Shown here in pieces: positions 1 through 64,000 of a stretch of DNA of 64,000 bases. The position numbers were made by a program, and so were the translations under genes. Under the pieces are notes generated by a model, which had not been told where the DNA came from, ran no database searches, and saw only the letters and a list, made by a program, of their open reading frames with translations. How positions within the stretch are numbered: the stretch's first letter is position 1; every line of letters begins with the position of its first letter. The stretch comes from a virus: the IMG/VR virus record IMGVR_UViG_3300042514_001858, positions 32,001-96,000 of that record. One strand, given 5' to 3'.

Positions 1-2
1 AA

Positions 3-590
3 TTCAAACCAGCAGGTTGTGTTGTGTTGACTATCGCTGCTGATCACGGTGGGGGAAGAACTTATGGTAGAGTTACTGTAACTACTGATATGGTTGATAT
101 TAGCGATGGTGTTCTAGTTCCTGATAAATTCAAGAAAAAAGATGTAGTCATTATCAAACCCAAGAAATTGGAAGTTGATCCAAATCTTATTACCAATGTA
201 ACTGATAAAGGTAATGGTAAGAATACCCCAACCGATTTGAAATTGGCGGGAGAATCCAAGTCTTGGGATTTCACCAAAGAATTGGGTAATATTTATGATG
301 AAATATTACAAGAAAAATTCGATTTCAAAAAAGCCGATAGAAATAAAAATGGGAAATTAGAGGATTGGGAAGAAAATATAGGTAAAAAAGTCTTTGGCGA
401 TGACGAAGATGAAGATGATAGCGAAGACAATGACGAAGATAATGAGGATTGCGGGGAACAAGATGAACAGGATGCTTGCTATAAAAAAGTAAAATCCCGA
501 TATGATGTATTTCCTAGTGCATATGCTTCTGGAGCATTAGTTAAATGTAGGAAAGTAGGAGCAAAAAATTGGGGGAATAGTAAAAAGTAA
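3..590 (+). CDS. Hypothetical phage protein, 5'-truncated; acidic linker and C-terminal DACYKKVK...SAYASGALVKCR motif
   Basis: Frame is open to the window edge; DRNKNGKLED EF-hand-like stretch; C-terminal Cys motif I recognise from large aquatic phages. Confidence 0.7.
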   Translation, partial: FKPAGCVVLTIAADHGGGRTYGRVTVTTDMVDISDGVLVPDKFKKKDVVIIKPKKLEVDPNLITNVTDKGNGKNTPTDLKLAGESKSWDFTKELGNIYDEILQEKFDFKKADRNKNGKLEDWEENIGKKVFGDDEDEDDSEDNDEDNEDCGEQDEQDACYKKVKSRYDVFPSAYASGALVKCRKVGAKNWGNSKK

Positions 591-841
591 TGGAACAAAT
601 GTCCCAAAGACAATTACTAGAAAATTTACGTGATTGGTTTGCTCCTCATGTGGATAAGGAAGGTAAGAAATTTAAAGGATGGATTAACTGTAAAACAGGT
701 GGACCCTGTGGTAGAAAAGATACATCAAAAGGTTCTTATCCTGCATGTAGAGCTACAAAGGCAGACTGTAAAAAAATAAAAGGTAAGATGTATAAAAAGA
801 AAAGCTCTGAAAGAGTTAGCTGGAAAAATAATAAGAAATAA
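590..841 (+). CDS. Small basic Cys-rich hypothetical phage protein (LRDWF...GWINCKTGGPCGR...YPACR)
   Basis: ORF coupled to the previous gene (TAATG overlap); conserved-looking Cys/Trp motifs. Confidence 0.7.
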   Translation: MEQMSQRQLLENLRDWFAPHVDKEGKKFKGWINCKTGGPCGRKDTSKGSYPACRATKADCKKIKGKMYKKKSSERVSWKNNKK

Positions 842-863
842 TTTAAATAAGATAAATAATAAT

Positions 864-1625
864 ATGGCTAGATATAATAATGAAGATCAACTTAATTTGG
901 AAGAACTCTTAGAAGAAGGGTTCTTGGATCGCTTCAAAGCTCGTGGTGCGCAAGCACTTGGAGCAGTTAAAGGTGCGGGACAGCAATTAAAAGGTGGCGC
1001 ACAACAAATGGCTGGTAATGTTGTTCAAAAAGCTGGTAATTTAGCAGCTAAAGGAGTTCAAGCAATGGGTGGTCAAATCGATCCATCTCAAAACAAATTG
1101 ACTCAGGCTGGACAAGGAATGCAACAAGCAGGACAACAAAATGTTCAAGTAGGTGGAAACATGGGTAATAATGCCAAAATTGATTATTTGAAAAAAAATA
1201 TCACAAAAAGAATTGATAATTTTGTAGCTAATCTAAATAACGATGTCCAGAAATTAGGATTGAATATTGGAGAAATCAAATTTGCTTCGGAAATTCAAGA
1301 TGCTTTGGAAGGATTGAAACAAAACATTCAAACAACACAAGCTACCCCACCACCTTTACCACAACAATCTCAAGCAACACCACCTCCACTTCCTCAAGAT
1401 AATACAGTTGACGATCAAGTAGAACCAGAAGATGATGGTGTTAGTAGCTACGCAGCACAAAGACAACAACGTTCAGATAGATCGAAACAAGCTGCCGCTA
1501 ACAGAAAGCAACAACAATCTAAATTAGCTTCAAATCCGAAAAAAAGTAAATCTCGCAATATTCAAAAAACCTACGATAAGAATTTCGTAAGAGAGAATTA
1601 CGACAAGTTATTTTGGGGGGAATAA
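864..1625 (+). CDS. Gln/Gly-rich hypothetical late protein
   Basis: 253-aa ORF; TAAATA at 853-858, 5 nt before ATG; duplicated QATPPPLPQ. Confidence 0.75.
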   Translation: MARYNNEDQLNLEELLEEGFLDRFKARGAQALGAVKGAGQQLKGGAQQMAGNVVQKAGNLAAKGVQAMGGQIDPSQNKLTQAGQGMQQAGQQNVQVGGNMGNNAKIDYLKKNITKRIDNFVANLNNDVQKLGLNIGEIKFASEIQDALEGLKQNIQTTQATPPPLPQQSQATPPPLPQDNTVDDQVEPEDDGVSSYAAQRQQRSDRSKQAAANRKQQQSKLASNPKKSKSRNIQKTYDKNFVRENYDKLFWGE

Positions 1626-2534
1626 TTCTTCCAACTGTAATAGACAAGCGATACAACATATCTCCCTGTCAGTAACAGACATCATTTTAAACAAGCTATC
1701 CGCAATTATTAGGATAGCTTGTTTTTTTATTGTGTCATCAATTTGTAGATCATAAAAATAATTTAACAAATCTTTCAAAAGAGCTTCATGATCAGAGTCG
1801 AATAATTCCTCGTTCTCAATAAGAAACTTTCTTGTATCCAGTGTCTTACCCGACTTGAGATTATTATAAATTAATTCTAATGTCTCGTTAGTATCCTTCT
1901 TTGATTCAATAGTGAGGATACCAGACTTAGAGAACTTCTCCAACTCATTGATGCATTTCCTGATATCGGGAAAATGACTTCTGATCAGATTTACCAGATT
2001 CTTCTTCTGATCGTCAGGGATCTCGATGTTTTCTCTTTTGAGAATTTCCACACATCGACGAATGACATCTTTTAAGGATGTGTGGAGAGTGAGATTTTGG
2101 CAACGAGACTGTAGAGCAGGGATAATACGGTGTTTGTAATTACCTGTGAGGATGAATCGTGTAGTGGATGAATAAGACTCCATTACGTTACGTAGAATCC
2201 CCTGTGCCTGTTTGGAGATACCATCTGCTTCATCCAGAATTACAATTTTCAATCCACCATCGAAACTCATTGTTTGGGCAAACCCAATAACTTTCTCTCG
2301 AATCGTGTCCACGCCGTTTTCATCAGAGGCATTAATATAAAGATAATCACAATTCAAAATATCTTTAGCGATGATTTTGGCAAGACTGGTCTTACCGCTT
2401 CCAGCAACACCAGTCAATAACAAATTCGGGATATCTCTACCAAAGTTTTGGATGATTGCTCTTGTCTTTTCGTCCACCATCAGATCATCTAGAGTCTGTG
2501 GTCTGAAGCGTTCCATCCATAAATCATTATTCAT
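1608..2534 (-). CDS. gp44: Clamp loader large subunit (RFC/gp44-like AAA+ ATPase)
   Basis: WMERFRPQTLDD, Walker A GVAGSGKTS, INASDENG, Walker B ILDEAD, SRC motif. Confidence 0.95.
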   Translation of the reverse strand: MNNDLWMERFRPQTLDDLMVDEKTRAIIQNFGRDIPNLLLTGVAGSGKTSLAKIIAKDILNCDYLYINASDENGVDTIREKVIGFAQTMSFDGGLKIVILDEADGISKQAQGILRNVMESYSSTTRFILTGNYKHRIIPALQSRCQNLTLHTSLKDVIRRCVEILKRENIEIPDDQKKNLVNLIRSHFPDIRKCINELEKFSKSGILTIESKKDTNETLELIYNNLKSGKTLDTRKFLIENEELFDSDHEALLKDLLNYFYDLQIDDTIKKQAILIIADSLFKMMSVTDREICCIACLLQLEELFPPK

Positions 2535-3271
2535 ATATCAATACCAATAGCATGGTTTGATCGTTTGTCAATGGTTCGGACAAGATTTGCACAGTCTAAT
2601 AGACTATCATGATCACCAATGTCGAACCAAAAACCATCAAGTTTCTCAACATTGACACCTTCTTTCTCATTCATCAAGCGAATGAGATCAACGATTTCCA
2701 GTTCTCCTCTTGCTGATGGTGTGACCTTTTTAGCCATTTCAACCACTTCATTGGAAAATACATAAAGACCAATCACAGCATCTTCTGAAATAAATTCTTT
2801 AGGTTTCTCCACAATTCGTTTGATCCAACCATTTTCATCAGTTTCCACCACACCATATGCTGATGGGTCTTTTACTTTGTAAGTGTAGATTGTATTTGAT
2901 TGGGGATGAATCGGTGAGTTGCCAATGATAATATTATCCCCAAGAATCAAACAGATTTCATCTGCATCTTTAATAAATTCTTCCCCAACAATAAAAGCAT
3001 CGACAAGACCACGAGGTTTATCCTGAATTGTATAGGATAGATTCAGACCGAATTTACTACCATCTCCCAACAAAATCTTAAATTGTTTTTGTTGTTCCTC
3101 ATCAGCATTGATAATAAGGATATCTTGATAACCCATCTCCTTCAGTGTTTGAAGGGGATAGGCGATCACTGGTTTTTTATAGATACCCAATAATTGTTTG
3201 GATGTCGTTTTTGTAATGGGGTATAAGCGAGTGGCTTTTCCTCCAGCTAAAATTAAAGCACGTTTATTCAT
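2531..3271 (-). CDS. rfbA: Glucose-1-phosphate thymidylyltransferase (RmlA/RfbA family)
   Basis: ILAGGKATRLYPIT, KQLL, QDKPRGL, LILGDN, IVEKP, PSARGELEI; start taken at MNKRALILAGG. Confidence 0.9.
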   Translation of the reverse strand: MNKRALILAGGKATRLYPITKTTSKQLLGIYKKPVIAYPLQTLKEMGYQDILIINADEEQQKQFKILLGDGSKFGLNLSYTIQDKPRGLVDAFIVGEEFIKDADEICLILGDNIIIGNSPIHPQSNTIYTYKVKDPSAYGVVETDENGWIKRIVEKPKEFISEDAVIGLYVFSNEVVEMAKKVTPSARGELEIVDLIRLMNEKEGVNVEKLDGFWFDIGDHDSLLDCANLVRTIDKRSNHAIGIDI

Positions 3272-4184
3272 AATCTTCTCCATCATTTGCGATAGCAGTT
3301 ATTCTTGCTTTCTGGTTAGCTACGATTTGTTCACAACATTCAATGATTGCTTGCTTCTCAGTTCTGATTGGAAATATTTCTTGCAATTTACTGGTATCTA
3401 ATACACAATTGGAACGATTTGCATGTGCTTTCAATTGTGATCTATCTCCCAATTTCCAATTGGAATTGTGCATACCATATGATTTCAGAATCTCACAAAT
3501 CTCCTCAGTTTTCAATGGTTCAGGATTGGTGATATTGTAAATCTCTCTACGAACCCAATAAGTATCATTATCTAAGGTGCTAACAAGGCATTGCACAAAA
3601 TCACAAAGATCGGGAATGTATGTCTTAGAATTTACAAGATTTAATAAATCATTATAATTTTTAATTTTAGTGAGATAATTTCTATATGAATTATCTTGAC
3701 CAAATGGCATTCTAATTCTCAAAACAATACCTTTCAAATCTTTTGCGAGATTTTCGTAAGCATGTTTGGATTTGGAATAAAATGAGCTATAATTCTGAAA
3801 CAATCCAAAATTGGGAGTATCTTTTTCTGACCACTCTTTGTCGTATCCATCATAAAGACAACCAGTAGAAACGTGGATATAATAGATTCCCAATGAATCA
3901 CAGGCTCTATTAATTTCCAAAGGAACAGTGGTGTTTAATTTCCAACATTCTTCCTTTTCCAATTCTGCTTGATCCACATTAGGTTTACCAGTAAATCCTG
4001 AACAATTTATTACCGTTTTAATATCATTATTGAGAATGAATTTCTTCAATACTGACATGTCATGGTAATCTAGATCGTTTCTTGATTTAATTTGGATGTC
4101 AAATGATTTAGATTGTAAATGGTTAAAAAGGTAATTACCTATGTAACCTTTTCCTAAAATTAAAATATTATTGTTCTGGATCAT
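3264..4184 (-). CDS. NAD(P)-dependent NDP-4-keto-6-deoxyglucose epimerase/reductase (RmlD-like, NRS/ER type)
   Basis: Rossmann GKGYIG, GFTGKPNVD, STGCLY, PNF...SFYSKSK (YxxxK), LRIRMP; start moved to 4184. Confidence 0.8.
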   Translation of the reverse strand: MIQNNNILILGKGYIGNYLFNHLQSKSFDIQIKSRNDLDYHDMSVLKKFILNNDIKTVINCSGFTGKPNVDQAELEKEECWKLNTTVPLEINRACDSLGIYYIHVSTGCLYDGYDKEWSEKDTPNFGLFQNYSSFYSKSKHAYENLAKDLKGIVLRIRMPFGQDNSYRNYLTKIKNYNDLLNLVNSKTYIPDLCDFVQCLVSTLDNDTYWVRREIYNITNPEPLKTEEICEILKSYGMHNSNWKLGDRSQLKAHANRSNCVLDTSKLQEIFPIRTEKQAIIECCEQIVANQKARITAIANDGEDYE

Positions 4185-4392
4185 ATTCGTTCTCGATAAA
4201 TTCTCTAATGTTGACCAGACTACAAGTATCATTCTCTTGGATGAAGTCAAGCGCACCTGCACAGAAATCTTCAGCCATTACTGAAATTTCCACATCTTCA
4301 ATCGAATCAAGAAAATCTTGAAAATCGTTAATCGATTTGATAATTTTCTCCTCGTGAGTTTCCAATTTTTTAAGTATTGTGTTTTTCTTCAT
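4168..4392 (-). CDS. Hypothetical protein
   Basis: 74-aa ORF packed between neighbours on the same strand. Confidence 0.65.
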   Translation of the reverse strand: MKKNTILKKLETHEEKIIKSINDFQDFLDSIEDVEISVMAEDFCAGALDFIQENDTCSLVNIREFIENEYDPEQ

Positions 4393-4394
4393 AA

Positions 4395-5126
4395 TTAATT
4401 ATCAAAAAATGTTATGTCAATATCAAATGATTTTTCTTCCCCATCGATAACCACTTTCGTTTGGGTTCTATCAATTTCTTTAATTTTATCAATAAATTTA
4501 GCAATATCTTGATTGATAGACAGAGGCAAGTTCTCAATTACTGAAATTCTATCTTTGACAGACAATTCAGAGAAGCCCAAAGATTTGTCACCGAATTTCA
4601 CACTCTTGACGAATTTGACAATTTCAAAGGTGAATAGATTAGTCAGATTCTTTCCAACATCTTTTTCTCCATCTTTTTTCAGAATATCAATTGCATAATT
4701 GATGACTTTATTTTCTTCAGATAATGTAGGGGTGTCCAATTCTACTGTCACTGCTCCTTCGACAATATGTTGGAGAGGAATATCAATTTTATCTAAAATT
4801 TTGATGTCTTTGATATCAATCTCTCCTTCTGATGTTTTAACGATGTCACCTAGACTTTCTTTTCTCAATTTTAAAATAACAGGGATTTTATCAACAACCA
4901 ACCAATCATTATTTCCAGTGTTTTCAATAATAATATCATTCAACATTTTTTGGAATTTCAAGACACCAACAGTTCCTTCTGTGAAAGTTGAAATAATATT
5001 TTTTTGTTGTTTGAATGACAAAGGAACACAATCAACTTTTTCACCAGTGGTGATACGATTTACTTTGAATTTTGTATTTTTTAAATCTTGGATACTTTCC
5101 AAGAAGTTCTTAACATTATTGTCCAT
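4395..5126 (-). CDS. Putative baseplate hub protein (gp26-like)
   Basis: PLSFKQQK...ILKLRKESLGD pattern resembles T4 gp26-type hub; next to tail tube genes; TAAATA-N5-ATG. Confidence 0.55.
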   Translation of the reverse strand: MDNNVKNFLESIQDLKNTKFKVNRITTGEKVDCVPLSFKQQKNIISTFTEGTVGVLKFQKMLNDIIIENTGNNDWLVVDKIPVILKLRKESLGDIVKTSEGEIDIKDIKILDKIDIPLQHIVEGAVTVELDTPTLSEENKVINYAIDILKKDGEKDVGKNLTNLFTFEIVKFVKSVKFGDKSLGFSELSVKDRISVIENLPLSINQDIAKFIDKIKEIDRTQTKVVIDGEEKSFDIDITFFDN

Positions 5127-5158
5127 GCCCGTATTTACTGCGACAAATCATTTGTCAA

Positions 5159-5860
5159 CTAAAAAAGTGGCATATTTTCCGTTGGAGCTTCACCTTTCAT
5201 TTTATCTATGTAATATTCAATATCCATGATGGTAGAATCCATTAAAATTTCACCATCAATTTTCTTTGAAAGATAATATATGATATCTCGGAAGTAATCC
5301 ATATCATAAGAATAAAACAATCCTTTAATCATTTCGTATGGTAAAGATGTTAAGAAGTTGATTTCCATGTTTTCCAGTGCAGCATTTTGTAAAATGATTT
5401 TTTTATCATTCGCGTTTACTAAAAATTGTATCATTTTATTATAGAAATCTGCTGGTAATTTTTCCAACATTTCATCTTTAACTTCATCTGATAATTCCGC
5501 AAAATTAATAATAAAATTGCCGTATTCTATTTTTTTAATAAAATTGGATACCGATAGAATATTCAATTCTTTTATAAATTTACTTGGGATATCGACTAAT
5601 ACTTTTATATTCGAATGTTCAAACCAAGTGGGTTCGGTAACAAATTCATTCAATTCCTTTATGAGATAATCTAATGATATTTTTATATTTTTCTCTTTTA
5701 TATTGAAATTGATGGTATATGAAACATACTTCTCCCAATTCTTTAAGATGTTTATGAACTTTTCATGTGTATTATTACCTTTGAATTTATTCAAATAATC
5801 CACGAAGAAATCCTCATCTTCCTCCAAACATTTTTTTATATCTTTGATTGTTATCCTCAT
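5159..5860 (-). CDS. Hypothetical protein, possibly baseplate hub assembly related
   Basis: Long ORF in the tail cluster; start 5860 (coupled to the upstream stop) or 5890. Confidence 0.55.
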   Translation of the reverse strand: MRITIKDIKKCLEEDEDFFVDYLNKFKGNNTHEKFINILKNWEKYVSYTINFNIKEKNIKISLDYLIKELNEFVTEPTWFEHSNIKVLVDIPSKFIKELNILSVSNFIKKIEYGNFIINFAELSDEVKDEMLEKLPADFYNKMIQFLVNANDKKIILQNAALENMEINFLTSLPYEMIKGLFYSYDMDYFRDIIYYLSKKIDGEILMDSTIMDIEYYIDKMKGEAPTENMPLF

Positions 5861-6468
5861 TACACAGCAATCTGTTCGTAATTCTGACAACCAAATGTCA
5901 CGGATTTCACAGGAAATTCTGTATTTTGATAGTCCATCGTAAATCCTTCAACACCAGTGGGAAATGCTTTTCTAAAGATATAACCTTTTCTCAATTCACC
6001 ACCGTTTGTGTATTGTTTCACTGTAATATCAGCTTTGAGGTTTGCACCTGCTTCGATTAATCCTTTTATAGATGTAGCAATAATCCAAGGTCTGAAGTAT
6101 TCATGTTCCAAATCTTTTCTAGTCTCTAAAAAGTTTATAGAAAAGCTACGAGACAAGAAATCTTGTCTACTGTTCAAAACATATCCTGGTAAAAATCCAC
6201 CACTATTTTCACCAATTGAACTGGAACCAAAATTAGCACCTTCGGTTGGAATTGTCACTGATTGTGCTGGTAAAATATTACCATTTTTTGTCATGGAATT
6301 AGGAGTGATCTTAGCTCTCCATTTTTCCTGTGCTAACTGTAAATACTGGTTTATGGAATCATTTGATACTCCATCAATGGATACTGACCACAATACTGGT
6401 ATAGAAAGACAGTATCTAGCGTCCCCTGAAAACGCTTGGAGGAAATCTTCAATCTGTGGGTGAGACAT
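5860..6468 (-). CDS. Tail tube-fold protein (gp19/gp54-like)
   Basis: QSVTIP...FSINFLET...FRPW...ITVKQY...AFPT...VTF pattern; adjacent to tube and sheath genes. Confidence 0.65.
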   Translation of the reverse strand: MSHPQIEDFLQAFSGDARYCLSIPVLWSVSIDGVSNDSINQYLQLAQEKWRAKITPNSMTKNGNILPAQSVTIPTEGANFGSSSIGENSGGFLPGYVLNSRQDFLSRSFSINFLETRKDLEHEYFRPWIIATSIKGLIEAGANLKADITVKQYTNGGELRKGYIFRKAFPTGVEGFTMDYQNTEFPVKSVTFGCQNYEQIAV

Positions 6469-6484
6469 GTAATTACTTAATCAC

Positions 6485-7054
6485 TTAGACCAGTCCACGA
6501 TAGAAATGATACGCGAAAGTCGCAGTGAATGTTTTAATTTCACCAGTTCCATCAGCAATTTCATAAGAAACTTCGCTGATATTTCGAAGAGAAGCACCAA
6601 TCAATTGGATGGTTCTACCAACTTGCATTTCACTACCCGATGTCACATTGGAACCTCTTTGACAAGGGATTTGAAGAACATCCAAAGTAATTACGGATTC
6701 ATATCCTGGCATACAAATATTACCAGTGGTGGTTTCGTTGTCGAATAGGACTCTACTTGCTCTTTCGAGTTTCTCTCTGATATCCAAATTTTGATCAAGA
6801 TAAAATTCTACAGACCAACCTTCAGAACCTGGATAGCTAGATTTTCCAGGAATATTGAAAGTTTGACCAGAATAATTCACCTGTTTGTTTTCAATATCTC
6901 TTCCAGGAAAAGTAGCTGTTTTAGCGTAAACCAAATCAGTCTCACCATTCAAGGAGAGTCCTGTGATGTCGATCTGTTTAACACGGAAAAGGAAGTCGCG
7001 AGCAAATTGTTTTTGCATCGCCTGATTCATAAAATTTTCGATTGTGGTCGCCAT
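6485..7054 (-). CDS. gp19: Tail tube protein
   Basis: ARDFLFRV, AKTATFPGR, VNYSGQ, WSVEF, IKTFTATFAYHFY; immediately downstream of the sheath gene. Confidence 0.8.
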   Translation of the reverse strand: MATTIENFMNQAMQKQFARDFLFRVKQIDITGLSLNGETDLVYAKTATFPGRDIENKQVNYSGQTFNIPGKSSYPGSEGWSVEFYLDQNLDIREKLERASRVLFDNETTTGNICMPGYESVITLDVLQIPCQRGSNVTSGSEMQVGRTIQLIGASLRNISEVSYEIADGTGEIKTFTATFAYHFYRGLV

Positions 7055-7103
7055 AATAGTATTTAATCATCCGATATAACTTTTTCCAAATAAATCCTTT
7101 TAT

Positions 7104-7141
7104 AAAAAAAAAATCCTGACTGGTATTGCCAATCAGGATTT
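7104..7141 (-). terminator. Intrinsic terminator after the tail sheath gene
   Basis: Minus strand AAATCCTGATTGG-CAATA-CCAGTCAGGATTT followed by a T run. Confidence 0.8.
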
Positions 7142-7163
7142 CTTATATTATTTAGTATTAATA

Positions 7164-9599
7164 TTATACCAATTCGTCGAAGTTTGCATCGGATCTGGTC
7201 GCTGTGAAGGTGCAGAGGATGAACTCACCAGTTCTCGTTGGTTTGATTAGAATATCAACTTTCAGTTCATTACTATCAATGACTTGTGGCGTGTTATTTC
7301 TTTCATCGCAGACAATCAAGTAATCATAGCAACCACCGTTTTCCTTCGCAGTTTTGAAGATTGGGTTCAATGTATTGACCAATCTGGTGCGAGTAAATTC
7401 ATTGTTAGGTTCAAACACGAAGAATTGTGCTGTTTTCTTGGTAGGTCTTTCCAGAGCAAGGAACAATCTACGAACATTGATACGATCAAATGCACTTGGT
7501 TTGCGTGACATCGTTTTTTGACCGAACACCACGATTCCTTGAGATGCAGAGAACATAACAGGGTTAATGTTTACCTTGTAAAGTTCATCACGTTGTTTCT
7601 GGTTAGGATTGATAGCGATATCCAAAGCGTTAGTTACAAGACCACGAGTGAATCCAGCAGGAGCAGACCATGGGAATTCAGCAGCATCGCTACGAGCCAT
7701 GATAGCAGCTTGATAACCAGAGAATGGAATCCAAACTTTTTCACCAGTGAAATCGTCATAAGCTTGCACCCAGTTACCATAGGTAGCTGCATACGAGGTG
7801 TTCTCCAATTCAAATTGGTGTCTCATTGCCCAATAAACGTCTAATTGGAAGTTTCTGGTTTTGTCAGTAAGAATCTTACTGTTTCTTCCAGTCACAAGAA
7901 GATGACGGATTGGATCAGCAATAAAGATACAATCACCACGACCACCAGTATTGGATGGAAGGTTGCAGAAATTTTCAAATTGATTGAACACTGCACTGTA
8001 ACTTCCGCGAATATCAGTAGCAACTGCATCATTGAAAATATCTTGTGATGTTCTGAGAGAATCAACTTTCGTTTTCAATGCAGGAGTGTATAGAGTGTCA
8101 TCGTAATAAGTTGTTCCAGCGGCAGATGCCATTGTGAATACCGTTCCAAGACCACCTTCCACGACAACATCGATGTCATAGATTTCATCATTTTTAACAC
8201 TTTCCAAAGCACGATTGATTTTACTTGGAATGCTTCCAAGGGTTTTTTGAGTAATCACTGTTGGGCTGTATGCACCAAGAGGATATAGAGCATCAGCTTT
8301 TACTGCCAATTTGTTAGTAATTTCATCCAATTGTTGTTGAAATGCTCCGAACTTGTTGGTAGCAGATAAACTACCAACAGCAGATAATTTGCTAACTTCA
8401 TTGTAGAAATTATCAGTAAACACTCTGATCTTCTTCTGAGGATTACCTGAAACATCCAACGAAGATTCTCTAAATTTGTTGGAAATGTATGGGTTCACCA
8501 TGATTTCCACATTACGAGCATTGGTATCTTGACTTTCCAAGAAGAAAGGAACAGATGGACCGCCTGTAGGATTGAGTTGAGTGCGGAATGTATCAATCGA
8601 ACCAACAACTCTGTCATCCAACACGAAATCCAATTTGAAGGATTCTGTGGCATAGATACTCTTACGAAGTTTGAATACACCAACGTTCAGAAGGTCATCA
8701 TCTTCTCTACCATCAATGTTGTAATCTGTAAGATTCTCCATGATTTGAGAGATGCTATTCGAAGCTCCTGTTGCAGTAGAAGACAGATTGAATTGCAGAG
8801 TGCCATTTGGAATCTGAGTATATGTGGTATGGTAAGCAGCAGTCAAGCTAGTGGTATATGCACGAGTGACAGCATTGAATGGGGAAGCTGGATCGATGTT
8901 AGTATTATCGCAAATACCGACATAGTAACCTTCAAATTGGCTATTGATAGTCGTTTGTGCTTTATCGAGAACGATAACACCAGCACCACCTAGCGATGCC
9001 AAGGAGTTGAGTCCTGTTCTAGTCGCAGCAGTTGCATTCCAATCAAATAGAGTTCCTTCCATTGCTTGGGCATATTGAGCTTCCGTTAAAGTGAACTGGA
9101 TAGGGCTACCCAAGATGTAAGAAGCAGCAGAAAGATCCAGATTAGTTGTAACCGATGCTGACAAATTGGCGATACTGGATAAAGCTGCTAAAGTTGCAGC
9201 GGAAAGAGTTTCGCTACTCAAATTAGCGACATTCGTGGCAGTAATAGGAACTGTAACAGTGTCGGGTTTAACCGCAATTACTGGATAAACCAGTGCAGTG
9301 TGTTGTGTACCGAATCCGTCACCAGAACCACTACCATAAGGAATGCGGAAAGTGTAGATATTGGCAGGAGAATTCAAAAGTTCTCTTACAGTATAATAAA
9401 AATATCTTTCAGCACTATTCGTTGGTGTGCCGTAAATCGAGTCCAATTCGTCTCTAGTGGTGATTTTGATCACTTCATCCGATGGTCCTTGTGGGGTGAA
9501 ACCAGTCACGAAAACGTTAGTACCAACATTTGTTGGTGCGATGAGACTCAAATCTCTTTCGAAAATTTCTACTCCTGGGCTGTTAATTGTTCGTTGCAT
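7164..9599 (-). CDS. gp18: Tail sheath protein
   Basis: SPGVEIFERDLS N-terminus; WSAPAGFTRG, RDELYKVNINPV, FGQKT, SAFDRINVRRLF, FVFEPN; start at MQRTINSPG (TAAATA-N5-ATG). Confidence 0.95.
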   Translation of the reverse strand: MQRTINSPGVEIFERDLSLIAPTNVGTNVFVTGFTPQGPSDEVIKITTRDELDSIYGTPTNSAERYFYYTVRELLNSPANIYTFRIPYGSGSGDGFGTQHTALVYPVIAVKPDTVTVPITATNVANLSSETLSAATLAALSSIANLSASVTTNLDLSAASYILGSPIQFTLTEAQYAQAMEGTLFDWNATAATRTGLNSLASLGGAGVIVLDKAQTTINSQFEGYYVGICDNTNIDPASPFNAVTRAYTTSLTAAYHTTYTQIPNGTLQFNLSSTATGASNSISQIMENLTDYNIDGREDDDLLNVGVFKLRKSIYATESFKLDFVLDDRVVGSIDTFRTQLNPTGGPSVPFFLESQDTNARNVEIMVNPYISNKFRESSLDVSGNPQKKIRVFTDNFYNEVSKLSAVGSLSATNKFGAFQQQLDEITNKLAVKADALYPLGAYSPTVITQKTLGSIPSKINRALESVKNDEIYDIDVVVEGGLGTVFTMASAAGTTYYDDTLYTPALKTKVDSLRTSQDIFNDAVATDIRGSYSAVFNQFENFCNLPSNTGGRGDCIFIADPIRHLLVTGRNSKILTDKTRNFQLDVYWAMRHQFELENTSYAATYGNWVQAYDDFTGEKVWIPFSGYQAAIMARSDAAEFPWSAPAGFTRGLVTNALDIAINPNQKQRDELYKVNINPVMFSASQGIVVFGQKTMSRKPSAFDRINVRRLFLALERPTKKTAQFFVFEPNNEFTRTRLVNTLNPIFKTAKENGGCYDYLIVCDERNNTPQVIDSNELKVDILIKPTRTGEFILCTFTATRSDANFDELV

Positions 9600-9636
9600 A
9601 TAATTATTTAGCAAATACCGAACAAAAATTTCCTAT

Positions 9637-10242
9637 TTAAGAAAGAGTCTGATTATATCTATCACATCCTAGCAAATTGATGTGCATTTGTGAGAAAACA
9701 AATGTGAAACCACTTTCTATTTCCATTTCACCCGTCTCATTCTGAGAGAATGCTAATTCGTCGATTGATGTTACAAAGGCTTTCGTATATTTAAATTGGA
9801 TTACTTTATTATCATATTCATCTAAACCATACATCGTTATATCTGTTTGATAATCAGAGAAATTACCATCAACTACAATCCCCTTTGCATTAAATTGACC
9901 TGTTTCTTGATCATGTTGCAGATTCAACCATTGATAAATCGCCCAATAATTATTATAACCAGAATCCACCTTAAATTTAACATTTACAGGAGGATATGGA
10001 TCTTTGGAGTGAGATGACACATAAAGAGTATCACCAGCATATCTAGTCGCAATCGCTTTGATTGTCAGACCTGGAACCATTGTCCCATAGATGCTGAATT
10101 GCACACTATCAGGAATGATCGTGTCATTATTTCTCGTGTAATTTGATTGGATTTTCTTGAGAATTGGGGGCAAATCGAAAACGAGAAGAAATTTGTCTTT
10201 TCTTGATCGATTAAGCCATGATTGCTGGATTTGTCGGGGCAT
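9637..10242 (-). CDS. Tail completion / tube-terminator-like protein (gp3/gp19 fold)
   Basis: VQFSIYGTMVPGL, VNVKFKVD...NYWAIYQW, FKYTKAFVTSI pattern; context next to the sheath. Confidence 0.55.
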   Translation of the reverse strand: MPRQIQQSWLNRSRKDKFLLVFDLPPILKKIQSNYTRNNDTIIPDSVQFSIYGTMVPGLTIKAIATRYAGDTLYVSSHSKDPYPPVNVKFKVDSGYNNYWAIYQWLNLQHDQETGQFNAKGIVVDGNFSDYQTDITMYGLDEYDNKVIQFKYTKAFVTSIDELAFSQNETGEMEIESGFTFVFSQMHINLLGCDRYNQTLS

Positions 10243-10251
10243 CTATATTAT

Positions 10252-13092
10252 TTAGCCAAAATACTTATTCATAGCATCCCATTGCTCATAAGAAATATTC
10301 CTATCAGGATTTGAATTTATGGAACCTTCAGGTAAGAACCATCCCTGTGCTTCTAAATCTGCCATGTCACTAGCTGCCATGGAACCTTCCCCACCAAAAA
10401 GCATTGGTGCTAAGTTGGAATGTTCAATTTTAGCAACTTCTTCGTTAGTGTAAATAGATGTGGATGATTTGTATTTGAATAGTCCTTGATCAATGGGTTT
10501 GATCACCAATGGTTTGTCACAATCATCATATTCGTCAATTTCAAAATACAATTCTGTGATATCTTTATAAAGAGCCATCAATGCCCACACAAATGCCATA
10601 ACTCTATCATCGTGTTCCCCACTTTTTGCTTTCCAAGAGCCATTGGGGTATCGCACAAAATTTTTAAATTCTTTCAGGGTATCTATATTACGGAATGTTA
10701 CTGATTGTGCTTCATTGACGAAGTATCTCTGGTTCTCCACCGCTTTGTATTTGGTGTTGATATGGGAAATCATACCATTTTGTTTGTTCTTATGAGCTTC
10801 TTTTGCACCCCAAGATACCAGATTTTGATACATGTGAGTGTTTGCCAGAGTATCACAAACACCTGTTCCTTGGTTATTACGCTCAATTAATAATAGAGGA
10901 TTTCCCCAATTTCCACAAACATCTACCACTTCATTGGTAAATTCTGATGGTCCTTTTTTATTTGTCCAATATTCCGCAACTTGTATGATTTGCTTTGGAT
11001 TTGTCACATCCAAAACTTGCAATACAGATGCATCTATACCAACACCTTCAGAAACGTCTCCACCAATCACATAGATTTTTTCAGAATCGTATTCTTCCCA
11101 TATTTTATAAGCACCTTCTTTTAGAACATGGATCGGTTGTTTGCATTCATTCCTAAGTCTATCAAATAGGGATTCATCAATCGATTGTTGACTATTATCA
11201 AGGAAAACATTTCCAAATTCCTGCATGAAAGCTTCATATGATCCCAGAGCTTTAATTTGTTGTAATTTCCAAGCTTCATCTCTTCCAGGTATTTCATCCC
11301 ACTCAATTTTATGGGGAGTGAATCCATTTTCACCTTTTTCAGCTTCAGTATAAAGCTTGTGGAATAGGTTTCCCACTTGATTGGGTGTGGATGCCGCAAT
11401 AATCTTAGATGTTCGGGAACGAGAAATTGTGGGGTAAACAGACTTCCAAAATTCATCAACAACATGTTCCTCCAAGAATGCCAACTCGTCCAAAATGAGC
11501 AGATTCAAAGCAGTTCCACGGATCGCTGATCCCGTTGTAGTTGAGATGCTGATACGACTACCATTATCAAATGCACATCCTGTTTTACCATATTCCTCAA
11601 CTCCTGGCTTTAACCAATTTGGTAACTCCTCATAAGCCAAACGAATTCTTCGAAATATCTCAATCGCAGTGGATTCTTTGTTTGCTACAATAATGGTGTT
11701 TCTGTATGGTTTAAAACATGCTTCGTGGAGAGCAGCAATGGTCATCATTGTAGTATTATGGGTTGGGATAAATGACTTACCACACAGGAACAAATTATCA
11801 CTTGAATCCACAGTAATACATCTAACTGGAACCGATTCAATCGGTCTTATATCTTTAATATAGTGCCATTGATTTCTTTTATTTGATTCTGGTTCTTGAA
11901 TATTTTGTAATACAATTCTATTCTTTTTAAAATTCAATTTTACAACATATTCTCTAGGATAAAATTCAATACTGTGGGAATCCGCACATTGTTTCCCATT
12001 TAAAAATGTTTTTCTTACTTTATAGGTGGTTTTATACCCCAAACTCTCAACCAATTCTTTGAATTGATTTACTAAATTTTCATTTTTATTGGTAAATTTG
12101 GCATGACCACGAGTGTTGATACTCCCATCACTATCCATCAAACCTTTTAACAATTCCAATCTTTGCTCTCTGGATGATTCCAGATAATCTTTGGGTATAT
12201 ACTTATTTCCCAATAAATTTAAATTTCTTAAATCGTTGTTTAACGATGCTCGATAACCGATTTTATCCCATTTACCGTCTATTTTTCCCAGATTGACAGA
12301 ATAAATGTTTCTATTTTCTCTATATACTTCAGAATATTTATATCTTTCATATTGTGATAATATTTCTCTCAATTCATTAATATATTGATACCCAACTGTA
12401 ATTCGAGAAGAATCTGTCGATCCATCTCCCAACCACATTCCCAATACATAAGGTGGGATTGTCAAATCCTTTTCTTCCTTCTCTACTCCATTTATACAAG
12501 ACGGGATTCTGTAAAAAGGTTCTCCAGATTTTGTTTTAAAATTTTCAATTAATTCTTTAGTTGTTTTAATGCTTCCACTTGAAACAACTTTTAAATCCCT
12601 ATCTCTTTTTGATTGGACAAACCAATTATGATCTTCATCAGCTACAATAACTTCACCATTATCAAATTCAACTTCGTAACACGGTCTATCATATCTAATG
12701 TTATGCGCCATGGCAATATTGCAAGGTTTACCATCTCTCCCATAGACCACATCACCATCTTTGAGTTCTCCCATTGTTGTCCAACCATTTGGTGTAGGTA
12801 TTGGAGTATCAAGAGCCAATGCCTTAGAAGCTTGACGGGGGCTAAGAATTACGTTAAATCGATTATCAAAAACGCCTTTTAAAATTCTTTTTTGGAAATC
12901 ATAAAGTTGGATATTAACCTTACCAACATCACTATCAGGATCGATTATATAAAAATAATTAGCTGCAAAATGAATAATATCATTCCTACACTTTTCAATT
13001 TCAACCACCATCTCTGGTGTATATTCAAACGCTGAATTTGCGCTGGGTAAATTAGTATTACCCATATAATTTTGTTTCTTTTTAGCAGCCAT
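10252..13092 (-). CDS. gp17: Terminase large subunit with an intein in Walker A
   Basis: YMGNTNL, LYDFQ, PRQASK^TT, ILDELAF, VYPTIS, STPN, QEF, GGDVSEG, IERNNQG, HDDRVMA. Confidence 0.95.
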   Translation of the reverse strand: MAAKKKQNYMGNTNLPSANSAFEYTPEMVVEIEKCRNDIIHFAANYFYIIDPDSDVGKVNIQLYDFQKRILKGVFDNRFNVILSPRQASKALALDTPIPTPNGWTTMGELKDGDVVYGRDGKPCNIAMAHNIRYDRPCYEVEFDNGEVIVADEDHNWFVQSKRDRDLKVVSSGSIKTTKELIENFKTKSGEPFYRIPSCINGVEKEEKDLTIPPYVLGMWLGDGSTDSSRITVGYQYINELREILSQYERYKYSEVYRENRNIYSVNLGKIDGKWDKIGYRASLNNDLRNLNLLGNKYIPKDYLESSREQRLELLKGLMDSDGSINTRGHAKFTNKNENLVNQFKELVESLGYKTTYKVRKTFLNGKQCADSHSIEFYPREYVVKLNFKKNRIVLQNIQEPESNKRNQWHYIKDIRPIESVPVRCITVDSSDNLFLCGKSFIPTHNTTMMTIAALHEACFKPYRNTIIVANKESTAIEIFRRIRLAYEELPNWLKPGVEEYGKTGCAFDNGSRISISTTTGSAIRGTALNLLILDELAFLEEHVVDEFWKSVYPTISRSRTSKIIAASTPNQVGNLFHKLYTEAEKGENGFTPHKIEWDEIPGRDEAWKLQQIKALGSYEAFMQEFGNVFLDNSQQSIDESLFDRLRNECKQPIHVLKEGAYKIWEEYDSEKIYVIGGDVSEGVGIDASVLQVLDVTNPKQIIQVAEYWTNKKGPSEFTNEVVDVCGNWGNPLLLIERNNQGTGVCDTLANTHMYQNLVSWGAKEAHKNKQNGMISHINTKYKAVENQRYFVNEAQSVTFRNIDTLKEFKNFVRYPNGSWKAKSGEHDDRVMAFVWALMALYKDITELYFEIDEYDDCDKPLVIKPIDQGLFKYKSSTSIYTNEEVAKIEHSNLAPMLFGGEGSMAASDMADLEAQGWFLPEGSINSNPDRNISYEQWDAMNKYFG
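11755..12822 (-). mobile_element. Class 3 (Ala1) intein with LAGLIDADG homing endonuclease, 356 aa
   Basis: Starts ALALDTPIPTPNGW, ends IPTHN|T; block B DHNW, block F VRCITV, block G THN; LGMWLGDGS and LKGLMDSDGS endonuclease motifs. Confidence 0.9.
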
Positions 13093-13101
13093 TGGTATTA
13101 C

Positions 13102-13893
13102 TTAAAAATAATTGCCATAAACACTCCCATCACTACCTCCTGTAGATGGTGGGAATATCTCATTTCTCACAATATCGTCTGAATTTTCCGTATAAATCTT
13201 ATTGGCACTCAAAGCACTAGACAATGCAGGGAACAATACTGAAGATATTTTACCAAAGTAAGAATTATCAGCAATTTGTTGATTGAATGCTTCTCTAGGT
13301 TCATTGGTAACGAAATTGTGTTCACTACGAACAGCTTTTAGTCTCCACACATAATGACCCATTGCTGGATTGAGTTCTGATTGATCCTCATCCATCGCCT
13401 CTGTCACTTCAAATATCTTAGCACTTCTACCATTTGGTCTATCGCAACCAAATGGATAAACGATAATCTTATCCTGTGATTTGGGTTCCAATGGATGATT
13501 CTGAAAATAACTCAAGGATGCAAATTTTGTTTCAAAATCATCAATGTGTAGATACAGTGTTAGTGTATCAGGAGAATCCATACCAGCCAAAGCATAAATC
13601 GGAGAACCGTTCTCCATCTGAATATATGCTTTGATTTCCATTGCACTCAACCAATACATCGTGGTGTGTTCACCGTAAATAGAGTTCATTTGGTCTGGTT
13701 CAAAAGTATTGACCATGTAACCAATCGTCACACCGTAATTATTGATAAGTTCTCCAAATTGAGAATTGAAAATTGCTCTTTCTGCTTGGAAATTGGATGG
13801 ATCAGCAAATCCACCACAATTAGGACGATATACACCAGCGAAAATGTTTTCAGGTGTTAAGCACGATAAAGGTATTGTAGGACATCCAGCCAT
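13102..13893 (-). CDS. gp14: Neck / head-tail connector protein (gp14-like)
   Basis: SIYGE...IKAYI...LTLYLHIDDF...PKSQDKI...IFEVT...YVWRLKA pattern. Confidence 0.65.
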   Translation of the reverse strand: MAGCPTIPLSCLTPENIFAGVYRPNCGGFADPSNFQAERAIFNSQFGELINNYGVTIGYMVNTFEPDQMNSIYGEHTTMYWLSAMEIKAYIQMENGSPIYALAGMDSPDTLTLYLHIDDFETKFASLSYFQNHPLEPKSQDKIIVYPFGCDRPNGRSAKIFEVTEAMDEDQSELNPAMGHYVWRLKAVRSEHNFVTNEPREAFNQQIADNSYFGKISSVLFPALSSALSANKIYTENSDDIVRNEIFPPSTGGSDGSVYGNYF

Positions 13894-14252
13894 TATTTTT
13901 TAATTTCTACGATTTTTCCACATTGTTGACCATGAAGATTGGTAAACATTTTTATCATTTGATCGGAATTCTTTCTTTTGATTTCCTTTCCATCTTCAAA
14001 TTCGATGCCACCCAAAGATCCCAACTCTTTTAATAATTCATCACCAATTAAAATTTGTCCATTACTTCTGATCTTTTGATATGGTCCTTTAGTTGAAATA
14101 TTTTTCCTATTAACCATGCGAGCAATATCACTACCACCTTTTTTGTTTCTAGGATTTACTAAACTCTGTTTGATATTTCCGAAAGCATCTTTGTGTCGGT
14201 ATTCCAGTATGACACCGTTGTGTTTTTCAAAAAATTCCAGAAAAGATTCCAT
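13893..14252 (-). CDS. Hypothetical late protein, MESFLEFFE N-terminus
   Basis: TAAATA-N5-ATG; coupled to the gp14-like gene. Confidence 0.7.
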   Translation of the reverse strand: MESFLEFFEKHNGVILEYRHKDAFGNIKQSLVNPRNKKGGSDIARMVNRKNISTKGPYQKIRSNGQILIGDELLKELGSLGGIEFEDGKEIKRKNSDQMIKMFTNLHGQQCGKIVEIKK

Positions 14253-14265
14253 GTTATTATTTAAG

Positions 14266-14297
14266 AAAAAAAGGGAGAATCACCACGATTCTCCCTT
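14266..14297 (-). terminator. Intrinsic terminator
   Basis: AAGGGAGAATC-loop-GATTCTCCCTT perfect stem plus T run on the minus strand. Confidence 0.8.
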
Positions 14298-14324
14298 CTT
14301 GAGTTTATTTTTTTCTAGAAATTA

Positions 14325-15356
14325 TTAGCGGAAGTAGTCTTCCGATGTTCTCAAATCAGACACTTTGTTTTGTTTACCCATGTTTGGTTGTTTTGCGCCG
14401 TGTAGAGCATGACCGTAATCACCATCGTTACCAACTTTATCAGTAACTCCCGTTACTTTGGTTCCTTGATTTTTAGGTTGTGGGCGACCACCAACTTTGT
14501 TATTCTTGGATTGGAATTTGTGAGAACCATCTTTGGAGTTTTTAGCACCAATTGTCCCATCGTTACCAACTTTATCGGTAGGGAAGGTTTCTTCATCTTC
14601 TTCGTATTCCTCTTCGTCGTCATACATATCACCTTCTTCGTCCATTTCTTCGCCTTCCATATCGAAGTCTAGATCATCACCTTCGTCACCAAGGTCTTCT
14701 TCACCTCCAAGAACGCCCATAAGCACATCATGAAGTTTTTGAGCAGTAGCACGATCAAGAGTAAAGGTAACTTCATCACCCATATCTTCATCACCCATGT
14801 CATCACCCATGTCATCACCGAATTCATCATCAGTAGGAGCATCGGAAAGACCCAATGCAGCGTTTTCAGCGTCTTCGGAGAAATCGCTACCCATAACAGA
14901 TTCAAACAATTTATCAAATGTAGATTTTTTCATCATAAAAGTATTTAGTCTTTCTCTTGCAATTTTTTTAGATTCTTTAACAATATTTTCTTCAGCTTCT
15001 TCTCTTTGCATATTTTTTTTCATATTTTTGAGAGTTTTCTCAAAAGAAGCTTTTTCTGTATCAGATAGATTAGGATTTTTTAATTTTTCTTCAATTTCAG
15101 AAATTCTACTATATTGTTCTTCATTGTCTTCTTCATCACAACCACAATCATCATCATTCAATGCTTTATGGAAACCACCTTTTTCTGTCGGTCCCCCTTT
15201 TTGAATGTCCATTTTATCATTAAATGCATTTTTTGACATTTTAGGAATTTTTTTCGATTTGTTGATGTTTTCCTGAGCATTCTCATTCACAACGGTTTTA
15301 ACACTTTTAAGCATTTCTCCGTAAACATCTCCTAGTGTTGTTTGTTTTTTTCTCAT
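14325..15356 (-). CDS. Acidic low-complexity protein (possible prohead core/internal protein), with a probable nested start at 14936
   Basis: 343-aa ORF; D/E/G/M-rich; repeated TDKVGNDG; internal TAAATA-N5-ATG in frame. Confidence 0.7.
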   Translation of the reverse strand: MRKKQTTLGDVYGEMLKSVKTVVNENAQENINKSKKIPKMSKNAFNDKMDIQKGGPTEKGGFHKALNDDDCGCDEEDNEEQYSRISEIEEKLKNPNLSDTEKASFEKTLKNMKKNMQREEAEENIVKESKKIARERLNTFMMKKSTFDKLFESVMGSDFSEDAENAALGLSDAPTDDEFGDDMGDDMGDEDMGDEVTFTLDRATAQKLHDVLMGVLGGEEDLGDEGDDLDFDMEGEEMDEEGDMYDDEEEYEEDEETFPTDKVGNDGTIGAKNSKDGSHKFQSKNNKVGGRPQPKNQGTKVTGVTDKVGNDGDYGHALHGAKQPNMGKQNKVSDLRTSEDYFR

Positions 15357-15359
15357 AAA

Positions 15360-15725
15360 TTATGGTTGATATGGTTTATTGGTTACAGTTACAGTTCCAG
15401 CATTAACATCCATATCGAATGAATTAGTTGGATATTTCAATTCAACAGTGGAACCATCAAATTGTGCCAATTCTGAAATTAATTGTGTCAATTTAGCGTG
15501 AAAATGGAAAACTTTGAATACATCAACTCCCAATTCATCGATAATTTCTTGAGGAGTCAAGTTTTCATGATTCCACATGATATCAATACCATCTCTCTGT
15601 GTCTTAACCAAATTATTAAAGCAATTTTTTGATAATTGTTTAATACGTCTGGTTGTATTTTCCAGTTTAATCTTCTTTGGCACTGGCACTCGTAATGGTA
15701 TTGTATTGTCTCCTAATAATGACAT
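15360..15725 (-). CDS. Hypothetical late protein
   Basis: 121-aa ORF with TAAATA-N5-ATG. Confidence 0.7.
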   Translation of the reverse strand: MSLLGDNTIPLRVPVPKKIKLENTTRRIKQLSKNCFNNLVKTQRDGIDIMWNHENLTPQEIIDELGVDVFKVFHFHAKLTQLISELAQFDGSTVELKYPTNSFDMDVNAGTVTVTNKPYQP

Positions 15726-15729
15726 GCTA

Positions 15730-16530
15730 TTATTTAGCTAAATTTTTCCAAAATTCGTATCCATCTGTAATTTTACATAAATTTTCCCCTAAAATTTCAA
15801 TTGCTTTAGGTTTTGATGGAATAACTGAGCTTTTAATTTTATGTAAATCAACATAATTATAAACACCATCATCTTCTATTGTTTGATTTATAATATTTTT
15901 AAAATCGTGATTACATCTAGGTATTTCGAGAAAATCCCAAATTACGTTCATAGTTCGTTCTGGTTCATTCGTAAGATAATCGTAATCAACCAATAAAAAT
16001 CTATCACCCAATCCTCTTTGAAAGGCATCTTTTAAAATATTATATGCGACCCCAACTTCACCATTTAAACTAGCCCAATGCATCATTCGACCTTCAGTAT
16101 TTATACATTGCGGCATCGGTCCTTGGGGTGGAAATTTATAAGAACCTTTTCTATAGAGAACTTCAAAAGAAGCCAATACTTCTTTTATATCACGCACAGG
16201 TGCAATAATTTTAACTTTTCTATTGGTTATGGTTTCCAACATCTCAATACCGCCTCCCCAACCTCTACACTTATCTAAAACAAATTCTTTATCAGTATCG
16301 TGATAATTCTGTAAAGTGCTTTTTAAAATTCTTTTTAAATTATCATCTTTTCCAGCATTTTTATCTGCTCTGTGTTCAATGATGTTATTCCAAGAAACTT
16401 TAATATCGTGTAATAATTGAAATAATCCTGATGTGGGGGTGCAAAAAACTTTTGGATTTTGTGCCATGAGATTCATCAATAATGTGCTACCTGATCTAGG
16501 TAATCCCGAAACATAGTGTATGTTTTTCAT
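15730..16530 (-). CDS. PAPS-dependent sulfotransferase family protein
   Basis: 5'-PSB loop SGLPRSGSTLL; KIIAPVRDIKEVLASF 3'-PB; VDYDYLTNEP. Confidence 0.85.
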   Translation of the reverse strand: MKNIHYVSGLPRSGSTLLMNLMAQNPKVFCTPTSGLFQLLHDIKVSWNNIIEHRADKNAGKDDNLKRILKSTLQNYHDTDKEFVLDKCRGWGGGIEMLETITNRKVKIIAPVRDIKEVLASFEVLYRKGSYKFPPQGPMPQCINTEGRMMHWASLNGEVGVAYNILKDAFQRGLGDRFLLVDYDYLTNEPERTMNVIWDFLEIPRCNHDFKNIINQTIEDDGVYNYVDLHKIKSSVIPSKPKAIEILGENLCKITDGYEFWKNLAK

Positions 16531-17399
16531 GCTACAATTTTTTCAATATTGAAGATATCTTCAATATTATCATATGGACATTCATGAACCAATCCATTGA
16601 AACTGTAATCATATAAATATGAATTTATATTACCCATGGGAAAAGATTTTTCTGGAATTATGTTATTATGAATGTTATAACCAAATACTTCAGGTTGTGT
16701 TCCGACCCACATCACAGTTGATGGAAGATTCATTGCAGCGGCAGCATGTTGTAAAGATGAATCAATTAAAATTCTTTTCTGTGAAAATTCCATCATTGCA
16801 CATAAAATCTTTTTGTTTAAGAATTGATCAAGTCTAACCACATTCTGCAATGAGGGATGGTGGGGGTAACAGATATGTAAAATTGTGTATTTTTCTTTGA
16901 AATGATTGACTATATCTTGAGCTATTTTCGGATGAATATCTCTCATCCAAGAATATGGGATGTCTTGATTTTGTGGACCACCAAAAGGTTGAAATATCAA
17001 TAATGGTTTATCGGTATTCGGTAAAAATTTGTAAGCCATCTCTTTTTCACGGAAATTAAAATTGATGTTCGGTAACTGCTTATCAAATTCAACGTCAAGC
17101 ATACCACACCAAGATTCAATTACGTGTAATTTTTTGGTAATGTGGTTTGTTGTTTTATATGGATCATGTGCAAAAATATCAATATTTTTATTATAGATAT
17201 AATCTTCGTAAAAATATGGTGTGCTACCCATTAAAAAAGATCTTTTGATATTAAAATCATTTTTAAATAATTCGGGATAAGCAGTAGTGACAATTATATC
17301 AGTATCTGGGTTAGATTTTTTATAAGATCTGATTACTGCGGTTGCAGCTATATTTTTTCCCAAACCACCTTCAATATGGAACAGCGCGTTTTTCAACAT
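16527..17399 (-). CDS. GT-B glycosyltransferase (GT9/heptosyltransferase-like)
   Basis: GGLGKNIAATA N-terminal motif; IDSSLQHAAAAMNLPSTVMWVGT..FGY C-terminal motif. Confidence 0.7.
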   Translation of the reverse strand: MLKNALFHIEGGLGKNIAATAVIRSYKKSNPDTDIIVTTAYPELFKNDFNIKRSFLMGSTPYFYEDYIYNKNIDIFAHDPYKTTNHITKKLHVIESWCGMLDVEFDKQLPNINFNFREKEMAYKFLPNTDKPLLIFQPFGGPQNQDIPYSWMRDIHPKIAQDIVNHFKEKYTILHICYPHHPSLQNVVRLDQFLNKKILCAMMEFSQKRILIDSSLQHAAAAMNLPSTVMWVGTQPEVFGYNIHNNIIPEKSFPMGNINSYLYDYSFNGLVHECPYDNIEDIFNIEKIVA

Positions 17400-17423
17400 G
17401 CGTAGATTTAATTAACTTTGTGA

Positions 17424-18815
17424 TTAAATCAATGCTATTTTTTTAATCACACCATTAATATTTACTACTAGGCATGTACCACCGTTTGTAGTTGATAGTG
17501 GGTATGTTGCCGACCCCAATGCTAATTGATTGTGGCTTGTTGGAATAGCACACGATCCAAGAGCGATGGATGCTGATAAAGATGCGCCAGATCTATATCC
17601 TATAAAAATTGAGTGACAAGCATTAATAGCACCACTACCAGCACCATTACCTAAGAAATTAGAATTACTTGCATTCGTAGCACCATTACCAGCACTATAA
17701 CCTAAGAAATTAGAACTACTTGCATTCGTAGCACCATTACCAGCACTCTGCCCTAAGAAATTGGAGTTATTTGCACACGTAGCACTACTACCAGCACCAT
17801 TACCTAAGAAATTGGAGTTACATGCACTATAAGCACCACAACCAGCATTGTTACCTAAGAAATTGGAAACACATGCATTTGTAGCACCATTACCAGCATT
17901 ATAACCTAAGAAATTAGAGTTACTTGCACAAAAAGCACCAAAACCAGCATTATTACCTAAGAAATTAGAATTACAAGCATACGTAGCACCAGAACCAGCC
18001 TGATACCCTAAGAAATTAGAACTGCAAGCATCTGTAGCACCAGAACCAGCATTATCACCTAAGAAATTAGAACTGGAAGCATTTGCAGCATTATTACCAG
18101 CTTTATAACCTAAGAAATTAGAATTATTTGCACCTGTAGCACTACTACCAGCACTCTGCCCTAAGAAATTAGACTTACTTGCACACGTAGCACCATTACC
18201 AGCACTCTGCCCTAAGAAATTAGAATTACTTGCACAACAAGCACCACTACCAGCACTATTACCTAAGAAATTAGAATAACTTGCACACGTAGCACCATTA
18301 CCAGCACTATAACCTAAGAAATTAGAACTACTTGCACAAAAAGCACCATTACCAGCACTATAACCTAAGAAATTAGAATTACTTGCACACGTAGCACTAC
18401 TACCAGCACAATTACCCAAGAAATTGGAACCACTTGCACCTGTAGCACTCTGACCAGCACTTTTGCCTACAAAAAAGCTACCTGCGCGTGTTGCGCTAAT
18501 AGGTAAACTACCTATGTTGATCGCACTTGTAGCAAAAGTTTGAGTCGTTGAGAAATTATTATCAACGTTCACTTTCGCGTAATTAGCAGAATTAGCACGG
18601 AAAGTAGTCGCAGTGCTTTGCCAGTTGGATGATAAGCTACGAACTGTGGTTGCAGAACTTTGCCAGTCAGAGGATAAGCTACGAACTGTGGTATCCGTAT
18701 AATTTTTGATAGAGCTTAAAGGAGTATTGTATGTTACCCCCTTTTGATTCAAAATAAAAGTCTCACCACCAGATAGGGGTGTTGTTGCTGGATCATATTG
18801 GGAAATCTTAGGCAT
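17424..18815 (-). CDS. Putative fibre/adhesin with 17-aa SNFLG..AG repeats
   Basis: MPKISQ... N-terminus; 16 tandem 17-aa units; C-terminal IALG...NQLALGS...LVVNING; late-type promoter. Confidence 0.7.
   Translation of the reverse strand: MPKISQYDPATTPLSGGETFILNQKGVTYNTPLSSIKNYTDTTVRSLSSDWQSSATTVRSLSSNWQSTATTFRANSANYAKVNVDNNFSTTQTFATSAINIGSLPISATRAGSFFVGKSAGQSATGASGSNFLGNCAGSSATCASNSNFLGYSAGNGAFCASSSNFLGYSAGNGATCASYSNFLGNSAGSGACCASNSNFLGQSAGNGATCASKSNFLGQSAGSSATGANNSNFLGYKAGNNAANASSSNFLGDNAGSGATDACSSNFLGYQAGSGATYACNSNFLGNNAGFGAFCASNSNFLGYNAGNGATNACVSNFLGNNAGCGAYSACNSNFLGNGAGSSATCANNSNFLGQSAGNGATNASSSNFLGYSAGNGATNASNSNFLGNGAGSGAINACHSIFIGYRSGASLSASIALGSCAIPTSHNQLALGSATYPLSTTNGGTCLVVNINGVIKKIALI
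17625..18460 (-). repeat. 51-bp coding tandem repeat, about 16 copies
   Basis: cctaagaaa recurs at 17650, 17701, 17752 ... 18364, with a variant near 18415. Confidence 0.9.
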
Positions 18816-18820
18816 GTGAT

Positions 18821-18841
18821 TATTTAGTCATCAATTAAATA
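18821..18841. promoter_or_regulatory. Back-to-back TAAATA late-type promoters
   Basis: tattta 18821-26 (minus, 5 nt from ATG 18815) and TAAATA 18836-41 (plus, 5 nt from GTG 18847). Confidence 0.75.
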
Positions 18842-18846
18842 ATAAT

Positions 18847-19332
18847 GTGAGTATTAAAATATCATCTCTTCAAAAGTCAAAAGCACAAAAAAATGCAAGT
18901 TCTTCTGGATATTTGTATAAAGATGTCAATTTTGACCTCAAACCAGCTTATTCTTACAATAATCAATTGAATAGAAAAGAAAATTTGAAGGATATTCAAG
19001 CTATATTCGACGTTGAAGCGATTAAAAATAGTATTGTTAATTGTTTCTTGACTGCACCTGGTCAAAAGATATTGAATCCTACCTTTGGTATCGATCTGAG
19101 AAGATTTCTGTTTGAACCTGTGGATGATTATACCTCGGAAATCATCGAAGATGACATCTCAAGAAGATTACCTCTTTTAGAACCAAGAATTACAGTGACA
19201 GATGTTTCAGTAATTGCTGATCCCGATGCACAGGAATATCGAATTTTTCTACAAATCAATATCCCATCTTTAGATGTGGAAGGTTTAAGTATTAAATCAA
19301 AATTAAACACCATCGGTTACACTATCCTCTAA
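18847..19332 (+). CDS. gp25: Baseplate wedge protein (gp25 / lysozyme-like fold)
   Basis: YKDVNFDL...DVEAIKNSIVN..LTAPGQKILNPTFG..LRRFLFEP...EPRI. Confidence 0.9.
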   Translation: MSIKISSLQKSKAQKNASSSGYLYKDVNFDLKPAYSYNNQLNRKENLKDIQAIFDVEAIKNSIVNCFLTAPGQKILNPTFGIDLRRFLFEPVDDYTSEIIEDDISRRLPLLEPRITVTDVSVIADPDAQEYRIFLQINIPSLDVEGLSIKSKLNTIGYTIL

Positions 19333-19342
19333 ATAATAAAAA

Positions 19343-21148
19343 ATGAAAGAATCTATTGAATATAATTTACCAAAAAATGCTTACATCAATTTTGATGCGC
19401 TTTCTCTCAAAGATTTCATCATTCAAAAATTGAATGAAAATTCTAATTTCACTGATCAGAATTATGAAGGGAGTAATTTAGCTTCTTTTATTGATATCAT
19501 TGCTTTTAGTTACCATGTTTTACTGTTTTATTTGAACCAGACAGCTTCGGAGAGTATGTTTTCTCAAGCTACGATTTATGAGAATATTAACAAAATTGTA
19601 AATTTGGTTGGGTATAAACCTACTGGTAAACAAACATCTCTAGTTCCTGTGTCATGTGTGGCGAGTAATTCTTTGGGTGTGGGTAATTACACATTAAGAA
19701 AATATGGATATTTCTTGATTGATAAAATCCAATACACAATATTGGAAGATTTTAATTTTGAAAAATCAGTTACTGGTTCACAGGATATTGATAGCATTAA
19801 AAATAATTTAATCCTTTATCAAGGTACAGTTGGGGAATACCCAATATACACTGCAAATGGCGATGAGTTTGAAACTCTTCCGATTGTAGTAGTTAATAGA
19901 GTTGATACCAATGATACAAGATTTATTTCCGATGGAACTGTCAGTGTGTATGTCAAAGAAAAGAGTGATGGTAAATGGTATGAATATCAAGAATTGGATA
20001 ATATTTTCCTCGCTAAAAACGATGATCGTTACTACAGTGTTCGTCTAAACGATTCAGGATTTTATGAAGTCAAATTCGGTAATGGTATTTTCGGTAAAAA
20101 AATTGAATCTGGTGATGAAGTCGCAATTTATTACATCCTGAGTGATAACCTCAATGGTATTATCAGTAAAGGTGCTATCAATGGTAACAAATTGTTCAAT
20201 TTTAACTCCACTAGATTTACTCAAATCTATAATGATACTACAAATTCCAACAGTGAAAATGTAATTGATTCTGTAAACAATTCGTTTCTGTTTTTCACCA
20301 ATACAGACAATTCCACTGCTATATCGGAAGCAGAAAGTGTCGAGCAAATCAAAAACAACGTTCCCAAATATTTAAATTCTCAAATAAAATTGGTAACTGA
20401 GGATGATTATGATACTTTCTTGAACAAAGAGATATCAAATATCATTTCTTCTGTCAAGACTGTCAATAACAAAATTTTTATTGATAGTTACATTGATTAT
20501 TTCTACAAAATCTGTGTTGATCCCAATAAATCAAACAGAGTGATCATAAATCAAGTAAATTTTGCAGATTCTTGCGACTTCAATAATGTAAACGTGTTTT
20601 GCGTTCCTAAATTTAGTCTAAAAGATGATGGCGCATATCCACCTTTTCTATCAAATAGTTTGAAAAATTTAATCATTGAAAAAACAAAAGATAGAAAAAT
20701 TTTAAGTCATGAAGTAGTTCCTCGTGATCCAATTTATGTCGCTTTCGATATTGGATATACCAATGGTGTTGCTAATAAAAGTGTCTTAAATACAAGCAAA
20801 TTGGAAATTGTTCGTAAAAACGACTCTAAAACAAATCCTGAAAATTTGAAAAAGAAAGTTGGCGATATTATCTTATCATTTTTCGATAGTTCAAGAAATG
20901 TTTTAGGTCAAAAGTTAGATATTTCATCGCTGACATCGGACATATTAAGTTTGGAAGGGGTTGCCAATATAAGAACAAGAAATGGTAATGAGATTTTCAA
21001 TGGTATTTCATTTGTATCATGGAATGCTATTTATGAAGACGTTGATGATCTTATTATCAATCAAACGACAACATTACCATTCTTCAAATTCCCTTATTTC
21101 TTCAATCCTCAATCAATATATCAAAAAATTTCAATAGTAAATGAGTAA
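19343..21148 (+). CDS. gp6: Baseplate wedge subunit
   Basis: FDALSLK...FTDQNYEGSNL..IDIIA...ESMF..A...VGYKP; YEVKFGNGIFGK; ESVEQIK..P......VTEDDY. Confidence 0.9.
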   Translation: MKESIEYNLPKNAYINFDALSLKDFIIQKLNENSNFTDQNYEGSNLASFIDIIAFSYHVLLFYLNQTASESMFSQATIYENINKIVNLVGYKPTGKQTSLVPVSCVASNSLGVGNYTLRKYGYFLIDKIQYTILEDFNFEKSVTGSQDIDSIKNNLILYQGTVGEYPIYTANGDEFETLPIVVVNRVDTNDTRFISDGTVSVYVKEKSDGKWYEYQELDNIFLAKNDDRYYSVRLNDSGFYEVKFGNGIFGKKIESGDEVAIYYILSDNLNGIISKGAINGNKLFNFNSTRFTQIYNDTTNSNSENVIDSVNNSFLFFTNTDNSTAISEAESVEQIKNNVPKYLNSQIKLVTEDDYDTFLNKEISNIISSVKTVNNKIFIDSYIDYFYKICVDPNKSNRVIINQVNFADSCDFNNVNVFCVPKFSLKDDGAYPPFLSNSLKNLIIEKTKDRKILSHEVVPRDPIYVAFDIGYTNGVANKSVLNTSKLEIVRKNDSKTNPENLKKKVGDIILSFFDSSRNVLGQKLDISSLTSDILSLEGVANIRTRNGNEIFNGISFVSWNAIYEDVDDLIINQTTTLPFFKFPYFFNPQSIYQKISIVNE

Positions 21149-23222
21149 TTACCAACAATTTGATTTTAAAATCATTGATTATAAAAATGAACAAGTTCTT
21201 AGTGCATATGCTCTAAAAGAAACACCATTAACATTTATACCGAATGTTGAGAATTTATTTTATATTAGAGTATTGTGGGATTTTGGTGATGGAACATATT
21301 CCACATCATTAACGGCTAACAAATATTATGACAAGGCTGGGAAATATGACACCAATCTAACAATTTTCGATTGCTATTCAAACGCTATCATATCAAATAC
21401 GATCAAAACAGTTAATATCAAAGACTATTTGGTAAACACCTTTAAAATAGACTTTGAAGATGCATCGTATTATGACAATATTATATGGAAAAATGGAAAG
21501 ATATCAGGTCCTTTAATTGCTTCGGCAACTTACCCAAGTAATGTCACTCCTTCCACCATATTCTACAGAATAAGCGGAAGTGGTAGTGAGTATTATTTCC
21601 AAGATACTCCAGATAAATTCAGACATTTAAGAAACACATATTCTTTTTTCGAAAAGATATACAATCAGACAAAAAAGCAATATGAATATATCGAGATTGA
21701 TAAAATTGAAATAGATACAGTTCCAGTATATGCTAAGGTATCAAATAATAACATTATACTAACTAATTCTACAGATGTATCAGCGTTTTATGTCGGTTTA
21801 TCAGGTAATAAGCAAGTTTATTTCAAAGACGATAGTGTCAACAAATTGCAAATCGATCTTTTCTTTGATAAAAGAAACAATAACATATGGGATAATAATT
21901 TGAAAGTGTCTCTATCTGCTAATATTATTCAAAACAATGAAGTAGATAATTTTAGTGTCACATCAAATGGTATGGATGGCGAATTTTATGCTGAAAATTC
22001 TTTCAATATAGATTCTCAAAAGTTTTCAAACGTCGATATTCCCTTTGTCATCAAAGTTAAAGATTCGGAACACTTTACAGTTAAGAATTTTAAACCTCTT
22101 TCTGCTTCAAACTTGGTATATACGGTGTTATCTTCAAACGAAGTTATTTCATCTCAATATTATACAATATCAGCTAAAGATTCTTTCAGTGGTGCAATAA
22201 GAAATACCATACGTTTCACTTCGCCAAACAAAATAAATGATGTTAAAATCACGGTATCTGGATCAGTATCATCTGTCCAAGGTAGCGCATACTCTTTGAA
22301 TGGTGAGACATCTGTATTTGATGTTTATCCACAGAATTTCTTAACAATTGAGAAAAAGAATGAGAGTTACGATGCCACTGAAATGTTTAAGGATTTACGA
22401 TTCCAAGAATTTCTTTTGGATGATAGTATGCTGTTTGATGAGTTTATTGGGTCTATATTTGGAACATTGACTTCATCTTATGATACTCTTGGTAAGAAGA
22501 TATACGAAAAAATAACAAATTTTGTTCAAAATATTCAAGATGTTGATAAGAATGAGATATTCCCATTAATTTCACAAATGAAAATGCTGAATACATCGAA
22601 TAATGTGTTTGAAGACAATTCTTTCACTTATCCAGAAAAAATTAAAAGAATTTTGGATCTTTTTTCCATCAGCAACAATAAATTGTTGGGTATTGATAAC
22701 AAATTTAAAGAAAATTTCGATTTGAGAGGATATTCATCTAAGAGTGTATACGGTATCAATCTTGGAGATCAGATAAACACGAATACTTATGTGGTATCTG
22801 CTGGAACTCCTATTGTAGCACTTGAAAAATTTAGTAATAAATACTCTCTATTGAATACTGAGCAGCCTGTTGAATATACTACAAATACCGTCTATACATT
22901 ATCATCCTACAATCAAAATTGGGGATGGCCGTTGGTATTACCTGATACTTTCCAATTTGAAGATGTGGAAAAATATTACTTATTTTTTGAATATGTCGAT
23001 ACTTTCGATAATACTCTGTATGATAACACTATAATCAAAGATAATACGTTATATGACATGTTATCGGGGGAAAACATCATTAGAGATAATGATAATGATC
23101 CGATTTTGGATGAAAACGGTAATTACATTTTCAGTGAATATGTCACACCGTCTTACAAAGACTTCACAATGGGAATTGTATTACGTGATACGCTTTATCA
23201 ATCATTATCTTTGGTTAAATAA
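21141..23222 (+). CDS. Virion/baseplate structural protein with N-terminal PKD domain
   Basis: WDFGDGT...KYYDKAGKYDTNLT; follows gp6. Confidence 0.7.
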   Translation: MSNYQQFDFKIIDYKNEQVLSAYALKETPLTFIPNVENLFYIRVLWDFGDGTYSTSLTANKYYDKAGKYDTNLTIFDCYSNAIISNTIKTVNIKDYLVNTFKIDFEDASYYDNIIWKNGKISGPLIASATYPSNVTPSTIFYRISGSGSEYYFQDTPDKFRHLRNTYSFFEKIYNQTKKQYEYIEIDKIEIDTVPVYAKVSNNNIILTNSTDVSAFYVGLSGNKQVYFKDDSVNKLQIDLFFDKRNNNIWDNNLKVSLSANIIQNNEVDNFSVTSNGMDGEFYAENSFNIDSQKFSNVDIPFVIKVKDSEHFTVKNFKPLSASNLVYTVLSSNEVISSQYYTISAKDSFSGAIRNTIRFTSPNKINDVKITVSGSVSSVQGSAYSLNGETSVFDVYPQNFLTIEKKNESYDATEMFKDLRFQEFLLDDSMLFDEFIGSIFGTLTSSYDTLGKKIYEKITNFVQNIQDVDKNEIFPLISQMKMLNTSNNVFEDNSFTYPEKIKRILDLFSISNNKLLGIDNKFKENFDLRGYSSKSVYGINLGDQINTNTYVVSAGTPIVALEKFSNKYSLLNTEQPVEYTTNTVYTLSSYNQNWGWPLVLPDTFQFEDVEKYYLFFEYVDTFDNTLYDNTIIKDNTLYDMLSGENIIRDNDNDPILDENGNYIFSEYVTPSYKDFTMGIVLRDTLYQSLSLVK

Positions 23223-23227
23223 TAAAA

Positions 23228-25759
23228 ATGGAGAACGTATTAAACATCACACTTCCCAAGTCCATCACAAATCCAAATGTTGATATTATCAATGCTTTGG
23301 ATTCGTCACAACCATTTTCTTTCTTAGAATTTATAAAAATAATAGAAGATTCAGTTGATAACTTGCAAAATGTTTACATTCAATACCTGAAAAAATGGAA
23401 CAGAGTGAAAAGTGTAAAGGAATCGGAAGATTCTTTGACTATTATTGAGAGATATAGAGATTTTATAAAAGAAATAAATTTAAAATATTCCACAACAGAT
23501 GAGCAAAAATTTTTATCGCAATTAGATTTCAATGATCCGTTAGATTTAGAGGTAGCAATACCTTTTTACAGTCGAAAATTAATAGAGATTGCTAATTATT
23601 ACAATAAAAAGAGAGAAGAAGCAAAATATCAAGTCACAAAGAAAAAGTTACTTGGTACCAATAATCTGTTGTCACAAGAGATAAGAAATAATATCATAAA
23701 TTATTTGGAAAATGTTTCTGATGGTGAAATTTATTATGATATTCAACAAATCAAAGACGATATTGATATTGATATTGATGAATTGTATGATTCATACCCT
23801 TTGTATTTCAACCAAACTCCGAATGAGAAGATTTATGACAATAAAGATTTAGATTATGGATTTGATATATTCTTGAAAAATAATTCAGAAATTATTTCAG
23901 ACGTGTTTTCGAATATGTCTAGTTCGGAATTAGGTATCAAAGAAATAAATGACCTTTTAGACAATAAAAGAAGACTAACGGAAAAATACATCGGTAGTGA
24001 TTTTTATTATTTGTCCACTGGTTCAACTGTGAATAATTTTGTATCTGGTTTGGCTATCTTAGCTGATGATCCATCACAAAATTTTTTAAATGTCGATTAT
24101 CCAACTACCGCATCAACAGATAGAAAAATCTTAATTTCAAAAGAAGATATTGGATATTTTCGACCCCATAAAACCTCGATAATCAATATTGATGGGAAAA
24201 CACTTAGCTTTTCTTTCAATACTGAGAATCTAGAGCCAAATACCATTTATTATTTTCCCGATCCATCTATAAGAGGTGATAATGGTGATATTGTCACGTT
24301 TATTAATGATAATGACTATGTTCGTAGAAATTTCACTTCTGGTAAATCGCAAATATTACCATCAAGTAAAAGAAATGACAGCAAATATTACGGATACATA
24401 TCAAAAATCGAACCAAATTTTGATAAATACCTCGATAGATTGCCAAATATCGGTTATTTACAAGATTCTAAACGCGATATTTACAATAATTTATTCGGAT
24501 TGTTTAAAGATGATAATAGCTTCACAAAAACTATTTCTACTTATGAATCTGCCCCGATATATTATCAGATATTGAATGGTCATACTTTTTATGACTATCT
24601 CTATGGTGAAGGCTTCAATTTCAATTATTCAACAGTTGATAATACCACATATGACTATACAAGTAGATCAGGACTAAGCACATTCACCAGTGGTTTTTCT
24701 AGTATCGATCTGTATTATCAAATATTCGGTGGAACTTTCGACAATAATCAATTTTATTATGAAAATGAATATCTTCCAAATTTTCAAACATTGGAAGGTT
24801 TGTTCATAATGGATGGAGACACGCCTTATATCGATGCTGCTTCGTCTGATTTGAGTTCTTTTGAATTGAGTGGTAATTTCTATTACTCAAGACTGATTGA
24901 GGGTGGTATTAACTCTTCTTTACCATTGAGGAGAGCTTTGTTGGATGCTGGGTTTCCAACTATAACAGCAAACATGACTCGAAACGTGTTCCCCAACGAA
25001 TTAAGCACATTTATGATTGATGGTGCTTCGTTTGGTAGCGATTATCCAGATTTTTCTCCGACTCTATCTCAAATATATTACGATAATACTACTTTAAAAT
25101 CGAGCGAATACGTATTATCGTCAGCACCTGTTCAGAATCTTTATAATAGATTTAATTTGAATGGCAAATTGTATGTTAGGAACTCATATACAATGGAGAT
25201 TTTACCTATTGAATCTGAATTGAGTTATCTGACAAGTGTTCTTCCATTGTCAGTGTATACTGAATCGGTAAGTGCTGTCAAGAGATTTGATATTATTTCT
25301 GATATTCTGACAATTGAAACGGAAAACAACTTGATTATCATTAAATTGATTTTTGAAGATGGTGAATTTTCGACTCCAACCAAACAGGTATACACCGTCC
25401 AGCATAATGGGAATATTTCAAATAGATACAGCAAAGACGGCAATATTTATTTCACCACTATTGGAAGCTTGTCGAGTAATAATGTCGATTCCGTCTTTGT
25501 AAGACCTTCGATATTCAAATTCGACACTGAAAAGCATACTTTGTTGGAATATGATGATTATTCCTTATCTCCAATAAAGGTCAATTCACCTTCAATATCC
25601 ACATTTGAATCTCCAACATTGGCTTACAATCCAAAAAATGATAAATTCACCACATCATTCTTGATTAAGAATGCTCTAAATGAATTTGTTATGAGTGAAA
25701 TGGATTTCAAAATGAATCCTTTGGAAATAATAAATATTTCACAATACAATCAAAAATGA
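23228..25759 (+). CDS. Large hypothetical virion structural protein
   Basis: 843-aa ORF in the baseplate cluster; TAAATA-N6-ATG. Confidence 0.65.
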   Translation: MENVLNITLPKSITNPNVDIINALDSSQPFSFLEFIKIIEDSVDNLQNVYIQYLKKWNRVKSVKESEDSLTIIERYRDFIKEINLKYSTTDEQKFLSQLDFNDPLDLEVAIPFYSRKLIEIANYYNKKREEAKYQVTKKKLLGTNNLLSQEIRNNIINYLENVSDGEIYYDIQQIKDDIDIDIDELYDSYPLYFNQTPNEKIYDNKDLDYGFDIFLKNNSEIISDVFSNMSSSELGIKEINDLLDNKRRLTEKYIGSDFYYLSTGSTVNNFVSGLAILADDPSQNFLNVDYPTTASTDRKILISKEDIGYFRPHKTSIINIDGKTLSFSFNTENLEPNTIYYFPDPSIRGDNGDIVTFINDNDYVRRNFTSGKSQILPSSKRNDSKYYGYISKIEPNFDKYLDRLPNIGYLQDSKRDIYNNLFGLFKDDNSFTKTISTYESAPIYYQILNGHTFYDYLYGEGFNFNYSTVDNTTYDYTSRSGLSTFTSGFSSIDLYYQIFGGTFDNNQFYYENEYLPNFQTLEGLFIMDGDTPYIDAASSDLSSFELSGNFYYSRLIEGGINSSLPLRRALLDAGFPTITANMTRNVFPNELSTFMIDGASFGSDYPDFSPTLSQIYYDNTTLKSSEYVLSSAPVQNLYNRFNLNGKLYVRNSYTMEILPIESELSYLTSVLPLSVYTESVSAVKRFDIISDILTIETENNLIIIKLIFEDGEFSTPTKQVYTVQHNGNISNRYSKDGNIYFTTIGSLSSNNVDSVFVRPSIFKFDTEKHTLLEYDDYSLSPIKVNSPSISTFESPTLAYNPKNDKFTTSFLIKNALNEFVMSEMDFKMNPLEIINISQYNQK

Positions 25760-26244
25760 ATACCTCATATTTATCATTATCTTCGATTAACACATCCAAT
25801 ACAACAACATTACCTTTGGTGGTGTTGAATGACATAACAACACTGAATGTTGTTTTGACTGGTGTTTCAGAAAAATTTTTACCTTGTTTTTTAAGAATAA
25901 ATTGGGGTGATAATGTTGAAGATTTTTTTGAAAATGATGTCATGTTGAACATTTTTTCACCGATTAGTAGGTATTCGGAGGTATTGAACAATACTCATAG
26001 TCATGTGTATTACCCAAGTGTTTCTTCAACAAGTCAAAATCTATCGGCAAATTTTTACGTATCCTATTGTAATGGTGATATCTCCACTTTCACCGTTCCC
26101 ATCAGTGTTGTTAATTATAATTATTCACAAAGTATTGAAGATTTGACGTTGATAAACACCATTAGCAAATTCGATAAAAAAATACACCAATTTGTGACCA
26201 AAAATGGTGGGTATTTGATTGAGCTTGAAACACCGTTCAATTAA
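25756..26244 (+). CDS. Hypothetical structural protein (INWGD...HVY, PKD-like)
   Basis: ATGA overlap with the previous gene; beta-rich sequence. Confidence 0.6.
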   Translation: MNTSYLSLSSINTSNTTTLPLVVLNDITTLNVVLTGVSEKFLPCFLRINWGDNVEDFFENDVMLNIFSPISRYSEVLNNTHSHVYYPSVSSTSQNLSANFYVSYCNGDISTFTVPISVVNYNYSQSIEDLTLINTISKFDKKIHQFVTKNGGYLIELETPFN

Positions 26245-26252
26245 ATACTAAT

Positions 26253-28457
26253 GTGGATACCTTTATAAGTAAAATATCATCCTGTAACGCTCGTGAATTT
26301 TCATACAATGATGAGAATTTCACGCTCGATAAATTTGAAAGATACTACGATGGGGGGTATAAATTTAATTTTTATAATGCATTTTCCAACATCAGAGATG
26401 TCAAATATAAAAATTACAGCATTTTCTATTTGACTGATGAGCGTAAGCTGTCTGACATAACTGTTAATGATAAAAATGTTATAAAATTGGAAAAGTCTCT
26501 GACATTTTTAAAATTTGGAGAAATTTATTTAGAATTCAAACCAAAAGATACGAATCAATTGGGATTATCTGGTATTTATACCAATTATGATTATTATGGA
26601 GATTATTCTTTTTTCAATATTACATCAGATTCGACCAATTTTATAATTGATCTGAAAGATTCAAATGTTTGCAACATTTACAAAATTTACAATTATAAAA
26701 AATATTATCTAACGCAAGATTCTAACAACACTGTTAATTTTTACACTAGAAAATTAGGATTGTCTGGTATAGATTTCAATTACATTTACTCTAGCTCTAA
26801 TAACTCGTTATGCCTATTCAGAAATGATGGATCTTGTAAGTTACTAACAAAACAAGGTAATACACTAACTTTGGTTCCGTTTACAAGTGCCAATAAAGTT
26901 TTGGCTCCTCTGAACAATATCAAAATTGATAAAAAAATCTATAATAATATTGACAACAATCAGAATTTTTCATTGGTTGGTTATGATGAGAGTAACACCA
27001 TTCCAGATAATCTGATAGAAAAAGATTTATCTAATAATTATCTATTACATTCTGAAAACGATGATGTTGAGATCGTCACTTTGAAAAACCAATTGACTCA
27101 GGAAGATATTTTCACATCTGGAAACACTTTGATATCTTCAAACAATTCTCCTTTCTATATGAAAGAGATGAGATCGTATACATCGATTTTCAATGATATT
27201 GATAGTGAGAGAGACGAAAGTTTGTCTTTAAATTATGTATTTTACAATAAACCTTATATCATTAAAAGTGGTATAAATACGATTAAAGCTCCAAACGATC
27301 TAAATCCTTTCATAAAAATCAACATAAATGATACAAAATTTGTGGAATCGGGAGCATTTTCGTATACCACACCTCTTTATGCTGATAAAGTTTACAAATT
27401 AGATAATAACAATGGATATACCGATGGACAAAATTACCTATGCACTTGGTTATCTGGTTCGCCTTTAAGTAACAATAAAGTATGGGTAGATAGATATTAC
27501 TATCCTGATCGGATTGAAAAGGCATCTGCATTAGCGACCAATTCAACCTTTAATATTACTTACACTGATTTGGTCGAACAATTGGTGTCTGGAAATGATC
27601 TCATCAAACAAAGTCTGTCAGCTTATCAAGTTTTCGATAAAAAAAGTGATTTCATCATTGAACCAAATGATGTATTTGTATATGAACGGTTGAATTCTTT
27701 ACCTGTTGTGAGTTCTCCAGATGAGATTCCAGTGTGTAAAATTGAAGATATTAATTTTTTCAACGAAATAAATTATTTCGAAAATATAAATACAGATGGT
27801 GTCTTTTCCATATTTTTCACCTTTAGCGGTGATAATACCAATTGGTCATTTTTTAGTAAACGCAATAATATTGATGGTGGGTTGAATATTGATAAAAATA
27901 GTGATAACATTTCCTTTTTGTTAAATTTGTATGATCCTAGTAATGAAAATACTACTAGTTTTGATGCTACTGCAAGCTTTAAAAAATTAAAAATTAACAC
28001 GTTGGTATTTGCCATCGATACTATTAATGGACGAGGATATTTTAATCTGAATGGCACAAGTATCAAAGAGTTCACTTTTGATATATCACAATTTTTTGGT
28101 AAGAAAATACTTTTTGGAGACTTTGTTGATAATAATCATATCCAAAATTTCAAAATATATACCAGATATATTGATTTCGACGAATCTTTAATATTGCCAT
28201 ATACCAATGGGTTGCAAAGTATAGATACTCTGGTTATCACTATTCCATCTGGACAGCGAAATAGCGAAGATGAAATCGAATTGTTACAAAGTGTCTGTAA
28301 TAATCAAACCTTCAAATCAAATCATGTTGATATTTTGATTAAAAATATTAGTCTCCCTGATAATATCAAAAATGAATTGAAAAGGATTGTAACGGAAACA
28401 TGCAAGTCCTTCTCACCTTTAACTTCGGAAGTAAATAACATAGAATTTATTGAATAA
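26253..28457 (+). CDS. Large hypothetical virion structural protein
   Basis: 734-aa ORF, GTG start 5 nt after TAAATA; C-terminal LamG-like beta pattern. Confidence 0.65.
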   Translation: MDTFISKISSCNAREFSYNDENFTLDKFERYYDGGYKFNFYNAFSNIRDVKYKNYSIFYLTDERKLSDITVNDKNVIKLEKSLTFLKFGEIYLEFKPKDTNQLGLSGIYTNYDYYGDYSFFNITSDSTNFIIDLKDSNVCNIYKIYNYKKYYLTQDSNNTVNFYTRKLGLSGIDFNYIYSSSNNSLCLFRNDGSCKLLTKQGNTLTLVPFTSANKVLAPLNNIKIDKKIYNNIDNNQNFSLVGYDESNTIPDNLIEKDLSNNYLLHSENDDVEIVTLKNQLTQEDIFTSGNTLISSNNSPFYMKEMRSYTSIFNDIDSERDESLSLNYVFYNKPYIIKSGINTIKAPNDLNPFIKININDTKFVESGAFSYTTPLYADKVYKLDNNNGYTDGQNYLCTWLSGSPLSNNKVWVDRYYYPDRIEKASALATNSTFNITYTDLVEQLVSGNDLIKQSLSAYQVFDKKSDFIIEPNDVFVYERLNSLPVVSSPDEIPVCKIEDINFFNEINYFENINTDGVFSIFFTFSGDNTNWSFFSKRNNIDGGLNIDKNSDNISFLLNLYDPSNENTTSFDATASFKKLKINTLVFAIDTINGRGYFNLNGTSIKEFTFDISQFFGKKILFGDFVDNNHIQNFKIYTRYIDFDESLILPYTNGLQSIDTLVITIPSGQRNSEDEIELLQSVCNNQTFKSNHVDILIKNISLPDNIKNELKRIVTETCKSFSPLTSEVNNIEFIE

Positions 28458-30232
28458 TGATTACATATTTTAAATATACAAACGGTGAATCCTTTACCTC
28501 AAATGGTATTGATTATTCAGGATTTTTTAATGTTGATAATGGTATAGCTTATACAGGTAAAACCAAAGACCAATTCTCTGAAGAATTGACATCGAAAAAT
28601 AATTTTTCCTCAGAATTTTATCTTAGAAAATTAGAATTTGATAATCAATTTGATTCGATTCAAAACATAACACCATATTTCACTAATGCTTTTGATGTTT
28701 TAAATAAAAATGAATTAGATAAAATTTTCGATAAAATCAACACTAATAATTTGATTGTTTTTAAATCTTTAATTATTAGTAATCCCCAAATTGTGGATTT
28801 CGATGAAAACGATTGCCATTTTTATGGGCTATCATCAACAATTAGAGATGAAAGAAACGATGATTTGATGGTGGGTAAAGATGTAGTCACACATATTGAT
28901 AATTTTAACTATTCTAGTGAATGGGATTTTTTGGAAAAAGTAAAATATGGTGATTTTATCGTAAAATCGGATCAAACATTCAAATATCTCTGCTCCACTG
29001 GTAAAGAATTGATAACAATAAATGGATCATTTGATGATACTTCATTATTGACATATGATATCCAAGAGTTGGAATTTGGTAAGGAAGTTTATGGCATAAA
29101 TTATGATGAATTTGAAAATAAAATCAATATAATTATAAATGATGTCATCAACACTTATGAAGGATTGAATTATATCGAATGTGGAACTTTAATCTTAATT
29201 GATAGTATAAAAATCGGCAATGTTGACACCATTTCTTTAAAATGGAGTGCTAAAGAGAAATTTTCAAAAGCATTTGGTTATTTCAATGACAAATTTTTTA
29301 ACATAAATTCCAATAATGTGAAATTTATGAAATATGGTGACAATATAAGAACAGTAATTGATAAAAATATTCTTTATCTTTGGAATAAAAAATCTTCAAC
29401 ATTACTTGGAACGGTAAATCTACTCGAATATAACATAGAAAATGTTGTGGCAATTGATATCAGAAATGTCGATGATTTTGTTATTATTTTACACGAAAAA
29501 AACGGTATTTATTCGATTTTTACATTTGATCCTTATTCTATCTCCACTACTTTCATTAATTATGAAATAAATGATTTGGATACAGATAATTATGATGTCG
29601 CTTTTTCAACTTACGATTCTAATATCTTCTACATAAGAAGTGTGAAAAATATTGAAACAAGATTTATATCAAATCCCCGTAATACTGCCAATAATTTCAA
29701 GAAATTTAATTTAAAATATCCACCTGATTATCTTTTCAAAAACACTTATCATAAGTTTGGTAATACTCCAACTAAGTGGAATACCAATAGAATGAATGCT
29801 AATAACTTTTATAATTTGTTATTCAGTGAAATCACCAAAGGTAATAAGAATTATACAATATTACACAATTCTGGTAGAATATATGCTCTAAAACAACCTA
29901 TTGAAGATAATAGATATACTGCAATTGATAGTAATATTACGAAAAATTTCAAAAATGTAACATGTGGAGATTATTCGTTCGGTATATTTTTCAATCAAAA
30001 TCTTTTAAACATTCTGAAAGACGTATTGACACTCTTTACCAAAGCGTCAAATTCATTTAATTTTAGAAAAGATGAAGTATTATTAAATAATATTGAATTG
30101 ATCAATTACGACTTTGATAATTTACGAGTTAATGGTAATGAAAGCATCAACACAACGACTATGCAGAGAATTTTCACATTAATAGTCGAAATTCAGCAAA
30201 AATTAATTTCCAATTTAACAACTTCCGAATAA
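28457..30232 (+). CDS. Hypothetical virion structural protein
   Basis: 591-aa ORF; YTNGESFT.NG.DYSGFFNV....AYTG N-terminal motif; TAATG coupling. Confidence 0.65.
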   Translation: MITYFKYTNGESFTSNGIDYSGFFNVDNGIAYTGKTKDQFSEELTSKNNFSSEFYLRKLEFDNQFDSIQNITPYFTNAFDVLNKNELDKIFDKINTNNLIVFKSLIISNPQIVDFDENDCHFYGLSSTIRDERNDDLMVGKDVVTHIDNFNYSSEWDFLEKVKYGDFIVKSDQTFKYLCSTGKELITINGSFDDTSLLTYDIQELEFGKEVYGINYDEFENKINIIINDVINTYEGLNYIECGTLILIDSIKIGNVDTISLKWSAKEKFSKAFGYFNDKFFNINSNNVKFMKYGDNIRTVIDKNILYLWNKKSSTLLGTVNLLEYNIENVVAIDIRNVDDFVIILHEKNGIYSIFTFDPYSISTTFINYEINDLDTDNYDVAFSTYDSNIFYIRSVKNIETRFISNPRNTANNFKKFNLKYPPDYLFKNTYHKFGNTPTKWNTNRMNANNFYNLLFSEITKGNKNYTILHNSGRIYALKQPIEDNRYTAIDSNITKNFKNVTCGDYSFGIFFNQNLLNILKDVLTLFTKASNSFNFRKDEVLLNNIELINYDFDNLRVNGNESINTTTMQRIFTLIVEIQQKLISNLTTSE

Positions 30233-30240
30233 ATAATATT

Positions 30241-30915
30241 ATGCTACCTGATCTTACTGACCAATTCATCGCAGATTCTTATGCAGGAATATTACATACC
30301 TCAAATGTACCTGTTAGTGAAACCAACTTACCACAAATTTATGATGGTTTGGGTAATAAAACATCCATGAAAATTGGTTCTGAAGGTGGTGGTGCTTCTT
30401 TCACTGGAACATTATCAGCAGATGGTTTCGCGATAACAGGATACGCATCTTTGATCGATTACATTTATCCTGTAAATTCAATTTATCTCTCAATTGATAA
30501 TATCAATCCACAATTAAGATTTTTAAATACCACATGGCAAAATGTGGCAGAAGGTAAATTTTTGGCTGGTGTTGGTTTGGGTAATGATGGAGTAAATAAT
30601 AAAAACATTACAAGCGGTAATAATAGTGGTAAATATGAAACCACATTAACCGTAGATCAGTTACCAAGTCATACCCACACTGGTGTTACAGGTACTGTAG
30701 GAAGTGGTGGTGAAGCTATAACAGATGGTGAACCAACTCTACTAGATTCGCTACAATCGTTTAATCATCAAAATAGTGGACATACATCATCTACCGATTC
30801 AAATAAAATATTGAAATTAGATGGTCAAGTATTTTTAAATAATACTGGTAGTGGTAGTCCCATCGATAATACACCACCATCATTCGGTGTCTATGTCTGG
30901 AAAAGAATTTCATAA
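30241..30915 (+). CDS. Baseplate/short fibre protein with gp10 C-terminal / collar-like domain
   Basis: YIYPVNSIYLS...NP....TWQ..AEGKFLAGVG...TLTVDQLPSHTH...PPSFGVYVWKRI. Confidence 0.8.
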   Translation: MLPDLTDQFIADSYAGILHTSNVPVSETNLPQIYDGLGNKTSMKIGSEGGGASFTGTLSADGFAITGYASLIDYIYPVNSIYLSIDNINPQLRFLNTTWQNVAEGKFLAGVGLGNDGVNNKNITSGNNSGKYETTLTVDQLPSHTHTGVTGTVGSGGEAITDGEPTLLDSLQSFNHQNSGHTSSTDSNKILKLDGQVFLNNTGSGSPIDNTPPSFGVYVWKRIS

Positions 30916-30917
30916 TT

Positions 30918-32009
30918 ATGCCTGACTTTTACATATCAAAAATAAAAATTCGCAGAGGTACAAACGACCAAAGAAAATCGGTTCGTTTGGATCAAGGGGA
31001 ACCTGCTTTCACTACTGATACCAATCGTTTATACATCGGAAACGGTGTATTGAGCGGTGGAGTATCAGTAACGGCAAAAAATCATATACCTCTGACTAAT
31101 TTTTATAGTTTATCTAATACATATTCGGAAGTAGGTGATATAGCGTCAATTGATAATATTTGGTATCAATTGACGGCAAACCCTTATACTGATATCACAA
31201 AATGGGGTAAAATTGCTACTAAAGTATCACAAGAATTTGAGTATGACTCCTTTTCAACAATCAATTTGAAATTGAGTGGTCTATCGGCATCTAAAATAAA
31301 TCCAAATACAGTTGATGGTGGATTATTTATTAACAATAATAAATTACAAGTCAATTATAATCCAACATTTTTCGGACTTTCAGCTAATAAATTATCGATA
31401 AATGCTACATCGATCACTACTAGAGAGTTATTGTCAACATCATTTGGGAATGGTTTGAGCGGTGGGAATGGTAATACAATTGCTCTGAGAATTAATCCGA
31501 CGAATTTTTCTTTTGTCGGCGGTGTTTTGACTGCCAATTATACGTCATTATATAATTCAATTAGTTCCTCTTCTGGTAAATCACAATTTTTTCCACCAGT
31601 AAGCACATACAATTCTCTAACAACTCTAAGTGCTAATGGTAATGATGTATCAACTTTCGATGGTGTTCTATACCAAATGAACGGCTCATCTGCTACCGAA
31701 TTAAGTGCGTGGACGAACATTAGCGATACAAAAGCAGTTCAGAGATCTGTTTTCACGACACTGACAGGTAATTCCACATTAAATGCGACAAATAGCTTAT
31801 CATCTATTTTCAATGGGACACCTGCACACACCATCACAGGTGCTATATCAGGTCTTCGATTAACTAAATTTGAGGCAATATCATCAAATGGTATCAGCAC
31901 GGTAACAATAACACTAACATCTGCTGGTTTTTTAGCTTATGAAGGTGATTCCACCTCAAAAACAGGACAACCAATTGGTAGATTCGCAATTCCAATTTTC
32001 GCATATTAA
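30918..32009 (+). CDS. Tail fibre protein with Mtd-N/hyaluronidase-type N-terminal domain
   Basis: KIKIRRGT...LDQGEPAFTTDTNRLYIGNG. Confidence 0.7.
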   Translation: MPDFYISKIKIRRGTNDQRKSVRLDQGEPAFTTDTNRLYIGNGVLSGGVSVTAKNHIPLTNFYSLSNTYSEVGDIASIDNIWYQLTANPYTDITKWGKIATKVSQEFEYDSFSTINLKLSGLSASKINPNTVDGGLFINNNKLQVNYNPTFFGLSANKLSINATSITTRELLSTSFGNGLSGGNGNTIALRINPTNFSFVGGVLTANYTSLYNSISSSSGKSQFFPPVSTYNSLTTLSANGNDVSTFDGVLYQMNGSSATELSAWTNISDTKAVQRSVFTTLTGNSTLNATNSLSSIFNGTPAHTITGAISGLRLTKFEAISSNGISTVTITLTSAGFLAYEGDSTSKTGQPIGRFAIPIFAY

Positions 32010-32011
32010 TC

Positions 32012-32479
32012 ATGAGTATAGAAATCTTCAATAACACACTATTAAAAATTTTATTCCGTCAAGGAACTGATAATGAACGCCAAAATATAATTTTTAATTC
32101 GGGGGAACCTGCTTTCACTACTGATACCAAACGATTATTTATTGGTGATGGGGTGACGACTGGTGGTATCCTTGCTGGCAATCTATTTAAAGGGACAGTG
32201 ACAAATATCACCAGTGTCGCTCCAGCAGAAATTGGTGATACTGCTTATAATAGTGACACTAAAATACTATATCGACTGAAGAGTGGCACTGGAGCTAATA
32301 TTGGCGATTGGGAGGCTATTGGAGGTAAAGGAATTGATAGTAACACTCAAATATCTGTTTTTGGTAGCACTATAACAAATTTAGTAAGCACTAATAGAAC
32401 AACTTTTTCAACTTTATCAACTACTCGGGATGCGAATACGTTCTACATAGTAACTAATGATAATTATATTTTAATGTAA
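32012..32479 (+). CDS. Short fibre-like protein with Mtd-N-type domain (paralog of the previous gene)
   Basis: ILFRQGT...GEPAFTTDTKRLFIGDG; ends RDANTFYIV. Confidence 0.7.
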   Translation: MSIEIFNNTLLKILFRQGTDNERQNIIFNSGEPAFTTDTKRLFIGDGVTTGGILAGNLFKGTVTNITSVAPAEIGDTAYNSDTKILYRLKSGTGANIGDWEAIGGKGIDSNTQISVFGSTITNLVSTNRTTFSTLSTTRDANTFYIVTNDNYILM

Positions 32480-32539
32480 TTTAAAAAGTAAATTTTATAA
32501 ATTTATCCCCTATTATGGGATATTATATCTACAATTCCT

Positions 32540-33187
32540 ATGCCTACTACATCTCCACCTACTACCTCTACTTCTACCTCTACATCTACTACCTCTGCGC
32601 CTCCACCTACATCTCCACCTTCTACCTCTACTTCTACCTCTACATCTACTACCTCTGCGCCTCCACCTACATCTCCACCTACTACATCTACCTCTACATC
32701 TACCTCTACATCTACCTCTACTTCTACCTCTACTTCTACTACCTCTGCGCCTCCACCTACATCTCCACCTACTACATCTACCTCTACCTCCACATCTACC
32801 TCCACATCTACCTCCACATCTACCTCTACATCTACCTCTACTTCTACCTCCACATCTACCTCTACATCTACTTCTACTACATCTCCACCCACACCTCCAC
32901 CTACTACACCTCCACCTACCACATCTCCACCCACCACTGAAAAATGTTGCGTACCTCCACCAGAAGTCACAGTAAATTTACCACCTATTTTACCACTTTT
33001 CACTACAATTTCAATATTACCATTATCAACTTTAATTACGCCACCAACCACTTTAAACCCTTTAAATATCAATATAACAGCCACAACCACGACAACCACG
33101 ACAACCACGACAACCACGACAACCACTATTCCAACAATTTTAATTCCAAAATGTTTGGATAATAGTTGCAATAAATTGGGATTCTGA
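32540..33187 (+). CDS. Ser/Thr/Pro-rich mucin-like protein
   Basis: (TS)n tracts with synonymous third-position variation (ACA/ACC/ACT-TCT/TCC) in this frame; APPPTSPP blocks; poly-Thr. Confidence 0.55.
   Translation: MPTTSPPTTSTSTSTSTTSAPPPTSPPSTSTSTSTSTTSAPPPTSPPTTSTSTSTSTSTSTSTSTSTTSAPPPTSPPTTSTSTSTSTSTSTSTSTSTSTSTSTSTSTSTSTSTTSPPTPPPTTPPPTTSPPTTEKCCVPPPEVTVNLPPILPLFTTISILPLSTLITPPTTLNPLNINITATTTTTTTTTTTTTTTIPTILIPKCLDNSCNKLGF
32543..33126 (+). repeat. Compound coding microsatellite: 6-bp ACNTCY units, 30-bp block x3 and 9-bp ACGACAACC repeats
   Basis: acctctgcgcctccacctacatctccacct at 32591, 32651 and 32741; acgacaacc tandem at about 33089-33124. Confidence 0.9.
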
Positions 33188-33198
33188 TAATTATCTTG

Positions 33199-34038
33199 AT
33201 GAGAAAATTGACCATTGGAATGGCAACATATGATGATTATGATGGATTATATTTTTCAATACAAGCTATTAGAATGTATCACGCAGAAGTGTTGGATGAT
33301 ATCGAATTTGTCATTATTGACAATAATCCCGATTCAAGCCATGGTAAAGCAGTTAGGGATTTGACCAATTGGATCAAAGAACCCTTTCAATATCTCCCAT
33401 TTACTAAATTTAAATCCACTACTGTTAAAAATAAAGTTTTTGAATTGGCAGACACCCCTTACGTTTTATGTATGGATTCTCATGTATTTTTAGAACAAGG
33501 TTCTTTAAAAAAATTAATAAGTTTCTACGATAATAAACTCGACGATGGTAATCTACTACAAGGACCGATCATTTATGATGATCTGAAAAATTATTCCACA
33601 CATTTCGACTTTACATGGGGAGGACACATGTGGGGAACTTGGCAAACAGATGAAAGAGGATCAGATAAAAACAATGATCCATTTGAAATCCCCTCTCAAG
33701 GTATGGGTCTTTTCTCGTGTAGGAAGGATTCTTGGTTGGGATTCAACAAAGAATTTCGTGGATTCGGAGGAGAAGAGGGGTATATCCATAAAAAATACAA
33801 AAAACATGGTAGAAAAACACTATGCTTACCGTTTTTAAGATGGTTACACCGTTTTAACAGACCAAATGGTATTACCTATCCAAATAAATATGATGAAAGA
33901 TTTCGTAATTACATGATAGGATTTCACGAATTAAATCTTCCGACAAACGAATTGAAAGAACATTTCAAAGACGTATTATCGGAAGATAAACAATCGGAAA
34001 TTGAGAAAGAAGTTATAGGATTACTTCAAAATTCCTAG
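33199..34038 (+). CDS. GT2 family glycosyltransferase
   Basis: LTIGMATYD, EFVIIDNNP, YVLCMDSH (DxH), GFNKEFRGFGGEE. Confidence 0.85.
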   Translation: MRKLTIGMATYDDYDGLYFSIQAIRMYHAEVLDDIEFVIIDNNPDSSHGKAVRDLTNWIKEPFQYLPFTKFKSTTVKNKVFELADTPYVLCMDSHVFLEQGSLKKLISFYDNKLDDGNLLQGPIIYDDLKNYSTHFDFTWGGHMWGTWQTDERGSDKNNDPFEIPSQGMGLFSCRKDSWLGFNKEFRGFGGEEGYIHKKYKKHGRKTLCLPFLRWLHRFNRPNGITYPNKYDERFRNYMIGFHELNLPTNELKEHFKDVLSEDKQSEIEKEVIGLLQNS

Positions 34039-34251
34039 ATCATACTCATATTGAACATCAGAAAGCATTGCATGATATCGCTCATTAATGTATTTTTCAA
34101 ATGCCAATGGCTTAATCATGTTGATGGGATCAATGTTTAATTCTTCAGATTTGTTTTCAATAAAGATAAATGCTTCTGCTAAACATGCCCATCTTGCAAA
34201 TTCAGTCAATGTCATTTCCACTTTCCCTTTTTTAGTTTCTATTTTTATCAT
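34021..34251 (-). CDS. Hypothetical protein
   Basis: 76-aa ORF in a packed minus-strand run. Confidence 0.65.
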   Translation of the reverse strand: MIKIETKKGKVEMTLTEFARWACLAEAFIFIENKSEELNIDPINMIKPLAFEKYINERYHAMLSDVQYEYDLGILK

Positions 34252-34747
34252 TTGTATTTTCTTTAATTAGTTTATCAATGTTAAGTTCTTCGATTGGTTC
34301 AGTAATCAGTATAGTATCCAATTTAAGTGTGACAGAATATTTGTTTTTGCAGTGGTCACATTCAACCACAAATTCTTCCATTGGTTTAAAAATACCATCG
34401 AACATGTTGTTACCACAATTACAGGGGAATTTAACAGATGCTTCGTCCAATAGTTCCTCATAATTTTTAATAACTTCTTCTTGCTCAGTGATTACTGTAT
34501 CAGATTCTTGAAGCATATTCTCCAGATTCGTAACACGCTCATCAACTTTTTTCTTTCCTAAAAGTTCTTCTAATTCTTCCACTCTTTTATCATTGCTCTT
34601 TCTGTTTTGTAGCAAGTAATAACCCCACCCGTAACCTAATCCAGCTAATACAAATGATTTAGAGAATTTCTCCAAATTATCTGATATCCCATAAGCAATG
34701 GCACTTGAAGCCACTACTCCCAATAATATTTGTTTTCCGTATTTCAT
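34232..34747 (-). CDS. Hypothetical membrane protein with coiled coil and CxC...CxxC zinc ribbon
   Basis: Two N-terminal hydrophobic segments; FPCNCG and ECDHCK. Confidence 0.7.
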   Translation of the reverse strand: MKYGKQILLGVVASSAIAYGISDNLEKFSKSFVLAGLGYGWGYYLLQNRKSNDKRVEELEELLGKKKVDERVTNLENMLQESDTVITEQEEVIKNYEELLDEASVKFPCNCGNNMFDGIFKPMEEFVVECDHCKNKYSVTLKLDTILITEPIEELNIDKLIKENTNDKNRN

Positions 34748-35502
34748 ATTTGTTTTGCTTTTAAAATGATATCTGCTGCAATGTCTGGATCAAATTTGAA
34801 AGAGATCTTAGATGACTCCATGATTCCTTCCAACCTGCCAAATTCTTCGTTTACCATTTGTTCAAATCGCTCGCATGTGTAGTATTGTGGGCTAGTTTTT
34901 AAATCCATCAATTTCTCCCAATACTTCTCATCAAATTCCTTGACATTTACCATGTATTTACCAGTGGTGAAGAACTCAATACCGACTTTACACAATCGAA
35001 GAATCTGAACAAAGTTTTTTGGACTGAACCCATAGGTTTCTACCGCTTTTTTCCTTTTACCGCCTAACTGACCGCTTCTTTGCCCAGTAGCCAATCGAAT
35101 TTCGCTGAATACATAACCCTTTAGTGAATTTTTAAGGGTATTAGTGTCGATTAGATCGTAAGCATGGGACACGATCTCATCAAAGATTGGATGTTTGTAT
35201 GTAAATGCTGTGTCGGGAGCGAATAATATCTCCAATACCTGAGTATTACTCTTTCTCAATAATTTTAAGTATCGAGTGATCTCATAATAAGTAGAGTCGA
35301 TGTCATCAGTCTGGACAATCGATTCGATATTATCCAAATTGGCTAAATATCGCTTATTTTTAGCAACAAATAGACCACGATAATCAACATCGGACTCTGG
35401 TGTGTTCAATCCATACAAAGTAGAACCACCGATCAATTGACAGATCAGCTTTCCTTCGCAATTTTTATATGCTTCGTGATTTTCAATACTATTATCTTTC
35501 AT
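34744..35502 (-). CDS. Pol-beta superfamily nucleotidyltransferase (RlaP/Nuc-transf type)
   Basis: GGSTLYGLNTPESDVDYRG (GS...DxD); KSNTQVLEILF; G.R....E.YGF..K. Confidence 0.8.
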   Translation of the reverse strand: MKDNSIENHEAYKNCEGKLICQLIGGSTLYGLNTPESDVDYRGLFVAKNKRYLANLDNIESIVQTDDIDSTYYEITRYLKLLRKSNTQVLEILFAPDTAFTYKHPIFDEIVSHAYDLIDTNTLKNSLKGYVFSEIRLATGQRSGQLGGKRKKAVETYGFSPKNFVQILRLCKVGIEFFTTGKYMVNVKEFDEKYWEKLMDLKTSPQYYTCERFEQMVNEEFGRLEGIMESSKISFKFDPDIAADIILKAKQI

Positions 35503-35527
35503 TTTCTCAATCCTCTATAATTTGATT

Positions 35528-35932
35528 TCATGTCCACATGTATCCTCTATATTTTACAATAGTGTTCATCAATTCTGTATCTTTATTCAAAAACGAATCT
35601 TCCAGTGTAATAAATTCATCAATATTAGTCCCATCCCATTCATCAACCTGTTTTTTCAAAGCAGGACGCTCATTTTTCAGATAAAGATACACATCGTTAA
35701 GTTCTTTTTGTCTGAGTTTGATGGCATCCACAGTATCCTGTCTAACATGTCCCTTTTGCAACTCTTCAGAAAAGTCATAGCAAGTGTCATTAAGCCCGTC
35801 TTCTTTTTCCACATAGTGAATCAAGGAATCAAAAAGAACAATTTCGATGATTGAGTCTTTATCTATCCATTCACCTTTTAGATTGTCAGTTAGCCACTTC
35901 TGTTGGTTTTTATTTTTATTTTTCTTGCTCAT
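35528..35932 (-). CDS. Hypothetical phage protein ending YRGYMWT
   Basis: ORF; start at MSKKNK just after the upstream stop. Confidence 0.65.
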   Translation of the reverse strand: MSKKNKNKNQQKWLTDNLKGEWIDKDSIIEIVLFDSLIHYVEKEDGLNDTCYDFSEELQKGHVRQDTVDAIKLRQKELNDVYLYLKNERPALKKQVDEWDGTNIDEFITLEDSFLNKDTELMNTIVKYRGYMWT

Positions 35933-35933
35933 A

Positions 35934-36125
35934 TTAATTAAAATTCTCCCTACAATTAAACAACATATCAATTTTTTCTAAATTTTCTCGCATTTGTTCT
36001 TCCGACAAAGAAATATGTCTTGCGATGTAAATTCGATTACCAATATCTCGCAAAATCTCTAATTGATCGAGAGGTTTGTATTCTGTAATAAATTTTAAAT
36101 TTTGTTTATCGGGTATTTCAAACAT
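35934..36125 (-). CDS. Hypothetical protein
   Basis: 63-aa ORF with TATAAT 6 nt upstream of ATG. Confidence 0.65.
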   Translation of the reverse strand: MFEIPDKQNLKFITEYKPLDQLEILRDIGNRIYIARHISLSEEQMRENLEKIDMLFNCRENFN

Positions 36126-36146
36126 GCCCCGATTATACTCTAGTTT

Positions 36147-36500
36147 TTAATTATTACCAATAGTATAATTCGACAATATCTTATCACCATTTTTCATCAA
36201 ATACATCATGATCTTCTCCAGATTACCTTTCAGCTTAATTAGATCACCATTTTTTTGATATTTTTCCATTTTAATGATATTTTCCAATTTGGAAGACGCT
36301 TGAAATGCACTGTCTTGGATATTAGCTAAATATTGAGGCAGTCCTTCAAATTCATATGGGAGAGTGTCTGGTGATTGCGCCATTTTCTCATCCGTTTTAT
36401 ATTTTCTCATCTGTTCAGAAGGATTTAGAGGATTTTTGAAATCAAGATCAATAGCACCAGAGGCAATTGCAGTAGAATAAGGAGAATTTGAAGCAGCCAT
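36147..36500 (-). CDS. Hypothetical late protein
   Basis: TAAATA 8 nt upstream; divergent from 36537. Confidence 0.65.
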   Translation of the reverse strand: MAASNSPYSTAIASGAIDLDFKNPLNPSEQMRKYKTDEKMAQSPDTLPYEFEGLPQYLANIQDSAFQASSKLENIIKMEKYQKNGDLIKLKGNLEKIMMYLMKNGDKILSNYTIGNN

Positions 36501-36536
36501 ACATAGATTATTTAATCATTTAAGCTAAATAATAAT

Positions 36537-36947
36537 ATGCGAAACAAATTTCAAGCCAAATTCCTTAAATTACTACAAGAAGCACCTGAACTCGATTTCG
36601 ATCCTGCTGCTGAAGAAGCTGCTGCCGCTGGACAATTAGATGATGGAATTAATCTTGATGAGTATGGTGTGGATACAGAAGCAGATCCAAATGTTATGAA
36701 TAGTATGGATGATGGTGGAGATTCTCAAAATCAGCAAATGATTTCCACTGTTGATACGTGGAAAGCAAATCTAGAAAAAATCGATAGTTATCTGAGAGAT
36801 ACTGTTTTGGCATCCATTTCACAATCACGTAATAACACCATTATTGGAGATTTGACGAGTGAGTTAGGATCAATCGAAAGAATTCTAAATAATATTAGTG
36901 AATTCGCTAATGCGATTGACATGTCTGTTGCTAAAAAACGCGAATAA
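36537..36947 (+). CDS. Hypothetical acidic late protein
   Basis: TAAATA-N5-ATG; isolated plus-strand gene. Confidence 0.7.
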   Translation: MRNKFQAKFLKLLQEAPELDFDPAAEEAAAAGQLDDGINLDEYGVDTEADPNVMNSMDDGGDSQNQQMISTVDTWKANLEKIDSYLRDTVLASISQSRNNTIIGDLTSELGSIERILNNISEFANAIDMSVAKKRE

Positions 36948-36955
36948 ATAATTGA

Positions 36956-37978
36956 TCATTTGATCATTTTCATCTTCACTGTTGCTGCTAACCCTTTATA
37001 GGTGTTCTTCAGAATCAAATCTGTTGGGTATTCATCCATTTCATAAGCCATACATACGGCATTTATGTCTTTGAATCGTTTCCCATCGTATTCAGACCAT
37101 ATAAAGACTTTCTCCCCCATCTCAATGAGCTTTAAAGTCTTTTCTCGTGCAGTCTTGTCAATCCATTGACTATCAAGCACCCAAATTCTCTCAAAGAATT
37201 TTAAACCATCCATTTGTTCTTGTTGACTAAAAGTAAACAATTGTTCACCTTTAGTAATACCTCCAATACCTAATCCGTTTTTTACGAAACAAGCATCTAA
37301 CGGTCCTTCAATGATAAACACCTTATCTAAGTCAGACGATACTCGCTCGATACCGAAGACACTTTTATCTCCACCGTCTTTTGACAAGTAACTTGGAGAT
37401 TCATCATCCAAAATCCTTCTGGATTGGTAATAGATTATCTTACCTGACTCGTCTTTGAATGGTATCACTAGACGATTATTATGCACACGGTCTTTCAACG
37501 ACAAATAGAATGCATCAGGACGGTTTACAGCCTTATTCAATCGTCTCTCCTTGATATAATCCAAGGCTTTTTTGACAATCTTATTATTCTTGTAGTAATC
37601 TGTCTGATTTTTATCAGATAAATTAATACTATCCACTGGTAAAGACGATGTAGTCTTTGGTTTTTCTTCTTTTTCTTCTAAATCCATCACATTTATCATG
37701 CCGAAATTACCCTTTTCAATCTCATCGACTATCTGATTGAATGACATTCCCGAAACTTCCTTGATCCATTTATAGGGTTTAGATGACCATCCACAATTAT
37801 GGCAAAAAATGTTATCATTTTCTGGAATGTAGAAGCATCTCTTCTTATGACCCCAGCTTTTTCCCTCCCTACAAATAGGGCAACAACAATTATACGTGTT
37901 CCCATGAGTATTATGACTTACTTTATACCCGAATTCGTAAAATTTGGATACTACGTAATCACTTGGAACTTCCACCAA
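36956..37978 (-). CDS. gp61: DNA primase
   Basis: Zn finger CPIC...FCHNCG; RLVIPF...YYQSR; TOPRIM IIEGPLDA; KDIN; likely TTG/GTG start at about 37975-37978. Confidence 0.9.
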   Translation of the reverse strand: MVEVPSDYVVSKFYEFGYKVSHNTHGNTYNCCCPICREGKSWGHKKRCFYIPENDNIFCHNCGWSSKPYKWIKEVSGMSFNQIVDEIEKGNFGMINVMDLEEKEEKPKTTSSLPVDSINLSDKNQTDYYKNNKIVKKALDYIKERRLNKAVNRPDAFYLSLKDRVHNNRLVIPFKDESGKIIYYQSRRILDDESPSYLSKDGGDKSVFGIERVSSDLDKVFIIEGPLDACFVKNGLGIGGITKGEQLFTFSQQEQMDGLKFFERIWVLDSQWIDKTAREKTLKLIEMGEKVFIWSEYDGKRFKDINAVCMAYEMDEYPTDLILKNTYKGLAATVKMKMIK

Positions 37979-38246
37979 TCTTCTTTGATTGATGTTGGTA
38001 TTCCGCTTTGATAACTTGGAAGATATTTCTTGGAAGAGTTTCAATGTATTCGATGATACCTTGTTCTTGTGCAAAGTCAAATTTTTCTTTTGGGACTCTT
38101 CGAATTTCCATCGATGGTGTGGAAAGAAAAACGTATTCATCGTTATCTTTTTTAATAAAATTAAAGAATTGACCAACGAAGTCCCCTGCTTGAACAGCAT
38201 AAACATCGCCTTTTTTTATTTTTGGTTTTAAAAAATTAAATATCAT
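37959..38246 (-). CDS. Hypothetical protein
   Basis: 95-aa ORF in a packed operon. Confidence 0.65.
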   Translation of the reverse strand: MIFNFLKPKIKKGDVYAVQAGDFVGQFFNFIKKDNDEYVFLSTPSMEIRRVPKEKFDFAQEQGIIEYIETLPRNIFQVIKAEYQHQSKKIGGSSK

Positions 38247-38547
38247 CTGTTATGCTCATTCTATTAGTCATAAACTCTCCAAATTTTTGGATAAAGAGAT
38301 TCTGCATGGCGTTATCTTCTAATTTATTAGAATGAAATGAGATTTCCACAACATTTCCATCTAAATCATAACCAATGAGTTTACCGCATGTTAAAAATTC
38401 TTGCATTGTAGCCTTTAAAGCACTTTTAATTACGCTTTTACTACCTTTTCTATCTCTTTTGAGTTTTTGTTTTAAAGATTCTCTAAGAATTTCCAATACT
38501 CTTTCATCAACAAATACCTCATCAGGGGGTTCATCTCCCTTTTTCAT
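38236..38547 (-). CDS. Hypothetical protein
   Basis: TAAATA-N5-ATG. Confidence 0.7.
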   Translation of the reverse strand: MKKGDEPPDEVFVDERVLEILRESLKQKLKRDRKGSKSVIKSALKATMQEFLTCGKLIGYDLDGNVVEISFHSNKLEDNAMQNLFIQKFGEFMTNRMSITDDI

Positions 38548-38555
38548 AATATTAT

Positions 38556-38882
38556 TTAGTCTTTTTTATAGACTGAATTTTCTTCGATCTGTCCAATGCC
38601 CTTTTCAATCAAAATGGTGATAATAATCTCCATACTTTGTGTTTTGAGGTTGAAATTTTTAATAAAACGGTTTCCACCGTCATTAATCTCGAATAAAATA
38701 TCACCTTTGAACTCTTTATTTTGATAACAAGTAATCATTACAGATGTATTACTTGGATCTACCATCACAGACCATTTACGAGGATCGTGTTGACCATATT
38801 GATCAAATAATTTAACCACGACGAAACCAGAATCTCTCAATCTTTTAACAAAATAACCCTGTGTGGTAATATTATTCTTCAT
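38556..38882 (-). CDS. Hypothetical protein
   Basis: TAAATA-N5-ATG. Confidence 0.7.
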   Translation of the reverse strand: MKNNITTQGYFVKRLRDSGFVVVKLFDQYGQHDPRKWSVMVDPSNTSVMITCYQNKEFKGDILFEINDGGNRFIKNFNLKTQSMEIIITILIEKGIGQIEENSVYKKD

Positions 38883-38896
38883 AGAAATATTTACTG

Positions 38897-39421
38897 TTAT
38901 TTTGATTTTTGCAAGAGAAATTCTTCTACTGATGAGTAGAAATTGTCATTCTCAAAATTCGTCCCGTAATAAGATGTAATATTAAGATAACGATCAGGTT
39001 TAATACCAATATAAATCATTTTTTGTTCATTCAATCTAGAAGGAAGATTATCGATCAAAACATTATCAGAATGTAATATTTTAGTATTAGTCCCATAATT
39101 TCTACCATCGTATGCTGTCTTAAATGTTGCTTGGTGAATATCCTCTCTGGGGATTATATTTTCAGGAGGAAAGTCAAAACAAGCTGATGTTGATACTTTT
39201 GTCGCGTAATCTCTAGACGCAATTGTCAATATATACACGTTTTCCAATCCAACATAGCTACGTGCCAATTTAATGACATCGAGTGCTGATGGTCGAACTT
39301 TGATGTCGTAAACACCGCTGTATTCTAATGCGATAGTAAAATCACAATCGATTGGATTTCGTGATGATGGTGATCCCGATATTAATGTCTCGTCAAGATC
39401 TATGAAAATTTTATTTAGCAT
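38897..39421 (-). CDS. HAD-superfamily (NIF/FCP1-like) phosphatase
   Basis: IFIDLDETLI motif I, VRP, ILT, VLIDN. Confidence 0.75.
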   Translation of the reverse strand: MLNKIFIDLDETLISGSPSSRNPIDCDFTIALEYSGVYDIKVRPSALDVIKLARSYVGLENVYILTIASRDYATKVSTSACFDFPPENIIPREDIHQATFKTAYDGRNYGTNTKILHSDNVLIDNLPSRLNEQKMIYIGIKPDRYLNITSYYGTNFENDNFYSSVEEFLLQKSK

Positions 39422-39804
39422 GATAATATTTGTTTAATGATTTGTCTTCCTACTTGATTTGCGGTGTGGACATAGATTTTAATATTTTCCCCACCTTTTA
39501 ATAATGATTTAAGGTAATTGGCACAGTGGATACCACATTTGGTATCAAAATTTTCCCATTCGTAAATTTCAGACCGTGTTGTTTCTTTCATGTAATGAAC
39601 CATGTGGTCTTCACATAAGTCACAATCGAAAGAAACTGCTCGTGGCAACCCCTTTTCGTTGAGGATTTTTACAAAGTCTTCATAATTTCTAACAATTTCC
39701 CAACAACCATTGGGAATATCAGAGTATCCACACAACGTTTTTCCTTCCCTATAAAGAAATGCTTCTTTCGGGGTTCTAATATCGTCTAAGAATAAGTTAT
39801 ACAT
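39415..39804 (-). CDS. Cyclic-phosphate-processing receiver-like domain protein
   Basis: LFLDDIRTP...W.IVRNY..F...VSFDCDL...G..CA.YL...VHTAN.VG. Confidence 0.7.
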   Translation of the reverse strand: MYNLFLDDIRTPKEAFLYREGKTLCGYSDIPNGCWEIVRNYEDFVKILNEKGLPRAVSFDCDLCEDHMVHYMKETTRSEIYEWENFDTKCGIHCANYLKSLLKGGENIKIYVHTANQVGRQIIKQILSC

Positions 39805-40051
39805 TAGGAATTTTACAAAGTATTGTTGAAATGTTTAATCTTTTTTGGAAATCAGACCATTTGATTGGTGTATCCATATCGACACCATCATTCTGTCTCC
39901 AACCATCAGGGTCCATCATCTGAACATCTGGCATCGTCTTGAGCCATTCGTTTGCAGATTTCTTAGCGAAGACTTTTTCCCATCCTTCAGAATATGCAGA
40001 ATTCTGAGGAGATGTTTTAATGACTTTTCCTGTAATTTCGTTAATCGCCAT
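39797..40051 (-). CDS. Hypothetical phage protein
   Basis: MAINEITGKVIKT...AYSEGWEKVF; start moved to 40051. Confidence 0.65.
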   Translation of the reverse strand: MAINEITGKVIKTSPQNSAYSEGWEKVFAKKSANEWLKTMPDVQMMDPDGWRQNDGVDMDTPIKWSDFQKRLNISTILCKIPNV

Positions 40052-40247
40052 AAATAATTTCTTTTGTTCTTGTGATAAATTCCGATCTGTCACCAATTTC
40101 ACAATTGAAACAGTAGTCCCATAAATAATCTTCAATATCAGGGTTCACCAAGTTCTTGATATTGTTGTAAATTTCTTTTTGTTGATATTCAAGAGCTTGA
40201 ATATTTGCTCTCGCATCCTCTATTTGTAATTTTGTTTCTTCGTCCAT
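40041..40247 (-). CDS. Hypothetical protein
   Basis: 68-aa ORF between the clamp gene and 40051. Confidence 0.6.
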   Translation of the reverse strand: MDEETKLQIEDARANIQALEYQQKEIYNNIKNLVNPDIEDYLWDYCFNCEIGDRSEFITRTKEIIYGD

Positions 40248-40249
40248 AA

Positions 40250-40957
40250 TTAATTCTTCAGTGAGCTAAAAATATATTCCATTTCAAAATCACCACTCTT
40301 CGTGACGATACAACCAACTCCCAACTTGGAATTGATTTTGAATACATTACCAGTCTTCGATACTTTAGACAATAATTTCAAATTGTCAATCTTTAGAATG
40401 AAAGGATTGAGTTCAAATTCAACTTCATCCCCTACAATACTCAGAGTATCACTGTTTGGAACGGTTTCGTCTCCAACTTTCCACACCAAATTACCATCTT
40501 CTGTGAAAATATATAATTTCTTGGTGTTTGTGATGGAAGATTTTTGAAGAATATTGGAAAGGAAATCAAAGTCCAACTCAAATTCGATGTTATATTCAAA
40601 ATTACGAATCTTTTCCAGAGATAACTTGGGTCTAGTGATGACTCCTTCTTCATGGAGATGATATTTGAATTTGATTTGCTTATCTTTATACTCCAAATGG
40701 TTTCCGTTCAACTTTAGCTTTACAGTATCAGATGATACCATGTCTAATGCTTTGGAAAGTTTCTTCAAAGAAGGTAGATTTAAATTCTTTTCTTCAAAAT
40801 CACCTCTTAGATATGCATGAGCATACATGGAGTTATCCTCACTAGAGGAAATCCCATGTATGCCATCATCTGTCATTTCTAGAACACATGTGTCACTTAT
40901 TTGCGACAAGCTTAACAATAGGTTCTGAAACGGTTTTCTGTTTAGATTGATTTGCAT
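40250..40957 (-). CDS. gp45: Sliding clamp (gp45/PCNA fold)
   Basis: 235 aa; two-domain alternating beta/helix pattern (LKKLSKALDMV; ILKIDNLKLL); near gp32. Confidence 0.7.
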   Translation of the reverse strand: MQINLNRKPFQNLLLSLSQISDTCVLEMTDDGIHGISSSEDNSMYAHAYLRGDFEEKNLNLPSLKKLSKALDMVSSDTVKLKLNGNHLEYKDKQIKFKYHLHEEGVITRPKLSLEKIRNFEYNIEFELDFDFLSNILQKSSITNTKKLYIFTEDGNLVWKVGDETVPNSDTLSIVGDEVEFELNPFILKIDNLKLLSKVSKTGNVFKINSKLGVGCIVTKSGDFEMEYIFSSLKN

Positions 40958-41339
40958 ACGTCTTTTCTATCAGATTATTTTGCTTTGTCAACTTATTGGA
41001 AATTTCTTTCAACAAAATAATAATTTCTTCCACTTTAGTCGGCTCCAAATTCAATTCCAATTGCCCATCATCCACTTTTTGTGGCATTGGTGCATACTGG
41101 GGAACTTGAGGTAATTGTTGGGGTGGTAAATTAACAATTGGGGGTTGATGGACTTGTTGATGCTGAACAGGGCGAGGAGCTTGTTGTCTTTGCGTTTGGA
41201 TATACTCGTTCATACCATTTTTCAGAGTCTGTGCTGATGTGATAAGTGTTGATGGTCTATCAACCATCATTTGGTCAATCTGATTGGATTGACCAATCAA
41301 AAATGCCATTGCTTCAATTTCTTCGGGAATGTTATTCAT
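40893..41339 (-). CDS. Hypothetical Pro/Gln-rich protein
   Basis: 148-aa ORF; DDGQLELNL motif. Confidence 0.65.
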   Translation of the reverse strand: MNNIPEEIEAMAFLIGQSNQIDQMMVDRPSTLITSAQTLKNGMNEYIQTQRQQAPRPVQHQQVHQPPIVNLPPQQLPQVPQYAPMPQKVDDGQLELNLEPTKVEEIIILLKEISNKLTKQNNLIEKTYANQSKQKTVSEPIVKLVANK

Positions 41340-41347
41340 AATTTATT

Positions 41348-41384
41348 AAAGGGAAACCCTCCCCACCGATTGATGGAGAGGGTT
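41348..41384 (-). terminator. Hairpin after gp32 (terminator or stabiliser)
   Basis: AACCCTCTCCA-loop-TGGGGAGGGTT; short T tail. Confidence 0.55.
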
Positions 41385-41391
41385 AGTAGGG

Positions 41392-42309
41392 TTAGTCATC
41401 TAATCCAGCAAGAAGATCGTCAATTTCATCATCGTCATCTTCAACTACTTTCTTTTTTGGGGTCGATGTCGCTTTCGACTTTACATGAACCATGGGAATG
41501 TCATCTTCATCTTCATCTTCATCGATTACTACTTCTTTTTTGGCTTGTTTTAGAGGCTTGCGCTCTTCTTTCTCTGCACCAACGAAGAAGTGTTCGTTCA
41601 GAACTTCTTGAAGCTCATCGTAAGTCTTCACGGGATAAACTGCTTCAAGATCATGAAGAGACTCACAAATCTTATCAATCTCTTCCTCATCCAAAACAGT
41701 CTTGGACTTGGTAGTGATGAACGAAGATTCGAATGTGGTGTATTCACCTTTCTTCTCAGCAACGATCTTGAAATCATGTCCTTTAGTCGGGTCGAAAATG
41801 TCCCAACCAAGTTCATCGGAACGCTCCCCTTCGGTGGCATCATCAATGATTTTCTTAATTTGTGGACCCATACGAAGAATCCTCGTAGTGCCATTGTTTT
41901 CTGGTTTAGCAGGATCATTGATCACGTAAACATTCACAAGCCACTGCTCTTTCTGAGCAATTTCTGCTTTGTATTCTTTGTTCTCAGCTTTAGGATTAGC
42001 TTCTTTCCAGCTTTTCCAAAGTTTCCAACGAAGTTCAGAGATTGGATCACGATCACCAAAAGTTTGAAGACCAATGTAGCTCATATAAGAACCTGTTGCT
42101 TTGCTATTCCAACCATTCACCCAATGATGGAAGAGACTCTTTTCAGGATTCTCCACATTAGGGATCAGACGCAGAGTGTATGTATTGCCAGCAGGAAAAC
42201 TCATAATATTTGAGAATTGTCCACCAGATGATTCATTACCCTTGTTTAAAGCTGCTTTGATCGAATCGAACATTGCAGCACCGAATTTGCTTTTTGTTTT
42301 TGTTGCCAT
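41392..42309 (-). CDS. gp32: Single-stranded DNA-binding protein
   Basis: LRLIP, VNVYVINDPAKPENNG, IFDPTKGHDFKI, acidic tail DDEIDDLLAGLDD. Confidence 0.9.
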   Translation of the reverse strand: MATKTKSKFGAAMFDSIKAALNKGNESSGGQFSNIMSFPAGNTYTLRLIPNVENPEKSLFHHWVNGWNSKATGSYMSYIGLQTFGDRDPISELRWKLWKSWKEANPKAENKEYKAEIAQKEQWLVNVYVINDPAKPENNGTTRILRMGPQIKKIIDDATEGERSDELGWDIFDPTKGHDFKIVAEKKGEYTTFESSFITTKSKTVLDEEEIDKICESLHDLEAVYPVKTYDELQEVLNEHFFVGAEKEERKPLKQAKKEVVIDEDEDEDDIPMVHVKSKATSTPKKKVVEDDDDEIDDLLAGLDD

Positions 42310-42321
42310 ATTGTTGTTTAG

Positions 42322-42960
42322 TTATTGTAGTTGATTTGTTATTTTGTCAATTGCTTTTTTTGAGAAATCCCGCATCTTCCTGCTCAGATAGAATTTGTTT
42401 TTCGTTTTTTGAAACGTAATCCAAAAGTCTGAGAAAATAAAATCCAGAATCCGATTCTCTACCTCGATTTTTGTAACACCTAAAGCATGAAGCGCATACA
42501 TATTTATATGATGGTTCTTCAGATGGTCAATCATGTTCGGTAGAGCGTCTTCAATATATAATGGATATTCTTTCAAAGTCAAGTTTTTTTCTTTGCAGAA
42601 ATTTTTGACAAATTTAAGACTATCCACCAATCGATTGAGAGAACTTTCCGAATCAGGATCATCCATCTCAATTTTCTTCATGTATTGAGAGTATGCCTTC
42701 TTTGCTTTGGAAGTCAAGTAAAAATCCAAATCAAAATAGTCATCATCCTCAAAAATTACGTAAGGGGCAGCGAAATAATCATCAATTTTAATATTTTGAT
42801 AACTATTGAAAAATCTTTCCAGAGAAGCGAGACGATCTAGCTTGGTTTGATCCATGTCGGAGAAATCCTTACGAATCCGAAATGGTTTGTCACGCATCTT
42901 GCGGGAGATGGCGAGATGAGAATTGTAAATTCTCTTTTGAAAGTCTGTCATATCAATCAT
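42322..42960 (-). CDS. Hypothetical protein upstream of gp32
   Basis: 212-aa ORF. Confidence 0.7.
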   Translation of the reverse strand: MIDMTDFQKRIYNSHLAISRKMRDKPFRIRKDFSDMDQTKLDRLASLERFFNSYQNIKIDDYFAAPYVIFEDDDYFDLDFYLTSKAKKAYSQYMKKIEMDDPDSESSLNRLVDSLKFVKNFCKEKNLTLKEYPLYIEDALPNMIDHLKNHHINMYALHALGVTKIEVENRILDFIFSDFWITFQKTKNKFYLSRKMRDFSKKAIDKITNQLQ

Positions 42961-43179
42961 TTAATATCTATCATTATAACTCATGAACGCATCCATGCAA
43001 GCGTCTTCTGTCATATCACGAATATCCCATTCAACAGATTCCAACCATCTTTTATTAAAATTGATACCATCAACATGTTCAGATAGCCATAAAATATAAG
43101 ATGGTTCAATATCAGCAATCTCATCAAAAGATTTACCTTTATATTTCCCAAAATTAATTATATCCTCTGGTTTTTTCAT
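42961..43179 (-). CDS. Small FGKYKG-motif protein (DUF3820/ExoX C-terminal-like)
   Basis: INFGKYKGKSFDEIADIEPSYILWL. Confidence 0.7.
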   Translation of the reverse strand: MKKPEDIINFGKYKGKSFDEIADIEPSYILWLSEHVDGINFNKRWLESVEWDIRDMTEDACMDAFMSYNDRY

Positions 43180-43460
43180 TTCTTTCTCTTTTTCTGCTCT
43201 GAATTAATGTATTTCGTGATGAACTTACTACGTGAAATAGTAGGATCATAATCTAGAAACACTTTAACAAGTTCTTGGTCAGAGTCAAGAGATAAAATGG
43301 TTTTCAAAATTGTTTTTAGCCTTTCCTCTTGGAGAGTAGTCACGAAAACATTCTGAATGGATAATTTTTTTCCTTTAAGATGATTTATAAAGGAACAATA
43401 GCATAGAAAGAGGTGATTTGTTTCCTCTTCCACAATTTCTGATGATGGATCAAAGCTCAT
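43176..43460 (-). CDS. Hypothetical protein
   Basis: 94-aa ORF with ATGA overlaps. Confidence 0.65.
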   Translation of the reverse strand: MSFDPSSEIVEEETNHLFLCYCSFINHLKGKKLSIQNVFVTTLQEERLKTILKTILSLDSDQELVKVFLDYDPTISRSKFITKYINSEQKKRKK

Positions 43461-44320
43461 AATTCTGTAAGTGTTTCGCTGAATTTCAAAAATTCTTTGG
43501 TGATTTTACCTCCTGATGCCCATTCGCCGCCACCACCGTCACCACCGTCACACAGATTAGCAGCCATTTTAGCAATGTCAACCTCCGATCCTTTACATTT
43601 TCTAAAAGAAACGAATTTTGTATCAGGGTTCATTACAATTACAGCGTCTCCTTTATAATTTTCCATAATGGAATGGCTCAATTCATTCACGGAGAACTTA
43701 GAAATCGTGGAAATGACCTTAAATCCTTCCCATTCTCCTGTGAATAGTTGAATTTGCTCCAATTCTTTTTCTAATTCCTTGAAAAAACCTTCAGCAAGCT
43801 TAACTTCTGTGGTAGTGAACCCGTCAAACCCGTTCCAGAAGCGATTTACAAAATTAATAAAGCGATTTCCACCAGATTTACGATAAAGAGCATTGAGATA
43901 CTTGGTTTCTTCGTGTTTTAGATCATATGAATTGTAATCATCGACGTATAGGAAGAATTTTTTCAAATCTTTCGTAAATTCCACCTTTTCTTTGAATTTT
44001 TTATACAACATCTTGGTGCAAGATGAACATTCTTCCTGAATCATGGTTGAATCCCATGTTTTGAAGTCTTCGGGACGGTCTGAAACGAACACCACACGAT
44101 GATCGTCAATCTTTTTGATAAGATTTTGATCTAGAACCATGCCGACTACGAAGATTTTATCATAATCTTCTGCATTTTCTTTAGCCCATGGTAGATATTG
44201 TTCTTCAAACTTACCAAAAAAACAATGACGATACTCAAAATTCTTAAATAAATTACCTAAAAGAACTGTAGAACCAATACCATCCAAATCTGAGTTGACC
44301 CAAGCAAAGATACGTTGCAT
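43457..44320 (-). CDS. DHH/DHHA1-family phosphoesterase-like protein with degenerate active-site motifs
   Basis: NSDLDGIGS motif I, VDDYNSY, VSFR...GGGGEWASG DHHA1-like end; start MQRIFAW. Confidence 0.7.
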   Translation of the reverse strand: MQRIFAWVNSDLDGIGSTVLLGNLFKNFEYRHCFFGKFEEQYLPWAKENAEDYDKIFVVGMVLDQNLIKKIDDHRVVFVSDRPEDFKTWDSTMIQEECSSCTKMLYKKFKEKVEFTKDLKKFFLYVDDYNSYDLKHEETKYLNALYRKSGGNRFINFVNRFWNGFDGFTTTEVKLAEGFFKELEKELEQIQLFTGEWEGFKVISTISKFSVNELSHSIMENYKGDAVIVMNPDTKFVSFRKCKGSEVDIAKMAANLCDGGDGGGGEWASGGKITKEFLKFSETLTEL

Positions 44321-44324
44321 GTCA

Positions 44325-44352
44325 TAATTACTCGGATTTAAAGAATTGTCAA
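44325..44352 (-). promoter_or_regulatory. TTGACA-N16-TAATTA promoter of the DHH gene, 4 nt before ATG
   Basis: Same arrangement at 45341-45368 and at 59077-59104. Confidence 0.6.
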
Positions 44353-44360
44353 TCATAATA

Positions 44361-44449
44361 ACACAACATGTCGCTCCATCCAACGGCTCAAAGTCGTCTG
44401 TTTCGTATTCAGAGTCTTACGTTCGCCGTGGATGAGCTAGACGTTCGGC
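44361..44449 (+). mobile_element. attC: Integron attC site 1 (89 bp)
   Basis: R'' ACACAAC, 5-nt spacer, L'' GCTCCATC, CAACGGC...GCCGTG, L' GATGAGC, 5-nt spacer, R' GTTCGGC; extra C in L'' and extra A give the two canonical extrahelical bases. Confidence 0.9.
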
Positions 44450-44997
44450 AAAATAATCCCCCACCCCCCTCCTCCCGACGACAAAGAGAAACAACAAACA
44501 TTATGACAGATAATACAAAGAAAGGATATTTTGATGAAAATCTCACTTTTGATGGGATACAGAAGACAATCGATGATTTAGTAACAAATTACCCAAATCA
44601 TATCGGCGTTATTACCGCAATTGGTAAGTTGGGTAGCTTAATGTCAATTTTACACGATGACAACAAAGAACAAAACCGACTAACAAAAATCCAGAATAGG
44701 CGAGTGGAGATTTTATCTTGGGTTGTCGGTGTTTGCACCTTGATTACGACATTTGCAACCATCATGAGTATCTGTAAGTGAATTACGGGCAAACCAATCC
44801 ATAATCTCTTTAACTTTTCTATCCTGTTCACGATTGAATGATTCTTGATATTCTTTTTCAGTGTCTCGTTTGTCAGCATTTGTAATAAATCTCCACATCC
44901 TAGAAAAAAATGAAGAAGCCGAACAAGACGCTCCATCCAACGGCGAAAACGTCTTTGATTGTTTCGGACTCTGTTTGCGCCGTGGATGAGCTAGACG
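44444..44997 (+). mobile_element. Complete integron gene cassette (554 bp, G|TT to G|TT)
   Basis: Begins TTCGGC, and its own attC R'' is GCCGAAC (exact complement of GTTCGGC), as expected for an IntI-integrated cassette. Confidence 0.85.
44503..44781 (+). CDS. Cassette ORF, 92 aa, with C-terminal transmembrane helix
   Basis: Canonical cassette orientation (towards attC2); ILSWVVGVCTLITTFATIMSIC hydrophobic tail. Confidence 0.6.
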   Translation: MTDNTKKGYFDENLTFDGIQKTIDDLVTNYPNHIGVITAIGKLGSLMSILHDDNKEQNRLTKIQNRRVEILSWVVGVCTLITTFATIMSICK

Positions 44998-45027
44998 TTG
45001 TGTATTATTTTTATTTTTATTTTTCAT
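44713..45027 (-). CDS. Reverse ORF starting in phage flank and reading through attC2 into the cassette
   Basis: 104 aa; strong promoter 9 nt upstream; QRLAHPRR...PLDGASCSAS is the attC bottom strand. Confidence 0.5.
   Translation of the reverse strand: MKNKNKNNTQRLAHPRRKQSPKQSKTFSPLDGASCSASSFFSRMWRFITNADKRDTEKEYQESFNREQDRKVKEIMDWFARNSLTDTHDGCKCRNQGANTDNPR
44918..45003 (+). mobile_element. attC: Integron attC site 2 (86 bp)
   Basis: R'' GCCGAAC, AAGAC, L'' GCTCCATC, CAACGGCG...CGCCGTG, L' GATGAGC, TAGAC, R' GTTGTGT. Confidence 0.9.
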
Positions 45028-45036
45028 AAGGTCTGT

Positions 45037-45064
45037 ATTGTATACTAGTTTTTAAGAAAGTCAA
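45037..45064 (-). promoter_or_regulatory. Sigma70-like promoter TTGACT-N16-TACAAT pointing into the attC array
   Basis: agtcaa 45059-64, attgta 45037-42. Confidence 0.7.
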
Positions 45065-45381
45065 CCATTTGATAATTTTTGCAATAAGTCCAATTCATCA
45101 TTGTCCATAATTTCTTCCTCATCAATCTTTTTGATAAGATTTTGATCTAGAACCATGCCGACGATAAAGATTTTATCATAATCCTCTGCGTTTTCTTTAG
45201 CCCATGGTAGATATTGCTCTTCAAACTTACCAAAAAAACAATGACGATACTCAAAATTTTTAAATATGTTCCCCAAAAGAATTGTTGATCCAATTCCATC
45301 CAAATCGCTATTGACCCATGCAAAAATTCGCTGCATGTTATAATTACCAATTTCTATAAAATTGTCAATAGGTGATTCCAT
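45061..45381 (-). pseudogene. Chimeric remnant: DHH N-terminus fused to helicase C-terminal tail
   Basis: 45122-45368 copies 44106-44352 (offset 1016); 45104-45124 is identical to 46252-46272; reading frame still open. Confidence 0.8.
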
Positions 45382-45411
45382 ATAAGAATCTTAGAATAGG
45401 ATTAAGAGAAA

Positions 45412-46203
45412 TCAAATAACTCTTGGTTCATTTTTAGATTTAATTACATAGCTACTCATAACCTTGTTATATAAATCAGGTTGAACTTTTTTCAACCTAT
45501 CAAAACCTATCATAGATTTATTATACATCAAATATGTTCTTATTTTTGAAAATGATTCTTTGCGTTCAACACATTCAGCATCGTAAATATATTTAATATT
45601 TCTCTCCAATCTTGTGAATCCTTTATCACCATCCTCATAACCAAAATTTAAATACCACATAATGTTATCAGGATTTTTTGGAGTTGCAGTGGTAAAAAAC
45701 CCAATTTTAAATTTGGTGTTTTCTTTTGGTTCTTGGACTCTGTTTTGTAGGCTATTAAATCCGCGTTGCCCCACTTGTGTCGAACTAGGATTATGTCCAA
45801 CCGAATATACGGAATATGCATATGCTGGATTGGATGAAAAATAGACTGAATTTCCTATAGCTTTGGAATCTTCACCCTTGGAAAAGGGGTCGGGATTTTT
45901 ATGTCCCCTATACACCAAAGAACCATCTTTAGGTAAAGAGTCGAACCCCTCTTTCAAATAAAATCCGTAATATTTCATCACCTGCTCCAGATATTCGTTT
46001 TCATCGTTACGAATATCTTGGGTAATACTTCCACTTCCCATAGTTTGTTTATACTGAACTGCATCATCACGATTTTTTTTATAAGATGCAACATCTTTAA
46101 TGGAAAAGCTATCATCTTTTCGATCAAACATAGTTCCAAAAGGTCTATTACCTTCCCTTTTTTTTGTGACAAATTCTTCAAAAAATATTTTAAACGATAC
46201 CAT
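45412..46203 (-). CDS. Putative ADP-ribosyltransferase-fold protein
   Basis: LVYRG ... VYFSSNPAYA ... YDAE (R-S-E-like); TAAATA-N5-ATG; MVSFKIFFEE N-terminus. Confidence 0.45.
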   Translation of the reverse strand: MVSFKIFFEEFVTKKREGNRPFGTMFDRKDDSFSIKDVASYKKNRDDAVQYKQTMGSGSITQDIRNDENEYLEQVMKYYGFYLKEGFDSLPKDGSLVYRGHKNPDPFSKGEDSKAIGNSVYFSSNPAYAYSVYSVGHNPSSTQVGQRGFNSLQNRVQEPKENTKFKIGFFTTATPKNPDNIMWYLNFGYEDGDKGFTRLERNIKYIYDAECVERKESFSKIRTYLMYNKSMIGFDRLKKVQPDLYNKVMSSYVIKSKNEPRVI

Positions 46204-46211
46204 TCCATTAT

Positions 46212-47525
46212 TTAATCACTCAACTTTTCAAGAAGGCTAAGTTCATTATTATCCATAATTTCTTCCTCATCATCTGCCTGATATATAGAAAGTGTGGAAT
46301 AATTAATTCTCATGGCTTGTGTCATTCCTCTCGGTCCGAACCTATTTTTCATCATTCCCAGACGAATTACTGCCATTTCTTGGTCTTCTTCGTTCTGGAA
46401 GATAGATACAATCACATCAGCAGTCATAACAATAGCCAAAGACTCAGCAACACCTGACATATCAGGGTTATTTTGTCCAACAGCAGATCTATTCAACTGA
46501 CAAGCTGAAATAATAGGGCATTTATAGACATAAGACAATGCTCTGACCTGTTCGCAGATGTTTTTACCCTTTTCATAGCTGTTACTACCAGCAGCAGTCA
46601 TCAAAGTAAGGTAATCAAGCACAATAGCATCAATTCTGATACCAGAATCTTTCATTTTCTTGATAAAAGCTCCCAATTGCTTAGGTGTAATCGTAGATGG
46701 GGGGAATTCTTTGATATAAATGCGCCCATCAGTGTTCTTATGCTCTTGTTCAAGGGCATGTCGAAGCGTTGGGACACAATTACGGAACTCCTTCATGGGA
46801 ATCTTCGTCACATTCGAAGCAATTCTCTTAGCATAGAGCGTTTCCGACATCTCCAGAGTCACAACAAGCACATGTTTACCTTGGGATGCCATGTTTGCCG
46901 CCACATTACCAAGGAAAATGCTCTTTCCAATGTTAGATTGACCCGCAAACACATACAATGCCTTACCAGCTTCTTGAAATCCACCGTCCAATGCCTCATC
47001 TAACCATGCCCATTTGGAAGAAATAGTGGTTTCATCACTCAAAATGTCATCAATGACCTTTTCAACATCACCATAAAGCTCAATTCCTTTATCAACATTG
47101 AGATTGATACCAGCAATCTTCTCAAATTTCTCCACGATCTTGGCGGTATCGGCTTCTCCTTCCGATATTTCTTCTGCTGACTCCAAAATGGAGTGATACA
47201 TGCCCCGTTCCTTGAGGAATCTTTCTGTATTCTCATACAATTCATCCTGATTGTGATTGGAATCGATCTCTTTGAATGATTCAATTAACTTTTTGAAGTT
47301 GGTTTTGAGTTCATCTGTCGTGAGATATGTCTTCACCTCTGTGAATGTGGGAAGAGATTGTCGTTTCTCGTAGAAATCTGCAACAATCTCAAAATATTTC
47401 GCAATATTTTTATCCGTGAAATACTTGGGTTGGACGTAATCAGCAATGGATGCCAGATAAGCACCATTCGTGATCGCGTTCTTCACAAGAACCTTTTCAA
47501 AATAATCAAAATCTATTTCAGACAT
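46212..47525 (-). CDS. gp41: Replicative DnaB-type helicase
   Basis: AGQSNIGKS, VTLEMSE, IKEFP, VLDYL, ACQLNR, AES...TAD, KNRFG. Confidence 0.95.
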   Translation of the reverse strand: MSEIDFDYFEKVLVKNAITNGAYLASIADYVQPKYFTDKNIAKYFEIVADFYEKRQSLPTFTEVKTYLTTDELKTNFKKLIESFKEIDSNHNQDELYENTERFLKERGMYHSILESAEEISEGEADTAKIVEKFEKIAGINLNVDKGIELYGDVEKVIDDILSDETTISSKWAWLDEALDGGFQEAGKALYVFAGQSNIGKSIFLGNVAANMASQGKHVLVVTLEMSETLYAKRIASNVTKIPMKEFRNCVPTLRHALEQEHKNTDGRIYIKEFPPSTITPKQLGAFIKKMKDSGIRIDAIVLDYLTLMTAAGSNSYEKGKNICEQVRALSYVYKCPIISACQLNRSAVGQNNPDMSGVAESLAIVMTADVIVSIFQNEEDQEMAVIRLGMMKNRFGPRGMTQAMRINYSTLSIYQADDEEEIMDNNELSLLEKLSD

Positions 47526-47694
47526 CTATAATTTTACTTTTTTGTACTAATTCTTTAGTATCACCTTCTTGCATTTGACGAATTTTACCACTGTAATCGA
47601 TTTTATCAGGTTGCCCAGTGTAATCGGGAGCATCAATCATCGTCATTCGCCACTCTTCACCTTTAATAGTAACTATTTCTTCTTTATTGTCCAT
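47518..47694 (-). CDS. Small hypothetical protein
   Basis: Fills the gap between the GT and helicase genes; start MDNKEE. Confidence 0.5.
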   Translation of the reverse strand: MDNKEEIVTIKGEEWRMTMIDAPDYTGQPDKIDYSGKIRQMQEGDTKELVQKSKIIDV

Positions 47695-48340
47695 ATGTCT
47701 CCAAATAATATTTCTCACCAGCTTTCCAATCCTCAGTGAATTCTCGCAACCCTGGAGATTCATGAGTAATCATAACATCACCTACTCCAATTTTCAAGCC
47801 TTTTTCTAAAGCTTTTTGTTGCATACAGAGATCATAGAAGTGGAAACCTGATGGACAATCCTCATCAAACCGCACAGTTTCAATCGCTTTCCGATTGAAT
47901 GCCATGAAAACACCATCAATCATCACCACTCTTTGTGGATAAGCACCAAAACTGGTCATATATTTTTTATCACCGTGCTTGTGCGCTACTGCACCGTGTA
48001 GGTGTCCTTGCCCCATTAGATGCCATAGTGCAGGAGACTTGATTTCTGCTTGAGAACACCCTGCTACGCCCACAATATCGAATTCCTGAAATAGTTTCTC
48101 CAGCTTTGGTCGAGGATCATGTTCCAGATGAACGTCATCGTGGATGAACATCACATAATCAAATTTCTCCTTGATGGCTATGTCTAGGAATTCATTATAA
48201 ACCTTGGCAAGTCCTTGGCGATTGTTGAACTTTGGGCGAATAAAATGATCCAAATCCAAATCCAAAGCTGTTTTAGCTAGGGGAAAGTGCCAATTATTGC
48301 CTTTGGTCGCGGTGAAGATACAAATATTAGAATTTGACAT
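47684..48340 (-). CDS. GT2-like glycosyltransferase
   Basis: GLAKVYN, FIHDDV, IVGVAG, IDGVFMA, RFDE...FHFYDL, ITHESPG. Confidence 0.8.
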   Translation of the reverse strand: MSNSNICIFTATKGNNWHFPLAKTALDLDLDHFIRPKFNNRQGLAKVYNEFLDIAIKEKFDYVMFIHDDVHLEHDPRPKLEKLFQEFDIVGVAGCSQAEIKSPALWHLMGQGHLHGAVAHKHGDKKYMTSFGAYPQRVVMIDGVFMAFNRKAIETVRFDEDCPSGFHFYDLCMQQKALEKGLKIGVGDVMITHESPGLREFTEDWKAGEKYYLETYGQ

Positions 48341-48346
48341 GGAATT

Positions 48347-48385
48347 ATCTTAACATGAATACTACAAGTGTCAATTTATTAAATA
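48347..48385. promoter_or_regulatory. Divergent pair: minus TTGACA-N16-TAAGAT-N6-ATG and plus TAAATA-N5-ATG
   Basis: tgtcaa 48369-74, atctta 48347-52; TAAATA 48380-85. Confidence 0.7.
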
Positions 48386-48390
48386 TTAAG

Positions 48391-49098
48391 ATGAACGAAT
48401 TTGATAAATTATTTGAAAAAGTTTTGACTGAGGGAAAATTCCGAAAGTCTTCAAAAGTTATCCATAAACTGGATGTTCCCATGTTTTCAATTTTTTTAGA
48501 TTCTAATTTAAAAGATGTCAAAAATGCAGAATTATGGAATGAAGTTACAAGAGCATTTCAAGAAGCAAAAACACAAATTAATAAAACAGGATTTCAATCA
48601 ATGCATGTAAATGCAGTGTTTGCGAAACCATCTAAAAAAGATGAAGCGGGAGAGGCATTTGGCGATCCTCGGAAGAAAAAATATGAAAAAGACTTAAAAT
48701 ACATCACTCTCGATGTTAAATTTTTAATTGGTTTACAATTAAAAAATAAAGAAATTTACCAACAATTGATCAAAACAATTATTCATGAGTGGGGTCATGT
48801 TTGGATGTTTAATAAAGGTGAATCTTTTTTCACAGCGGTTAAAAGATTTTATCGTCAATTAACAAACAATGATCCCAGATTAAAAAATGATAAAAAACTG
48901 AGAGATGTTTTAGCAAAACTCACCGACTTTCCTCGTTCTTACGGTTTAAAAGATTACCATGAAATGTGGGCAGTGTTGGTTGAACGTTTTTTAGATTTGA
49001 ATCCAGTATACAGGAAGAAAATTTTTGAGTTGATGGATACCAATGAACCAAGATGGGAGCCTAATAGTAAACAAAAAAAAGAAACTAATACTAAATAA
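48391..49098 (+). CDS. Zincin-like metallopeptidase
   Basis: TIIHEWGHVW (HExxH) and downstream SYG....HEMWA; start MNEFDKLFE. Confidence 0.65.
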   Translation: MNEFDKLFEKVLTEGKFRKSSKVIHKLDVPMFSIFLDSNLKDVKNAELWNEVTRAFQEAKTQINKTGFQSMHVNAVFAKPSKKDEAGEAFGDPRKKKYEKDLKYITLDVKFLIGLQLKNKEIYQQLIKTIIHEWGHVWMFNKGESFFTAVKRFYRQLTNNDPRLKNDKKLRDVLAKLTDFPRSYGLKDYHEMWAVLVERFLDLNPVYRKKIFELMDTNEPRWEPNSKQKKETNTK

Positions 49099-49102
49099 TA
49101 TT

Positions 49103-50746
49103 ATGAGAAATTATAGTTTTGGATATTTGGTGGAAAAAGTGCAAACACTGAATGAAATGTCACTCAAAGGAAAAAGTAAGACTTGGACACAGCTTCCAGA
49201 ATTTTATGATATTATTCAACAAACTCACGAAGTTATGAAACCAGAAGTGAAAAAGCTTGACCCAGATGCTGATGTTTCACATAAAAGAATTCCATATATG
49301 GGTCGTATGCTTATGAAATTTTTAAAAATGCCAGGTGTTTATAGTGAATTATTTAAAAAAGCCACATTTGAAGAAATCCCAAAAGAAGAACGAACAGATA
49401 AAAAATCAGTTCGACCAACACAGGAATATTTGGAATTTAATCCAAAAGGTGTTAATTCTGATCCACCAAGACAGAATTATTTTCTTTTTAAATTAGTAGA
49501 AGATAATTATGAAGCGGCAACATCGGATAAATTTAGAAAATTCGTCACTGATCTAAAGAATATCGATGAATACTTAGCTGGTAATAAGAAAAAGGGTCAA
49601 ACTAGCGCAATGGATACAGCAGCTACTTCAAATTACGCATCGGGGATGAGAAAAAAACAGGAATCATTGCTCGGTATGAGTCAAGAGGAATACGCTCAAT
49701 TACAAAACGATGCGAATGCGTTGCTCAAAAAACTCAGAAAGTCGAAAAAATTACCCAAAGGATTGTTCCAGTCTATCTACCGCGCACCTAGTGTAAATGA
49801 ACTCGTAATCTCGAATGAAAAAGGAGACGAGACTTTAAACACAGGTATGATACCACTTCTAGCTACACAGCTTGCATTAGAAATCTTGTTGGATGAAAGG
49901 AAAAAAATTGCAGTGCTTGTCAAGTATAGGGAAGAGTTGAGTGAAGATCAAGATGGCTTGTATAATTTCGATATATCAATCATTCAGAAAACATTGGATG
50001 TTGTCAGTAAAAGAATTGAAGAAGGGAAACCAACATCTTTAGATACTCTCAAAAATAAAATTTTCCCCTTATTTGACGATATTAAAGAAACGTTTATCGA
50101 AGAATTCGACCTTGCATATGAGCAATTATTACAAGGTTCACAAGCTGGTAATATAGCAAGTGTTATGAAAAAACAAGAGTATTCTAACATATTTGATATG
50201 CTAGACGATGATCTTTTGAAATCTTTGGAGAAAGAAGGTCTAATCGATTCGAAGGATCGCGAAACTCTGAAAAAATGGGCTAATGCTGCTGGTACAAAAA
50301 AACAAGGTGTCAAAACTAAAGGAGAAAAAATATTAATAAAAAATATCGAAAAAGGTAAGCAACAAGACGAATACGATAAAAAGAAACAAGAGTGGGATGA
50401 GAAAGCTGCTAAAAGGAAAGCGCAGAAAGAAGGTAATCGTGAAGTGTATAAAGATAAACTCGAAGAACTTAAAGATATGAAAATAGAGGAAATTGAAAAT
50501 GAGATTTATGATGCATATACTTCAGATAATCCAGATTTTGATCTTATTGAATATATGGAAAAATACTTAGAAAGAAGAAAAACCAGACAAAACAAAAAAA
50601 TATCTGTGTATGAAAATTGTGTAATGGATTATTTCACTGAACAAGTTCAAAAAGATAATCTTTTAAATCAAAAAGGCGAGTATAAAGAAAGAGGCTTTAA
50701 AAAACCAAAAAATTATGCTCATTGGTTATGGCTCAATGATCAATAA
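49103..50746 (+). CDS. Large charged hypothetical late protein
   Basis: TAAATA-N5-ATG at 49103; coiled-coil C-terminus. Confidence 0.7.
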   Translation: MRNYSFGYLVEKVQTLNEMSLKGKSKTWTQLPEFYDIIQQTHEVMKPEVKKLDPDADVSHKRIPYMGRMLMKFLKMPGVYSELFKKATFEEIPKEERTDKKSVRPTQEYLEFNPKGVNSDPPRQNYFLFKLVEDNYEAATSDKFRKFVTDLKNIDEYLAGNKKKGQTSAMDTAATSNYASGMRKKQESLLGMSQEEYAQLQNDANALLKKLRKSKKLPKGLFQSIYRAPSVNELVISNEKGDETLNTGMIPLLATQLALEILLDERKKIAVLVKYREELSEDQDGLYNFDISIIQKTLDVVSKRIEEGKPTSLDTLKNKIFPLFDDIKETFIEEFDLAYEQLLQGSQAGNIASVMKKQEYSNIFDMLDDDLLKSLEKEGLIDSKDRETLKKWANAAGTKKQGVKTKGEKILIKNIEKGKQQDEYDKKKQEWDEKAAKRKAQKEGNREVYKDKLEELKDMKIEEIENEIYDAYTSDNPDFDLIEYMEKYLERRKTRQNKKISVYENCVMDYFTEQVQKDNLLNQKGEYKERGFKKPKNYAHWLWLNDQ

Positions 50747-50772
50747 ATATAATCAATCATTAATTTACATAT

Positions 50773-50814
50773 AAAAAAAATTGCTTGAAAGTTTTTTTAG
50801 AACTTCCAAGCAAT
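50773..50814 (-). terminator. Intrinsic terminator between convergent genes
   Basis: ATTGCTTGGAAGTT-loop-AACTTTCAAGCAAT plus T run on the minus strand. Confidence 0.75.
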
Positions 50815-50840
50815 CACCATGAAACAGATGAATACCTTTA

Positions 50841-51965
50841 TCAATCCGAATTGATATTCTCGTCTTCTTCTAATTCAATCAAATTATCATCATCAGGAGA
50901 TGAGCCATAAGCCCAATGCTCTTTAATTCGCTTCTCAAGTTCGGGAAGAAATTTATTTTCCCATAAGGTAATATCTTTAGACCATTTGGAATAGTATCCA
51001 AGTTTCTCTCCTGTCCAATCGGTATAAGAAGAACCTGAGTTATCGACTACTCCCATACCTTTCATGATATCAAGCAAACCATAATACTTGTCCAACCCTT
51101 TACTAAAGGACAGATAGAATTCACCTTCAAGGTATTGCTTGATAAAGCGATTCTTAACTGTCAAAGCACGGATAACAACACCTGAATAATTCTTCTGTGA
51201 TGCAGCCAATTTATCAGTTACTTGTTTGTTATCAGCATCTTTTACCAATTTTCTAGCAAGTTGCACTGTAACAGAGGGGAGATACACTGCTGCTTTACCA
51301 CCTGGCATATTCTTCTCCAAAGATGGATACATTGCACTAGGATCGTCATAGACATGGTTAGTAATCAGAATAGGAGTCTTAGTGAGAGTTGACATGTTTG
51401 TGCATGTCTTCAACAAACTCTTAACAGATTTTGCAAATGTTCCCATATCAGCAGACATGGAATCCTTGTCCATACGAGACAATTCAATTTCTGAGTTCAA
51501 ATTCGCAAGAGAATCAATAGCAATAATAAATTTACCAAATTGTTTTCTCTCTCGAACATTCTTCAGGAATTTGTAGATTGCATTTCTGGTTTGCTCCACA
51601 GATTCACACCCAACATATTTGACTTTGGTAATATCCAAACCAAATTTAGCAGCAGATTCGGGATCAATTGCACCCTCAGTATCGAAGATGACAGGAATCA
51701 TACCTTTCTTCTGTGCATTTGCCAGAATTTGCATTACAAGTCCCGTTTTAAATGCACCTGATGGTCCTGCCAATTGCGTGATGCGTCCACTTGGAATACC
51801 ACCATACAATGAGCCAGAAATCAGAGCATTGAGAACCATACTCCCCGTATCAATCCAGTCATTTACACTGGAAAGAGTGGAATCACTCAGATATGCTGAG
51901 TATGGAACTACATCGTCCAAAGCGTTCAAAGACGCTAAAATATCTTTATCTAATTTTTCAATCAT
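50841..51965 (-). CDS. uvsX: RecA-like recombinase
   Basis: IDTGS..LNALISG...GGIPSGRIT.LAGPSGAFKT, FDTE, IDSL, TNHVY, GGKA, KNRF. Confidence 0.92.
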   Translation of the reverse strand: MIEKLDKDILASLNALDDVVPYSAYLSDSTLSSVNDWIDTGSMVLNALISGSLYGGIPSGRITQLAGPSGAFKTGLVMQILANAQKKGMIPVIFDTEGAIDPESAAKFGLDITKVKYVGCESVEQTRNAIYKFLKNVRERKQFGKFIIAIDSLANLNSEIELSRMDKDSMSADMGTFAKSVKSLLKTCTNMSTLTKTPILITNHVYDDPSAMYPSLEKNMPGGKAAVYLPSVTVQLARKLVKDADNKQVTDKLAASQKNYSGVVIRALTVKNRFIKQYLEGEFYLSFSKGLDKYYGLLDIMKGMGVVDNSGSSYTDWTGEKLGYYSKWSKDITLWENKFLPELEKRIKEHWAYGSSPDDDNLIELEEDENINSD

Positions 51966-51966
51966 A

Positions 51967-52179
51967 TTAACAATATATATCAGGTTTTGAATTTGAGGGT
52001 TTCATTATCGAATCAAAGAATTCTGAATAATTCGATGTTTTGCTACTTTTAGGTGTTACTTTGTTGAAAACCAAATTCAAATGATCACGAATGATCTGAA
52101 CTTGTTTCTCACTCAAATTATTGGTATCAGAGATTTCAAAAAACCCATTTAACCAAAATGTAAATTGTTCTGGTGACAT
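51967..52179 (-). CDS. Small phage protein (MSPEQFTFWLNGFFE...IRDHLNLVFNKVTP)
   Basis: Recognisable small phage protein motif; start 52179. Confidence 0.65.
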   Translation of the reverse strand: MSPEQFTFWLNGFFEISDTNNLSEKQVQIIRDHLNLVFNKVTPKSSKTSNYSEFFDSIMKPSNSKPDIYC

Positions 52180-52180
52180 A

Positions 52181-52534
52181 TTATAGATCGTCAATCGAAA
52201 TAACTTTAGGTGAGGATGTTGGTGTATTTTGTTCAACAGGAGGAGTATTAATCTTCTCATATTGAAGCAAAATTCTATCATCCAAAACCACATCACTTGT
52301 CACGACATTAGCTTTGTTGTATGTCCAATTATTCTGACCACGGAAGTCCTTGTTAATAAATTCAAAGAAGAATACTGGGAAGCTCTGAACTTGAATCTGT
52401 CCTGTTTGTTCTGGTTGAACGAATAGAATGACTGGATTGTTAAGTGTCAGTGTGGTTTCCGTTTCATCTACAAGTTTACCGATGATATTACGTCCGATTT
52501 GGTCAATGATTGCTACGTGTTTGTTTGTTTTCAT
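52181..52534 (-). CDS. Hypothetical protein, possible Sm-like fold
   Basis: GRNIIGKLVDETETTLTLNNP pattern; TTGAAA-N16-TAAAAT upstream. Confidence 0.6.
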   Translation of the reverse strand: MKTNKHVAIIDQIGRNIIGKLVDETETTLTLNNPVILFVQPEQTGQIQVQSFPVFFFEFINKDFRGQNNWTYNKANVVTSDVVLDDRILLQYEKINTPPVEQNTPTSSPKVISIDDL

Positions 52535-52555
52535 ATACTGTGTTATTTTAATAGA

Positions 52556-52807
52556 TTATTTTGCTTTTTCAAGTTCTAATTTGTTGTTTTGTAATTTTTT
52601 CTGGAATCCTAATGCTACTCCATGTTTCCCTTCTGCCATCTTAAAGAAATAATCAGATCGCTCTTTGATTACTTTACGAACGATTTCCAACTTTGGGTTT
52701 GGAAATTCTACATTATATTCATTATCATTCAATAAATTGATGAAATTTTCAATAATTCGATTCTCTGAATCATTCAACCCCTTCACATATGCTTCTTGTA
52801 TTGTCAT
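52556..52807 (-). CDS. Hypothetical protein
   Basis: 83-aa ORF. Confidence 0.6.
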   Translation of the reverse strand: MTIQEAYVKGLNDSENRIIENFINLLNDNEYNVEFPNPKLEIVRKVIKERSDYFFKMAEGKHGVALGFQKKLQNNKLELEKAK

Positions 52808-52819
52808 AATTAATAAATT

Positions 52820-52898
52820 TGTGCAGGGTTTATATACATTCTCGCTGGACTTTCTCCTGCTTATTCCAGATCAGATAGGAGCGACCTATCAGCCATCT
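52820..52898 (-). ncRNA. Candidate structured intergenic RNA (hairpin plus possible pseudoknot)
   Basis: GATAGG/CCTATC hairpin; crossing GCAGG/CCTGC and CTGGA/TCCAG pairs; GC-richer than flanks. Confidence 0.3.
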
Positions 52899-53138
52899 TT
52901 ATGCATTCTCTACAAATGCGTATAATTCTTTAGCTCGTTTAATGATTTCTTCTGAAGTTGGAAGCAAATCACTGATAACTTTGTCATCAATTTTATCTTC
53001 TACCCAACTATCGTCTTGGTTGCCGACCATTCTCTTTTTGGCGTTATGCAGCTTCTCGTGGAAAACTGTCATTAAATCACCATGTGCTATGCTCAATATA
53101 TCGAGCCTTATCTCGTATGCGTTTTTGCTTGTGTTCAT
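52899..53138 (-). CDS. Small conserved phage protein (KNAYEIRL...PTSEEII.RAKELYAFV)
   Basis: Motif pattern familiar from large phages; start MNTSK. Confidence 0.7.
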   Translation of the reverse strand: MNTSKNAYEIRLDILSIAHGDLMTVFHEKLHNAKKRMVGNQDDSWVEDKIDDKVISDLLPTSEEIIKRAKELYAFVENA

Positions 53139-53207
53139 ATGTTTGTGTAAAATCAGGGTGTTGTGCCTGATAAGAATATATACCCTAGTTACAGGGGAAT
53201 GCAAGTA

Positions 53208-53573
53208 TTATTTCGAATAATCTTTTGGATGTTTTGCTTGAATGTAGACTTCACCATATGCTTCAAGAGTTCCTGTGATCATTTGAAATTCTTTTTGTGA
53301 AAGAGAATCCAAATTTTTAAGTTTAGCATAAGCTTCTTTATATTTTGCTTTGAAATGGGATTCTTTATCATCTTTCTTAGCTTTTCGCAAAGCATCAGCA
53401 TATGGTTTCACCTTACCAGCAAAGTGGTAAGCAGTTAAGATAGCAAAAGAACCTTTTTTCATTGCGGATTCTTCTATTTTTTTCGCTCCTTCTGCTCTTT
53501 TTGTTACAAAGGTTGGAAAAAGAGTATCAACAAGTTCGTTTAAAAGTTTTTCAAATAAAATCGTAAATTGCAT
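53208..53573 (-). CDS. Hypothetical late protein
   Basis: TAAATA-N5-ATG; MQFTILFEKLLNE N-terminus. Confidence 0.7.
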   Translation of the reverse strand: MQFTILFEKLLNELVDTLFPTFVTKRAEGAKKIEESAMKKGSFAILTAYHFAGKVKPYADALRKAKKDDKESHFKAKYKEAYAKLKNLDSLSQKEFQMITGTLEAYGEVYIQAKHPKDYSK

Positions 53574-53591
53574 ATTATTATTTAGTAGATA

Positions 53592-56099
53592 TTACAATCC
53601 AAACAAATCTTCCAATTCCACTGTAAGATTTTCTGATGGTTTTCTTAGTTTCCATCCGACTGCTTCATAGAATCTCTCGATTGCGGCATGGAATATCTTG
53701 CTAAACATTTTCTCGTAATCAACCACGAAAATATTATTAAATTCTTCGAGCCAATCTCCTTTGAAACCGATCATGTCCAAATTATATTTATTGGGTTTCT
53801 TGACATATACCATACGAACTTTATCTCCTGTTTTAAATTTATCATATTTGGAAGACCATTCGTTCTGTCCGACAATTAGATCATGGAAATAAGCGGCTTT
53901 TAGATGACTCGGCATCCCTTTCACGGTATTCATTCCATTACATCTAGCTGAATATTCTGAATAATTGTTCATACCAGAGATCTTTGCAATATCTGCGATA
54001 GGCAATTTCTTAAATTCTTCGTATGCTTCATTGAACAGATCATTAGTTTCCTTCAAGGATTGAGTCATGATCATGTGTTCAATGACTTTCTTAACATATG
54101 GTTTGACCTTTTTAGGCATGGTAGTCTTCACTACATCAACTCCCCGATATTTAAACTTATCCACCTTTGTTCCCTCATCATCCAGAACATGCAGGACATA
54201 ATATTTCTTACCGATGAAAATTCCGCTATCACAAATGGTTTCTCGTTTGAATACGAATCGCGGATCAGTGCTTCTCAGAGCTTTTCTTGCCCATTCTGTC
54301 ATGCTATTGTTGATATAATCCTCAATATCTTCGCACAATGTATAAAATTCATCAGAACCAGCATCATATCCAAACATTTTCAGAGAAACCATGAAGGAAT
54401 CCGTATCCCCGTAAATGCAACTCGCTTGCAATAAAGATTCCGATACATCTGGTAAGTTCTCTCTCACATAATCCTGAAACAAATCATTACTCTTTTTAAT
54501 AACTGCTTGTCCTGTCAATGTCACCGATGTTCCGATATCCTCATCTCCAAGGGGAGCGTATTTATTGAGCATATATCCATACAGGGAATTGAGGTGAATT
54601 TTGTAAGCGTATTGAATACTATCAAATTTCTGCTCTCCCGCTTTATCTCCATTTTTTCGGCATTCCATCATCTTACTCTTCATCTCCTTCCTCTTGGTAT
54701 AAAGATTGTCTAGGAATTCAGGCACCAAACCTCTTTTCTTTTGAGAGAATAGAAATCCAGCCTTGGTTAATGCAGCTTGTTCCTCATCAATGAATTTCTT
54801 GAAGTTCTCAGGAGTCATCTCAAACAACCTACCTGATACATGATGGATTTTCACTTTGTCGCCATCCTTTTCAACTCTACCTATTTTTGTCTCAGGGGAG
54901 AGATTTAGAGAAATCATGACTGATGGATACAGCGAGTTGGCATCGAATGACACGATATTTTCAGCAAACCCCACTTTTGGTTCTGACACATAACCTCCAG
55001 GTGCTTTATAATCAGTGACAGGGCGAATGAAAGTTGGAATATACTCATCGCGCATACGCGCACGAATAGCAATAGCACCGTTCATCGGTGGAACGGTTTT
55101 GATGGCATTTTCTAAATCACATAATCCTGTGTATGCAAGGAATCGAAGAAGATTGATATATCCCTTTTTCTCGTCCAATTTAACACAAATTTCCACATCG
55201 CGAATGTTGTAGTCAGTATATTTATACCAATCTTTTTTAGCCAATTCCCATAGATTACCTTCGTGTTGAATTTTGTTGATACCTAATTCAATTTCTCCAA
55301 TATTATCCAACTTGTATGATTCTTGCTTCTCTAAGCTGAATTTCATATACATCACATAATAATCCAAAATAGAAATTCCTTCGATCACATACTCTTTGGT
55401 AGGCATTCCAAATTTACCATTCGGATTCGTCTTTTCATAAATCCTTTCAATTGGCGACAATTTCTTTGCCCATTCTTCTCCCAATTCAAATGTGATTCTG
55501 TTGATCAGGTAGGGGATATCGAATCCTGCTATGTTCCATCCACTAATCACATCAAATTCCTCTTTTCTAAAGAATTTGATGAATGATTTGAGCAAATCTT
55601 CTTCTGATTTACAAAAATAATATCTTACGTCATCTCTTGTCGTGTGATAATTCTTCAAACCGAAAACATGATACATTTTAGAAAATGAATCGAATACAGT
55701 GATCAAATTTACCACTGCTTCCGCTGACTCTGGTTCTGGAAACTTATCAGGATGAGGACATTCGATGTCTAGATAAGCAACCTTTAACGGATATTGAGAG
55801 AAATTGTCATCCTCACAAACCGACCAATAATTATCAATCAAGAATTGTTGGTATGGGGGGAGATTTTCATAGATTCGCTTGATATTACTATCTTTTACGA
55901 AATTATTTCTGTCATACGAAGAAGCGAATTCTTTCTTTTTAAGAGGAGTTCCATAGATAGATTTCTCTTTACCCGCTTTATCTTCCAGTAGAATATATGG
56001 TTTGAAGTCGTGTTCTTCTTTCACACGCTCCCCATTTTCATTCCATGTCCACAAGAAAACCTTGCGTTCACGGTTGTTGTAAATACAATTCCTATACAT
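53592..56099 (-). CDS. gp43: Family B DNA polymerase
   Basis: Exo DIE, GWNIAGFD, YNIRD; pol SFDANSLYPS, KIHLNSLYG, YGDTDS, KKYY; start MYRNC. Confidence 0.97.
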   Translation of the reverse strand: MYRNCIYNNRERKVFLWTWNENGERVKEEHDFKPYILLEDKAGKEKSIYGTPLKKKEFASSYDRNNFVKDSNIKRIYENLPPYQQFLIDNYWSVCEDDNFSQYPLKVAYLDIECPHPDKFPEPESAEAVVNLITVFDSFSKMYHVFGLKNYHTTRDDVRYYFCKSEEDLLKSFIKFFRKEEFDVISGWNIAGFDIPYLINRITFELGEEWAKKLSPIERIYEKTNPNGKFGMPTKEYVIEGISILDYYVMYMKFSLEKQESYKLDNIGEIELGINKIQHEGNLWELAKKDWYKYTDYNIRDVEICVKLDEKKGYINLLRFLAYTGLCDLENAIKTVPPMNGAIAIRARMRDEYIPTFIRPVTDYKAPGGYVSEPKVGFAENIVSFDANSLYPSVMISLNLSPETKIGRVEKDGDKVKIHHVSGRLFEMTPENFKKFIDEEQAALTKAGFLFSQKKRGLVPEFLDNLYTKRKEMKSKMMECRKNGDKAGEQKFDSIQYAYKIHLNSLYGYMLNKYAPLGDEDIGTSVTLTGQAVIKKSNDLFQDYVRENLPDVSESLLQASCIYGDTDSFMVSLKMFGYDAGSDEFYTLCEDIEDYINNSMTEWARKALRSTDPRFVFKRETICDSGIFIGKKYYVLHVLDDEGTKVDKFKYRGVDVVKTTMPKKVKPYVKKVIEHMIMTQSLKETNDLFNEAYEEFKKLPIADIAKISGMNNYSEYSARCNGMNTVKGMPSHLKAAYFHDLIVGQNEWSSKYDKFKTGDKVRMVYVKKPNKYNLDMIGFKGDWLEEFNNIFVVDYEKMFSKIFHAAIERFYEAVGWKLRKPSENLTVELEDLFGL

Positions 56100-56105
56100 A
56101 AAAAA

Positions 56106-56164
56106 ATGATAAACCATGAAATGCGAAAGTCAATACGATATTAACCCCATCAAATGATTAAATA
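56106..56164. promoter_or_regulatory. Divergent pair: minus TTGACT-N16-TATCAT-N6-ATG (polymerase) and plus TAAATA-N5-ATG
   Basis: agtcaa 56128-33, atgata 56106-11; TAAATA 56159-64. Confidence 0.7.
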
Positions 56165-56169
56165 AAAAT

Positions 56170-57570
56170 ATGGCAATTAACACTAATGTATGGACAAATG
56201 CTGCAAATACCGAAAGCGGGAAATTTGTTGAAATCGTAAATGATATCAGATTTCCAGCAACATCGGCAATGACAGATCCATCTTTTGGTTCCCCTCAAGT
56301 AATCGAATATCCAAAATATGCAGTTTTGGTAAAAAATATCGATGATACGACAAGCAACTTTAGCGGTAATTTCAACATGGCTAGTGATGCTTTCGGTAGA
56401 ACGAGAACATCAAGTCCCTTGACTCTTTTTGATTCGTCTCATAGATATTCAGATAATAATCTATGGTCAACATTGTCAGGAGGAACTACAACAACCTCTG
56501 CTTCTGCTGAATTCATTCAAACACAAGGTCTTGTAGAGTTAAAAGTTGATGCTCTGAGTGGTTCTAAAATATACAGAGAAACAACAAAGGTGTTTGCCTA
56601 TCAACCTGGTAAAAGTTTACTAATTTTGAATACATTTATTTTTAACCAAGCTAAAACAAATCTGAGACAACGTGTTGGGTATTTTGGCACTGATAATGGC
56701 ATTTACTTAGAATTGGATGATGCTACTCTTTATATGGTTGAGCGCAGCATTACATCAGGCTCACTTTCATCTACTCGTATTCCCCAATCACAATGGAATG
56801 TAGATCGCTTGGATGGGTCGGGTTCATCTGGTATTACACTTGATATTACAAAGGCTCAAATTTTATGGGCAGATATAGAATGGCTTGGATTGGGTACCGT
56901 GAGAACAGGATTTGTCATCAATGGTCAATTTGTAGCTTGCCATTACTTCCACCATGCTAACATAATTGATACAACATATATTACAACGGGATCACTGCCG
57001 CTTAGATATGAAATTGAAAATAAAGCTGCAACTTCAGGTCCAAGTAAATTGAAGCAAGTTTGTAGTACAGTTATTTCCGAAGGTGGTTATGAATTAAGAG
57101 GGTTACAGCAAGCAGCAGGTACAGCTATAACTGCGCCGAAAGCTCTTGCGACAGCAGGAACCTTTTATCCTGTTGTTTCGATACGATTAAAATCAACAAG
57201 ACTAGATAGTATCGTAATTTTAACTGCGTTGTCGGTAATGGGGGTCGCTACAGGTATCTACAAGTGGCAAGTAATTGCTTCTGGAACAACTTCTGGTGGT
57301 ACATGGACTGATGCTGGAGTTAATTCTTCTGTAGAATACAAGCTAGATGGAACTGGTGTATCGGGAGGTAGAATATTAGCTTCAGGCTATTTCACTTCCA
57401 ACGCGCAAGGAGCAACAACGATAGACATTTTCGGAGCAGCTTTATTCAAATTCCAACTTGAGAGAAATAGCTTTACAAGCACACCTTATGAATTAACTCT
57501 AGCTATTACAGCGAGTACGAACACAGAAGTTGTTCATGGCTCAATGGACTGGGAAGAGATAAGTCGATAA
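56170..57570 (+). CDS. Putative virion structural protein (DAFGRTRTS...YQPGKS...DIEWLGLG family)
   Basis: Beta-rich motifs familiar from aquatic myoviruses; late-type promoter. Confidence 0.65.
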   Translation: MAINTNVWTNAANTESGKFVEIVNDIRFPATSAMTDPSFGSPQVIEYPKYAVLVKNIDDTTSNFSGNFNMASDAFGRTRTSSPLTLFDSSHRYSDNNLWSTLSGGTTTTSASAEFIQTQGLVELKVDALSGSKIYRETTKVFAYQPGKSLLILNTFIFNQAKTNLRQRVGYFGTDNGIYLELDDATLYMVERSITSGSLSSTRIPQSQWNVDRLDGSGSSGITLDITKAQILWADIEWLGLGTVRTGFVINGQFVACHYFHHANIIDTTYITTGSLPLRYEIENKAATSGPSKLKQVCSTVISEGGYELRGLQQAAGTAITAPKALATAGTFYPVVSIRLKSTRLDSIVILTALSVMGVATGIYKWQVIASGTTSGGTWTDAGVNSSVEYKLDGTGVSGGRILASGYFTSNAQGATTIDIFGAALFKFQLERNSFTSTPYELTLAITASTNTEVVHGSMDWEEISR

Positions 57571-57605
57571 ATTATAATTCACCACATCATTTATTAAATA
57601 ATGAT

Positions 57606-57887
57606 ATGAATGATTATTTTAAAGACTTGGGTATGATTTACGAAAATCTTGATTTCGAATCGTCATACGACAAATATGATCCCCAAATCGAAAAAATCAA
57701 GGCAGAAGCAAATGAACTTTGCTCATATATTGAAAATTATCTGAAGGGTACTATCAATTATTATCAAAATAATAAAGAAAAATTTTTCAACAACCCTTCA
57801 GATATGAACAGCTTCCAAGCTTTGAAAGGAATGTTTGAGCGTCTTCGTCCAACTCTTGCTCAATATTCACAATTCACAAAGAATTAA
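57606..57887 (+). CDS. Hypothetical late protein
   Basis: TAAATA-N5-ATG. Confidence 0.65.
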   Translation: MNDYFKDLGMIYENLDFESSYDKYDPQIEKIKAEANELCSYIENYLKGTINYYQNNKEKFFNNPSDMNSFQALKGMFERLRPTLAQYSQFTKN

Positions 57888-59071
57888 TCATTCCAATATT
57901 TCATAAATCTACGAGACTGATCACCCCAAGGTGTGTTCATCGATTCAAGAAACGCACCAATGTTTTCAGGTCTTTCCAGAAATCTTGTTTCACCAAGTTT
58001 TCTTAATTCTTTGGATAAATTGTGATACCTATCACGATTTTTGTAATTCAGCAATTGTTCTACTTTTACAGCTAAATCCTCCGAATTATTAAATTTTAGA
58101 AAATCAGGAACATCGGAATAAGTCACCAAATCCTGACACATACAAGGGATACCCAACACAGCACCCTCAATATATTTGATATCTGACTTTGATTTATTGA
58201 AATTATTATCCATCAAAGGTGCGAGAGTTAATTGCACATTTAGTTCGGAAATAAATTTCGGATAATTTGTCAATGTCTGCCAATGATGAAATTCAATTTC
58301 TCCATTTTGAATGTATGGATGCAATTGTGGAGGAAATGCACCAATGAAAATGAATTGATATTTATACCTATTATCGATAATAAATTTCAAAACATGGGAA
58401 AAATCGTCTTGCCCTCCTTTTTTCACATCAAAGTGCGCTCCTGAGCCAGAATATAAAATTCTTGGTTTTTTACGATTTTTATCGTAATTTTTAGCAATTT
58501 TATAAGAATCATAATAATGTCCAATCCACCATTCAGGTGGGAAATTTGGAATCACAGAGATTTTATCTTGACCTGTTTTTTCAATAAACAAATCACGCAT
58601 GAACTTACACGTGACTGTGACTTCATCTGCCATTCGCATCATGTCAACGCAATTTTGACGGATTTCGTCATTATCGAACGATGGTTTTCCTGAATTATAA
58701 TCAGGAATTTCTTCGCGAAATACAACATCATCTACTTCATAGATAATCTTGAATCCCATTTCTGCTTGAATGCTCTTGAGAAATTCAAAATATTGTTTTT
58801 GAGGGGTAGATGCTTGTCTTTGTAATTTGACGGTTTTAATATCTCTAAACCAATTTTTATCTAAAATCATCTTAGTAAGTGATGTGGACTCACCAAGATT
58901 ATTCATATTGATATGATGTTCATGCCAACCTATTCGCCATTGACCACATCCCTGACGATCTGCTACAAAATTTAAATAGACATTACCTTTTTTGGGTTCT
59001 TCTTTATTTTTATTTTGGACTTGAAAGGGGTTTGTTGGAAAAGGAGATGCAAACGGTTGACTATTAAACAT
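57884..59071 (-). CDS. GT-B glycosyltransferase (GT4-like)
   Basis: GCGQWRI, LQRQ, YEVDD, ADEVTVT, VIPN, YSGSGAH, LAPLMDNNFNKSKSDIKYIE. Confidence 0.8.
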   Translation of the reverse strand: MFNSQPFASPFPTNPFQVQNKNKEEPKKGNVYLNFVADRQGCGQWRIGWHEHHINMNNLGESTSLTKMILDKNWFRDIKTVKLQRQASTPQKQYFEFLKSIQAEMGFKIIYEVDDVVFREEIPDYNSGKPSFDNDEIRQNCVDMMRMADEVTVTCKFMRDLFIEKTGQDKISVIPNFPPEWWIGHYYDSYKIAKNYDKNRKKPRILYSGSGAHFDVKKGGQDDFSHVLKFIIDNRYKYQFIFIGAFPPQLHPYIQNGEIEFHHWQTLTNYPKFISELNVQLTLAPLMDNNFNKSKSDIKYIEGAVLGIPCMCQDLVTYSDVPDFLKFNNSEDLAVKVEQLLNYKNRDRYHNLSKELRKLGETRFLERPENIGAFLESMNTPWGDQSRRFMKYWND

Positions 59072-59100
59072 GTCAATAATTAACCATTTGCTATTATTTG

Positions 59101-60891
59101 TCAATTAGTTATTCTTCTAGTCATTCCCATTTCTTTTTCAAGGAAGACTATTTCACCAGTAACATGTTTGGATGTTTCTGTTCTATGGGAAATCACATAA
59201 ACAGAAAGATCATATTTGTCAGTTCTATGCTTGATCTGTTCGATCAGCTTATCAATTCCCATGGAATCTAGGGTGGAATCAAGGTATTCATCAAAAAATT
59301 CCACATTAGATGACACGCCTGAAATCTTTCTCTTCAAATCCTTGAATGCCCACGCACACGCGAGGTCAACCGTTCTACGTTCGCCACCACTCAAGTTCCA
59401 GTAAGAAATCTCCTTGCCTTTATCATTGGAAAGCTGCTCATCAAAGTATTCATCGAATTTGCAACGAATGGACATACCAAGATCGTTGATATATTGCTGA
59501 ATGCTTGCGTTCATCATGGAAAGAAGTCTCTTCACCACAAAGCTACGAACACCTTCTTCTCCTAGCACGAATTTACAGATTTCATAATCATCTGATTTCT
59601 GTTTGAACATTCGGGAATTGTCGTTTTCAGCGTTTTGTCTCACCAAAGTATTTTGAATACTTTCTTCGAAATTTGGTTTAGGTAATTCTTCCAGCTTCAA
59701 ATTGTCCAGAGACTCTTTGTATTGCTTGAGACTGTTTTCCAGACCTTCTAATTTTTGTTTGGTGACTTTCGCTTCGTTGATCTGATCTTGGAATTCCGCT
59801 ACCTTTTGTTGAACCTTTTCCTTTTTGGAATGAAATTGGGATTTCTCTTCCTTCAATTTGTCAATCTCCTCAACAATACCATCCAATTCGGATTGATATT
59901 GTTCCTTCATCTTCTCCAGATGCTCCACATGGGTATGGGGAATATCTTGGAGGCATTTATCACACTGAATACCATCTTCAACAGAGGAAAATTTATCAAT
60001 TTCTTTCACCTTCAGCTTTCTCAAAGTCTCCTTGGATGAAATCGCATCATTCACATGACCGATCTTTCCATCCAGCTTTCTCCATGCTTCATGATACTTT
60101 TCTTGCTCTTGTTGTATCGTAGAAACATCCATAACGGATGTTTTATCAATCTCTTTTTCAATATCAAAGATTTTCCCTTGAATTTCAATACGTCTCGCCT
60201 CAAGACGACCCTCCATTTCTTCGACTTTCTTTTGGTAATCTTCTTGTTGTCTATTCAGAGTTTCCAAAGTGTTGTCAATTTCTTCCAATTTAGCAGAGGA
60301 AATATTCATATCTGATTTGTTCTCACGAATCAGATTCTTCAATTCGTTGCTCATTTTACCAAAGACTTCCAGAGAGAAAATATCATTGATGAATTTGCGC
60401 TTCTCTTCAGGCTTCTTTGCCATGAATGGGATGTTATCCGAAAGAGATAGAATATCACAACTACGACAAATCACAGGATTGGAACCGATCAAATCACAGA
60501 TGAATTTATCTGTATTGGCAATGGAGTCCTTGGTGATGTCTTCTTCGCCTCTCAGGAGCGTCACAGAGCTTGGTTTGAGTTGTCGCTTGATTGTGTATGT
60601 CTGCGTGTCATTGTCAGTCTCTACGTCGAACGTAAGCTCAATAGCACCCTTTCCTTTGGTGATATTGTTGATGATGAATTCTTTCTTGATGTCACGGATG
60701 GTTTTACCAAACAATGCATAATAGAAAAGTTCTGCAATACAACTTTTCCCGATTCCGTTCACACGATCAGGATTATCCAAATTCTTTCCAGTAATCAGGT
60801 TAAAACCAGATTGGAAATCAATCACAATCTGGTCATTTCCGATACTAAGGAAGTTCTGCCCCTTTAAATTTTTATATAAGATTTTTTTCAT
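59101..60891 (-). CDS. gp46: Recombination ATPase (SbcC/Rad50-like)
   Basis: NFLSIGN, NGIGKS, zinc hook CDKC, LSGGE, FFDE, ISH. Confidence 0.95.
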   Translation of the reverse strand: MKKILYKNLKGQNFLSIGNDQIVIDFQSGFNLITGKNLDNPDRVNGIGKSCIAELFYYALFGKTIRDIKKEFIINNITKGKGAIELTFDVETDNDTQTYTIKRQLKPSSVTLLRGEEDITKDSIANTDKFICDLIGSNPVICRSCDILSLSDNIPFMAKKPEEKRKFINDIFSLEVFGKMSNELKNLIRENKSDMNISSAKLEEIDNTLETLNRQQEDYQKKVEEMEGRLEARRIEIQGKIFDIEKEIDKTSVMDVSTIQQEQEKYHEAWRKLDGKIGHVNDAISSKETLRKLKVKEIDKFSSVEDGIQCDKCLQDIPHTHVEHLEKMKEQYQSELDGIVEEIDKLKEEKSQFHSKKEKVQQKVAEFQDQINEAKVTKQKLEGLENSLKQYKESLDNLKLEELPKPNFEESIQNTLVRQNAENDNSRMFKQKSDDYEICKFVLGEEGVRSFVVKRLLSMMNASIQQYINDLGMSIRCKFDEYFDEQLSNDKGKEISYWNLSGGERRTVDLACAWAFKDLKRKISGVSSNVEFFDEYLDSTLDSMGIDKLIEQIKHRTDKYDLSVYVISHRTETSKHVTGEIVFLEKEMGMTRRITN

Positions 60892-61907
60892 TTACACTTT
60901 TCGTATAACTCATCGTTAATTTTCTTCACTCTCATCAATTGCTCATCACCCAGCTTGAGTTGTTCATAGAACTCATCAAACATTCCCACAATATCAACAG
61001 AATCCACTTGTTCAACATCACCAATTGTCTTGGTTGCCACATTGTATTCCGTGGTGAGACGGAAAGGAGCGAAGTTAGACAGGTAGACTTTGAACTTCTC
61101 AACCTTATCATCTTCAATGTCTTTGTCAACTATGAGCTTGATGATGTTTCCTTCGATATCCTCCGCTTTGTAATTCTTGATCTTAGTCAGAGGAATTTTA
61201 ATAAATTCAGGAGATGCCGTGTTCTTTACAAATTCGACAGAATCATCTTCTAGATTCAGAATGTGATAACCCTTGTCGTCCCCACAATCGTTAAAATCGT
61301 GATGGAAAGTGTTACCAATGTATCGAATCGTTCCTTCGTTGTATTTCTTAATACTCTTGGTATGGAAGTGACCAGACCAAACATTGGTGGTTCGGGATGC
61401 TAAGAAATCCATGACTTGGAATCCGTGATCACAAACCTTATAATTGTTCATTTGAAATGTCTGAATTTCAAAGTGTCCGAAAATATGGTCAAATTTACCG
61501 TCTGGCAATTCGTGATTCCAAGGAACAAATAATATTTTTTTACCAAATGCCTCAAATTCCAAGTTCTGATCGATAATAGTAATATTGTCATGACCTTTGA
61601 GGAAACCCAAGCTATGCACATCACTACGATTTTTATAGAAAGCATCATGATTTCCAATTACCATGAACATGTTGAAGCCCTTGAACTTTGCAATCAATTC
61701 TGATGCCACATGGATGGTTTGCACAGAGATTTCTGAACGATTATGGAAAAAGTCACCAAGGAAAAAGATATCAGTGATCTTCTTTTTCTTTAGATCGGTG
61801 ACAATCCAATCTGCCCACTTGAGAGCGATTTCATGCCACTCCGTTGAATTTCCATATAGACCCAAATGAAGGTCGGAAAAAATAGCTACTGTAGGTTTCT
61901 TAATCAT
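60888..61907 (-). CDS. gp47: Recombination nuclease (SbcD/Mre11-like)
   Basis: SDLHLG, LGDFF, GNHD, GHFE, SGHFH. Confidence 0.95.
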   Translation of the reverse strand: MIKKPTVAIFSDLHLGLYGNSTEWHEIALKWADWIVTDLKKKKITDIFFLGDFFHNRSEISVQTIHVASELIAKFKGFNMFMVIGNHDAFYKNRSDVHSLGFLKGHDNITIIDQNLEFEAFGKKILFVPWNHELPDGKFDHIFGHFEIQTFQMNNYKVCDHGFQVMDFLASRTTNVWSGHFHTKSIKKYNEGTIRYIGNTFHHDFNDCGDDKGYHILNLEDDSVEFVKNTASPEFIKIPLTKIKNYKAEDIEGNIIKLIVDKDIEDDKVEKFKVYLSNFAPFRLTTEYNVATKTIGDVEQVDSVDIVGMFDEFYEQLKLGDEQLMRVKKINDELYEKCK

Positions 61908-62340
61908 TGTCGTCATATTCATCTCCTTCCATAACTGGTTTTACATATACATGTCCCATCGCATCAGGACCAGACATTGAATCCATATATACCATTTCTT
62001 TATATTCATTCAGACCTTCGTGCTGTCCCTTTTCTTTATTAATACGATTGGTAAATGCGTTCCATGCAATACGATTGAAATAAGAAAATGGGTTAAATTC
62101 TGATTCAATGTTATATAATTTTTTCTCCAAAGCATGATACATTTTTACAATTGCATCTCCCACCATTTCCTCTTTCCAACTTCGAGAATATCGAATAAAG
62201 CGGTGATTATATGATAATCCCTCTGCTATTTTAACAATGTTAGATGCCAAATCATTAGTCATATTGTCAGACTGATAATAATCGGTTAATAGCTGTCGGA
62301 ACTCTTTGGAGTTCACATAATACTCACTTTTATTACTCAT
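61900..62340 (-). CDS. gp55: Late-transcription sigma factor
   Basis: YVNSKEF, IAEGLS, KEEMVGDA, NPFSYFNRIAWNAF..RI.KEK. Confidence 0.9.
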   Translation of the reverse strand: MSNKSEYYVNSKEFRQLLTDYYQSDNMTNDLASNIVKIAEGLSYNHRFIRYSRSWKEEMVGDAIVKMYHALEKKLYNIESEFNPFSYFNRIAWNAFTNRINKEKGQHEGLNEYKEMVYMDSMSGPDAMGHVYVKPVMEGDEYDDND

Positions 62341-63751
62341 TTATTTCAATTGTTCTTTCTGTCCATTGGATATCTTCTTTATCGTAAATTTCTTGTCTGT
62401 ATTCAGCATGAGAAGATGAATATTTGGTATTATCCACGATGTCAAATATTCTCAATTTATCTTTACTATCATGCAAACGGAGTCCTCTACCAATTGATTG
62501 GACAACACGGATAAAGCTCTTACCCAATCCAACAAACATAATATTTGGAAGATTTTTAATGTTGATACCAGTGGAAAAGATAGATGACATTGCAATACAT
62601 ATGATATTATCATTCTTTTCCATCATGTCAATTATTTTTTGTCTTTCTTGAACATCAACTTCACCTTTGACAAAATATATATGTCTATCCAATCTATTAG
62701 ACAACACAGATAATAAAGAATCGCCATGTTCCAAATGATTGACCATGATAAGAACGTTGCCATTAAGTTTACTAGCCAATTTACAAATAAAATCATTCCG
62801 TTTTTCATTTTTATATAAGTATTCTAATTCTTGTTTATAATTTAATTTATGTGTTTTTGGATGCTTTAATTTTAAAATATTTATATTAACATTTGATAAA
62901 TATTTCTCATCTCTCAATTCTTTGGATTTCTTCTCATAAATCACTGGTCCAAAGACACCAAGCGTTTTCCATTGATTCAATGGCTTATCAGATAATGTCC
63001 CTGTAAAACCAAACTTGTTTGGTGTTTTAATTTTATTAATAATTTTCGACAAATTGGCATCACTATTGACACCGTGACACTCATCGACTATCAATAAATT
63101 CACATCAAGTATCCAAGGATTATCAGTAAATTTGGAACCTAAATTCTGAGTATTACATATGACAACTTGAGTATCTTGCAAAGGATTTTCACCAGTCCAA
63201 CCTGAATATGAAAATGTAACTTGGTAGTCCTCAAAATCTTTTTGTAACTGATTTACAAGAGAAAGACCTGGAACTACGATAAGACATTTGAATGTATCAT
63301 TTGATACGTTTTCCATATAATTTTCTATCAGTAATGCTTGAGCTAAAGATTTACCTGCTCCTGTTGCTAATAGAAAAACACCATAACCTTTCTCTAGTCC
63401 AGCTATGATAGAATCTTTTTGATAATAACGAGCATCATATTTAAGTTCATCTTTGAACTCGAATTTCCCAATGCCACATTTCAATCTATTACGAAATTCA
63501 TCGGTGAATGTGATATCGGTAATTTGGTTATCTCTTAGATGTTTCAGAATCTCCCCATAAAATCCAAAGTCAAACAAACCAGTGGGTGTGATTGCATACT
63601 TACGATCTTTTACAAAACGATGACCTTTCCTCTTAGCAAAAGAAGCACCATCATTCTTAACAGAAAAATGATTACGGATCATACTGAGTGTTTCGGAATC
63701 CGTAATCAATTGCGCCTGTCGCTTAGTTGGTTTATAATCAAATGTTATCAT
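62333..63751 (-). CDS. uvsW: SF2 DNA helicase
   Basis: RYYQ, ATGAGKS, DECH, GFTGT, FSTGINI, QSIGRGLR. Confidence 0.92.
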   Translation of the reverse strand: MITFDYKPTKRQAQLITDSETLSMIRNHFSVKNDGASFAKRKGHRFVKDRKYAITPTGLFDFGFYGEILKHLRDNQITDITFTDEFRNRLKCGIGKFEFKDELKYDARYYQKDSIIAGLEKGYGVFLLATGAGKSLAQALLIENYMENVSNDTFKCLIVVPGLSLVNQLQKDFEDYQVTFSYSGWTGENPLQDTQVVICNTQNLGSKFTDNPWILDVNLLIVDECHGVNSDANLSKIINKIKTPNKFGFTGTLSDKPLNQWKTLGVFGPVIYEKKSKELRDEKYLSNVNINILKLKHPKTHKLNYKQELEYLYKNEKRNDFICKLASKLNGNVLIMVNHLEHGDSLLSVLSNRLDRHIYFVKGEVDVQERQKIIDMMEKNDNIICIAMSSIFSTGINIKNLPNIMFVGLGKSFIRVVQSIGRGLRLHDSKDKLRIFDIVDNTKYSSSHAEYRQEIYDKEDIQWTERTIEINE

Positions 63752-64000
63752 TTACATTTCCTGTAGCTTCCGCAGTTCCAAAATGTTTTTAATGTCGTTA
63801 CCAATGAATGTAATCTGACTTACCAATTTTTCCAAATATTCAATCAAATATTCCTGTTCTTTAATTTTTTGATTGATTGCTTCCAATGATGGAGTCTTAT
63901 CCAAATCATCCAATACCTGCTTATTAAGAGCCACAGGAGACTCTTCCATAATTCTTTTCTGGAGAATGTGTTTGGTAGATGCTTTTAATTTGTAGAGCTT
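63752..64000 (-). CDS. uvsY: Probable recombination mediator, 5' end outside the window
   Basis: Open to the window edge; helical ...YLEK....I...GNDIKNILELRKL C-terminus; adjacent to uvsW. Confidence 0.55.
   Translation of the reverse strand, partial: KLYKLKASTKHILQKRIMEESPVALNKQVLDDLDKTPSLEAINQKIKEQEYLIEYLEKLVSQITFIGNDIKNILELRKLQEM

Follow-up and report, generated by a model that had tools for sequence, protein, structure and literature searches.

A large, lytic, freshwater myovirus of the T4 type carries an integrase-less cluster of two integron attC sites (a CALIN), and these sites enclose a 554-bp gene cassette. The best explanation, to which we assign a probability of about 0.8, is that this cassette cluster is served in trans by the integron integrase (IntI) of a host and includes a docking module adapted to the phage. 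The window, meaning the whole stretch of 64,000 nucleotides that was analyzed, covers bases 32001-96000 of a 154-kb IMG/VR virus record, which has a G+C content of ~35% and an estimated completeness of 75%. The assignment to the T4-type myoviruses rests on structural and replication gene content. Pfam and PHROG profile searches identified genes for a tail sheath, a baseplate wedge protein, and a large terminase, and the replication and repair genes include a family-B DNA polymerase, a primase, a DnaB-type helicase, an SbcC-like nuclease, and a UvsW-like helicase. The sheath, baseplate, terminase, polymerase, and helicase genes bear out the first-pass annotation of the window, which had called the phage T4-like. 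No PF00589 tyrosine recombinase was found in the 154-kb record, and none was found in five relatives, two of which are 100% complete with terminal repeats. The earlier observation that the window holds no integrase therefore extends to the whole record and to two complete relatives. The locus was filed as a CALIN rather than an integron because no integrase lies beside the array, and, since neither the phage nor these relatives have a recombinase, an IntI from the host would have to act in trans.

Structure and family of the two attC sites

The first site, attC1 (44361-44449, +; its top strand is the + strand of the window), is the distal, body-less "docking" site that adjoins the start codon of a DHH-family phosphoesterase gene. 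The second, attC2 (44918-45003, +), is the cassette's own attC. Exact arms of 15 nt and 22 nt are common to the two sites, and the loops, which are unrelated, have lengths that differ by 3 nt. In each site a C and an A of the left arm have no counterpart in the right arm. Both hairpins consist of a 13-bp stem, bulged at two bases of the left arm, and unpaired spacers of 5 nt. In attC-aadA7 the second bulge lies at the edge of the spacer, whereas here it lies inside the L stem. The R boxes are in inverse orientation (AAC/GTT), with each site departing at one position from the loose consensus RYYYAAC/GTTRRRY, and they are swapped in register: attC1 has R'' ACACAAC and R' GTTCGGC, and attC2 has R'' GCCGAAC and R' GTTGTGT. 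Each statement that the first-pass annotation had made about the attC anatomy of the two repeats agreed with a check of the sequence. The extra C and A of the left arms and the unrelated loops were confirmed base for base, and the R-box swap, the G|TT cuts, and the 554-bp unit can all be read from the sequence.

The right arm of the attC was found in just two places in the window, with 0 expected in shuffles, and the attC site occurs just twice in the whole 154-kb genome. Single-strand folding returned the expected bulged hairpin on both strands with energy z-scores of -1.2 to -2.6. Because these z-scores are modest, the fold alone is unconvincing, and the case is carried by comparative evidence. 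An alignment with 12 related sites from other contigs revealed compensatory changes at 12/14 stem pairs and bulges in the same columns. Two covariance models were used, R1, built from the 12 sites of other contigs with the window left out, and R2, built from 19 sites in arrays beside IntI genes of bacterial (Verrucomicrobiota) contigs. In the 154-kb genome, R1 matched attC2 (72.3 bits; E value, 2.6e-13) and attC1 (66.3 bits; E value, 4.9e-12) over their full lengths, and R2 likewise matched attC2 (63.7 bits; E value, 2.7e-12) and attC1 (47.7 bits; E value, 1.1e-8, a lower score from the bacterial-only model) over their full lengths; the training sites are partly similar in sequence to the query, and the models are therefore not fully independent tests. 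The spacer of attC1 next to R'' is off the family consensus. Both family-specific models match the two repeats, in keeping with their first-pass designation as attC sites, and neither model had a further match in the phage. It is extremely improbable that the repeats are chance inverted repeats or ordinary intrinsic terminators duplicated by local tandem duplication. The modest fold scores and one weak terminator-like match that overlaps attC1 would fit such an origin, but the loops are unrelated and yet the arms are exact, covariation extends across a large family with model E values down to 1e-12, and the two genes between the sites form a conserved unit that is present in other arrays.

When viral contigs were scanned for the exact pattern, the pair of attC sites was recovered from four near-identical phage contigs and one single site from L007, a provirus record with 65% G+C. 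The site in L007 is one in a row of sites within an island of lower G+C content, and in this row the first six bases of each cassette complement its own R'', which is the textbook structure of an array. Sites of this family also lie beside bacterial integrase genes. L048, a 122-kb bacterial contig with ~62% G+C, encodes a divergently transcribed tyrosine recombinase of 412 aa that scored 319 bits with the NCBIfam "integron integrase" model TIGR02249 (cut-off, 265), and the nearest relatives of this IntI are from Akkermansiaceae, Luteolibacter, and other Verrucomicrobiota MAGs. Among 80 IntI loci, strong matches to R1 were seen only beside Verrucomicrobial integrases. Arms identical to those of the phage attC sites were present at two sites beside IntI genes in Verrucomicrobiota MAGs (L063 and L058). 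Collectively, these sequence comparisons identify attC1 and attC2 as genuine attC sites that belong to the family of the sedentary chromosomal integrons of Verrucomicrobiota.

The integrons compared (L048 and, from Akkermansiaceae and Luteolibacter MAGs, L058, L060, L063, and L076) resemble the phage locus in their attC family, with some arms identical, and in their cassette anatomy, and they have one cassette family in common with the phage. They differ in possessing an IntI (TIGR02249), an attI, and attC arrays, whereas the phage locus has two sites and is without intI, attI, or Pc. Their cassettes mostly carry top-strand open reading frames (ORFs) that begin just after R', in contrast to the phage layout, with its bottom-strand ORF and phage promoter. 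Given that the phage has ~35% G+C and the integron-bearing bacteria ~62%, these bacteria are no more than candidate hosts of the phage.

The cassette and its counterparts in phage and bacterial arrays

The cassette (44444-44997, +; 554 bp) was delimited by the register of the R boxes and extends from the TT of attC1 R' to the G of attC2 R', with the G of the two G|TT cut positions at 44443 and 44997. Homologous cassettes are found in other arrays, namely in L053 (~80% nucleotide identity) and in L048 and L049. On the top strand, a gene for a 92-aa protein (44503-44781, +) has homologues with 68-84% identity, and its substitutions by codon position (6/2/12 and 15/11/30) are in excess at the third position. 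The protein is predicted to be all-helical with a hydrophobic C-terminal segment. On the bottom strand, a 104-aa ORF (44713-45027, -) starts 24 nt outside R' of attC2 and reads through attC2; it is convergent with the 92-aa gene, and the two overlap by 69 nt. Within 44782-44917 this ORF also has a third-position excess (5/5/16 and 10/10/19), and the last ~60 aa of its product, at the C terminus, are conserved, with homologues at 49-67% identity. These counts show that the 92-aa gene and the bottom-strand gene (44782-44917) evolve as coding sequence. Given that the bottom-strand frame is open through attC2, we considered whether the repeat is part of a coding repeat; this was rejected as the main explanation because the attC part has no codon-position bias and attC1 contains an in-frame stop. 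Neither protein had a match in Pfam or PHROG. In a protein atlas the 104-aa protein had no match, and the 92-aa protein matched just unnamed clusters, some of them Verrucomicrobial. An AlphaFold model of the 92-aa protein had a pLDDT of 56, too poor for a structure search.

A homologue of the 92-aa protein, P0004 (72% identity), is encoded by the first cassette after attI in the bacterial contig L048, and it recurs letter for letter in the low-G+C contigs L049-L052. These four contigs have several genes in common with the window phage, such as ThyX (72% identity), and L049 contains nine attC sites on the same strand over 4.5 kb. When the bacterial cassette of L048 was aligned with the phage cassette of L049 and L052, identity was ~99.5% from the TT after the preceding G to the cassette's own R' G, and between L048 and L049 it was nil outside G|TT on both sides. 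The contigs also differ among themselves. L051 has one extra cassette of ~285 bp at the G|TT of an attC relative to L049, and in L052 three cassettes are missing and one is replaced, differences that may also have arisen by homologous exchange between two 96%-identical attC sites. The copy of the common cassette in L048 occupies the attI-proximal (newest) position, has ~41% G+C in a genome of ~62% G+C, and carries a phage-type leader. The breaks at G|TT between phage and bacterial integron accord with the IntI-type exchange proposed in the first-pass annotation, and the alignments indicate that chromosomal integrons of Verrucomicrobiota and these phages exchange such cassettes.

The proposed landing site in the window and at a second locus

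All genes around the locus are on the minus strand, and the order of transcription is helicase, 263-aa gene, 106-aa ORF, attC region, and DHH phosphoesterase. The helicase, a DnaB-like replicative enzyme of the gp41 type (46212-47525, -; Pfam DnaB_C, phrog_19), is the upstream neighbor. The 263-aa gene (45412-46203, -), defined by its position in the gene order, had no Pfam or PHROG match. The 106-aa ORF (45061-45381, -) is chimeric, with a duplicated N terminus of the DHH protein fused to a duplicated C-terminal tail of the helicase; it represents the junction between two parental phage types, and homology to the L020 type stops at 45119. In the DHH-family phosphoesterase gene (43457-44356, -; Pfam DHH, phrog_26954), comparison with relatives showed that the first codons were replaced through the insertion and that a new ATG is positioned 4 nt from attC1. 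A TTGACA located 8 nt from attC1 had been taken for the -35 element of the DHH gene, a reading that we did not sustain: the motif (44352-44347, minus) is inside the DHH coding sequence, whose start codon is at 44356-44354, and in relatives it is a conserved N-terminal coding motif. A megablast search of the locus against INPHARED phage records gave no match.

Most relatives have no attC between the helicase and DHH genes, the stop codon of the one adjoining or overlapping the start codon of the other, and some relatives carry other inserts. Among the relatives compared at the helicase/DHH junction, the same loaded block was present only in ~99%-identical contigs, and no solo-attC allele was found. 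The comparison of the helicase-DHH interval among relatives, which the first-pass annotation had suggested, gave attC-free and other-insert alleles and no single-attC allele. The empty junction (attC1 loop plus attC2 R') was absent from the viral contigs when these were searched for the exact sequence. The same pattern had 0 matches in metagenome contigs, where the attC2 pattern also had 0, so this collection is apparently without the phage; as attC2 itself is absent there, the metagenome scan says little. Since the relatives have only the loaded block or no attC, the block may have arrived loaded.

The whole insert extends from the promoter element beyond attC2 to attC1, and it is bounded by a direct repeat of GTCAA, not by G|TT. 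The left 5-bp copy (44348-44352, +) is native DHH sequence that is conserved in insert-free relatives, and the right 5-bp copy (45060-45064, +) overlaps the stop codon of the helicase-tail reading frame. The GTCAA bounds and the native DHH sequence imply that the docking module was placed by a step other than canonical IntI recombination. Insertion of a single cassette at a secondary site was rejected because such an insertion leaves one attC. The locus is similar to the attG/SALIN systems (Loot et al., bioRxiv 10.1101/2022.09.11.507474) in having cassettes off the integron platform, IntI in trans, and local promoters. However, after insertion at attG a single attC remains, joined to ordinary DNA at G|TT, whereas the phage locus has two complete attC sites and outer junctions that are not G|TT.

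A second locus, after a 235-aa gene, provided both empty and loaded alleles. Its attC-free state corresponds to 40044-40250 of the window. Five relatives (L044, L045, and L139-L141) carry a solo attC there, whose outer boxes are the complementary pair of the window and which is preceded by the same promoter and start codon as in the window. In L043, the same attC at this locus is loaded with a cassette exactly at the crossover point, and the R boxes are swapped as they are in the window. Other relatives have one to three further attC sites at other loci. A solo attC as docking site, which the first-pass annotation had postulated, is therefore supported at the second locus, with solo alleles in L044 and L141 and a loaded one in L043, and was not seen at the helicase/DHH locus. 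The core of that interpretation, comprising attC sites, a cassette, no integrase, and exchange at G|TT, was right, and docking at the window's own locus is unproven.

For the origin of the block in the window, the main competitor is that attC1, the cassette, attC2, and the promoter were copied ready-made from another phage's array or from a two-cassette circle, and that microhomology or homologous recombination placed this block between the helicase and DHH genes, with the attC sites real but passengers. We regard this as a serious possibility, although the less probable one. Integration by microhomology or homology is common in the hyperplastic regions of T4-type phages. Most relatives are without any attC at this junction, and the insert is flanked by the native GTCAA direct repeat. 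Furthermore, the promoter element outside attC2 accompanies the attC in three different settings (the window, L020, and L053), the unit in L044 is bounded by a duplicated promoter element, as is typical of homology-driven shuffling, and a recombination junction between two phage types lies in the window at a distance of only 60 nt. Several observations weigh against capture of a ready-made block. The outer R boxes are exactly complementary, which chance explains poorly, though a two-cassette circle would account for it; as to such a chance match, the first six bases were common to 1 of 7 pairs of cassettes two apart in the L049 array. In addition, the insert ends no more than 7 nt beyond attC1, as a random fragment would be unlikely to do, and events of the IntI type are documented in sister phages. 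Host-mediated exchange with a phage-adapted docking module remains the best explanation, even though several observations count against it: the lack of a solo-attC1 allele at the locus, where relatives are loaded or attC-free, the GTCAA-bounded insert, the off-consensus attC1 spacer (47.7 bits), and the gap in G+C content between the phage and the integron-bearing bacteria. As for sequential docking at the locus in the window itself, we consider the odds to be about even.

Proposed promoter-coupled layout and known systems

Outside attC2, a consensus scan placed a putative promoter, P1 (45037-45064, -), upstream of the bottom-strand ORF. It is of a phage-native class (AAAAACTAG, 2 nt, TACAAT) with ~18 copies in the genome, and after it an ATG at 45027 opens the 104-aa frame through attC2 into the cassette. 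A TTGAC beside the promoter was evaluated as a shared -35 element of the mobile unit and rejected, because conservation in this class of promoters centers on the AAAAACTAG motif and not on the -35 box. The same promoter, start codon, and read-through were found beside an attC in L020, L043, L044, and L053. The read-through ORF layout was also seen in L049, where a functionally similar element is present at the start of most cassettes of the array. To compare phage and bacterial sites, we counted ATG-initiated ORFs that span a whole attC and found them at 13/21 phage-borne and 4/30 bacterial sites (Fisher P value, 6e-4; the phage sites in this count are partly related to each other). From this layout we infer that the bottom-strand gene would be the expressed one in the phage, and that Pc would drive expression of the top-strand gene when the cassette is part of a bacterial integron.

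The mechanism that we propose would operate as follows. The integron integrase of an infected host would insert and excise cassettes in trans, with the folded bottom strand of each attC as its substrate and G|TT as the point of cleavage. After excision, the outer half-sites (attC1 R'' and attC2 R') would be left as one self-complementary attC, which would look like the solo docking site of the sister phages. With the phage promoter and start codon outside R', the bottom strand of a docked cassette would be transcribed with the neighboring phage genes, and the ORF would be translated through the attC.

The promoter beside attC2, which is sigma-70-like, could alternatively mark the repeats as regulatory cassettes of the PeSL type (promoter plus stem-loop terminator), moved by homologous shuffling with no tie to integrons. 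PeSLs are known to flank ORFans in T4-type phages and to form mini-circles (PMC2839356, PMC4122927), and the 22 identical bases of attC1 and attC2 could support homologous exchange. There are likenesses to the PeSL system (Arbiol et al. 2010, PMC2839356; Comeau et al. 2014, PMC4122927) in the early-type promoter and stem-loop that flank small ORFans, in the plastic T4-type regions, in the predicted mini-circles, and in the shuffling between phages. PeSLs, however, undergo homologous exchange without a site-specific enzyme and have a short terminator, whereas the phage locus has full attC sites and exchange at G|TT. Their stem-loops are short G/C tracts in or next to the promoter (PMC2839356), not bulged AAC/GTT hairpins of 60 nt. 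Moreover, the same sites, some with identical arms, fill arrays beside bacterial integron integrase genes, the exchange points fall at G|TT and not in the longest stretch of homology, and attC1 has no promoter beside it, the only one being beside attC2. We therefore consider a PeSL origin to be very improbable.

Clusters of attC sites without an integrase have been described in virulent phages and are recombinable by bacterial IntI1 (Qi et al. 2023, PMC9892861), and phages have been proposed as cassette vectors (PMC9892861). The phenomenon is accordingly less new than the first-pass annotation had assumed. Like those clusters, the present locus consists of at least two attC sites with cassette DNA and is carried by a lytic phage without intI. 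That study names no T4-like phage and no Verrucomicrobiota, and we did not find in it a pair of solo and loaded alleles, a G|TT-bounded cassette common to phage and bacterium, or a promoter-start-codon module outside R' (PMC9892861). Three features thus apparently have no earlier description that we could find: the docking module of promoter plus start codon with a bottom-strand ORF through the attC, the pair of empty and loaded alleles in sister phages, and the cassette, delimited by breaks at G|TT, that a lytic-type phage has in common with a chromosomal integron.

The locus and its relatives provide evidence, at the level of sequence, of actual cassette traffic, beyond one earlier paper on lytic phages. 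Integrons are generally seen as devices of bacteria, with plasmids and transposons as the vehicles of their cassettes, and, to our knowledge, they have barely been studied in Verrucomicrobiota, an environmental phylum. The expression layout, in which a bottom-strand gene has its promoter and start codon beyond the attC, suggests an adaptation to the phage. A bolder view, which we hold only tentatively, is that this lineage has domesticated attC sites as promoter-coupled docking modules and that the phages are net donors of low-G+C cassettes to Verrucomicrobial integrons. If so, docked cassettes would be transcribed and translated from the bottom strand at once, amounting to an integrase-less integron platform on the phage side, and new integron cassettes would come from phages, a point of interest for the unsolved problem of where cassettes originate. 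If the explanation favored here is correct, the type of attC would be a new marker for linking uncultured phages to hosts, and lytic phages would both use and supply integron cassettes in Verrucomicrobiota.

Recombinant structure of the helicase/DHH junction

On the minus strand at 45061-45381 of the window lies a 106-aa ORF whose residues 1-92 are a second copy of the N-terminus of the DHH phosphoesterase, and whose final 20 residues are a second copy of the acidic tail found at the C-terminus of the helicase. This chimeric make-up shows that the window is a recombinant of two phage types. The left part is that of a phage of the type of the related contig L020 and comprises the helicase, a 263-aa gene and the start of the DHH gene; the right part is that of an L008-type phage and comprises the helicase tail, the cassette block and the DHH gene. 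The crossover that unites the two parts, near 45119, is illegitimate and keeps the reading frame. The 263-aa gene (45412-46203, minus) lies between the helicase and the chimeric ORF; a search of Pfam and PHROG returned no match, and among the relatives the gene was found only in L020 and L021, at 98% identity. It is a further variable insert at the same junction as the cassette block.

A phage-native promoter and the second docking locus

A copy of a promoter motif is present at 45045-45052, and the motif recurs at about 18 other places in G000, the 154-kb phage record containing the window, mostly within the first 18 kb. In promoters of this class, 2 nt separate the AAAAACTAG motif from a TACAAT-like hexamer, and an ATG follows 6 to 9 nt downstream. 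At locus 2, the second docking locus, the window carries the attC-free state as an interval of about 200 bp (40044-40250), which is replaced in L043, L044 and L020 by a 1.4-kb insert starting with a promoter and attC module. The promoter motif at this locus in the relatives includes the stop codon of the gene lying upstream.

Separately, the 5' untranslated part of the cassette contains an unusual C-rich tract (44459-44478) that is absent from the homologous cassettes of L053 and L049. A similar C-rich tract lies next to promoter motifs where the G000 record ends (~154066-154088).

attC sites at other loci and in other records

The related phage contig L049 holds an array of nine attC sites and eight cassettes (1982-6450), adjoining ThyX and YopX genes and found also in L050, L051 and L052. 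Differences among these sister contigs involve entire cassettes: one insertion of ~285 bp at G|TT, the absence of three cassettes and the replacement of one. Another array, of seven sites (~2945-7004, minus; 44-53% G+C), occurs in L007. That record is 57 kb long, has a G+C content of 65% and is classified as a provirus; no tyrosine recombinase was found within it. The array is a bacterial CALIN that may lie within or next to a prophage.

Matches to the attC model were also found at other loci of large related phages, with three sites in G005 (170153-171205), two in G006 (89980-90525) and one weak site in G002 (145116-145204). Cassette docking is thus dispersed over the genomes of this phage lineage.

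Follow-up and report, generated by a model that had tools for sequence, protein, structure and literature searches.

The window analysed here is a stretch of 64,000 nucleotides (bases 32001-96000) taken from the 154-kb record of an uncultured virus, which is AT-rich (~34% GC) and was estimated to be 75% complete. All genes around the site of interest are located on the minus strand. Read in this direction, a helicase gene is followed by ORFs of 263 and 106 aa, a promoter, an ATG at 45027, an attC site (attC2), the body of a cassette, a second attC site (attC1) and a gene for a DHH-family phosphoesterase (Table 1). The TGA of the 106-aa ORF overlaps the -35 hexamer of the promoter, and the segment 45125-46224 is missing from the close relatives L003-L006. 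The helicase is at most 30% identical to the helicases of Campylobacter phages, a megablast search against deposited phages gave no match, and neither Pfam nor PHROG gave a family for the 263-aa protein or for the two proteins of the cassette (92 and 61 aa).

Table 1. Features at the site. Positions refer to the window.
Feature	Position	Strand	Remarks
DnaB-like helicase	47525..46212	-	
106-aa chimeric ORF	45061..45381	-	Fusion of two copied parts, the DHH N-terminus and the helicase C-terminal tail
Phage promoter	45037..45064	-	TTGACT 45064-45059, 16-nt spacer, TACAAT 45042-45037
Start codon and leader MKNKNKNNTQ	44998..45027	-	10 A-rich codons, the last in the R' core bottom strand (ACA CAA C)
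104-aa ORF	44713..45027	-	Runs from the leader through the attC2 bottom strand and the linker into the cassette gene
attC2	44918..45003	+	86 nt; the cassette's own; R'' GCCGAAC, R' G|TTGTGT
Cassette	44444..44997	+	554 nt between G|TT crossover points, delimited by R-box swap and 554-nt repeat spacing
61-aa cassette gene (MWRFITN...NPR)	44713..44898	-	Bottom strand; internal ATG at 44898
92-aa cassette gene	44503..44781	+	Usual top-strand gene; hydrophobic C-terminal tail; antisense to the phage promoter
attC1	44361..44449	+	89 nt; DHH side; R'' ACACAAC, R' G|TTCGGC
DHH-family phosphoesterase	43457..44356	-	Downstream of the site, 4 nt past attC1

An assembly artefact of this record can be ruled out as the origin of the structure, since lake metagenome contigs from two other samples span 44202-45151 with zero differences (X3) or a single one (X5, at 44993, where the contig has the variant that relatives carry). 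The phage is present in 22 lake DNA runs, with at least 64% of the sampled words in each. Two metatranscriptome runs, X23 and X24, contain short contigs that cover 43459-43871 only, inside the DHH gene.

Candidate attC sites were judged by RYYYAAC/GTTRRRY cores, a length of ~57-141 nt and an imperfect L''/L' stem whose extrahelical bases are on the bottom strand. attC1 and attC2 agree with integron attC sites in their cores, in stem and length, and in their occurrence in bacterial arrays. Their R-box halves are swapped at G|TT and reciprocally complementary, as is expected of inverted cores, and GTTGTGT differs from the GTTRRRY consensus at one position. The stems are imperfect and carry two bulged extrahelical bases, a T and a G, on the minus strand, which is thus the attC bottom strand. 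Each of the attC arms has at least 120 matches in the genome and in the metagenome collections, and the named genomes are mostly Verrucomicrobiota. In bacteria, integrases adjoin members of this attC family. The phage site is not a complete integron with intI, attI and a top-strand Pc; its sole promoter reads the bottom strand. A search of the 154-kb record (estimated 75% complete) for PF00589 gave no match and no tyrosine recombinase; cassettes would therefore have to be exchanged by an integrase of the host. That these sites have been recombined by an integron integrase is suggested indirectly by the different cassettes that L015, L018 and L017 carry at the same site.

The cassette of the window is 100% identical in L003-L006, where the flanks are ~97% identical, and dN/dS among the closest relatives is therefore impossible to calculate. 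More distant copies exist. On L008, a bacterial contig of 122 kb, the same cassette is the first one beside a 412-aa integron-type integrase and has 37% GC in a locus of 56% GC, and further copies sit in the cassette arrays of other, phage-like contigs (L009-L012). Its two genes converge and overlap by 69 nt. This overlap is conserved in every context, including the L008 copy, which keeps the 92-aa gene as well. Homologues of the 92-aa gene show 68-84% identity; in the protein atlas they fall into unnamed clusters only, some of them from Verrucomicrobiota, and the atlas holds no match for the 61-aa protein.

The 61-aa gene is 56% identical in L008 and in the arrays L009-L012. Its nucleotide changes at codon positions 1/2/3 amount to 4/4/14 in the comparison with L013 and to 8/8/17 in that with L008, and the indels in these comparisons (9 and 12 nt) are both in frame. 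By this substitution pattern, the bottom-strand ORF is a real gene under coding constraint. The codon in front of W-R-F is ATG in the window phage, GTG in the bacterial and array copies, and GCG in L013, where an ATG is found three codons further on. The presence of ATG or GTG at this position argues for an independent start of the 61-aa gene, and the GCG of L013 would fit either a turnover of the start codon or a reliance on the leader ATG.

The promoter in front of the leader belongs to a family within this genome. The motif AAAAACTAGTATACAAT at 45053-45037 ends in the -10 hexamer TACAAT and is an exact match to the family motif AAAAACTAGnnTACAAT, which comprises the -10 hexamer and the bases preceding it. 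At no more than one mismatch, the 154-kb genome holds 12 copies of AAAAACTAGnnTACAAT, all of them on the minus (coding) strand, none on the plus strand and none in the reversed-pattern controls. Eight of the 12 are followed by an ATG exactly 6 nt after the -10, opening ORFs of 63-318 aa in a leaderless-type layout. At 45027 the ATG starts 9 nt after the -10, 3 nt beyond the typical distance, and one other copy (genome position 7152) also combines a 9-nt gap with a TTGACT -35 and opens an 86-aa ORF. The remaining copies are one with a 7-nt gap and a 4-aa ORF and one without a nearby ATG. Genome-wide, such a position is rare: 13 of ~240 TAYAMT hexamers have an ATG at +6, the eight family cases included. 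The arrangement of -10, 6 nt and ATG or GTG is repeated behind other sigma-70-like promoters, both at the second DHH copy and at the DHH gene in many relatives. Together with the eight family copies, these DHH layouts indicate that this phage group starts many genes in leaderless fashion. A generic sigma-70 scan showed no enrichment (61 sites vs 53.6 +/- 8 in shuffles); being at chance level, it is not counted as evidence.

No Shine-Dalgarno sequence precedes the ATG at 45027. The RNA is predicted to stay unpaired for 32 nt from its 5' end, after which comes the attC hairpin, 30 nt into the ORF; the predicted fold of 45031-44890 has -32.8 kcal/mol. We also considered attC2 as a minus-strand terminator and dropped this candidate, as the U-run begins more than 10 nt past the stem.

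From the ATG, the frame continues for 104 aa, composed of a 10-aa phage leader, 28 aa encoded by the attC, a poorly conserved linker of 4 aa and the 61-aa cassette gene; TFSPLDGASCSASSFFSR belongs to the span of leader, attC and linker. The original prediction was right in the coordinates of promoter (TTGACT-N16-TACAAT) and ATG, and in the course of the frame from MKNKNKNNTQ through attC2 (RLAHPRR...PLDGASCSAS) into the cassette. It also holds that in the equivalent frame attC1 reads RLAHPRRT and then TAA at codon 11, in phase with the DHH ATG at 44356 (44449 - 44356 = 93); the 18-aa peptide foreseen for an empty site follows from this TAA. The same attC1 with the same TAA is present in L015 and L018, so that the TAA occurs in all three phages carrying attC1. 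An empty site, i.e., a single attC between promoter and DHH gene, was found in no locus. Promoter and ATG had further been proposed to be fixed phage signals outside R', which is borne out by the 12-copy motif and by the same placement in every relative with the site.

Most of the 31 IMG/VR relatives with DNA upstream of the DHH gene have the helicase directly followed by DHH, with no attC, and the junction of the two genes is often a TAATG overlap. Compared with them, the unit of promoter, leader and attC is an insertion between helicase and DHH. We find this module in the close relatives L003-L006, in L015 and L018, on the short contig L013, and in L017 and L014. In L015 and L018 it is located between helicase and DHH, behind other inserted genes; L014 is a second site, ~13 kb away on the same contig as L018. 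A search with the landing-site pattern gave one new locus in viral_contigs, L017, and 0 matches in metagenome_contigs. The promoter is conserved in L003-L006, L015, L018 and L017 and has a variant form in L013. Homology with L015 begins at the -35 hexamer, despite a different upstream gene. In every case of the module, the ATG comes 8-9 nt downstream of a -10-like element and keeps phase with ACA CAA CGT, the bottom-strand reading of the R' core. The leaders read MKNKNKNNTQ, or MKNEI(N/D)TQ and MKKEINTQ, and differ by a 6-nt repeat unit, which is the only indel; ATG, A-rich leader and R' stay in phase across five contexts with different promoters.

The same leader opens ORFs of 104 aa in the window, 103 aa in L014, 100 aa in L013, 84 aa in L018, 83 aa in L015 and 70 aa in L017, the stop being supplied by the resident cassette in each. 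Among called proteins, P0007 from relatives is 99% identical to the 104-aa ORF, and P0008 (103 aa) and P0009 (100 aa) are diverged in-frame versions of it. P0010 and P0011 match the window ORF over the first 38-40 residues, beyond which their sequences are unrelated. With the first 42 residues as query, HMMER picked out only these two from 1.84 billion representative proteins, at residues 1-40. This is in accordance with the expectation that the leader-attC peptide should be found on unrelated ORFs: it occurs at N-termini only, in P0010 and P0011 in addition to the cassette fusion of the window. At the protein level, neither the residues encoded by the attC nor those of the linker are conserved. 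In the linker between R'' and the 61-aa gene, changes by codon position are 3/3/4, with 1 synonymous and 7 non-synonymous, which is no coding pattern.

The top-strand genes of all these cassettes lie antisense to the promoter: the 92-aa gene in the window, genes of 106 and 159 aa in L015, of 78 aa in L018, and of 113 and 399 aa in L017. The layout can therefore express bottom-strand content only, and the notion that any inserted cassette would be expressed has to be given up, since its usual cargo is antisense to the promoter.

In our preferred reading, to which we give a probability of about one half, a leaderless-type promoter and ATG of the phage stand directly against an attC landing pad, and the fusions would be a consequence of this layout, for which ORF-11 and ORF-18 of attI1 offer a precedent, not an evolved cargo system. 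The landing pad would accept cassettes from the Verrucomicrobiota integron pool, presumably via a host integrase. We infer a transcription start near 45030 on the minus strand; the RNA would then carry the bottom-strand sense of attC2, cassette and attC1. The ATG at 45027 would open a short pioneer ORF across the crossover point, to be ended by the stop of whichever cassette is resident. In the window phage this pioneer ORF enters the 61-aa gene in frame, and the protein may be made as the 104-aa fusion, from the ATG at 44898, or from both; the 92-aa gene would be transcribed in antisense only. The unconserved linker and the internal ATG or GTG in two of three lineages fit a by-product fusion. 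That most relatives do without the module altogether also speaks for the layout reading. Several observations sit less well with it. The 9-nt gap would leave ~3 extra nt at the 5' end of the mRNA, compared with the 6 nt of the family, there is no Shine-Dalgarno sequence, and the attC hairpin is met 30 nt into the ORF. The loss of the internal start in L013 (GCG) could mean that the leader ATG is needed there, and would then speak for a selected fusion. Finally, all sampled sites have long ORFs and none of 30-56 aa is recorded in the proteins searched, which exceeds the expectation for a pure by-product, although L017 alone was sampled without bias.

The original prediction had described the site as a backwards integron. 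The part of it that stands is that a phage start signal reads the attC bottom strand into the cassette; the further step, that leaderless start, open attC frame and in-phase lengths were selected for functional leader-attC-cargo fusions, appears unlikely to us. In its favour, all 6 leader-adjacent attCs (86, 89 and 91 nt) leave the leader frame open, and it runs on for 33-67 codons past the attC, compared with 18% of bacterial attCs in which an open frame extends by 30 codons or more. Only ~4 independent cassettes stand behind this figure, however, and 3 of them were found via called proteins of at least 57 aa. L017, with 33 codons past the attC, is the sole cassette sampled without this bias, as it was found by DNA pattern. 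Of the bacterial members of the attC family, among the matches listed, 88 of 151 (58%) can be read through in the leader frame, 113 in the second frame and 7 in the third. Past R'', these 88 run on for a median of 18 codons, and 27 of them (18% of 151) for at least 30, again among the matches listed. An open in-phase attC is thus the default in this family.

The attC lengths tell a similar story. The difference between 86 and 89 nt is real and the two variants stay in phase, but as evidence for a constraint modulo 3 it is weak, since 137 of the 151 non-redundant family members, among the matches listed, are 89 nt long. Selection of attCs for length modulo 3 and for an open bottom strand, as had been proposed, finds little support with a length so nearly invariant and with 88 of 151 open anyway; moreover, the 90-nt attC that the window's cassette has in L008 and L009 would not keep the frame of the leader. 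Avoidance of bottom-strand stops in attC was rejected as a separate candidate, because two of the three frames are mostly open (88 and 113 of 151) and attC1 carries stops in all three.

Three further observations would suit selection for fusions: L013 has no internal start directly before W-R-F, versions of 30-56 aa were not found by a word search of 5.8 billion proteins, and in several cassettes the leader-frame ORF covers the gap of ~80-140 nt between the stop of the usual gene and the attC. They are set against the lack of conservation in the attC-encoded and linker residues and against the extension peptides of L015, L018 and L017, for which no homologues were found among the loci compared.

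It is rather improbable that the phage transcript serves mainly to silence the gene of the 92-aa protein, a putative tail-anchored membrane protein that may be harmful, by pairing of the two RNAs over their 69-nt 3' overlap, with the ORF being incidental. The convergent orientation, the overlap conserved in every context and the hydrophobic C-terminal tail of the top-strand protein would all agree with such antisense control, and the convergent pair may resemble type I toxin-antitoxin loci. The bottom-strand ORF is itself under coding constraint, however, and the toxicity of a 92-aa protein without family match is supposed. No plus-strand promoter-like site was found upstream of 44503, which can be read in both directions: it counts in favour of antisense control, but in the phage there may then be nothing to silence.

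We regard it as distinctly unlikely, too, that the ATG at 45027 is unused, with the promoter either a relic or there only to have DHH and the genes behind it transcribed again once the module had inserted, and with the 104-aa ORF arising only from gene calling. The missing Shine-Dalgarno sequence, the 9-nt gap atypical of the promoter family, the frame open by default and the insertion of the module between genes otherwise coupled by a TAATG overlap would be explained in this way. The DHH gene, on the other hand, has a conserved TTGACA-N17-AATTAT element of its own (44352-44324, over its 5' end), so that the leader promoter is not obviously needed for it. Moreover, contexts with unrelated upstream sequence all keep the ATG and its phase to R', and the family copy at position 7152 opens its 86-aa ORF with the same 9-nt gap. 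Very doubtful, finally, is the extended proposal that the cassettes of this freshwater Verrucomicrobiota pool are two-faced: the top-strand gene would be expressed via Pc in the bacterium, a small bottom-strand gene would adjoin the attC in phase with its open frame, and the phages would have evolved a leaderless start at R' specifically for this bottom-strand gene, as a reverse integron that samples host cassettes via the host integrase.

Returning to the layout reading, we consider the architecture as real and its function as partly supported, and describe the site as a variant of phage CALINs and of ORF-11 of attI1. attC clusters without integrase (CALINs) are known in virulent phages, and when recombination of attC x attI1 was assayed, a bacterial IntI1 recognised the phage sites (Qi et al. 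2023, PMC9892861). Like those CALINs, the window has attCs and a cassette but no integrase. In contrast to the CALINs as described there (PMC9892861), the window site is a conserved landing pad with different cassettes in related phages, one of these cassettes is the first cassette of a bacterial integron, and a phage promoter and ATG abut R' and read the bottom strand.

The second comparison concerns attI1. A pioneer ORF of the ORF-11 type is expected to raise the expression of the downstream gene through translational coupling. ORF-11 and ORF-18 of attI1 in class 1 integrons span the crossover point, an inserted cassette supplies their stop, and it is their translation that matters and not the peptide sequence (PMC8876359); translation of an upstream cassette stabilises the array mRNA (PMC11511950). 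The leader ORF is likewise short and platform-encoded, crosses the crossover point and has a length that depends on the cassette. It differs in its position and start: ORF-11 has a Shine-Dalgarno initiation region, is found on the attI side and, on the top strand, traverses the 7-bp core only, whereas the leader ORF has a leaderless-type start without such a region, is placed at the distal R' side and passes on the bottom strand through the whole 86-nt attC. In Treponema integrons, ORF-less cassettes carry promoters on the antisense strand (PMC8876359). These also fire against the usual direction of the array but are located within the mobile cassette, whereas the promoter at the site described here lies outside the array, in fixed phage sequence, and is one of a family of 12 copies. 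In the literature searched we did not find a description of a promoter and ATG on the R' side that read the attC bottom strand, which does not prove its absence.

Integron cassettes in phages are known, their expression there is not, and the site offers a testable layout: a defined promoter class, an ATG in fixed phase with the crossover, a cassette shared with bacteria, and related phages with other cassettes. If the start codon is used, the attC would be translated as protein and the phage would read the cassette strand that is silent in the bacterial integron; the same mobile DNA would then code differently in phage and host. The attC family points to Verrucomicrobiota as the likely host of this uncultured T4-like group of lake phages, in which leaderless-type gene starts are widespread.

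T4-type phages are known for promoter-early stem-loop (PeSL) modules, in which repeated early promoters flank variable small genes and act as recombination points; these modules are shuffled by homologous recombination. Unlike there, the variable unit of the window is bounded by attCs with the G|TT signature of integrase-mediated exchange. The likeness to PeSL modules is that at this site, too, the module has its junctions within the TTGAC of -35 elements, in a region rich in mosaic scars.

The attC arms CATCCAACGGC and GCCGTGGATG define a highly uniform 89-nt attC family (L027-L226), which is widespread in metagenome-assembled genomes of freshwater Verrucomicrobiota (Akkermansiaceae, Luteolibacter and Terrimicrobiaceae). 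This occurrence points to Verrucomicrobiota as the likely host phylum of the phage. The cassette of the window was recovered, with 72% protein identity, from a 122-kb bacterial contig (L008), where it represents the first cassette beside an integron-type integrase. Its GC content there is 37% versus 56% for the locus, which raises the question of the direction in which the cassette moved.

In the window, a C-rich tract in the 5' region of the cassette lies just before attC1; its minus strand, GGGAGGAGGGGGGTGGGGG, is Shine-Dalgarno-like or a candidate G-quadruplex. On the phage-like contig L009, which carries a cassette array, two unrelated cassettes exhibit a near-identical 5' untranslated region of approximately 60 nt, also observed in L008 and in a further array (L012). 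In the L009 cassettes this region begins at the crossover (TTGTGCAGAAAATTATCTTT...), and its minus strand is similar to the phage leader region.

Coordinates of the features described in this section
Feature	Location	Strand
Cassette in bacterial integron	L008:4391-7000	
C-rich tract	window 44456-44479	plus
Common 5' untranslated region	L009:5940-6000, 6495-6550	
Landing sites of one phage genome	L014:8001-8312, L018:6001-6255	
175-aa ORF	L017:4097-4624	bottom
Scar, 106-aa ORF	window 45061-45381	
Scar	window 45125-46224	
Scar, 52-aa ORF	L018:5809-5967	
263-aa ORF	window 45412-46203	
AAAAACTAGnnTACAAT copies, examples in window	36148, 34900	
AAAAACTAGnnTACAAT copies elsewhere	genome 364, 4754, 5415, 7152, 8088, 8810, 12971, 17911	minus

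One phage genome (28.9-kb contig) carries two separate landing sites of leader and attC, approximately 13 kb apart (L014 and L018), which differ in promoter and in cassette. In the related phage locus L017, a bottom-strand ORF of 175 aa crosses an internal attC in the frame that the leader ORF uses (QSSSTADGTPEINPK...PPLDEASCSAS) and continues for about 100 codons past this attC.

Several recombination scars were observed, in the window and in L018. The 106-aa ORF of the window fuses a helicase tail to a DHH N-terminus. The 52-aa ORF of L018 combines three segments: one from the N-terminus of DHH, one from the C-terminus of the 61-aa cassette gene (TDTHDGCKCRNQGA), and LSNG, the tail of the helicase. 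The scar junctions are located within the TTGAC of -35 elements. The 263-aa ORF of the window, for which no family was found in Pfam or PHROG, is present in L279 and L280 and absent from the close phage relatives L003-L006.

Genome-wide, the promoter motif AAAAACTAGnnTACAAT occurs in 12 copies, exclusively on the coding strand. An ATG follows exactly 6 nt past the -10 element in 8 of these and opens an ORF of 63-318 aa, and the set appears to represent a leaderless transcript class of the phage.
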